Part shown: positions 1 to 34,829 of the stretch, in pieces | Layout: every line of letters starts with the position of its first letter | Position numbering within the stretch: position 1 is the stretch's first letter | Sequence record: DRR378314_2384 | Direction: 5' to 3' (one strand) | DNA length: 34,829 nucleotides | Program-made: the position numbers and the translations under genes | Notes under the pieces: generated by a model | Database searches by the model: none | The model's input: the letters and a program-made list of their open reading frames with translations, nothing else | Told to the model about the DNA's origin: nothing

Positions 1-43
1 CGGATTTTGAATCCGTCGTGTCTACCAATTTCACCACGCCGCC
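1..43 (-). tRNA. tRNA-Leu (anticodon CAA), 5' part; 3' part lies beyond the window edge
   Basis: Minus strand reads GGCGGCG-TG-GTGAAATTGGTAGACAC-G-ACGGA-TT-CAA-AA-TCCG: acceptor 5' strand, Leu-type D arm with TGGTAGA, and an anticodon stem ACGGA/TCCG with a 7-nt loop centred on CAA. Confidence 0.93.
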
Positions 44-60
44 ATCGGAGAGTGCTGGGG

Positions 61-88
61 ATTATACTGAGGTTGAATCTGAAAGCAA
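61..88 (-). promoter_or_regulatory. sigma70 promoter of tRNA-Leu
   Basis: Minus strand TTGCTT-N16-TATAAT followed by a GC-rich discriminator (CCCCAGC), just upstream of the tRNA 5' end; typical stable-RNA promoter. Confidence 0.8.
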
Positions 89-95
89 TAACAAG

Positions 96-118
96 TGCCG
101 GACTTCCTTGTTCCGGCA
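96..118 (-). terminator. Hairpin after flgL, probable terminator
   Basis: TGCCGGA-N9-TCCGGCA inverted repeat immediately after the flgL stop; only a weak U-tract on the minus strand. Confidence 0.5.
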
Positions 119-124
119 GGCTTT

Positions 125-1336
125 TTACAGACGATCAAATAATGAAAGGCGCGAGACCTGGGCAAACGACTGCTGCGCAGCCTGCAGTACAAAGCTCTGG
201 AAACTCAGATTACTGATGGCCTCCGCGTAGTCCACGTCACGCAATTGCGAACGGATGTCCTCGCTGTAAACCGATGAGTCCTCGAGGAACGATTTGGTGG
301 TGTCCACCGCATTCAGGCGGCCGCCAAGCTCGGTCTGCTTCTGGACAAAACTTTCCTGCGCATTGTCCAGGTTCTGGAGAGACTGCGCGATCAGGTCGTC
401 ATAGGCCGCCTGCCCGCCTGGCGAACTCTTGTCGATATTGTCGAGTCCGTCGATCAGATTTTCGATGGTGGCAAAAACCGATTGCCTCTCACCGGCGCGA
501 AGGGTGAATTCATCACCATCGCCCGCGTCGGTGATCGTCGCCTGCACGCCAGCAACCTCGAAAGACTCTCCGCTGGTGTACGCCGCTGGTGTCACTGTCA
601 GCGGATCGCCAGTGCGGCTATTCACCGCGCTGACGGTTCCCGCTACGGTGTCAACGGTAATGGTGATATCGTCCGGCGATACAGTCGAAAATGCGCCATC
701 GTTGGCCACCTGAATCCCATCGATTCGTGCGGCGGCCGCATTGCCAGGATCACCCTCGGCAAACACCGCAGCAGGAATGGTCGAATAGATGCCTTTGCCA
801 TGGTCGCTGATAGGCACCGTCACCCCATCGTCGATCTCCAGCACTCGTTGACCCTCATCGCCCTGGTAGACCCAACTGCCGGAGGCGTCCTTGGCAAAGG
901 CGGCTGTGGAGCCCTGAAAGCCACTGAAGATGTATTCGCCGGAGGCATCCCGGGTGTTGGCAATGTTGGCCAACTGTCCGATGCGCTCCTTTAACTCCGA
1001 CGAGATGGACTTGCGGTCGTTGGGCGACAGCGAGCCGTTGCCGGCCTGGACCGTCAGTTCCCTGATTCGCTGGACCACATCCACCGAGCCGGCAAGCGCA
1101 CTTTCCTCTTGCTGCAGCCGGTTTTCCGCAAGCCCGGCGTTGCGCTGGTATGTCTCGATCCGGGAAAGCTCCTGATCCAGCTTCAGAATACGCGCCGCCG
1201 CAACAGGGTCGTCTGAAGGCTTATTGACCCGCTTGCCCGTCGAAATCTGCTCCTGGGTTTGATTCAGGCTGCTATTCAGTTCCTGCAGCCGGTTGATACC
1301 ACCGGAGAATATCTGTTGTGATGAAATTCTGATCAT
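125..1336 (-). CDS. flgL: Flagellar hook-associated protein 3 (hook-filament junction)
   Basis: N-term MIRISSQQIF...QISTGKRVNKPSDDPVAAA; C-term DVDYAEAISNL...LSLFDRL; follows flgK. Confidence 0.96.
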   Translation of the reverse strand: MIRISSQQIFSGGINRLQELNSSLNQTQEQISTGKRVNKPSDDPVAAARILKLDQELSRIETYQRNAGLAENRLQQEESALAGSVDVVQRIRELTVQAGNGSLSPNDRKSISSELKERIGQLANIANTRDASGEYIFSGFQGSTAAFAKDASGSWVYQGDEGQRVLEIDDGVTVPISDHGKGIYSTIPAAVFAEGDPGNAAAARIDGIQVANDGAFSTVSPDDITITVDTVAGTVSAVNSRTGDPLTVTPAAYTSGESFEVAGVQATITDAGDGDEFTLRAGERQSVFATIENLIDGLDNIDKSSPGGQAAYDDLIAQSLQNLDNAQESFVQKQTELGGRLNAVDTTKSFLEDSSVYSEDIRSQLRDVDYAEAISNLSFQSFVLQAAQQSFAQVSRLSLFDRL

Positions 1337-1355
1337 GTCACATCACCTCGCACTG

Positions 1356-3404
1356 TTACCGGAAACTCTGCAACAGGGTATTGAACAAATCCTGGGCTAC
1401 GCTCACCACCTGGGCGGACGCGTTATAGGCGGCCTGGTACTGGATCAGCTTGCCAGCCTCTTCGTCCAGGTTTACGCCTGAGACGGATTCCCGCTGGTTG
1501 GTGGACTGCTCCAGCAGCGTGCTACCAGCGTCTTTATCCAGTTGGCTCTGCCGGGTTTTCACACCAATATCTTCCACTAACCCTGCGTAGCCCTCGGCGA
1601 AACTCTGGCTGCCGTTGTTAAGAGTGTTCTCGGTACCCAACGCCGCCAGGAACTCGGCATTACGGTTGTCTGACACGCCGTCGGTGTTGTAATTGATGCT
1701 GAACGAATCCCCGGCCCTTGGGTTCCCAGAGATTTCGAACTGGAAGCCGAAATAATCCGGTGAGCGCGGGTCCTCGGTGAACAGCTTGTTGGACTGACCG
1801 GGCTGGAACACATTAACCGGAGGGACGGCTGCGGCATCCCCAGCCTGCAGGACCGTGTTCGTGTTGGCGTCGACAATGTCATAGACAAGCTGGCCGCCAT
1901 CATCACGGAACTGAATATCCAGCGGTGGGTCCAGTTGCCCGTCCTGTCGGAAATTGCCCAGCAGGGAGTTGGTAAACGGGTCCCTGACATCCAGCATCTT
2001 GCCCTGGTTGATCGTGGCATCCCCGGTATTACTGGCAGAACCTTCCGCCCTGACCGGGCTCGCAAATGCCAGGTCCTCTTCGCGGCTGACTTCCAGGCCG
2101 ATATTGGCTGCTGCATTGCGTGTCGGCTCAATCAGGAACTTGTCGCCAGCGTTGAAGGTGCCACCTTCAATACGGATATTGAATCCAGGCATGGAAATCT
2201 CGGACTGTACCGGGTCCGGCAGGCGGCCCTGATTGACCACCTCCCCAGTGGCACGGTCAACGAGCTCGAAATTGCGTCCATCACCGCCAAACTGCAGCGA
2301 CCAGCTACCCGCGGGAAGATCAGAGGTGTCGATGATTTCAACCGCTAGCTGAGCGTCTCGCGGCGCACCGTTGTTGGCATTGGCGATCACCCGGCCGCTC
2401 TGGGCCGCCGGCGAGTTGATGTTGCTGAAGAACAGGCCGCCCAGATCGCCCTCAAGATCCATACCGATTTCATGTTGGTGGTTGAGGGTTTCGGATAAGG
2501 CGAGCGCAACCCGACCAAGTTCTGCAAAGGCAGGCTGCAGGGCTTCGGATTCGAATCGTCGCAGGCCACCGAGCTTGCCGCCGTTGACCTGGCTGTCCAC
2601 GTTCAACGTCCGGCCACCCGTGGTAAGGGTGAACTCCAGGGTGGTCGGGTCTTCGGCATTGTCACGGGTACCCAATTGCGCCGCCCTGTCACCCACAACC
2701 AACGCCTGGCCATTGCGCAGCGATACATTCACCTGGCTGCCTTCGGCCTGGACCACACTGATGTTGACCAGCTCAGACAGCTCACGGAGTTTTTCGTCGC
2801 GCTTGTCCAGCAACTCGTTGGGTTCACGGCCCTGAGCCAGCCCTGGCGATTCCGAGATCGCAAGGTTAAGCTCTGCGATGCTTTTCAGCAGCGTGTTGGC
2901 ATCCTTGACGCCCTGCTCCATCTGCGTCTTGACGGATTCCCGCTGTTGAATGAATTCCTGGTTGAGGGCTTCAAAGCGGTTCACCACCTGCTGCGCCTCA
3001 CTCAGCACCAGCTGCCTTTGGGGCAACGATGCCGGGTCCTCGGCAGCGTTCTGCAAACTGGCAAAGAAGTTGTTCAGGGCGTTACTCAGGCCGGTGGACT
3101 CGCCACCCAGCAGGTTATCCAGGCGCGACAACTCCGAATTCAAGGCTTCCTGCTCACCAAACAGCGAGCTGTCTTCCCGCACCTGCTGCGTGAGGTACTC
3201 GTTCGCCAAGCGCCGAATGTTGGTCACGTTTACGCCGGTACCAATCGAACCCGCACCCGTGCGCTGGGCCGACTGGGTTTCAAACTGCACTTCCTGCCGG
3301 CTGTAGCCAGGTGTATTGGCGTTGGTGATGTTGTTACCGGTGGTGTTCAGCGCCGCCTGGTGCCCGAGGATACCGGTCAGACCAATATTGATGAGCCCTG
3401 CCAT
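1356..3404 (-). CDS. flgK: Flagellar hook-associated protein 1
   Basis: LNTTGNNITNANTPGYSRQ at N-term; SGVNLDEEAGKLIQYQAAYNASAQV at C-term. Confidence 0.96.
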   Translation of the reverse strand: MAGLINIGLTGILGHQAALNTTGNNITNANTPGYSRQEVQFETQSAQRTGAGSIGTGVNVTNIRRLANEYLTQQVREDSSLFGEQEALNSELSRLDNLLGGESTGLSNALNNFFASLQNAAEDPASLPQRQLVLSEAQQVVNRFEALNQEFIQQRESVKTQMEQGVKDANTLLKSIAELNLAISESPGLAQGREPNELLDKRDEKLRELSELVNISVVQAEGSQVNVSLRNGQALVVGDRAAQLGTRDNAEDPTTLEFTLTTGGRTLNVDSQVNGGKLGGLRRFESEALQPAFAELGRVALALSETLNHQHEIGMDLEGDLGGLFFSNINSPAAQSGRVIANANNGAPRDAQLAVEIIDTSDLPAGSWSLQFGGDGRNFELVDRATGEVVNQGRLPDPVQSEISMPGFNIRIEGGTFNAGDKFLIEPTRNAAANIGLEVSREEDLAFASPVRAEGSASNTGDATINQGKMLDVRDPFTNSLLGNFRQDGQLDPPLDIQFRDDGGQLVYDIVDANTNTVLQAGDAAAVPPVNVFQPGQSNKLFTEDPRSPDYFGFQFEISGNPRAGDSFSINYNTDGVSDNRNAEFLAALGTENTLNNGSQSFAEGYAGLVEDIGVKTRQSQLDKDAGSTLLEQSTNQRESVSGVNLDEEAGKLIQYQAAYNASAQVVSVAQDLFNTLLQSFR

Positions 3405-3409
3405 AACGT

Positions 3410-4402
3410 TTACTCCTCAGCCCCGCGGGTACCCATGGACAGGGTTGCCATGGAATCATTGTTCATGATGCGGCGGATCTTGGCACCGTAGTTCGGGTCG
3501 GTGGCATAACCGGCTTCCTGCAACCGGTTTGCAAACAACTCGGGATCGTCCGCAGCCGCCAGTACATCCCGATAGCGGGGGTTGGACTCCAGGAACGAGA
3601 CATAATCCCGGAAGCTGGATTCGTAGTCGGGATAGGCCCGGAAGGCCGCTCGTTCATTCATCGGAAGGCCTTCACGGAATTCGGTGGTTGCAATATCCAC
3701 GGATTCTCCCTGCCAGCGCGTATCCGCCTTGATACCGAACAGGTTGAAACTGGGCGAACCACCCTCGCCTTCAATCATGTGCCGGCCCCAGCCGGTTTCC
3801 AGCGCCGCCTGGGCAATCATCAGGCGTGGGTTGATACCGCTTTGCGCAGCCACCTTTTCAGCAACAGGCAGGAGTTCACGAACAAACTGTTCCGGCGAGT
3901 CGAATCGGTCCGGCAACGCCTTGCTGATGGCCGGCATCGCCGCGTGATCGTCTGTGTCGGCCACCTGATTCACCTTGCTCACCTGCTCAGGCAGGCGCGA
4001 TGACAGCACCGGAAGGCTACGGTCATAATCCGCCAGCGCTGTCTTGTGGGCTGCCATGGGCTCGCCCTTTTCATCCAGGCCAGGGATCTGTCGGCTGAGC
4101 TGGCGCACCAGGGCCTCGGAAATACCGGTACCCTGCTTTTGCGACAACGTCAGGCTCAACTGGTTGTCGAACATCTCGCGATAGAATTCCGACTGTTGGC
4201 TGTTAAAGTAACCGCCCTCCGCAAACACATCCCCGGCCTTACGCATCGCCTTGACCATCTCTGAGAGGAACAGGCCTTCAAACTGCTTGGCCACTTCCTT
4301 CAGCGCCGCTTCCTCGTCGGTACGGGCCTGAGTCTTCAACGCGTTAAGACCGCTGAAATCGGTGTAGATCTGTGCTTTCTGGAGACTGGAATCCTGCATC
4401 AC
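3410..4402 (-). CDS. flgJ: Flagellar rod cap / peptidoglycan hydrolase (rod-binding + GH73 domains)
   Basis: VAKQFEGLFLSEMVKAMR rod-binding motif; AQAALETGWG, NLFGIKA and GYATDPNY hydrolase motifs. Confidence 0.96.
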   Translation of the reverse strand: MMQDSSLQKAQIYTDFSGLNALKTQARTDEEAALKEVAKQFEGLFLSEMVKAMRKAGDVFAEGGYFNSQQSEFYREMFDNQLSLTLSQKQGTGISEALVRQLSRQIPGLDEKGEPMAAHKTALADYDRSLPVLSSRLPEQVSKVNQVADTDDHAAMPAISKALPDRFDSPEQFVRELLPVAEKVAAQSGINPRLMIAQAALETGWGRHMIEGEGGSPSFNLFGIKADTRWQGESVDIATTEFREGLPMNERAAFRAYPDYESSFRDYVSFLESNPRYRDVLAAADDPELFANRLQEAGYATDPNYGAKIRRIMNNDSMATLSMGTRGAEE

Positions 4403-4408
4403 ACGCCC

Positions 4409-5506
4409 CTATATCACGATCAGCTCGGCCCGCAGAGCGCCGGCCTGTTTGAGCGCTTCCAATACCGCCATGACATCGCCGGGGGCAGCACCAACCTGGT
4501 TCACCGCCTGAACGATTTCATTCAGCGTGACCGCAGGCCCAAACTGGAACATTCTTGCCGGGTCTTCGGTAATGGCGATCTGGGTATTGGGTTCAATTAC
4601 CGTCTCCCCATCGGTAAAGGGATTGGGTTGGTTGGCTTCCGGGTTCTCCTCAATGGTCACCGTCAGGTTGCCATGAGTGACCGCCGCCGGGCTGACCTTC
4701 ACGTTCTGCCCCACCACGATGGTGCCGGTACGGCTGTTGATCACCACCTTGGCAGCATCTTCGGCAGGATTGACCTCAATGTTCTCCAGGATGGAGAGAA
4801 AGCTCACCCGCTGGGACGGATCCCGGGGCGCCTTTACGGAGACCGACGTGGCATCGTGGGCGTACGCCATATCCGGCCCCAATTGGCCATTGATGGCTTC
4901 CACTACACGACGGGCCGTGGTGAAGTCAGCTCGCAGGAGATTGAACGTAATGGTATCGCCGCGAGTGAACGGAGACATCACTTCCCGCTCAATGGTCGCG
5001 CCGTTGGGGATACGGCCAACGCTTGGAACGTTCACGGTAATCCGCGAACCGTCCGCGCCCTGGGCGCCGAAGCCTCCCACCACCAGGCTGCCCTGGGCCA
5101 TGGCATAGATCTTGTCGTCCGCTCCCTTCAACGGCGACATCAACAGGGTACCGCCACGCAGGCTATCGGCGTTGCCGATGGACGACACCGTAATGTCCAC
5201 CTCCTGCCCTGGCTTGGCGAAAGGCGGCAGGTTGGCCGTAATGGTCACAGCGGCAACGTTGGCAAGATTGGGGTTAACGCCCGGCGGCAGGGTAATGCCG
5301 AACTGGGTCATCATGTTGCGAAACGTCTGATTGGTAAAAGGCGCCTTGTCACCGGTGCCATCGAGGCCAACCACCAGGCCGTAACCTACCAACTGGTTGT
5401 TACGCACACCCTTGATGCGCGCCAGGTCCTTCAGGCGATCCGCCAGCACAGGCGCTGCGATCACGGAGAGCGCGACCATCAGTATCCCAAACCTCAGCAT
5501 TTTCAT
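4409..5506 (-). CDS. flgI: Flagellar P-ring protein
   Basis: [42 protein letters not shown]; start set at ATG 5506, which overlaps the flgH stop (ATGA). Confidence 0.96.
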
Positions 5507-6210
5507 AGCGGGAACCACTCACTGTTGAAGAACCGCGCCAGCCAGCCCATCTGGTTAGCCTGGTCAAAGTCACCGGTACCGCCATAGGCAATACGAGCAT
5601 CGGCAATACGGTTAGAGGCCACGGTGTTATCCGGTGAGATATCCTCCGGGCGCACCAGGCCGGTCAGGCGGATGTATTCATCGCCATTGGTCAGCGACAG
5701 CCACTTCTCACCACGAATATGGAGAACGCCGTTCGGCAGGACTTCGGTCACTGTCACGGTAATATTACCCGCCAGACTGTTGCTCTGATCCGCTTCTGCC
5801 TGCCCTTCGAAATCACGCTCCAGGTTGATGTCTGTTCCCAGCCCGAAGTTGCCATTACCCAGAATTTCCGGGTCGATCATCGAAATCTCGTTGTCCTTGG
5901 TGATGCTGCTTTCAGCGTTCTTGCTCGCCCGCGTTGACTCTTCCAGGGTCACCGTCAGGATGTCCCCTACGTTCAACGCCACGGTATCGCCATAAAGGCT
6001 GTAGTTCCGCGAGGACTGGTAGATCGCTCCGGACTCCGGGTCCCGCTGCATCATTGCTTCGGCACGGACTGGCGCGTATTGCGGGTCATCCGGAACCGCC
6101 CGTGGCCGGCTCATGGCGGTACACCCCTGAAGCACAACCAGCACCGCCACCAGCGCAACGGTGCCGCCGTAATGCCTGGTCGCTCTGTTGTTGGTATTAA
6201 TGGGTGTCAT
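5503..6210 (-). CDS. flgH: Flagellar L-ring lipoprotein
   Basis: Lipobox [50 protein letters not shown]. Confidence 0.96.
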
Positions 6211-6239
6211 GATTCCCCCCTTCTGCCGTCCGCTACCGG

Positions 6240-7028
6240 TTAACCAATGTTGTTCGTGATGAACTGAAGCATCTGGTCGGTTGCGGAGACCACTTTCGAG
6301 TTCATTTCGTACGCGCGCTGGGTGGTGATCATATTCACCAGCTCTTCCACTACTTCCACGTTGGACGCTTCCACCATGCCCTGCTCCAACGTGCCCAGGC
6401 CGCCGATGCCAGGCTCGCCCTCTGCGGGATCGCCGCTGGCATTGGTCGCCTTGAACAGGTTGTTACCGATAGCCTGCAGGCCCTGCGGGTTAATGAAATC
6501 CACCAGGGTAATTTCGCCCAGGTTCACCGGCGCCGCCTGATCATCGGTAATCGCGGTAACGGTGCCGTCCTTGCCGATGGTGATATTCGTCGCGTTCTCC
6601 GGAACGTTGATGTTCGGTTCCAGGGTGTAGCCATCGGGGTTAACGATGTCACCATCGGAGTTCAGCTGGAACTGACCGTCACGGGTGTAGGCGATCTGCC
6701 CATCCGGGAGCAGAATCTGCATGAAGCCGCGACCGTTCACCGCCATATCCAGCGGCTGCTCGGTGACTTCCAGATTGCCCTGGGAAAACTGTTTGGCGGT
6801 GCCGACAATGCGAACACCCGTACCCAACTGAAGGCCGGATGGCAGCTCCGAGTTCTGGGTATTCAGCCCCCCGGGTTGCCGGTCAATCTGGTACAGCAGG
6901 TCCTGAAACACCGCACGGTCACGTTTGAAACCGGTGGTGTTCACGTTGGCCAGGTTGTTGGAGATCGTGGACATGTTGGTGTCCTGTGCGCTCAACCCGG
7001 TTTTGCTGACCCAAAGTGCTGGATGCAT
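6240..7028 (-). CDS. flgG: Flagellar distal rod protein
   Basis: MHPALWVSKTGL...ISNNLANVNTTGFK; SNVEVVEELVNMITTQRAYEMNSK; 262 aa. Confidence 0.97.
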   Translation of the reverse strand: MHPALWVSKTGLSAQDTNMSTISNNLANVNTTGFKRDRAVFQDLLYQIDRQPGGLNTQNSELPSGLQLGTGVRIVGTAKQFSQGNLEVTEQPLDMAVNGRGFMQILLPDGQIAYTRDGQFQLNSDGDIVNPDGYTLEPNINVPENATNITIGKDGTVTAITDDQAAPVNLGEITLVDFINPQGLQAIGNNLFKATNASGDPAEGEPGIGGLGTLEQGMVEASNVEVVEELVNMITTQRAYEMNSKVVSATDQMLQFITNNIG

Positions 7029-7113
7029 GTCGTCTACTCCTTGCCGGGGGCGGTTTCAATGCGGCCGATTGTTGCCGCTTTTGCACCCACCCAGGCGATG
7101 GTCATAAGGTTTA

Positions 7114-7866
7114 TCAGAGATTCTGCAACAGTCGTGCCGAAGCCTCGGAATTCTCGTTGGCGGCGGTCATTACCTTCACCTGCATTTCGTACTGACGGGA
7201 CAACTGCAGGTTGGAAATCATCTCTTCCACCGCGTTCACGTTGGAGCTTTCCAGAAAGCCCGACGCTACCCGCATGTTGGCATCCGGCGGTTCCGGGCCG
7301 TCCAGCGCCTGGTCCGCCTTGCGTCGGATGAAACCGTCCTGGCCTTTTTCCAGCGCTTCCCTTGGCGGGTTCACAAGCTTCAGGCGGTCCACCTCCACAA
7401 GCTGGTCCGGCGGGCCGCCGACGGGCACCACTGAGATGGTGCCGTCCGCGCCAATCTGCACGTTGTCGAAAGGAGGCAATGCCACCGGTCCGCCATTACC
7501 CATCACCATCTCTCCGCTGGAGAGTCGCATCAGGCCGTTGACGTCGATCTGCATACTGCCGGAACGGGTGAATACTTCCTCGCCCTGCTGGTTCTGCACA
7601 GCCAGCCAGCCGTCACCTTCAACGGCCACATCGAGTTTGCGGCCCGTGTCCATCAGCGCACCGGCGGACAGGTCTGTACCGGGCCTTTCGGCCATGGCAT
7701 AGGCTCGGGTGGGATGGTGCTCACCAAAGACCGGCATACTCCGGGCCTGGGCGAAATCCCGCTTGAAACCAGTGGTGCTGACGTTCGCCAGGTTGTTGGC
7801 GTGGGCGCGCTGGGACAGCATGTTCTGCTTGGCGCCGGACATTCCAATATAGAGGGCTTTGTCCAT
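7114..7866 (-). CDS. flgF: Flagellar proximal rod protein
   Basis: MDKALYIGMSGA...ANNLANVSTTGFK; LESSNVNAVEEM. Confidence 0.96.
   Translation of the reverse strand: MDKALYIGMSGAKQNMLSQRAHANNLANVSTTGFKRDFAQARSMPVFGEHHPTRAYAMAERPGTDLSAGALMDTGRKLDVAVEGDGWLAVQNQQGEEVFTRSGSMQIDVNGLMRLSSGEMVMGNGGPVALPPFDNVQIGADGTISVVPVGGPPDQLVEVDRLKLVNPPREALEKGQDGFIRRKADQALDGPEPPDANMRVASGFLESSNVNAVEEMISNLQLSRQYEMQVKVMTAANENSEASARLLQNL
7124..7139 (-). promoter_or_regulatory. sigma54 (-24/-12) promoter candidate inside the 3' end of flgF, upstream of flgG
   Basis: Minus strand CGGCACGACTGTTGCA = GG-N10-GC, near-perfect match to TGGCACG-N4-TTGCW. Confidence 0.65.
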
Positions 7867-7916
7867 GGGAAAACTCCTGCCGGAATTTTGACTGTTTCCA
7901 GTCTTTCCATTGTTCT

Positions 7917-7932
7917 AGCAGGAGTTGTGCCA
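7917..7932 (-). promoter_or_regulatory. sigma54 promoter of flgF
   Basis: Minus strand TGGCACAACTCCTGCT (GG-N10-GC) in the flgE-flgF gap. Confidence 0.8.
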
Positions 7933-7948
7933 TGTTCAGATTTTACGG

Positions 7949-9853
7949 TTAGCGGAGGTTGATCACCGTCTGGGTAACGGCGTCGGAGGTCTCAATGGTC
8001 TTGGCATTCGCCTGATAATTACGCTGGGCAATAATCAGGTTCACCAGTTCCGCAGACAGATCCACGTTGGACTCCTCAATGGAGCTGGCCTTGATCGAGC
8101 CCAGGGTTCCGGTATCCGGCGCACCGATGATCGGCTGACCGGACTCGAAGGTTTCCACCCAGGTGGTCTCGCCGACAGGCGACAGCCCATTGGTGTTATT
8201 GAACGATGCCAGGGCCACCTGCCCAAGGGATTGTGACTGACCGTTCGTGTAGCGGGCGAACAGTACGCCCTGGTCCGACACGTCCAGGCCGGAGAGCCGT
8301 CCCGTAGCGTAACCGTTCTGGCGCTGGTCATTCACACCGAACTCACTGCCGTACTGGGTGGTGTTGCCAAGATCCAGCACGAACGCAGAGGTGGTCGGAG
8401 GCTCGGGAATCGGCGTGGTAATGACCTCACCGGGTGCCGGAGGACCGTCTGCCCCGTTTGGCGTGCCGTCGGCATCCTTCGGTGTCCAGTCAGCGATCAG
8501 AATTTCACCGTTGGGGTCGCCATTCACCGATTGCAGTTCGCCGTCCTGGTCAAACCGGGCCTGATACGGGTTCTGGTCCGTACCACTGACAAACTCACCG
8601 TCTATCTGCAGGTACACCGACCACTCACTGACACCAACGCCGTTCCCCGGCGATGGCTGCTTTACATAGAACTGGGTCATCTCGTGGGAGTTACCCAGGC
8701 TGTCATAGACGGTGGTGGATGTGGCGTGGTTGTAAGTACGCTGATCCTGCGGATTGAACTGGTTGGTGATCTCGATGTTACGAGCATCCCAGGAATCCGT
8801 CAGGTTGGTAGCCCCGCTGGTTGATGCGATGCCGGTAATTTCCCGGTCGGCCTGAGGCCTCACTGTGCCAACGGCGGTCTCCGGCGCCTGGGCCGGGCCA
8901 TCACTGGTGAAACCCGCGGTGAGATTGTTACCACGATTGTCGATCAACCTCAGGTTGCCGCCGGTAATTGACGCCGAAATCGTTGGCGCCTGGGCATTGT
9001 TGATTGCGCTGACCAGGGAAGCAGCATCGGTCACTCCGGTCGTATCCACCGGCACCGTAACCCCGCCTACCGCCAGGTCAAAACTGAAATTGCCAGCGGC
9101 AATTGCGGCATTCAAGTCCGCCTCGGACATGCCCTCGTAGGTGGTGGTCGCCGATGCGGAAAGCCCATCCTGCCCGTTCAACACGTCCACGACATCCGCA
9201 GCAGAGAAATTGGGGTCGGGCGGAGTGGAGCCGTTAATAGGTACGCTCACCACACTGCCATCGGCATAGGTAATCTCAAACGTTTCCGCTGGAAAGCCTG
9301 TTGCGCCGGCAGGAGCTGTATAGTCGCCCATATCCGCAACCCGACGCTCCAAAACCGATTCCCGGGAATCCAGATTCAGATCGGAACGCAGATTGGTAGT
9401 GCGGCGGGGTGCCAGGTTATCGGTTTCAATTTGCAGATCGCCACGAATACCAGACAGGTTGCCATCGTCATCGGCGATGTAGCCCTGCACCCGCATGTTC
9501 TGGTTATTGGTTACAAAACCGTCTTTATCGATACCGAACTGCCCGGCACGGGAGTACCGCACTTCACCGCCGTTGTTCAGTACAAAGAAACCGTCGCCGT
9601 TGATGGCAAGGTCGAGGCCGTTATCCGTGAAACTGATGTTGCCCTGACCAAAGTTCTGCTTCACATCCTGCACTCGCACACCATCCCCAATTGGGTTGGA
9701 GCCGGAACTGAGAAAGCCACTGGCGTACAAATCACCGAACTGTGCCTTGCTGCCCTTGAAACCTACGGTGCTGGCGTTGGCAATGTTGTTACCGGTGACA
9801 TCCAGATCAACCGATGCCGCCCTTAATCCGCTAAGACCTGTGTTAAAAGCCAT
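7949..9853 (-). CDS. flgE: Flagellar hook protein, long form (634 aa)
   Basis: MAFNTGLSGL...GNNIANASTVGFK; VYDSLGNSHEM; EESNVDLSAELVNLIIAQRNYQANAKTI. Confidence 0.96.
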   Translation of the reverse strand: MAFNTGLSGLRAASVDLDVTGNNIANASTVGFKGSKAQFGDLYASGFLSSGSNPIGDGVRVQDVKQNFGQGNISFTDNGLDLAINGDGFFVLNNGGEVRYSRAGQFGIDKDGFVTNNQNMRVQGYIADDDGNLSGIRGDLQIETDNLAPRRTTNLRSDLNLDSRESVLERRVADMGDYTAPAGATGFPAETFEITYADGSVVSVPINGSTPPDPNFSAADVVDVLNGQDGLSASATTTYEGMSEADLNAAIAAGNFSFDLAVGGVTVPVDTTGVTDAASLVSAINNAQAPTISASITGGNLRLIDNRGNNLTAGFTSDGPAQAPETAVGTVRPQADREITGIASTSGATNLTDSWDARNIEITNQFNPQDQRTYNHATSTTVYDSLGNSHEMTQFYVKQPSPGNGVGVSEWSVYLQIDGEFVSGTDQNPYQARFDQDGELQSVNGDPNGEILIADWTPKDADGTPNGADGPPAPGEVITTPIPEPPTTSAFVLDLGNTTQYGSEFGVNDQRQNGYATGRLSGLDVSDQGVLFARYTNGQSQSLGQVALASFNNTNGLSPVGETTWVETFESGQPIIGAPDTGTLGSIKASSIEESNVDLSAELVNLIIAQRNYQANAKTIETSDAVTQTVINLR

Positions 9854-9880
9854 ACTTCACCTCGTGCTGTTTCACCGGTA

Positions 9881-10558
9881 TCAATTAATCTGCTGAACAT
9901 CCGACATGGCAATCGAGCCCATTCCCGCAAGGTTCAGAATAACTTTGCCGCCCTGCACCAGCGATACGCTGTCGACATTGGCGCTCACCGTGGTGCCAAG
10001 CTGCTCAAGCCCGCCGGGATAGGAAGCTTCGGCTACCACGTTATAGCGCCCAGGTGGCAAACTGTTGCCGTTGCCATCCTTGCCGTCCCAACTGAACGCC
10101 GACAGGCCGGGCCGCTGCTCGCCCATATCGATCTGCCGCACCCGCTCACCGGACTCATTCTCGATGGATATCCTCAGCCCGGAGGTGGTGGCCGGAACCA
10201 CAACGTTGCCGGAAATCTCACCATCGGCACCGAGCACACCAAAGGATGAAGGAGTCAAGACCGTGCGTCCCACCATTGCAGAGGCCTGCAAGGCCTGTGT
10301 GGAACGAAACTGGCTGGCCATGTCATCCACACTGCCGGACAGGCTCTGCATTTCCTCCAGGGAGCTGAACTGGGCCAACTGGGAAATGAACTCACCGTTG
10401 TCCTGAGGCTCAAGGGGGTTCTGGTTCTTGAGCTGCGCGATCATCAATTCCATGAACTCGTTCTTGCCGAGCTCGTTGTTTCCGCTTCCCGTCTGTTCCT
10501 GCTGCAGGCGATATTTGCTCAGCACATCCGAGGCGTCTGCCGGGTTAACTGCGCTCAT
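9881..10558 (-). CDS. flgD: Flagellar hook capping protein
   Basis: FMELMIAQLKNQNPLEP, QLAQFSSLE, WDGKDGNG. Confidence 0.96.
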   Translation of the reverse strand: MSAVNPADASDVLSKYRLQQEQTGSGNNELGKNEFMELMIAQLKNQNPLEPQDNGEFISQLAQFSSLEEMQSLSGSVDDMASQFRSTQALQASAMVGRTVLTPSSFGVLGADGEISGNVVVPATTSGLRISIENESGERVRQIDMGEQRPGLSAFSWDGKDGNGNSLPPGRYNVVAEASYPGGLEQLGTTVSANVDSVSLVQGGKVILNLAGMGSIAMSDVQQIN

Positions 10559-10576
10559 GATTCAATCCTCGCTCGG

Positions 10577-11026
10577 TTACTGCTGACCCAGGGTCAGGAT
10601 GCGCTGCATCATGGATTTGGCGCTGTTCATAATGTCCACGTTCATCTGGAAGCTGCGCGACGACGACATCATGTCCGCCATCTCTTCAACCACATTCACG
10701 TTGGGGTAGAACACGTACCCGTCTTCGTTCGCAGCCGGGTGATCGGGCTCGTACCGCATCTGTAACTCGGCGTCGCTTTCAACGATGCCTTCAACCCGCA
10801 CGCCAGCGCCCGGACCCTGATCGTTTCCGAACGCCATACCCTGCTGGGAGGGGTTCAACATGGACTGCTGGATGGCCGCAAAAACAGGCTTGCGGGCACG
10901 ATAGGTCTGGTCCGTGCTGGAACTGGCCGTCTCGGCATTGGCGATGTTGGACGCAGTGGTATTCAGCCGCAGCGACTGGGCTGTCATACCGGAACCGGCG
11001 ATGTCGAAAATACTACCCAGGGACAT
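10577..11026 (-). CDS. flgC: Flagellar basal-body rod protein
   Basis: FDIAGSGMTAQSLRLNTTASNIANA; YEPDHPAANEDGYVFYPNVNVVEEM. Confidence 0.97.
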   Translation of the reverse strand: MSLGSIFDIAGSGMTAQSLRLNTTASNIANAETASSSTDQTYRARKPVFAAIQQSMLNPSQQGMAFGNDQGPGAGVRVEGIVESDAELQMRYEPDHPAANEDGYVFYPNVNVVEEMADMMSSSRSFQMNVDIMNSAKSMMQRILTLGQQ

Positions 11027-11060
11027 GATGTTGCTCCTCAGTTATTGGCTGCGCCCGGCC

Positions 11061-11459
11061 TTATTGACCAGAGAGTGCCTTTTTAATGCCTGAAATCTTT
11101 CCGTCCAGAAACTGGAAGCTGGCCTGGTAATCCAGGGCATTTCGCATGAAGCGGGTCTGCTCCTGCTGGGCATCCACCGTATTACCGTCAACGGACGGCT
11201 GGTGCGGTACCCGATAGAGCAATTCGCTGTCGGCGCCCATAGGCGATGTGTCCATGTGCGACTCGTGGGTCTGGCTCATGCCAAAACCGCTCATGCTTTC
11301 CTGGGCTTTCTGCATCATCGCCTGAAAGTCCACGTCCCGCGCTTTGTAGCCCGGTGTGTCGGCATTGGCGAGGTTGTTAGCCAACACCTCTGCACGCTTG
11401 ACCCGGCCCTCGAGGGCGTGTTGATGAATGCCTAATGCTTTGTCCAGGGAAATTGCCAT
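11061..11459 (-). CDS. flgB: Flagellar basal-body rod protein
   Basis: Likely start MAISLDKALG at 11459 (GGAGG RBS upstream); ANNLANADTPGYKARD; DGNTVD. Confidence 0.96.
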   Translation of the reverse strand: MAISLDKALGIHQHALEGRVKRAEVLANNLANADTPGYKARDVDFQAMMQKAQESMSGFGMSQTHESHMDTSPMGADSELLYRVPHQPSVDGNTVDAQQEQTRFMRNALDYQASFQFLDGKISGIKKALSGQ

Positions 11460-11524
11460 AATGCCTCCGGTTCCTGCACACGGCGTTGGTCGATTTGCCG
11501 TTTGTGCGTTCTTGTGGAGGTAAA

Positions 11525-11540
11525 AGCAATCGCAATGCCA
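11525..11540 (-). promoter_or_regulatory. sigma54 promoter of the flgB operon
   Basis: Minus strand TGGCATTGCGATTGCT (GG-N10-GC), about 65 bp upstream of the flgB start. Confidence 0.85.
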
Positions 11541-11669
11541 GTTTTCAGGAGTTGTTGCGGTGTGCGGGTTTGGGCGGGAATCTACGGCGAGCGGCGGCAA
11601 AAACAGCTGCCAAAGCGGCAAGGGATTTCCCCCACCGCGATGGTGGGAGAAAATGGCGGCAACGGCTAC

Positions 11670-12227
11670 CTAGTAGGGCCAACGCCTGACAAACTCGCCT
11701 TGCTCCGGCCTCGGCACACTGGGCTTGTTCGAACTCACGCTGCCGGTGTACAGGAACCCTGTGATGATCTCGTGGCTTTCCAGGCCCAGACCGCGCGTGA
11801 TGTCTGGATTGTAAGCCATCGGCCCTGTACGCCACATGCCGCCATACCCGGCGGACTCCAGTGCCAGCAACAGATACCCCATACCCACGGCAGCCGACAT
11901 GGATTGCTCAATCTCCGGCACCTTGGGGTGAGTCTGGTACGACGCAATGCCCACAATCACCATCGGGGCCCGCATCGCCTTCTTATGGAGCTTTTCCCGT
12001 TCCTTGTCCGAGGCGTCGCTGCCACAGGTGGCGGAAAACAATTCACCCAGGGCGTTCAATGCCTCCTCTCCCTCGATAACCAGGTACCGCCAGGGCCGGA
12101 GCAACGCGTGATCGGGCGCTCTGGCGGCACACGCGAACGCTTTATCCAAGGTGGCCTGATCGGGCGCAGGCGCTGTCAGGCGGGGCTCTGAGGACCGTTT
12201 TAACAAGGCATCCATTACGGCTGTCAT
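11670..12227 (-). CDS. Nitroreductase family protein (YdjA-like)
   Basis: LLKRSSEPRL, ARAPDHALLRPWRY and GYGGMWRTG motifs. Confidence 0.88.
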   Translation of the reverse strand: MTAVMDALLKRSSEPRLTAPAPDQATLDKAFACAARAPDHALLRPWRYLVIEGEEALNALGELFSATCGSDASDKEREKLHKKAMRAPMVIVGIASYQTHPKVPEIEQSMSAAVGMGYLLLALESAGYGGMWRTGPMAYNPDITRGLGLESHEIITGFLYTGSVSSNKPSVPRPEQGEFVRRWPY

Positions 12228-12386
12228 AACATCTCACTGTGGTCGGTTTTGTCACGTCAGTTCGGGCCTAAACGCCCGTATGAATTGTGGGACAGATGTT
12301 TTACTGTTAGTCTTTAGTCTAAGTACTTTCCACGACAAAAAAGTACTATCTACCTTAAAAACGATAAATGAGCCGGTAGACGCCTT

Positions 12387-12698
12387 ATGAGCCAACAGCA
12401 CACATTCCGCACGTTCGCGGAGTTCTACCCGTATTACCTCGAAGAACACAGCGATGCAAACTGCCGCAGGCTTCATTTCGTCGGCAGCCTTCTGGTCATC
12501 CTGGTGGCGCTCTATGCCATCGTAACCGCCAAGTTCCTCTATCTGTTGCTCCTGCCCATCATCGGATACGGCTTTGCCTGGGTTGGCCACTATGGTTTTG
12601 AGAAAAACCGGCCAGCCACGTTCAAGTACCCACTGTACAGCCTGATGGGCGACTGGGTGATGTTCAGGGATGTACTCATCGGGCGGATCCGTTTCTGA
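12387..12698 (+). CDS. DUF962 / Mpo1-like small membrane protein
   Basis: FAEFYPYYLEEH...RRLHFVG; GYGFAWVGHYGFEKNRPATFKYPLYSLMGDW. Confidence 0.88.
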   Translation: MSQQHTFRTFAEFYPYYLEEHSDANCRRLHFVGSLLVILVALYAIVTAKFLYLLLLPIIGYGFAWVGHYGFEKNRPATFKYPLYSLMGDWVMFRDVLIGRIRF

Positions 12699-14135
12699 AT
12701 GATGAGCGCACCGATCGACCTGCGTAACGCCAGCACCAGTGCCAGCAAGTCTGCCGTGCTTGACTCGCAGAACAATCCGATCGCCATCCCGCCCATGCCG
12801 GATTACAACGGCAGGATACTGGCTTATACCGCAACCGCTGGCATCATCGTATCGGGTGTTCTGCAGGACGTTTTCGGCCTGTGGATGCTGTGGCTGCTTT
12901 CCGGCGCCCTGACCTGGCCACACATCGCTCACCAGCTTACCCGCCGGACATTCCTGCGCAACTCTCCCCGTATTCGCCAGAAAATGCTGATGGCGGATTG
13001 CGCCATCGGGGGCGGGTTCGTTGGCTGCATCGGGCTGATTGCCATCCCCTCGGTGGCCGTCGTGCTGATGCTGATGTTCAGTTGCCTGATTGTCGGTGGT
13101 ATCCGTCAGTGGCTGTTTGGCACGGTGATCATGGCCGCCTGCGGAGCGATTGGCGTTGCCATTGTGGGCCCTGCCGAATCCCTGCAGTCGCCGATGATAA
13201 CCAGCATCATCGCCATCAGCGCCACTGGCCTGTACATCTGTGTGACCGCGTTCTATTCCCACCAGCAGGCTCGCGCCCTGATGATGGCAAAAACACAGAT
13301 CCAGAATCAACGGGAGCAGTCCATTGCCCTCTCCCACAAGCTGTCCAAGTACCTCTCACCCCAGGTATGGCAGTCCATCTTCACCGGCGAACGGGACGTG
13401 CGGCTGGAAACGCAGCGCAAGAAACTGGCGGTCTTCTTCTCCGACATCAAGGGCTTTACGGAGTTGTCGGAGGAAATGGAACCGGAAGCCCTGACGGAGC
13501 TGCTGAACCACTACTTCAATGAAATGTCGGAAGTGGCTCTCAAGTACGGGGGCACCATCGACAAGTTTGTGGGCGACTCCATCATGATCTTCTTCGGCGA
13601 CCCCACCAGCCGCGGCCAGAAGGAAGACGCTTTTGCCTGTGTGTCCATGGCGGTTGAAATGCGCAAGCACATGAAGATCATGCGGCAGAAATGGCGGAGC
13701 CAGGGCATCAAAACGCCTCTGGAAATCCGCATGGGCATCAGCACCGGCTATACCACCGTTGGCAACTTCGGCGCGGAAAACCGCATGGATTACACCATCA
13801 TCGGCAAGGAAGTGAACCTGGCCAGCCGCCTGGAGTCCCTGGCGGAGCCCGGCGAGATCCTGATTTCCTACGAGACCTTCTCGCTGATCAAGGACCGCAT
13901 CATGTGCCGGGACAAGGGCGAGATCACGGTGAAAGGCTTCGGCCGCCCGGTGTCCATCTACGAGGTGGTCGACTTCCGCCGCGACATGGGCCCCAACCGT
14001 AGCTTCCTCGAACACGAACGAAGCGGCTTTGCCATGTACCTGGACTCGGAAAAAATCACCGAACGGGAGCGGGAATCCATTCTGTCTGCCCTTGAGGATG
14101 CCGCGGAGCGGCTGCGCCAGGAAGAAGATTCCTGA
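12699..14135 (+). CDS. cyaB: Membrane-bound class III adenylate cyclase (MASE2-type N-terminus, CyaB-like)
   Basis: Hydrophobic N-terminal region; FFSDIKGFT, DKFVGDSIMIFFG and DYTIIGKEVNLASRLE catalytic motifs with ATP-specifying K/T. Confidence 0.88.
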   Translation: MMSAPIDLRNASTSASKSAVLDSQNNPIAIPPMPDYNGRILAYTATAGIIVSGVLQDVFGLWMLWLLSGALTWPHIAHQLTRRTFLRNSPRIRQKMLMADCAIGGGFVGCIGLIAIPSVAVVLMLMFSCLIVGGIRQWLFGTVIMAACGAIGVAIVGPAESLQSPMITSIIAISATGLYICVTAFYSHQQARALMMAKTQIQNQREQSIALSHKLSKYLSPQVWQSIFTGERDVRLETQRKKLAVFFSDIKGFTELSEEMEPEALTELLNHYFNEMSEVALKYGGTIDKFVGDSIMIFFGDPTSRGQKEDAFACVSMAVEMRKHMKIMRQKWRSQGIKTPLEIRMGISTGYTTVGNFGAENRMDYTIIGKEVNLASRLESLAEPGEILISYETFSLIKDRIMCRDKGEITVKGFGRPVSIYEVVDFRRDMGPNRSFLEHERSGFAMYLDSEKITERERESILSALEDAAERLRQEEDS

Positions 14136-14153
14136 TTGCCCCGCCCTGTTTGC

Positions 14154-14972
14154 CTACTGCCTAATTAACCGTGGCCCCGCGGACTCTTCCGGCGCGGTGC
14201 TGCGCCACGGATTGATATCCAGTCCACCGCGCCGGGTGTAACGGGCGCAGACCGACAGCTGTTGCGGCTGGCACCGAGCCATCAGGTCGGTAAACATCGT
14301 TTCCACGCAGTGCTCGTGAAAGTCCTGTTTCTGGCGGAAGCTCACGATGTATTGCAACAGCCCTGCCCGATCCACCGCTGGGCCGGTGTAATCAATCAGC
14401 ACCGTTGCCCAGTCTGGCTGCCCGGTCACCGGGCAATTGCTCTTAAGCAGATGCGAGCACAATTTCTCCGAGACCACGTCACCGCCGGCCCGAAGACTGT
14501 CCGGGTTGTAGTCGTAGCCCACGGATTCCACGTCTTCGTCGTCAATCAACACAAAGCCTTCGGGCCGCCCGATTGCCCTCGCGCCCTGATCGACACTGTG
14601 CAACTCCACAGCCACCGCGGCACCGCTGGCGCTGGACAGATCACGGGCTATCACATCCCGGACCTGCTCAGCCGATGAAAACACCGTCTGGTTCAGGGAG
14701 TTCAGGTACAGCTTGAGGGATTTGGACTCAATAATGGACGGCGACGCTGACGGCACGCGAATTTCCGCCCAGGCCACGGCTGGAACGCCACCGGTCCGCA
14801 ACCAGGAAATCTCCCAGGCCTGCCACAGGTCTTCGCCAAACCACGGCCAGCGGCCATCGTCCAGGCCGATGCGGCGGCGGTTTTCATCCCGCGCCACGGG
14901 AAACAGCAGTTGCGGATCGTAGGCATCCGGGTAGTCGCTGGATTTGCCCAGCGGGGCATCAATCAGGGCCAT
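14154..14972 (-). CDS. queF: NADPH-dependent 7-cyano-7-deazaguanine reductase (bimodular)
   Basis: IIESKSLKLYLNS, LKSNCPVTGQPDWA, FHEHCVE, YTRRGGLDINP; start set at ATG 14972. Confidence 0.96.
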   Translation of the reverse strand: MALIDAPLGKSSDYPDAYDPQLLFPVARDENRRRIGLDDGRWPWFGEDLWQAWEISWLRTGGVPAVAWAEIRVPSASPSIIESKSLKLYLNSLNQTVFSSAEQVRDVIARDLSSASGAAVAVELHSVDQGARAIGRPEGFVLIDDEDVESVGYDYNPDSLRAGGDVVSEKLCSHLLKSNCPVTGQPDWATVLIDYTGPAVDRAGLLQYIVSFRQKQDFHEHCVETMFTDLMARCQPQQLSVCARYTRRGGLDINPWRSTAPEESAGPRLIRQ

Positions 14973-14993
14973 GATCAATCCTGGAAGCAGTCA

Positions 14994-15767
14994 TCAGTGA
15001 CGTATGCCTTTGCCTCGCGCCAGCATGCGCAGGGAAACGGCAGACAGAATGGTAATGAACACCAGAATCATACCAAGGGCGACGTACGGATTAACATCCG
15101 AGACACCCAGGATGCCGTAACGAAAGGCATTCACCATGTAGAGAATCGGGTTGATCATCGACACTCCCTGCCAGAACCCCGGAAGCAGGTCGATGGAATA
15201 GAACACCCCACCCAGGTAGGTGAGCGGTGTCAGCACAAAGGTCGGCACGATGGAAATATCATCGAATTTGGTCGCCAGCATGGCGTTGATGAAACCACCC
15301 AGGGAAAACAGGGCAGACGTCAGGAAGACCGTCAGGATCACCATCGGCAAGTGGTGGATCGACAGCTGGGTGAACCCCAGAGAAAGCAGGGTTACTATGA
15401 ACCCGATGCCCAGTCCACGTGCCATCCCGCCGGTCACATAACCGGCCAGGATCACCCAGTTTGGCACCGGCGACACCAACAACTCTTCGATGCTGCGCTG
15501 GAACTTCATGGAGAAGAACGATGACACCACGTTGGCATAGGAACTGGTGATCACCGACATCATGATCAGCCCCGGTACGATGAACGCCATATAGTCGAAG
15601 CCGCCCATCACCCCGATGCGGGAACCAATAAGGTTGCCGAAAATGATAAAATACAGGGTCATGGTGACCGCCGGTGGTAACAGGGTCTGTGGCCATATCC
15701 GCATGAACCGGCGAACTTCACGAGTCACGATGGTTTTATAGGCAGTCAGCATCGCGTCCGTTCTCAT
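14994..15767 (-). CDS. ABC-2 type permease (YadH-like)
   Basis: RIWPQTLLPP, YMAFIVPGLIMMSVITSSYANV, LTPLTYLGGVFYS. Confidence 0.92.
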   Translation of the reverse strand: MRTDAMLTAYKTIVTREVRRFMRIWPQTLLPPAVTMTLYFIIFGNLIGSRIGVMGGFDYMAFIVPGLIMMSVITSSYANVVSSFFSMKFQRSIEELLVSPVPNWVILAGYVTGGMARGLGIGFIVTLLSLGFTQLSIHHLPMVILTVFLTSALFSLGGFINAMLATKFDDISIVPTFVLTPLTYLGGVFYSIDLLPGFWQGVSMINPILYMVNAFRYGILGVSDVNPYVALGMILVFITILSAVSLRMLARGKGIRH

Positions 15768-16711
15768 GCGGTCTCTCCCTGTTTGGCGTTGCGGGTGTGA
15801 TTATCCTCCACCATGCGTATGAACAACTCTTCCAACCGGTTGGCCTTGGTACGCATGCTCACCACACGCACACCGAGCTGCTCCAGTTGAACAAACATAC
15901 CGTTCAGGCTCTGGCCCTTCTCCACGTCCACCACCAAGGCGCCCTCGTCATCCAGATGGCAGAAGAAACCGTCCAGATCCGGCGCCTCCGCCAGCGGCTC
16001 GGCGGTATCCAGCACAAAGGTCTCGGAGCTCAGTTGTTGCAGCAGCGCTCGCTTGCTGGTGTGGCGCAGAATCAGGCCATGGTCGATGATGGCAATATTG
16101 CGACACAGGGCTTCCGCTTCCTCCAGGTAGTGGGTTGTGAGGATGATGGTGGTGCCTTGCCGGTTCATCTCCTCCAGGAAGGTCCACATGGACCGCCGCA
16201 GCTCAATATCCACCCCGGCCGTAGGCTCATCCAGAATCAGCAGCTTGGGTTCGTGCACCAGTGCCCGGGCAATCATCAGGCGCCGTTTCATCCCTCCGGA
16301 CAGCATCATCGCCGGTGTGTTGCGCTTGTCCCAGAGGCCAAGTTGACGCAGGTATTTTTCAGCGGATTCCGACGCCTTCTTGAGGGGGATGCCGTAATAG
16401 CCCGCCTGGGTGGTGACAATGTCGAACACCTTTTCAAACTGGTTGAAGTTGAACTCCTGGGGCACGACACCCAGATTCAGCTTGGCGTCCGAGAGATGGG
16501 TATCGATATCGGAACCGAAAACGCGGACCTTGCCAGCGCTTTTGTTCACCAGTGAGCACACAATGCCAAGGGTGGTGGACTTGCCAGCACCGTTGGGTCC
16601 GAGAAGGGCAAAAAAGTCCCCTTCGGCTACGTGCAGGTCGATGCCTTTCAGGGCCTGGAAGCCGTCGCCATAGGTCTTGACCAGACCTTCGATCTCAAGT
16701 GCGTTGGTCAT
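15764..16711 (-). CDS. ABC transporter ATP-binding protein (YadG-like)
   Basis: Walker A GPNGAGKST, signature LSGGMKRR, Walker B LILDEPTAGVD; likely start MTNALEIE at 16711; ATGA overlap with the permease. Confidence 0.93.
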   Translation of the reverse strand: MTNALEIEGLVKTYGDGFQALKGIDLHVAEGDFFALLGPNGAGKSTTLGIVCSLVNKSAGKVRVFGSDIDTHLSDAKLNLGVVPQEFNFNQFEKVFDIVTTQAGYYGIPLKKASESAEKYLRQLGLWDKRNTPAMMLSGGMKRRLMIARALVHEPKLLILDEPTAGVDIELRRSMWTFLEEMNRQGTTIILTTHYLEEAEALCRNIAIIDHGLILRHTSKRALLQQLSSETFVLDTAEPLAEAPDLDGFFCHLDDEGALVVDVEKGQSLNGMFVQLEQLGVRVVSMRTKANRLEELFIRMVEDNHTRNAKQGETA

Positions 16712-16959
16712 AGTGAATCCAGAGCTGCAGGGGCTGGCGGCGACGCGTAAGCCGCAGCCAATCATGGAACAGAAAAAACGAGAGTTATAACTTGCGGCCT
16801 GGAAAGGGAAATTCAAGTAGCACACGCCAAACTGACTAAAACCCCAAACTGCGACAGGTTTCCCGATATGGCACCAACGCCGTCCTTATAATGCCGGTTA
16901 CAACAATTTACAAACGGTCCGGCACCACGGACCGAACGCCAGGGAATGTACGCGCCGCC

Positions 16960-18096
16960 ATGAGATCCGTCCACGTCACATCCGCTTTACCGTCTCTTAT
17001 TTGCCCCCTTGCACTTACGGTGTTGCTCACTGGATGCTTTGGTGGCGACGGCAGCGGCGGAGATGACGGCTCACGTAGCGGCCAGATCATGCCCTCGGGG
17101 ATTTCAGGGCTCAGCTATTCCACGGCCAGCCGGAACGGCACGACCAACACCAGCGGAGGCTTCAATTATTACCCCGGGGAGCGGTTAAGCCTTCGCGTCG
17201 GCAACCTGCAACTTGCAGAGGACGTTCCAGCGCGTCCCGTTGTCACTCTCCTGGAATTTTTCCCAGACCTCCGAACCGAGTTGGAGATTCCCGGCACGAC
17301 CGACGAAGGATTGCAGAGCCATCGGCTGACAGAGCAACAACTGATCCAGAACGACGTTACCCTGATCAACCTGACGCGCTTCCTCCTGGCGCTCAACTGG
17401 AGCCTGAACCTCTCAAACGACCGGACCATCGAGATTCGTGAGCGGGTTATCACTCAATTAAACGCGGCACTGCCGGACCTGGACACGCCAATCGTCTTCG
17501 ACGTGCCCGAAAGCGAATTCGCCCAGGGTGGCGACTCGCCCTCCCCGGCCAACCAACTGCTGCAGAGCATCTGCTTCTACCCCGCAGACAACGAACTGTG
17601 TGAGGACCCACCCACCGAAGAAGAGATCGCCAACGCGGACCCACGCCCGGAAGAGGAAGACGACCGTGACGAGGACGTCGAGTACCGCGAAGACCTTCAA
17701 AATAAACGCGAACGCATCCTCAACGCTGTACGCAGCCTGGAAGACGTCGATGTGGAAGATGCCGAGGGCTACCTGACCCGGGAACTGGACGCGATCAGCA
17801 CCCGTGTGGCAAACCGTTACTACCTAGACAATTACGTGGCGGAGTTCCCCGCATCCGATACCGCCATTAAAACCGTGCGGGTCCGCAAGATAGCTGGCCA
17901 GCCACAGCTGGACACCATCGAATCCATCAGCACCCGCAATCAGGATGTGGTGGTGCATTCCTTCAGTTGGCAGTCAGCGTCAGTGGACTATTTTGTTGCC
18001 GGTGAACAAGGTGGAGAGTCCGAACTGTTGGTGAACTTCCGGCCGGAAGGCACCTATCGGTGGGTGAAGAAACAGCTCAGGGTACTTATTCAATAA
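16960..18096 (+). CDS. Uncharacterised acidic lipoprotein
   Basis: Lipobox LLTGC followed by a G/S/D linker; long ORF with host-like codon use; start uncertain (16891 or 16960). Confidence 0.75.
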   Translation: MRSVHVTSALPSLICPLALTVLLTGCFGGDGSGGDDGSRSGQIMPSGISGLSYSTASRNGTTNTSGGFNYYPGERLSLRVGNLQLAEDVPARPVVTLLEFFPDLRTELEIPGTTDEGLQSHRLTEQQLIQNDVTLINLTRFLLALNWSLNLSNDRTIEIRERVITQLNAALPDLDTPIVFDVPESEFAQGGDSPSPANQLLQSICFYPADNELCEDPPTEEEIANADPRPEEEDDRDEDVEYREDLQNKRERILNAVRSLEDVDVEDAEGYLTRELDAISTRVANRYYLDNYVAEFPASDTAIKTVRVRKIAGQPQLDTIESISTRNQDVVVHSFSWQSASVDYFVAGEQGGESELLVNFRPEGTYRWVKKQLRVLIQ

Positions 18097-18125
18097 CGTC
18101 AATAACGTTAACAGCCGGGGCCCTC

Positions 18126-19433
18126 TCAGGCCCCGACAATGCGTGACAGGTTCCAGCGGGACTCGGCACCGGTCACATCATAATGCTCCGGATTCAACCC
18201 TTCCGTGCCATGGGGCAGGCATTCCGCCACCGTCAGGGTATCGTGTGCACCCCGTCCCTCGTTGAATTTCGCAAGGTCAACGACACGCGCTGATTTCAAT
18301 GGCTGGCGGTAACGGTCAGTCATCACCATCACTTTTGGCCACAACCGACGTTCTGGCGTGTGGGACACCACAATACCGCGCTGACCGTCGTTCAGCTCAA
18401 CCAGGCTGCCGGTGGGATAAATGCCAATGGCCTGGATAAACTGCTCGACCAGATCTTCCTGGAATTCAATGTTGCGCATTTCGTACAGCAACGTGACCGC
18501 GCGAGCAGGCGTCATCGGCTCTTTAGCCTCCCTGGGTCCGATCAACGTCTCGAAATACTCCGCCAGCCCGGCCACCTTGGCCAACAAAGGAATACGGTCG
18601 CCCCGGACACCTTCCGGAAAACCAGACCCGTTATGGCGCTCACGATGGCCCTGCACCACGCTGAGTACGGCACGGGACAGGCCGCTGTCCGTAAGCTGCG
18701 CAACGCCCCGCTCCACATAGGTTCGATAGGTGGCGAAATCCTCGGCATCCAGGTTGCCCTCGTTTACGAGGATTCGTGCGGGCAGTTCAAGCTTACCGAC
18801 CTGGGACAACAGACACCCCATGCCCAAGTGGTTCAGAAGGCCCTCATTCAGCCCCAGCTGGCGACCACAGACCAGCGCCCATACGGCCATATTCAGGGAG
18901 TGCCGATAGGTGTAATCATCATGATGGCGGGTGCGGCTAAGCCACAACATGGCATCCGGATTCCGGACAACGCTGGCGACCATTTTCTGGGTCACGATGG
19001 CCACACTCCGGAGGTCCGGCGTATCGTGCTGACGGATAGCGTCGAAAACCCGAGTCAGCGCTACTTCCGCATCGATCATCAGCTTCTTCGACACCTTCAG
19101 CTCTTTCTTCATGGTCGTCACCAACTCGTAACTGACCGGTTCCTTGATACTGAGCGGTGGCAACTGGACCGATTCACGGTCTTTACCCGTGCGTTTGGCC
19201 TGGCGACTGAAAATGCGCTTACCGGATTTGGTCTGCTCGATGGCCTCGCGAACCTCGGCCACGTCGATAACCACCCACTTGCAGTGGGAAATCAGTGAAC
19301 GCACATCGTCCTGGGATCGGATGCGGAAACCCTGGATGGGAAAAGGCGTCTGATGCCACGGGCGATCCAGATCAGACACAAACATGCCGATCTCCAGATC
19401 TTGTACAGCGACTTTCTTCTGACGGACTCCCAC
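18126..19433 (-). CDS. DUF3391 + HD-GYP domain protein with degenerate catalytic motifs
   Basis: N-term LEIGMFVSDLDRPWHQTPF (DUF3391-like); DDYTYRHS, HRERHNGSGFP, IGIYPTGSLVEL; GTG start with AGAGG RBS. Confidence 0.88.
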   Translation of the reverse strand: MGVRQKKVAVQDLEIGMFVSDLDRPWHQTPFPIQGFRIRSQDDVRSLISHCKWVVIDVAEVREAIEQTKSGKRIFSRQAKRTGKDRESVQLPPLSIKEPVSYELVTTMKKELKVSKKLMIDAEVALTRVFDAIRQHDTPDLRSVAIVTQKMVASVVRNPDAMLWLSRTRHHDDYTYRHSLNMAVWALVCGRQLGLNEGLLNHLGMGCLLSQVGKLELPARILVNEGNLDAEDFATYRTYVERGVAQLTDSGLSRAVLSVVQGHRERHNGSGFPEGVRGDRIPLLAKVAGLAEYFETLIGPREAKEPMTPARAVTLLYEMRNIEFQEDLVEQFIQAIGIYPTGSLVELNDGQRGIVVSHTPERRLWPKVMVMTDRYRQPLKSARVVDLAKFNEGRGAHDTLTVAECLPHGTEGLNPEHYDVTGAESRWNLSRIVGA

Positions 19434-19573
19434 GGGACACCTCTACACGTGCACGAATCGATAATCACTATTGTGACGTCCGATAAGAAAGAGTCCATTA
19501 CATTTTTGTAGTGCGAAGTAACCGGAAGGAGACACTAGGTAACCAAAACTATCATCAGGAAACAAAGTGTAGC

Positions 19574-19593
19574 AATGTGACACCCCTCACATT
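19574..19593. promoter_or_regulatory. CRP/Vfr-family binding site
   Basis: AATGTGA-CACCCC-TCACATT: exact TGTGA-N6-TCACA palindrome upstream of the HD-GYP gene. Confidence 0.8.
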
Positions 19594-19613
19594 ACTGACA
19601 TTTCCTCTTCGGG

Positions 19614-20213
19614 TTACTCGTCGTCACAGACGGAATCGTCCAGCTCCGGTGGACGGGCATGGAGTGATCCACGGGGGGATTTACGACTATAGAGGGTGTA
19701 GGGAACCGCCGACGCCCGGATATAGTCGGTGTTTTCAGCGTCATCACCGCTTCCACGGACGGTATTGATGGGTTCACAGGACACCAGGAGATCCAGTGAT
19801 GATTTGATGTCGGTGATGCGCGCCGCCGGGTTGTCTGAGTTTATCGCCAGGCAGCGCTGCCCACCTGCCGGCTGCCCTGTCTGTGCGACACGATCCAGCC
19901 CGTCTCTGCCACACGCCCGGATACCCTCGCCACAGGCTTCTCCCGCAGCGTCCTCATGGCTGCCGTCCACCAATCGCCATTCACGGGTGCTGCACTGGGT
20001 TTCAACGGTAATGGGCGTGGATTGGTTGTCTGCCAGCCACCAGCCAGGATATTCCGCCGTCTGCCACGTCAGCTTTACCTGGCGGTCCTCGCCGGCCGAG
20101 TTCTCGGCGGGAAAGACCGCATAGTGGGTGTAGTAGGAGGCGCACCCGCCCAGAGCAAATGGCAGCACCGCGGCGATACACCATTGAACGAAAGAGGATC
20201 TGTTGTGTTTCAT
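19614..20213 (-). CDS. Uncharacterised cysteine-rich lipoprotein
   Basis: Lipobox LGGC; six further Cys in the mature region; directly downstream of the PilZ gene. Confidence 0.75.
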   Translation of the reverse strand: MKHNRSSFVQWCIAAVLPFALGGCASYYTHYAVFPAENSAGEDRQVKLTWQTAEYPGWWLADNQSTPITVETQCSTREWRLVDGSHEDAAGEACGEGIRACGRDGLDRVAQTGQPAGGQRCLAINSDNPAARITDIKSSLDLLVSCEPINTVRGSGDDAENTDYIRASAVPYTLYSRKSPRGSLHARPPELDDSVCDDE

Positions 20214-20228
20214 GCAGGCAAAAACCGA

Positions 20229-20501
20229 TTATTGATCCGCAAACTGTAGGCCATACCCATCGTTGGTCTTGCGCACCACGACCATGTCTAACACAGGCGC
20301 TGGCACCGGCAGGCCTTGTACCTGAACCTGCACGTTATCGCCGATTGACGGCGTAAAAGGCTCAGTATCCACGACAACAAAAACGCCGCCGTCGGAGATA
20401 TCCCTGGTTGAAAACACGAATTCGCCAAGCTCTTCGTGGGTAACGCGAACCTTCGCACTCATTGCCGTGCGGCTGTGTATTCTTCGATCATTCCCAACCA
20501 T
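20229..20501 (-). CDS. Stand-alone PilZ domain protein (c-di-GMP receptor)
   Basis: RxxxR (RIHSR) and DxSxxG (DISDGG) motifs; C-terminal YGLQF. Confidence 0.9.
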   Translation of the reverse strand: MVGNDRRIHSRTAMSAKVRVTHEELGEFVFSTRDISDGGVFVVVDTEPFTPSIGDNVQVQVQGLPVPAPVLDMVVVRKTNDGYGLQFADQ

Positions 20502-20585
20502 AGTCTGCGCGCCACCACTTTTTGCATAGTTTTTATAGTCTTCCGAAGCATAGCACCATTTTACTCAGAAGTTGGCACCTGTGTA

Positions 20586-20627
20586 TTGACAGTGACGGCG
20601 CCACAAACAAGAATGGTTGCCATTGTT
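20586..20627 (+). promoter_or_regulatory. sigma70 promoter with overlapping putative Fur box for the iron ABC genes
   Basis: TTGACA (20586-20591), N17, AAGAAT; 20609-20627 AAGAATGGTTGCCATTGTT matches the Fur consensus at 11/19 with an AATGG/CCATT dyad. Confidence 0.55.
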
Positions 20628-20691
20628 ACCTAGTATTACGTCTCACTGCACTTAAACAGTTTGCACCCTACCAAAAAAAGGAAAGCACTCC

Positions 20692-21705
20692 ATGAAGATG
20701 AAACTTGCGGTTACCGCCATCGCCGCTGCCTGTGCCCTGCCCCTTCAGGCAAGCGCCGAGGGCGAGGTCAACATCTACTCTTACCGTCAGGCCTACCTGC
20801 TGGAGCCGCTGCTCAACGCCTTCGAGAAAGAAACCGGCATCGAAACCAACGTGGTATTCGCCAAGAAAGGCCTGGCCGAGCGTCTGGAGCGTGAAGGCCG
20901 CAACAGCCCTGCGGACCTGGTGATGACGGTTGATATCTCGCGCATTAACGAGCTGGTAGAGCGCGATCTGGTTGAAGGCATTGAAAACAACACCCTTCAG
21001 GAGAACATCCCGGAAAACCTGCGCCACCCCGAGGGCAAATGGTTTGCACTGACCACCCGTGGCCGGCTGATCTACGCCTCCAAGGAACGTGTTGAAGAAG
21101 GCGAAATCACCACCTACGAGCAACTGGCGGATGAAGAGTGGGATAACCGCATCTGTACCCGCAGTGGCAAGCACCCCTACAACATCGCCCTGTTCTCCTC
21201 AATGATCGCCCACCATGGCGAGGAAGCCACTGAAGAGTGGCTGGAAGGCCTGAAAGACAACCTGGCCCGTAAGCCCCAGGGTGGCGACCGTGACCAGATC
21301 AAGGCTATCCACGCTGGCGAGTGCGACATTGCCATCGGCAACAGCTACTACTATGGCAATATGCTGAACGACGAGAACCAACGCGAGGCCGCCGAGTCGG
21401 TCCGCCTGGTGTTCCCCAACGCAGCGGGCCGTGGCACTCACATCAACATCAGCGGCATCGCCCTGACCAAAAGTGCGCCTAACCGTGACAACGCCATTCG
21501 CTTGATGGAGTTCCTGTCCGAGCCAAAGGCACAGCAGATTTACGCCGAGGCCAACACCGAATACCCGGCCAACCCCGACGTAAAACCCTCCGGCATGGTG
21601 GCCGAATGGGGCGAGATCAATCCGGACGACCTGTCTCTTCAGGAAATCGCCGAGAACCGCAGCGCAGCGGTGAAAATGGTTGATCGCGTCGATTACGACA
21701 ACTAA
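20692..21705 (+). CDS. Fe(III) ABC transporter substrate-binding protein (FutA/FbpA type)
   Basis: Signal peptide; EVNIYSYRQ, ICTRSGKHPYN, GNSYYYGNM (tandem Tyr iron ligands), GTHINISG. Confidence 0.92.
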   Translation: MKMKLAVTAIAAACALPLQASAEGEVNIYSYRQAYLLEPLLNAFEKETGIETNVVFAKKGLAERLEREGRNSPADLVMTVDISRINELVERDLVEGIENNTLQENIPENLRHPEGKWFALTTRGRLIYASKERVEEGEITTYEQLADEEWDNRICTRSGKHPYNIALFSSMIAHHGEEATEEWLEGLKDNLARKPQGGDRDQIKAIHAGECDIAIGNSYYYGNMLNDENQREAAESVRLVFPNAAGRGTHINISGIALTKSAPNRDNAIRLMEFLSEPKAQQIYAEANTEYPANPDVKPSGMVAEWGEINPDDLSLQEIAENRSAAVKMVDRVDYDN

Positions 21706-21720
21706 ACCAGCCATGCGTTG

Positions 21721-21751
21721 AAAAAGCCGGGACTCAGGTCCCGGCTTTTTT
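21721..21751 (+). terminator. Intrinsic terminator between binding protein and permease
   Basis: AAAAAGCCGGGAC-TCAG-GTCCCGGCTTTTTT. Confidence 0.85.
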
Positions 21752-21793
21752 GTACAATCCGCACCTTATTCTCTATTCACCCGAAGGAAACCT

Positions 21794-23476
21794 ATGGCCG
21801 AGGCCATTGAACAGACCGGGGCAAGTTACCCCCTGCTGGCAAAACGGACCTCGAAACGCTGGCTGATAACCGCTGCCATCACCACCGCCATTGTGGCGCT
21901 GCCGGTGTTGTCGGTGATTATTCTGGCGCTGTTTCCGGAAGAGAACATCTGGCCCCACCTGCTGGATACCACACTCCCACGCTATCTCGTCACCACGCTG
22001 CAACTCATGGCCGGCGTGGCGATCATTACCCTGGTGATTGGCCTGGCCACCGCATGGGCCGTCACTATGTGCGAATTCCCGGGCCGCCGGTTCTTCGAGT
22101 GGGCGATGCTGTTGCCCTTCGCGGTGCCTGCGTATGTCATTGCCTATGTCTACACCAGCCTGCTGGACTACGCCGGCCCCGTCCAGACGGCCATGCGGGA
22201 CTGGTTTGGCTGGCGTAACGCGGCCGACTACTGGTTCCCCGAAATCCGCAGCCTGGAAGGCGCCACCCTGATGATCGGGCTGGTTCTCTATCCCTATGTG
22301 TATCTCCTGGCCCGCGCGGCCTTCCTGGAACAATCCCCGTCCCTGTTTGCGGTCAGCCGCAGCCTGGGCCATTCCGCCATCAGCACCTTTTTCCGGGTGG
22401 TTCTGCCAATTGCCCGGCCTGCCATTGCCGTCGGGCTGTCGCTGGTGTTGATGGAAACCCTGAACGATTTCGGCACCGTGGATTTCTTCGCCGTACAAAC
22501 CCTGACCGCCGGCCTGTTCGACACCTGGATGAACCTGGGCAATTTGGGAGGCGCCGCTCAGATCGCTACCACCATGCTGGCGTTCGTGGTGATCCTGGTC
22601 ACCCTGGAGCGCTACTCCCGGCGTCGGCAGCAACAGTTCGCCGCCCGGGACAACCGCGAGCCGATCCGCCGCTTCATCCTGTCACGCCCACGCCAGATGA
22701 TCTGCGTGGCCGTCTGCGCCGTGCCAGTCATCTTCGGTTTCCTGCTGCCCGCCACAACCCTGGGCCACTACGCGTGGGAATACTTCGACGAAAGCTGGAA
22801 CCCGGACTTTATCCGCAACACCCTGAACAGCCTGTTCCTGTCGGGCACGGCGGCGCTCACAACGCTGATCATCGGCGTTACCCTCGCCTACAGCCGCCGC
22901 CTTCACGACACCCGAGGCATGCGAATAATGATGCGCCTGTCGAGCCTGGGCTATGCCATGCCCGGCGCTGTACTTGCGGTGGGTGTGATTGTGCCCCTGG
23001 CGGGTTTCGACAATTGGGTGGACGGCATTCTGCGAGACAGCTTTGGCGTCAGCAGCGGGCTGCTGCTGAGCGGCTCCGCCTTTGCCCTGGTGTTCGCCTA
23101 TACGGTGCGTTTTCTGGCGGTCTCCGCAGGCAGTGTGGAAAGCGCCCTGCAGAAGATCACCCCCAGCATGGACATGGCCTCACGCTCCCTGGGCCATTCG
23201 CCGGGCAACACACTGCTGAAGGTTCATTTGCCAATGCTGCGGGGCACCTTGATTACAGCGGCCCTGGTGGTGTTTGTGGATTGCATGAAAGAACTGCCGG
23301 CGACCCTGATTCTGCGGCCGTTCAACTTTGAGACCCTGGCCACCTACGTGTACCAGTTTGCCTCCGACGAAAAGCTGGCCCACAGTGCCCTGCCGGCGTT
23401 GATCATCGTGCTGGCAGGCATCGTTCCGATCATCCTCATGAGCAAGTCCATTTCGGACACCCGCGCCATCAGCTAA
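21794..23476 (+). CDS. Fe(III) ABC transporter permease (FutB/FbpB type)
   Basis: Duplicated BPD transport domains; LYPYVYLLARAAF, METLNDFG, KELPATLILRPFNFETLA. Confidence 0.92.
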   Translation: MAEAIEQTGASYPLLAKRTSKRWLITAAITTAIVALPVLSVIILALFPEENIWPHLLDTTLPRYLVTTLQLMAGVAIITLVIGLATAWAVTMCEFPGRRFFEWAMLLPFAVPAYVIAYVYTSLLDYAGPVQTAMRDWFGWRNAADYWFPEIRSLEGATLMIGLVLYPYVYLLARAAFLEQSPSLFAVSRSLGHSAISTFFRVVLPIARPAIAVGLSLVLMETLNDFGTVDFFAVQTLTAGLFDTWMNLGNLGGAAQIATTMLAFVVILVTLERYSRRRQQQFAARDNREPIRRFILSRPRQMICVAVCAVPVIFGFLLPATTLGHYAWEYFDESWNPDFIRNTLNSLFLSGTAALTTLIIGVTLAYSRRLHDTRGMRIMMRLSSLGYAMPGAVLAVGVIVPLAGFDNWVDGILRDSFGVSSGLLLSGSAFALVFAYTVRFLAVSAGSVESALQKITPSMDMASRSLGHSPGNTLLKVHLPMLRGTLITAALVVFVDCMKELPATLILRPFNFETLATYVYQFASDEKLAHSALPALIIVLAGIVPIILMSKSISDTRAIS

Positions 23477-23511
23477 CGATCGGCATGGCCGCCGGGATTC
23501 TTGCTCGCGCG

Positions 23512-23997
23512 TCAGATCACCGACCGGGAATGCGCTCCCTGAACCACAAAACGACCCTGGAACACCGCAACGGGCTCCCTGACGGGTTCGGTGGTGGGTT
23601 CACCACAGTAGACTTCAGCGATCAGGGAGAGCCGGCCCTTGCCATGGCGAGCCAGGCTTTTTCGGAATCGGTCAGGGACTTCACCGCCGGGGAGGCGGCA
23701 CAAGGCAAAGAAGTTCGTGTCGACAGGCTCAATGTGCTCAATCTCGCCCACCTGGATAACCACCTTTCCAGCCAGCCCCAGGTCCGACAGCACCAACTCA
23801 ACCAATCCCCAGGCGGAGATCACCGCGACCGAGTAGACGCTGCCCCCGAAGCCCGTCCCCTGGTGATTGTGGTTTGGTGCCAGTGGTGCGCTGACCAGCA
23901 ACGCGTGGCCGTCATAGGAAACCAGTTCCACCCCCAGGGCTTCCGAGAGCGGAATCATGTCGTGAATGCGTTTCTGAAACCGGGCTAACTGAGTCAT
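23512..23997 (-). CDS. YiiD C-terminal-like hotdog-fold thioesterase
   Basis: IPLSEALG, APLAPNHNHQGTGFGGS, LARHGKGRLSL; GGAGG RBS. Confidence 0.85.
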   Translation of the reverse strand: MTQLARFQKRIHDMIPLSEALGVELVSYDGHALLVSAPLAPNHNHQGTGFGGSVYSVAVISAWGLVELVLSDLGLAGKVVIQVGEIEHIEPVDTNFFALCRLPGGEVPDRFRKSLARHGKGRLSLIAEVYCGEPTTEPVREPVAVFQGRFVVQGAHSRSVI

Positions 23998-24068
23998 ATT
24001 CCCTCCTGAATATGTCTTCAGTTTATGCCCGTTTCAGTGCTTTCCCTATGCGACTTACGTCGGTTTTC

Positions 24069-25736
24069 TTACTGCCAGATAACCGGCTCGCGCTTGGCGT
24101 ACCAAGTGTCCACATTTTTCTGATAGGCGTCTTCCACCACATTGCGCTTCAGTTTCAGCGTGGGCGTCAGGAAGCTGTTCTCGATGGACCATTCGTCGCT
24201 GACCACGGTAATGAACGCCAGTTGCTCGTGGGGGTCCACGGTTTTGTTCACATCGGCGATCAGTTGCTTGAAGCTGGCCTCGATCTCCTTGCGGAAACCT
24301 TCATCGGCCATCTTCGGACGAATCTCCTCGCCCAGCATCACCAGCGCATGGGGCTGCGTCTGGTTGGCACCGGACACGCACACCATCTCGATGGCCTCGT
24401 GGGACATCAGGCGGTTCTCAATCGGCGCGGGGGCAATGTACTTGCCCTTGCTGGTCTTGAAGATTTCCTTGATGCGGCCGGTCAGCTTCAGGCGCCCCAT
24501 CTCATCGATCTCACCCTTGTCGCCGGTTTTGAGGAAACCGTCCTCGGAGAAGGTTTCGCGGGTTTTCTCCTCGTCCTTGTAATAGCCCATCATGGTGGCT
24601 GGGCTCTTCACCAGCACCTCGCCTTCGTCACTGATCTTCATTTCCACGCCGGGCAATGCCTCACCCACGTAGCCAGTGCGCGAACGGCCCGGCTTGTTCA
24701 TGTGGGAATAGGCAAAGTTCTCGGACATGCCATAGCCTTCCAGCAGCTCCAGCCCGAGGTTGCGGTACCAGTCCAGTACGTCGTTGGACAGCGGTGCAGA
24801 GCCACTGCCGGCCAGCTTGACCTTGTTCAGGCCCAGCCCCTTGAGAACCTTCTTCTTGATCACCTTGTTCAGCAGCGGCACCTTCAGCAGCTTCTCCAGC
24901 TTCTCTTTAGGCAGCTTCTGCAACACGCCGTGCTGGAATTTCACCCACAGGCGCGGTACAGACAGGAACAGCGTGGGCTGAGCCCGCTGCAGATCCTGCA
25001 CGAAGGTATCCAGCGACTCGGCAAAGAACAGCTGGAAACCGGAATACAGCGAGCCCAGCTCTACAAACGTGCGCTCGAACACATGCGCCAACGGCAGGTA
25101 AGACAGCATGCGCTCTTCCGCGCCCACGCCCAGCACCTGGGTGCCGCCGGCGGCCGCAAACGCCATGTTGCGGAAACTCAGCATCACACCCTTCGGACGG
25201 CCGGTACTACCCGAGGTATACACAATGGTCGCCAGCTCATCCGCATCCCGCTGGGTGTTCTCCTCCAGCGGCGGGTACTTGCCCACAAGATCGTCCCAGG
25301 TTTCAAAATCGTTGGGCGGGCTCAGCGGGTAGGAAATACAACGCACCGACTCTGGCACGCCGGACTTCATCATGTCCCAGTCGTCCAGCTTGCCGACAAA
25401 CAGAACCTCGCACTCGCTGTGGTTAAGGATGTAGTTCACCGTATCGGCGTTCAGCGTGGGATACAGCGGCACGGAGATGTGGCCGGCCATCCAGATCGCC
25501 CAGTCCGACATAATCCATTGCGCGCAGTTCTTGGAAATGATCCCGACCCGGCTCTTCTCCGGCAGATTGAGGGATTTCAGGTACGACGCCATCCGGCGGG
25601 CTTCGTCCACCGCGCGCTTCCAGGTGTATTCAACAACCTTGCCGTCGCCAATGGGCTGAGTCATGTACAGGGAATCCGCCTTGGCGTGTTCCCAGTGATA
25701 AACCATATCCAGGGGGAGTTTGTCAGTCGTGTCCAT
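24069..25736 (-). CDS. Long-chain acyl-CoA synthetase (AMP-binding enzyme)
   Basis: YTSGSTGRPKG, YLPLAHVFER, EGYGMSE, FLKTGDKG, LTPTLKLKR; likely start MDTTDK at 25736. Confidence 0.92.
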   Translation of the reverse strand: MDTTDKLPLDMVYHWEHAKADSLYMTQPIGDGKVVEYTWKRAVDEARRMASYLKSLNLPEKSRVGIISKNCAQWIMSDWAIWMAGHISVPLYPTLNADTVNYILNHSECEVLFVGKLDDWDMMKSGVPESVRCISYPLSPPNDFETWDDLVGKYPPLEENTQRDADELATIVYTSGSTGRPKGVMLSFRNMAFAAAGGTQVLGVGAEERMLSYLPLAHVFERTFVELGSLYSGFQLFFAESLDTFVQDLQRAQPTLFLSVPRLWVKFQHGVLQKLPKEKLEKLLKVPLLNKVIKKKVLKGLGLNKVKLAGSGSAPLSNDVLDWYRNLGLELLEGYGMSENFAYSHMNKPGRSRTGYVGEALPGVEMKISDEGEVLVKSPATMMGYYKDEEKTRETFSEDGFLKTGDKGEIDEMGRLKLTGRIKEIFKTSKGKYIAPAPIENRLMSHEAIEMVCVSGANQTQPHALVMLGEEIRPKMADEGFRKEIEASFKQLIADVNKTVDPHEQLAFITVVSDEWSIENSFLTPTLKLKRNVVEDAYQKNVDTWYAKREPVIWQ

Positions 25737-26034
25737 GGACCTTCCTTGCGTTGTGTTTTTTTGAGTTATCGGTGTTTTTATTATGTAAGGGCTGCACTGC
25801 ATTAGACTTTAGTAGCCTATTTCACCACAGCCGTCACCGTCAAAACGTGACGGAACTAAAACTATTCCACTTCACATGTATTTTTGGCCGGCATACCGCC
25901 GCGGGAATCCCTGTAAAAGGTACCTTCCCTTACCCATCAATCCAATAGCCTGTGATAAACTCCCGCCCCGTTATTAAACGCGCGTTCGATCTCCCGGCGC
26001 GCCAAACAGTCTGAACAAACCCGGAGACCGGTTT

Positions 26035-27021
26035 ATGGCCAACAAGATTCTGCGCACGCTGATCGGCACCGCCCTGCTGGCAATGGCGGCGATTTCACCC
26101 GCCATTGCACAGAGTGACGAACAGCGGGTAGTCGCCATCACCCAGATTGTGGAGCATCCCGCCCTGGATGCTGTCTACCAGGGCGTCAGGGACGAACTGG
26201 AAGCACAGGGATACAAAGACGGCGAACAGGTTCGCATCATGCACGAAAGCGCCCAGGGCAACGCCGCCATCGCGTCACAGATTGCCCGCAAATTCGTGGG
26301 TGAAGGCCCGGACGTGATCGTGGCCATCGCCACCCCCTCCGCACAGACCATGGCAGCCGCCGCCCGACAGACCCCGGTGGTCTTCTCTGCCGTGACCGAC
26401 CCGGTCGGCGCCAAACTGGTGAAGAGCCTGAAGGCGCCCGGCGCCAACATCACCGGCGTGACCGACATGCTGCCCATCGAACGCCACCTAGACCTGCTTG
26501 AACGCGTCGTGCCAGACGCCAAGCGCATTGGCACCGTGTACAACCCCGGTGAAGCCAACGCCGTCGCGCTGGTAGAGCTGCTTGAAGAACGCCTGCAGGC
26601 CCGCGATATGGAACTGGTAAAAGCCGCCGCCACCAAGACCTCCGAAGTGCTTGGCGCCGCCCGCTCCCTGGTCGGCAAAGCCGACGCCATCTACCTGACC
26701 ACCGACAACACCGTGATCAGCGCCGTGGAAGCGGTCATTTCCGTGGGCGAGCGTGCCAGCATTCCCGTCTTTGCCGCGGACACCGCCACCGTCGGCCGTG
26801 GCGCCGTTGCCGCCCTTGGCTTCGACTACTACGACCACGGCCGCCAGACCGGCGCCATGGTGGCCCGCATCCTTGAAGGTGCCAACCCCGGTGACATGGA
26901 CGTGGAATCCGTGGACACCCTGGAACTGTTCGTGAACCCCGCTGCCGCAGAGCGTATGGGCATTACCCTGTCCGACGACCTGATCAGCGACGCGAAAAAA
27001 GTCGTAAACAGCGACAAGTAA
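26035..27021 (+). CDS. ABC transporter substrate-binding protein (ABC_sub_bind family, aromatic amino acid-like)
   Basis: Signal peptide; ITQIVEHPALD, IATPSAQ, PVVFSAVTDP, GANITGVTD. Confidence 0.88.
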   Translation: MANKILRTLIGTALLAMAAISPAIAQSDEQRVVAITQIVEHPALDAVYQGVRDELEAQGYKDGEQVRIMHESAQGNAAIASQIARKFVGEGPDVIVAIATPSAQTMAAAARQTPVVFSAVTDPVGAKLVKSLKAPGANITGVTDMLPIERHLDLLERVVPDAKRIGTVYNPGEANAVALVELLEERLQARDMELVKAAATKTSEVLGAARSLVGKADAIYLTTDNTVISAVEAVISVGERASIPVFAADTATVGRGAVAALGFDYYDHGRQTGAMVARILEGANPGDMDVESVDTLELFVNPAAAERMGITLSDDLISDAKKVVNSDK

Positions 27022-27031
27022 CCCACTGTTA

Positions 27032-27061
27032 GCGGGCGGCCTCACAAGGGCTGCCCGTTTT
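27032..27061 (+). terminator. Intra-operon hairpin (terminator or mRNA stabiliser)
   Basis: GCGGGCGGCC...GGCTGCCCGT followed by TTT. Confidence 0.6.
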
Positions 27062-27082
27062 CATTTACGGTGACCCTATCCC

Positions 27083-27985
27083 ATGCTTAGTAATATTGCC
27101 TTTTACGGCGCCATTGAAACCGGCCTGATCTACGGGCTGGTGGCCTTCGGTATCTACCTTTCCTTTCGCGTACTCGACTTCCCGGACCTGACCGTGGATG
27201 GCAGCTTCCCCCTCGGCGCTGCCGTGGCAGCCGTCCTCATCATCGAAGGCGTTAATCCCTGGCTGGCCACCGGCGCCGCCGTGATTGCCGGCATGGGGGC
27301 CGGTGCGGTAACCGCCCTGCTGAACGTCAAGCTCAACATCCTTAACCTGTTGGCGTCCATCCTCACCATGATTGCGCTGTATTCGGTGAACCTGCGCATC
27401 ATGGGCCGACCCAACATCGCCCTGCTTACCGAGGAAACCGTACTCACACCCTGGTACGACCTCGGCCTGGCCTACCATCAGGTGCCGGTTCTGTTGTTCA
27501 TCATCGTGGTCATGGTGAGCTTGTTTCTGCTGTGGCGCTTCATGAAATCCGAAACCGGGCTGGCCATGCGCGCCACCGGCGCCAATCCACGAATGGCCCG
27601 CGCCCAGGGCATCGCCACCGGAGCCATGATTGTGCTGGGGGTTGCCGTCTCCAACGGTTTGGTAGGCCTCGCCGGTGCCCTGTTCGCCCAGAGCCAGGGC
27701 GCTGCCGACGTCACCATGGGCGTGGGCGTGATCGTTATCGGCCTGGCCTCGCTGATCGGTGGTGAAGCCGTGCTCACACCGTCTACCGTGCTTCGCGCCC
27801 TGATTGCCTGTGTGATCGGTGCCATTGTCTACCGCCTGGCCATCGCCCTGGCGCTGAACGCAGACTTCCTGGGTCTACAGGCCCAGGACCTGAACCTGAT
27901 CACCGCTGTGCTGGTCACGCTGGCCATTGTTCTGCCCGGTGTTCGCACATCCGTTGCCGCGCGGTTTACCCGCAAAAAGGCCTGA
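27083..27985 (+). CDS. ABC transporter permease (BPD_transp_2 type)
   Basis: FRVLDFPDLTVDGSFPLG, GLAMRATGAN, GLASLIGGEA. Confidence 0.9.
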   Translation: MLSNIAFYGAIETGLIYGLVAFGIYLSFRVLDFPDLTVDGSFPLGAAVAAVLIIEGVNPWLATGAAVIAGMGAGAVTALLNVKLNILNLLASILTMIALYSVNLRIMGRPNIALLTEETVLTPWYDLGLAYHQVPVLLFIIVVMVSLFLLWRFMKSETGLAMRATGANPRMARAQGIATGAMIVLGVAVSNGLVGLAGALFAQSQGAADVTMGVGVIVIGLASLIGGEAVLTPSTVLRALIACVIGAIVYRLAIALALNADFLGLQAQDLNLITAVLVTLAIVLPGVRTSVAARFTRKKA

Positions 27986-27994
27986 GGAGGACGC

Positions 27995-28789
27995 ATGATT
28001 ACAGCAACCGACCTGACCCTCACCTTCGGCAAGGGCACACCGCTTGAAAACCCGGCCCTCCGGGGCATGAGCCTGACCGTCAACCAGGGCGAATTCGTCA
28101 CCGTGATTGGCAGTAACGGCGCCGGAAAATCCACCTTTCTCAACGCCCTCGCCGGCGAGGTGATGGTGGACAGCGGCAACATCATCGTCGACAACCAGGA
28201 CGTGACAAAGCTGCCCACCTATAAACGGGCCGGCCGGGTCGCCCGCGTATTCCAGGACCCACTGGCAGGCACCTGCGAAGGCCTGACCATTGAGGAAAAC
28301 CTGTCACTGGCCATCAAGCGCGGCCAGCGCCGTGGCCTGAGCGCGGCGGTCAAAGCGCGCTATCAGGACCAGTTCAAGTCCAGCCTGGCCTCCCTGAATC
28401 TGGGCCTGGAAAACCGCCTGGGCGACAAAATGGGTCTGCTTTCCGGCGGCCAGCGCCAGGCTGTCAGCCTGCTGATGGCCAGCCTGACACCCTCCGCCAT
28501 CCTGCTGCTGGATGAGCACACCGCCGCGTTGGACCCGAAAACCGCGTCCTTCGTGCTGGACCTGACCACGCAGATCATCGAAGAGCAGAAGCTCACCGCG
28601 CTGATGGTCACCCACAGCATGAAACAGGCGCTGGAAGTCGGCGACCGCACGGTGATGTTGCATCAGGGCCAGGTGGTGTTCGATATCGCCGGCCAGGAGC
28701 GGGAAGGACTGGAAGTGAAAGACCTGCTGGAACTGTTCGAGAAACAACGCGGGCTCGAAATCACCGATGACAGCCTGCTGCTGGGCTGA
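27995..28789 (+). CDS. ABC transporter ATP-binding protein
   Basis: GSNGAGKST, LSGGQRQ, LLLDEHTAALDP. Confidence 0.92.
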   Translation: MITATDLTLTFGKGTPLENPALRGMSLTVNQGEFVTVIGSNGAGKSTFLNALAGEVMVDSGNIIVDNQDVTKLPTYKRAGRVARVFQDPLAGTCEGLTIEENLSLAIKRGQRRGLSAAVKARYQDQFKSSLASLNLGLENRLGDKMGLLSGGQRQAVSLLMASLTPSAILLLDEHTAALDPKTASFVLDLTTQIIEEQKLTALMVTHSMKQALEVGDRTVMLHQGQVVFDIAGQEREGLEVKDLLELFEKQRGLEITDDSLLLG

Positions 28790-28806
28790 TTACGTTCGGC
28801 AAACCC

Positions 28807-28837
28807 GTCTGCGGGGCACCTTGCATGCCCCGCAGAC
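28807..28837. terminator. Perfect 12-bp hairpin between convergent genes
   Basis: GTCTGCGGGGCA-N7-TGCCCCGCAGAC; no U-tract on either side. Confidence 0.55.
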
Positions 28838-28847
28838 AGTCTGGTCA

Positions 28848-29657
28848 CTAGTGACCGTACACCCGCATCTGGGTGTTGGTGATCGCCAGGTCATCAATGA
28901 AGATCTGGCCGATCGAGGCCTGCCCCACAATCACCTCCTGCATACCGATATCCGCCGCAAAGCTGGGCATATCGATCGCCAGGGAGGAACCACCGTCGGC
29001 ACGCTGGCCGTTGTAGATGTACAGGTCCACTTCCGCGAACAGGTCCAACACGCTCGGGAAGGTCTGGTCGTAGTCCGCACCGGTCAGTGAAAGGCCACGA
29101 ATGCCCACCGCCGCAAACGGCACATCGAAATCCATCACTTCAATGGCGAACGCCGAACGCAGCCGCATGACGTCAGTGTCTGTATCGATGTGGATAGAGC
29201 CACGCCCCAACACACCCTCAATGAACAGGTTGTCCATCAGCGCCGTGTTCTGGCCGCCCTGCCCCCACAGTTCCCACGCACCGGAGGTTACCCGGAAATC
29301 AATGGCGTTGAAGTATTGCGGGCGGATATTGATCGCCGCATCACCGTCGGCAAGCACGTCAATGTCGATACGGATGTTGTCCAGCAGGTCATTGGAGTCC
29401 GGCCCACCCAGGCCGTTGAAGCCAAAGAAGTCCGTTCGTTCCGCACCGCCGATACTGATGTCGCTCACCGTCAACGACCCTTCGTCGGTGTAGATAAAGC
29501 GGTCCATATTGATCTTGGTTTCAAGCTCAATGGACACACCGGCCTGGCCGGTGATGTTCCCCATCACGCTGTCATCCAGCATTTCTATGTCTGCCATTGC
29601 GGCAGCAGGTAACCCTGCGACGCCCAGCGCAAGCAGTGTTCGTTTCAGGCCTTTCAT
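28848..29657 (-). CDS. Secreted DUF6160 / FilA-like protein
   Basis: Signal peptide, then MLDDSVMGNITGQAGVSIEL; C-term IGQIFIDDLAITNTQMRVYGH. Confidence 0.8.
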   Translation of the reverse strand: MKGLKRTLLALGVAGLPAAAMADIEMLDDSVMGNITGQAGVSIELETKINMDRFIYTDEGSLTVSDISIGGAERTDFFGFNGLGGPDSNDLLDNIRIDIDVLADGDAAINIRPQYFNAIDFRVTSGAWELWGQGGQNTALMDNLFIEGVLGRGSIHIDTDTDVMRLRSAFAIEVMDFDVPFAAVGIRGLSLTGADYDQTFPSVLDLFAEVDLYIYNGQRADGGSSLAIDMPSFAADIGMQEVIVGQASIGQIFIDDLAITNTQMRVYGH

Positions 29658-29818
29658 TATTATGTTCCTTTTATAGTCGTTTTCACTTCCTGTGGGCCAC
29701 TACCTCGTACGACGCCACATCACTACTTTAGCGACAGGTACAAAACGGGTACGTGCATCGTTCACATTTAACTGACTTTATGAACTTTTTTTCAGGTTTT
29801 TCGCTGCACAGTTTTTGA

Positions 29819-29834
29819 CCACAACATCTAGTGG
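29819..29834. promoter_or_regulatory. NrdR box 1
   Basis: CCACAACATCTAGTGG versus consensus acaCwAtATaTwGtgt. Confidence 0.75.
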
Positions 29835-29920
29835 TTTCCAGTAAAACGCCTCAAGACGGCGTTTCTGCGGGCATTTCAGGAGTTTCAAGCATTCATCCAT
29901 TGATTTTCTTTCGCTATGAG

Positions 29921-29999
29921 CCGCAATCTATAGTTGTCTTCTTATTCACAGACCACTATATCCTGTTATACTCATTCCATATTCACCCATATATAGGGT
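29921..29999. promoter_or_regulatory. Three tandem NrdR boxes over the putative nrdJ promoter
   Basis: CCGCAATCTATAGTTG (29921), CCACTATATCCTGTTA (29953) and CACCCATATATAGGGT (29984), spaced 32 and 31 bp; TTGTCT-N17-TATATC overlaps them. Confidence 0.75.
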
Positions 30000-30108
30000 T
30001 TGCTCGGCCCGCCCACCACAAGCGGCGTACCAGGGAACCACGCGGGTGACCATCTTTCCTGAAAACCCGCTGCTGCGCCCTTTCCGGGTGGGCTGCGGGT
30101 TTAGAAAA

Positions 30109-30124
30109 ACACCAGATCTAGTGT
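30109..30124. promoter_or_regulatory. NrdR box 5 (in the leader)
   Basis: ACACCAGATCTAGTGT. Confidence 0.7.
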
Positions 30125-30243
30125 TTCACCGGATCTGAAGCATAACGGCCTTCCAGGCCGAGACATCTTAACGACACATGGGGTATGGCCGGCTGCGATT
30201 TGCAGCGGCCATCAAAAGACATACCGGACATCCGAGGGTGGCA

Positions 30244-32382
30244 ATGAACGCTAAAGCACAGGCAGTGATAACAACAATTCCAATGCAGGAAGCTTCGCTG
30301 GACATCTGGAACAGCAAGTACCAACTTAAAACCAAGACCGGCGAACCCGTCGATAAGGACATCGAAGCGACCTACGAGCGCGTTGCCACTGCCCTTTCCG
30401 AAGTGGAAAACAAAGCCAACCGTGCCAAGCACAAGAAAGAATTCGTCTGGGCCCTGCGCCACGGTGCCATCCCCGCTGGCCGCATTACCTCCAACGCCGG
30501 CGCGGAAGCCCACAAACCAGCCACGTCCACCATCAACTGCACCGTGTCTGGCTCCGTTCAGGACTCCATGAACGACATCCTGGAGAAAAACCACGAAGCC
30601 GGCCTCACCCTCAAAGCCGGTTGCGGTATTGGTTATGAATTCTCCACCCTGCGCCCCCGGGGTGCCTACGTTGCCGGTGCGGGTGCCACCACCTCCGGCC
30701 CGCTGTCGTTCATGGATATCTTCGACCGCATGTGCTTCACCGTGTCTTCCGCCGGTGGCCGCCGTGGTGCGCAGATGGCCACTTTCGACGTGCACCACCC
30801 GGACGTGATCGACTTCATCCAGGCCAAGCGTGAAGACGGCCGCCTGCGCCAGTTCAACCTGTCCCTGTTGATCACCGAAGACTTCATCGAAGCCGTGCGC
30901 AACGGCGACGACTGGCACCTGTCCTTTCCCGTCACTGAAAAAGAAGTGGAAGACGAAGGCCTGGACCTGTCCGACGAAACCCAGTTTGTGTACCGCGACT
31001 TCCCGATCCAGAAAGGTTACGTGGTCAATGGCGAAGGCAAGGTTGCGTGCCGCATCTACCGCACCCTGAAAGCCCAGTTCATCTGGGACACCATCATGAC
31101 CAGCACCTACGACTACGCCGAGCCAGGGTTCATCCTGATCGACAAGGTCAACCAGATGAACAACAACTGGTTCTGCGAAGACATCCGCGCCACCAACCCC
31201 TGTGGCGAGCAGCCCCTGCCCCCGTACGGCAGCTGCCTGCTGGGCTCTGTGAACCTGACCATGTTCGTGGACTACCCGTTCACCGACAAGGCCAGCTTCA
31301 ACTATGAGAAGTACCGCAAAGTTGTGGGTATCTTCACCCGCATGCTGGACAACGTAGTGGAAATCAATGGCCTGCCGCTGGAAGAGCAGCGCCACGAAAT
31401 CACCTACAAGCGCCGCCACGGCATGGGCATCCTCGGCCTGGGTTCCACCCTCGCCATGCTGCGTATGCCTTACGGCTCGTCCGAATCCGTGCAGTTTACC
31501 GAGGAAGTCGTACGTGAAATGGCCGTGGAAGGCTGGCGCCAGTCCCTGGCCCTGGCCGACGAAAAAGGCCCGGCGCCGATCATGAACGACGACTTTGAAG
31601 TTACCCCCAAGATGCTGACCAAGTGCCCTCAACTGTCCCAGGACGGCTACAAGCTGGGCGACAAGCTCAAGGGCAAGGTGCTGCACGCCAAGTACAGCAA
31701 GTACATGCAGCAGATCGCCGGCGTGGAGCCGGAGCTGATCGAGCAACTGGCCGAGAAAGGTGGCCGCTTCACGCACCACACCTCCATCGCGCCCACCGGC
31801 ACCATCAGCCTGTCACTGGCCAACAACGCCAGTAACGGCATCGAGCCGAGCTTCTCGCACCACTACGCGCGCAACATCATCCGCGAAGGTCGCAAGACCA
31901 AGGAAAAAGTCGACGTATTCTCCTTCGAGCTGCTGGCCTACCGCCACCTGGTCAACCCCGGTGCCATGCCCTTCTCCGAAGAAGAAGACAAGCGCCTGCC
32001 CCACTACTTCACCACGTCTGAAGACGTGACGCCGGCGCAGCACGTAGACATCCAGGCCGCGGCCCAACTGTGGGTGGACTCGTCCATCTCCAAGACCGCC
32101 AACGTGCCCCAGGACTTCGCGTATCCGGACTTCAAAGACATCTACATGTACGCCTACGACAAAGGCCTGAAGGGTTGCACCACCTTCCGCTTTAACCCGG
32201 AAGCCTTCCAGGGCGTGCTGGTTCAGGAGAAAGACCTGGAAAACACACTGTACGAATTCACCCTGGACGACGGCAGCAAGGTCACCCTCAAGGGCAACGA
32301 ACAGGTGGAGTACGACGGCGAGCTCCATAACGCCGCCAACCTGTTTGATGCGCTTAAAGAAGGCACCTACGGCAAATACTGA
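30244..32382 (+). CDS. nrdJa: Class II (adenosylcobalamin-dependent) ribonucleotide reductase, catalytic subunit
   Basis: PAGRITSNAG, TINCTVS, SAGGRRGAQM, ATNPCGEQPL, TSIAPTGTISL, GLKGCTTFR; likely start MNAKAQ at 30244. Confidence 0.95.
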   Translation: MNAKAQAVITTIPMQEASLDIWNSKYQLKTKTGEPVDKDIEATYERVATALSEVENKANRAKHKKEFVWALRHGAIPAGRITSNAGAEAHKPATSTINCTVSGSVQDSMNDILEKNHEAGLTLKAGCGIGYEFSTLRPRGAYVAGAGATTSGPLSFMDIFDRMCFTVSSAGGRRGAQMATFDVHHPDVIDFIQAKREDGRLRQFNLSLLITEDFIEAVRNGDDWHLSFPVTEKEVEDEGLDLSDETQFVYRDFPIQKGYVVNGEGKVACRIYRTLKAQFIWDTIMTSTYDYAEPGFILIDKVNQMNNNWFCEDIRATNPCGEQPLPPYGSCLLGSVNLTMFVDYPFTDKASFNYEKYRKVVGIFTRMLDNVVEINGLPLEEQRHEITYKRRHGMGILGLGSTLAMLRMPYGSSESVQFTEEVVREMAVEGWRQSLALADEKGPAPIMNDDFEVTPKMLTKCPQLSQDGYKLGDKLKGKVLHAKYSKYMQQIAGVEPELIEQLAEKGGRFTHHTSIAPTGTISLSLANNASNGIEPSFSHHYARNIIREGRKTKEKVDVFSFELLAYRHLVNPGAMPFSEEEDKRLPHYFTTSEDVTPAQHVDIQAAAQLWVDSSISKTANVPQDFAYPDFKDIYMYAYDKGLKGCTTFRFNPEAFQGVLVQEKDLENTLYEFTLDDGSKVTLKGNEQVEYDGELHNAANLFDALKEGTYGKY

Positions 32383-32410
32383 TCCCGGGAACCGACACAG
32401 GACAACGAAC

Positions 32411-33100
32411 ATGACCGTTAAAATCAGCAACAAAATCGTCGGCTACCGCGTAAAGAAAGCCGACCCCGAAGCAGCACAACCAGCCGCACAGCCGGAAACC
32501 AAACCGGTTGAGATGAACGAATACATCGAACGGCCGGACTTCCTGCTGGGCACCACCTACAAGATCAAACCGCCGGTGGCCGAGCACGCGATGTACATCA
32601 CGATTAACGACATCCTGCTCAACGAAGGCACCGACCACGAAAGCCGGCAGCCGTACGAAGTGTTCATCAACTCCAAGTCGATGGAACACTTCCAGTGGGT
32701 TATCGCCCTCACCCGCGTTGTCTCCGCCGTGTTCCGCAAAGGCGGCGACGTGACCTTCCTGGTGGAAGAACTGCGCAGCGTGTACGACCCCAACGGCGGC
32801 TACTTCAAGAAAGGCGGCGTGTTCATGCCCTCTCTCGTCGCCGAAATCGGCGCCGTGATCGAGAAGCACCTCAAGGCGATCGGCCTGATTGAAAGCGAGG
32901 AAATGAGCGAAGTCACCAAACGCATCCTCGCCGAAAAACGCGCCGAATTCGAAGCCAGCCACACCACGGCCACGAACGACGACAAAGCCGGCGACTACCC
33001 ACCCAACGCCACCATGTGCGGCAAGTGCAGCACCAAGGCGGTGATTGTGATGGATGGGTGTGCGACTTGCCTGTCTTGTGGCGATAGTAAGTGCGGTTGA
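32411..33100 (+). CDS. nrdJb: Class II ribonucleotide reductase small subunit (TSCPD domain + C-terminal Cys cluster)
   Basis: ERPDFLLGTTYKIK, YITINDI, CGKC...DGCATCLSCGDSKCG; start at ATG 32411. Confidence 0.93.
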   Translation: MTVKISNKIVGYRVKKADPEAAQPAAQPETKPVEMNEYIERPDFLLGTTYKIKPPVAEHAMYITINDILLNEGTDHESRQPYEVFINSKSMEHFQWVIALTRVVSAVFRKGGDVTFLVEELRSVYDPNGGYFKKGGVFMPSLVAEIGAVIEKHLKAIGLIESEEMSEVTKRILAEKRAEFEASHTTATNDDKAGDYPPNATMCGKCSTKAVIVMDGCATCLSCGDSKCG

Positions 33101-33126
33101 GGTGATTGACTGCGATGTGTGATGGG

Positions 33127-33161
33127 AAGGCCTGGAGTGTTAAAGCTTCGGGCCTTTTTTT
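33127..33161 (+). terminator. Intrinsic terminator of nrdJab
   Basis: AAGGCCTGGAG-N8-CTTCGGGCCTT followed by a T-run. Confidence 0.85.
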
Positions 33162-33299
33162 GTTTTGGGGGATGGGATAGTGAGAAACCAGCTAGAACAC
33201 AAGACCTGTGAATCTCCCAGGGCACCCCCTTCACTAGCGATCGAGTTGCTCGCGCTCGTGAGTTCCAAGCGTAATGTTTTATGTGCCTAAAATAAAGCA

Positions 33300-34691
33300 A
33301 TGAAACCTATAAAAGCCAAATATACTGAAATTGTCTTACTGCTAGCTAGGTTGATCCCTTGGATCTTTCCTAAGTGGCTTCGATTTATTGCAAAGAGCTA
33401 TTCTCGAAAAGAACGAGAGTCAATCCAGCACCTATATGAAAAGGAGGATCGAATAAAGTCTGTCAGTCTTTTTGACGGAAGCTTCAAATGGAAAGCTATT
33501 AGCGTAGTTTTAAAGATTGATCATGATGAGTTGGATTCAATTCGCCGATGGCTAAAGTCCAATGCGTCTCCAAGAGATTACAACCCTGATAGAGATGACG
33601 CCGTTTTTAAAAACAGGTATGACCATGATGGTGGGTTCAGGAATTTAGGTTGGATTCATTTTCACAGAGAAGATAGACTGACTTCCCTAATAAGGATGGA
33701 GGAAGAAACAGAGTTTTGTGACTCTTGTTATGTGTCTTTGTCCAAGTATTCATATGGCATTAACTACTTGTCCTTATATTTCTTCCTTAAAGAATCCGCA
33801 ACAGAAATGGTCTGCAACGTGAATGTTAGCGAGATAAAGAGGTACTACACTTTTGCGTCCGCAAACCCATTTTCACAGCAATTTAGAGCTATTCAGCATC
33901 ATAATAAACGAAACCTAGTTGAAGAACTCATAAATGAAAATATAAACAAGGTTTGCAGCGATGTAGGCAGTATGGCTAAAAAGGTCCTTAGTCTCTGGCG
34001 AATAACTAAGGATGAATCGAATTTAAGGCTAATTGCAGATATCTACCGAGATACTGATGAGCCGTATTTTATTGAAGTCGATGAAGGTGATGATGGCAGT
34101 CATGTTCACGTTTGTCGAAGAAATTTCGGCTTCTTTGATGAAAAATTAAGCCGTGATGATTCAGAACACTTCTTAAGTCGTCATGTGGTTGAGAAGAACG
34201 ATTTAGATGCGTTGTTTATAAAGAGCAAAAGCTTAGAGAAATTTGACCAGTTTGATAATTTTGCTAGGAAAGGGCTGACTCTTTACGACTCACACATATT
34301 TATATCAATGTTTATTGATGTGGCAAAACAACAAGTAGAGATTTCGAAGTATGCAAATTCAGCACTGTTGAAGAACTCAAACAAGGTTGAAAAAAACTAT
34401 GACATACTTTTCGAGTCCACCAATAAACTGGAATCTTTAAGGGAAAATATTTTGGCGATTCAGCAGGAAATTCCTCGTAGCTGTATGGAATCATACTCAG
34501 ATAGCGCAAAACGAATTGCAGAGCATAGACTCAAGCTTGCTGACAAACTAAAAGAATCTATAGATAACAGGCTGTCAAGCTTAAATAGTGAAATGCAGGT
34601 TCAAAACCTGAGATTTAATAGGAAGTATTCGTTGCTTGTCGGTCTTTTAATTATAATTCAGATCGCACTAGCAGCTTTAACAATAGACTAG
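33300..34691 (+). CDS. Hypothetical protein with C-terminal coiled coil and transmembrane helix
   Basis: 463-aa ORF in AT-rich DNA; helical stretch, then YSLLVGLLIIIQIALAALT; no family recognised. Confidence 0.85.
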   Translation: MKPIKAKYTEIVLLLARLIPWIFPKWLRFIAKSYSRKERESIQHLYEKEDRIKSVSLFDGSFKWKAISVVLKIDHDELDSIRRWLKSNASPRDYNPDRDDAVFKNRYDHDGGFRNLGWIHFHREDRLTSLIRMEEETEFCDSCYVSLSKYSYGINYLSLYFFLKESATEMVCNVNVSEIKRYYTFASANPFSQQFRAIQHHNKRNLVEELINENINKVCSDVGSMAKKVLSLWRITKDESNLRLIADIYRDTDEPYFIEVDEGDDGSHVHVCRRNFGFFDEKLSRDDSEHFLSRHVVEKNDLDALFIKSKSLEKFDQFDNFARKGLTLYDSHIFISMFIDVAKQQVEISKYANSALLKNSNKVEKNYDILFESTNKLESLRENILAIQQEIPRSCMESYSDSAKRIAEHRLKLADKLKESIDNRLSSLNSEMQVQNLRFNRKYSLLVGLLIIIQIALAALTID

Positions 34692-34774
34692 GGTGAGTTG
34701 GACGACAAGCAAGATTCTTTAGCTCTTAGGAAGAGCAGTCATGAGAGGGAACATAGCGCAGATGACAGAGACAA

Positions 34775-34800
34775 ACATAACAAGGCGCTGCTGTCGGACT
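34775..34800 (+). repeat. Left arm of an attC-like site (truncated)
   Basis: ACATAAC (inverse core, one mismatch to RYYYAAC) followed by AAGGCGCTGCTGTCGGAC; the complementary right arm is absent from the window. Confidence 0.65.
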
Positions 34801-34829
34801 TGGACTTCCCCCACTCTAATGGACACGCA
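34801..34829. mobile_element. Probable terminal inverted repeat of an IS3-family element
   Basis: TGGACTTCCCCCACTCTAATGGACA: starts with TG and has the C-tract/GGACA layout of IS3-family ends; no transposase is visible in the window. Confidence 0.5.

Follow-up and report, generated by a model that had tools for sequence, protein, structure and literature searches.

The window, that is, the whole stretch of 34,829 nucleotides analysed here, derives from a Marinobacter host; the NrdJb that it encodes is 88–94% identical to Marinobacter proteins. All features given below lie on the plus strand, except for the junction region, to which no strand was assigned. The intrinsic terminator of nrdJab (33124..33169), located 3' of nrdJb and consisting of a terminator-like hairpin with a T run at 33124–33159, is followed by a backbone/cassette junction region (33170..33270) without a recognisable attC or attI, and by a degenerate left core site, GTAATGT (33271..33277). 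The putative gene cassette (33272..34829) is cut by the window end; in relatives it measures about 1.55 kb in full, which is large for an integron cassette. Its only long open reading frame (ORF; 33300..34691) encodes a tail-anchored membrane protein of 463 amino acids from an uncharacterised family. The frame is closed by a TAG stop (34689..34691), which replaces a Trp codon of the family according to the homologue codons and the protein alignment, and the former tail-coding sequence (34692..34829) continues in frame. The first half of an attC site (34775..34829) occupies the very end of the window.

A preliminary description of this DNA had reported that the composition turns AT-rich right after the nrdJab terminator, that a 463-amino-acid ORF starts 29 bp after the 9-mer GTAATGTTT (33271–33279), and that no intI is present in the window. 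These observations hold. The GC content drops from 0.55–0.67 over positions 26000–33000 to 0.35–0.42 over 33200–34700, that is, from about 0.6 in the backbone to about 0.38 in the cassette; the ATG lies 29 bases after the first base of GTAATGTTT; and tblastn of Halomonas IntI against the 34.8-kb window gave nothing at E ≤ 1e-3. The end of the ORF needs amendment: the frame is there, but it stops early at the TAG and is open from that codon to the window end. Rfam gave 0 matches across the whole window, and in no public run did the share of sampled words exceed 20%.

Cassette boundaries and homologous loci

The DNA up to the terminator is the last stretch common at high identity to sister Marinobacter genomes. 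In blastn comparisons with six relatives identity stopped at 33168–33181, and one isolate contig, >99% identical over nrdJb, departs after 33160. The junction region aligns weakly with the post-terminator DNA of relatives, to about 33260. The attC covariance model found nothing in 33170..33270 with filters on or off, and only noise (≤8 bits) in the unfiltered scans of 33100–34829 and 33238–33300. A possible upstream attC remnant at 33255–33271, which resembles an L' arm by eye, was dropped as unsupported because the unfiltered model gave noise there. A match of 12–13 bases between 33185–33197 and the coding sequence of the homologues was read as chance.

The comparison set comprised 18 loci whose proteins are 67–88% identical to the window protein. 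Thirteen of them are metagenome contigs; the others represent five named genera or lineages, namely a Bacillota MAG, Pseudoalteromonas, Terasakiispira, Halomonas, and a Desulfobulbus MAG. Cassette nucleotide identity was 84.7–86.3% to loci L001–L004 and 80.1% to L005, with alignments starting at 33254–33284 and ending at 34692–34713 of the window. Of the 16 loci with upstream DNA, 13 have the left boundary G|TTATGTTT, where they read GTTATGTTT, and the upstream sequences diverge exactly at G|TTATG. The window boundary, 28 bases before the ATG, thus fits the position of the core-site G|TT crossover (GTTRRRY), but its triplet does not: where the family has G|TTATGT, the window carries an A at 33273 (GTA).

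On the right side, AAACATAAC (34773–34781) is followed by AAGGCGCTGCTGTCGGAC. In every homologue this downstream 9-mer is part of the coding sequence and specifies the tail residues K-H-N. The preliminary description had taken GTAATGTTT and AAACATAAC, reverse complements except at one base, as a pair of core sites, with GTT to GTA as an expected change. As a pair, the two are at chance level: 54 inverted pairs (9-mers, ≤1 mismatch, 1000–1700 bases apart) were counted in 33101–34829, compared to 30–61 in five shuffles. Both 9-mers nevertheless coincide exactly with the recombination-site positions of homologous cassettes, and it is this match in position, not the pair statistics, that gives them meaning. 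The GTA itself is a departure from the family GTT (13/16 loci) and not an expected variant.

The attC model was built on 15 sites, with compensatory changes in 10 of 14 pairs. It recovered three held-out sites (66.6, 52.4, and 34.9 bits). When applied to 13 metagenome loci that had played no part in model building, it placed an attC 3' of the homologue gene in 12. An attC is an imperfect palindrome, R''-L''...L'-R', with extrahelical bases. In the window, a spacer separates R'' (ACATAAC, 34775–34781) from the L'' arm, and the loop has just begun where the window ends. Of the covariance-model match that the preliminary description had called for, there is only a truncated, non-significant form: the sole match in the window coincides with this site, scores 11.5 bits with an E value of 6.6 (2.1 bits with filters off), and is cut at its 3' end, as only 55 bases of the site lie within the window. 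All 22 bases at 34778–34799 agree with a held-out attC in its first arm (L004:7698–7719, the 66.6-bit site), and the window arm shares 20 of 21 bases with an attC at the same locus of a sister Marinobacter (L020).

One of the 18 loci, that of Halomonas organivorans, shows both intI and attI: here the homologue is the seventh cassette of a complete integron with an attI-like junction, at least seven attC matches, and an IntI composed of Phage_integrase and SAM_4 domains. The same gene unit is thus seen in different arrays and hosts (18 loci, at least five named lineages, one complete integron). The earlier proposal that the cassette was acquired, and that it belongs to an integron whose integrase is out of view, is strongly supported by the complete Halomonas integron, the attC sites in 12/13 loci, and the divergence at G|TTATG. 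We consider it very probable that 33272–34829 is an integron gene cassette, captured directly downstream of the Marinobacter nrdJab terminator.

A CALIN is defined, in a passage of 10.1101/2024.07.02.601686, by at least two attC sites without an integron integrase nearby, and attG denotes, in a passage of 10.1101/2024.07.02.601719, genomic sites that take inserted cassettes. The window shares with integrase-less arrays (CALIN/SALIN in the terms of IntegronFinder) and attG insertions a single promoterless ORF, as is usual in gene cassettes, which would be bounded by a G|TT-type junction and an attC; the cassette also occurs in a complete integron, and the sister arrays have a distant integrase. 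It differs in showing half of one attC, a GTA left site, and a switch of attC type at R''. Set against the CALIN definition, the window has no IntI in 34.8 kb and one partial attC in view, whereas the sister loci L020, L021, and L019, with two attC matches each and intI elsewhere, fall under it.

The synteny comparison suggested earlier was made through sister genomes. In four of six sister genomes, attC-bounded cassettes (24–55 bits) lie in the same orientation 3' of nrdJb, with no adjacent integrase. They encode PycTM and PycC, GajA and GajB, AbiU2, and a caspase-like protein, and so include complete Pycsar and Gabija systems. An integron integrase scoring above the curated cut-off is encoded elsewhere in the genome in four of five sister genomes. 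Such an enzyme could fill the nrdJb-adjacent array in trans, and the locus would offer a natural case of a trans-acting integrase supplying an integrase-less array.

The encoded protein and its family

The protein family is rare. The search returned 33 relatives at 38–95% identity, the nearest being 95% identical over 463 amino acids; 89 clusters were found among 1.84 billion representatives, and a survey of 401 Gammaproteobacteria genomes yielded one, the starting Halomonas genome. Going by the lineage names, protein identity is 83–88% in Bacillota, Desulfobulbus, and several Gammaproteobacteria, and the protein spreads between phyla as a cassette. The dN/dS values of 0.09–0.12 against nine homologues indicate, at the level of sequence comparison, that the gene is under strong purifying selection.

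The structure model (pLDDT 92.2, pTM 0.88) predicts, from the N- to the C-terminus, short N-terminal helices, an alpha/beta domain of about 280 amino acids, a three-helix stalk, and one transmembrane (TM) helix. The hydropathy scan revealed one hydrophobic segment (441–463); the single TM helix was assigned to residues 443–463 (34626..34688), where the only 19-residue window with a mean hydropathy above 1.6 is located. The residues R, R, and K directly precede the helix and the tail beyond it is acidic, in keeping with an N-in topology. Within the helix, Gln454 (34659–34661) is invariant: all 60 sequences aligned at this position carry it, and two more have a gap. The build proposed in the preliminary description, a large soluble domain, a helical stalk (there a coiled coil), and a terminal TM helix, is confirmed by the confident model and the hydropathy scan.

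Its assignment to no known family also stands, as Pfam, NCBIfam, and the PDB provided no relative: Pfam gave nothing useful in the 62 members of the family, NCBIfam no match for the protein, and the profile search of PDB sequences designed helical proteins only, at E ≥ 0.095. PHROGs yielded nothing above noise for the protein. Foldseek returned no match at E ≤ 0.001, neither for the whole model nor for the soluble-domain model. The domain alone (51–331) reached a best structural Z of 5.2, and CorA was not among the matches listed. In the ESM Atlas, only unnamed clusters were retrieved; among named families, MJ1566_N and MJ0711_N came closest, with scores of 0.77–0.85, and are to be taken as a lead only. 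According to the model, the cytoplasmic domain is predicted to have no known fold. No longer or fused forms of the protein were found, which is weak evidence, and for a pair of full-length copies the self-association test returned 0.00, from which no verdict was drawn.

Proposed function

Integron cassettes form a large mobile pool of uncharted genes, many of which defend against phages according to recent work. They often encode defence systems, many with TM helices, as described in passages of 10.1101/2024.07.02.601686 and 10.1101/2024.07.02.601719. The present cassette is unusual in combining high conservation across distant bacteria, a confidently modelled soluble domain unlike solved structures, and a site that collects defence systems; this combination makes it a concrete, clonable candidate for a new membrane effector.

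The best explanation overall, which we regard as probable, is a Marinobacter integron cassette carrying a rare uncharacterised membrane protein, with an anti-phage effector as a possible identity. The narrower claim that the protein is a stand-alone membrane-acting anti-phage effector is tentative, and we rate it at somewhat below even. A defence role is plausible, given the neighbouring defence cassettes in sister genomes and the architecture. The link to defence is one of neighbourhood only, and integron arrays also hold many non-defence cassettes. In the proposed mechanism, the cytoplasmic domain would sense a trigger, upon which the stalks and TM helices would form an oligomer; the oligomer would make the inner membrane leaky, and the infected cell would thereby be stopped.

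One likeness is to the phage-defence cassettes of the chromosomal-integron 'biobank' and the mobile-integron BRiCs, which are likewise compact and single-gene, with a TM helix and no known domain. At this locus in sister genomes, the neighbouring cassettes include known defence systems. Apart from the supplements of 10.1101/2024.07.02.601686 and 10.1101/2024.07.02.601719, we know of no test of the protein family. The PADLOC check that the preliminary description had proposed for a defence role turned out negative: PADLOC-DB 2.0 gave 0 families for the window protein at E values up to 10.

The lack of a PADLOC match would also suit a genuine cassette whose membrane role lies outside defence, for instance as an ion channel, in sensing envelope stress, or in some other niche function of use to many hosts. 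A passage of 10.1101/2024.07.02.601686 describes the functions of most integron cassettes as uncharted and not all of them as defence. Another argument for this reading is a loose likeness to CorA. CorA, Mrs2, ZntB, and the CorA effector of type III CRISPR share with the modelled protein the predicted order of an alpha/beta domain, a helical bundle, and a long stalk helix leading into the membrane. CorA-family chains were the only PDB matches covering both sheet and stalk: 8zah_A reached a Z of 12.7 (rmsd 1.7, 108 residues), and further entries for CorA, Mrs2, and CmaX a Z of 9.6–10.6. These scores are within the usual range of the tool for helical models. The hallmarks of the family are absent, however: the GMN motif is missing (the helix ends in LTID(W)), and there is one TM helix instead of two. 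PF01544 was found neither in the window protein at E values up to 10 nor in any of the 62 members at E values up to 0.01, and hhalign against 20 CorA proteins gave a probability of 0.6% (E 0.1). Moreover, the alpha/beta domain alone matches nothing well and does not retrieve CorA (best Z 5.2, as above). Finally, the cassettes beside the locus and beside the homologues are rich in defence genes. A function outside defence is rather unlikely.

Abstracts describe a CorA-family effector that acts in type III CRISPR defence. The window protein differs from that effector in that no signalling enzyme is encoded beside it. The window protein has a membrane helix at its C-terminal end, as in small membrane effectors of abortive infection (PycTM, the 2TM CBASS effectors), and its locus neighbours such systems in sister genomes. 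Those effectors need a partner cyclase; the window protein occurs on its own, is much larger, and has no match among the PADLOC models for them.

A broader proposal goes beyond the tentative assignment as a membrane-acting anti-phage effector, and we hold it with low confidence: the spot after nrdJb may be an orphan attI-like landing pad that stocks whole defence systems, with the protein founding a new class of single-gene anti-phage effectors. If so, the protein would act as a tail-anchored sensor-pore that combines a novel-fold cytoplasmic domain with an intramembrane glutamine that does not vary; integrons would spread it across phyla, and an integrase from elsewhere in the genome would stock Pycsar, Gabija, and other systems at the post-nrdJb spot.

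State and origin of the window copy

The window copy may differ from its relatives in being a decaying silent relic, fixed in place by the mutated left site, interrupted by a nonsense codon, and untranscribed. At the position of the TAG, the 18 homologue loci carry a sense codon throughout (TGG 16/18, TTG 2/18, stop 0/18), and this stop could be inactivating. The change from TGG to TAG removes only a variable tail of about 43 amino acids beyond the membrane helix. Additionally, the ORF lies behind a terminator, and on the plus strand neither a sigma-70-like promoter nor another promoter-like site was seen between the nrdJb terminator and the ATG of this single-ORF cassette. Expression is therefore doubtful, and the copy may be silent. 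The GTA left site, compared to GTT in 13 of 16 relatives, and the hybrid attC point in the same direction.

Against decay, the 463 codons that precede the stop are all intact, the product is 95% identical to its nearest relative, and dN/dS is about 0.1. The translation after the stop, GELDDKQDSLALRKSSHEREHSADDRDKHNK..., matches the tails of relatives P0001 and P0002, so the TAG is a recent change. Tails across the family range from 0 to 135 residues, and the loss of the tail is thus within the family range; in the alignment of 62 proteins, three, including the window protein, have no tail beyond the helix. A relic is improbable.

The joining of an AT-rich cassette to a Marinobacter contig by the assembler alone is very unlikely. 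The composition does change abruptly, the window ends within a repeat-like site, and no contig from four public runs spans 33160–33267, so that the backbone–cassette join is not confirmed by reads. On the other hand, four of the six sister genomes hold attC-bounded cassettes at exactly the same spot, one of them with the attC that matches the window site at 20/21 bases, and no junction repeat is long enough to mislead an assembler.

A foreign island brought by a transposon, phage, or ICE, with coincidental core-site look-alikes, would agree with the chance-level 9-mer pair, but is highly improbable, as the ORF list of the window end holds no transposase or phage gene, neither tblastn against phage and plasmid records nor a viral-contig scan (14-sequence alignment) found a relative of the protein, and the boundaries are recombination points in 13/16 and 12/13 independent loci.

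The attC of the presumed integron cassette is itself a hybrid: it is of the family type up to the first core site and of another attC type just after it. R'' is not the usual crossover point. The hybrid attC, like the altered left site, may illustrate how cassettes become fixed in place.

Cassette identity and boundaries

The features named in the preliminary description were all present in the window. The GC content fell from 0.55–0.67 upstream to 0.35–0.42 at 33200–34700, a terminator-like hairpin closed nrdJb at 33124–33159, and the sole long ORF of the AT-rich part was located at 33300..34691 (+ strand, 463 aa). It was flanked by the left 9-mer GTAATGTTT (33271–33279) and the right 9-mer AAACATAAC (34773–34781), the latter followed by AAGGCGCTGCTGTCGGAC. 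A tblastn search with an integron integrase query gave no match anywhere in the 34.8-kb window. As the region holds 54 inverted 9-mer pairs, compared to 30–61 across five shuffles, the pair alone has no significance. Both 9-mers are real cassette boundaries, though this is invisible from the window by itself. Rfam at gathering thresholds returned no match across the window (1–34829), including the AT-rich leader upstream of nrdJa (29600–30150).

Loci encoding homologues were retrieved from five species genomes (a Bacillota MAG, Pseudoalteromonas prydzensis, Terasakiispira papahanaumokuakeensis, Halomonas organivorans, and a Desulfobulbus MAG) and 13 metagenomes. Nucleotide similarity to the window started at 33254–33284 and faded at 34692–34713. 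The Halomonas locus holds a 321-aa integrase (domains Phage_integrase and SAM_4) that faces a series of short + strand ORFs with attC-like palindromes between them; the homologue is the seventh cassette of this array. A covariance model was built from an alignment of 15 attC sites from the homologue loci. The consensus fold comprises R''/R' and L''/L' helices with a bulge, with compensatory changes in 10 of 14 pairs, and three held-out sites were recovered with 66.6, 52.4, and 34.9 bits. The model placed an attC directly 3' of the homologue in 12 of the 13 metagenome loci, none of them used in training, and an attC was likewise found in all five genome loci, four of which had contributed training sites. 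In the thirteenth metagenome locus (L028), the attC of the homologue is broken by unrelated DNA; it breaks off after ~36 bases (~3075–3115), where the model finds no site, and an insertion into attC may be the cause.

The 5' boundary reads GTTATGTTT in 13 of the 16 loci with upstream DNA, and the sequences differ upstream of that point. The exceptions are the Desulfobulbus locus (GATATG), L032 (ATTATG), and L002 (no recognisable site). An attC match ended exactly at this boundary in nine of the same 16 loci. Cleavage by integron integrases falls between G and TT of the R' core, on the bottom strand in its folded form, and a cassette accordingly begins with TTRRRY. The loci establish both the cassette identity and its mobility between hosts. 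The element in the window is an integron-type cassette of a known kind, and the uncharacterised protein family it carries merits testing at the bench. The preliminary description was correct in proposing such a cassette with an unknown membrane-anchored protein. In L001, L004, and L031, three loci of different origin, the same 78-base attC (74.8–78.6 bits) lies upstream of the homologue; the two neighbouring cassettes seem to move as a pair.

Alterations of the window copy

In the window, both ends of the cassette and its stop codon are altered. The left site reads GTAATGT, and neither attC nor attI was detectable upstream of it with the model filters on or off. The stretch 33182–33260 aligned weakly with the post-terminator DNA of sister genomes. 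At the right end, the attC is identical to that of the family up to ...ACATAACAA and of another type from 34784 on. This arm matched the first arm of the held-out Halomonas attC at 22/22 positions and an attC in a sister Marinobacter array at 20/21. Contigs from two public runs, with ~95% identity to the gene, part from the window sequence at 34779–34783 and go on with the family attC. Judged from these alignments, the window attC is probably a hybrid; the switch at R'' could stem from a deletion through microhomology of adjacent attC sites or from other-strand recombination. The window ends 55 bases inside the attC; consequently, the sole match of the model there was truncated (11.5 bits, E 6.6). 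The expected attC sites were thus recovered in the relatives, whereas the window itself yielded only this truncated match.

The 33 relatives of the protein (38–95% identity, mostly 490–510 aa) carry a tail of ~43 residues beyond the stop of the window ORF. The TAG at 34689–34691 corresponds to TGG in 16 of the 18 homologue loci and to TTG in the other two. The frame after TAG is open to 34829, and its translation resembles the tails of the closest relatives, which marks the change to TAG as recent. The right 9-mer encodes K-H-N of the family tail, and the family ORF extends into its own attC. As tail length varies from 0 to 135 residues, the truncated product lies within the family range. No promoter-like site was found upstream of the ORF and a terminator precedes the cassette, making expression in this genome appear doubtful.

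The nrdJb locus in related genomes

The window NrdJb is 88–94% identical to Marinobacter proteins. A match was found in 125 of 401 sampled genomes of the order, with 84–93% identity for the 12 best of the 125. Six of these 12 have DNA in common with the window up to the end of the terminator, beyond which each diverges in its own way, and the contig of an isolate, >99% identical on nrdJb, likewise diverges after 33160. Conservation of the gene at this locus, which would have spoken against the preliminary description, is therefore absent.

Downstream of nrdJb and in its orientation, attC matches were obtained in four of the six sister genomes: L020 (54.6 and 47.6 bits), L022 (41.3 bits), L021 (35.2 and 18.8 bits), and L019 (24.2 and 12.3 bits, the latter at E 4.4). 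The sole match in L018 (15 bits) was 16 kb off, and the model gave none downstream of nrdJb in L023. L020:14865-19602 encodes complete Pycsar (PycTM and PycC, then an attC of 47.6 bits) and Gabija (GajA and GajB, then an attC of 54.6 bits) systems of two genes each, as integron-type cassettes without an adjacent integrase. Other sister cassettes encode a caspase-like protein, AbiU2, and a PDC-S60-like protein; in L023, where no attC match was obtained, this position is occupied by putAbiC and PDC-S08.

In three relatives, the sequence at the first junction is CGCTGTTATGT or TCACTGTTATAT, which resembles, by eye only, the attI cores beside their own integrases and the Halomonas integrase. In L006, L007, L010, and L020–L022, the nrdJb terminator is followed by ~230 conserved bases with repeated CGTTATTACG / CGTAATAACG, ending in GCTGTTAT. 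This stretch looks, by eye, like the attI regions beside the integrases encoded in the same genomes and possibly represents an orphan attI. Four of five sister genomes have an integron integrase that scores above the curated cut-off, on another contig or >3 Mb distant. PMC12901181, citing Loot et al. 2024, describes attG insertion. Assemblies seem to be interrupted within these arrays: the distance from nrdJb to the contig end is 1.4 kb in L019 and 4.8 kb in L021, both from sister genomes, and the window stops 1.7 kb past the gene, inside an attC.

The protein and its possible role

Searches of Pfam, PADLOC, NCBIfam, and PHROGs returned nothing beyond noise for the window protein and, likewise, no useful domain match for 62 family members; the family bears neither a name nor an accession. 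It comprises 89 clusters among 1.84 billion representatives and occurred in one of 401 sampled Gammaproteobacteria genomes, the starting Halomonas genome. A dN/dS of 0.09–0.12 against nine homologues indicates purifying selection on the family. The AlphaFold model (pLDDT 92.2, pTM 0.88) shows helices at residues 4–50, a mixed sheet-and-helix domain at 54–330, and helices at 332–356, 363–389, and 397–461. The protein is membrane-anchored by a single hydrophobic segment (residues 441–463). At the centre of this segment, within the membrane, lies the polar residue Gln454, conserved more strongly than any other position in the family (60/60 aligned sequences). Basic residues before the helix and an acidic tail after it suggest that the bulk of the protein should be cytoplasmic.

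For the whole model, Foldseek gave no match at E ≤ 0.001; its top rows were CorA, at E 1.5e-3 or worse with low TM-scores. VIA-align, for which Z below ~13 is frequent with helical models, ranked C. jejuni CorA first (Z 12.7, rmsd 1.7, 108 residues, model positions 110–436). Other CorA, Mrs2, and CmaX chains followed at Z 9.6–10.6, their alignments reaching from sheet to transmembrane helix, and the remaining rows were three-helix bundles on 333–430. The protein does not belong to the CorA family, as the profile comparison against 20 CorA proteins gave a probability of 0.6% and, unlike CorA, the window protein has neither the GMN motif nor a second transmembrane helix. As modelled, its build is somewhat like that of CorA. 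Folded alone (pLDDT 93.8), domain 51–331 reached a best Z of 5.2 and gave no Foldseek match at E ≤ 0.001; as modelled, the soluble domain appears to have no recognisable relative among solved structures. CorA-type CRISPR effectors are described in PMC10600005 and PMC12255297.

The protein may oligomerise via its stalk and transmembrane helix, act on the membrane, and serve defence. This proposal draws on the defence cassettes of the locus, the host-independent conservation, and the literature on integron defence cassettes. The cassette right after the Desulfobulbus homologue (L005:11582-12622) encodes a bSEFIR/TIR-domain protein (PADLOC E 1.4e-55, Pfam TIR_2). Since 83–88% identity is kept across distant hosts, the cassette must be able to function with no partner that is specific to one host. 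According to two reports (10.1101/2024.07.02.601686; 10.1101/2024.07.02.601719), defence proteins are frequent products of integron cassettes, and many of them have transmembrane helices; a relative could be among the cassettes screened there. A defence effector is the likeliest reading but a tentative one, with somewhat less than even odds.

A GFA-domain (PF04828) cassette (L004:11526-11975) adjoins the Halomonas homologue, and another stands first, by eye, in a Marinobacter integron (L026, ~1210 onward). An integron-borne Gfa fosfomycin-resistance family is reported in a 2026 preprint (10.64898/2026.10.07.757220).
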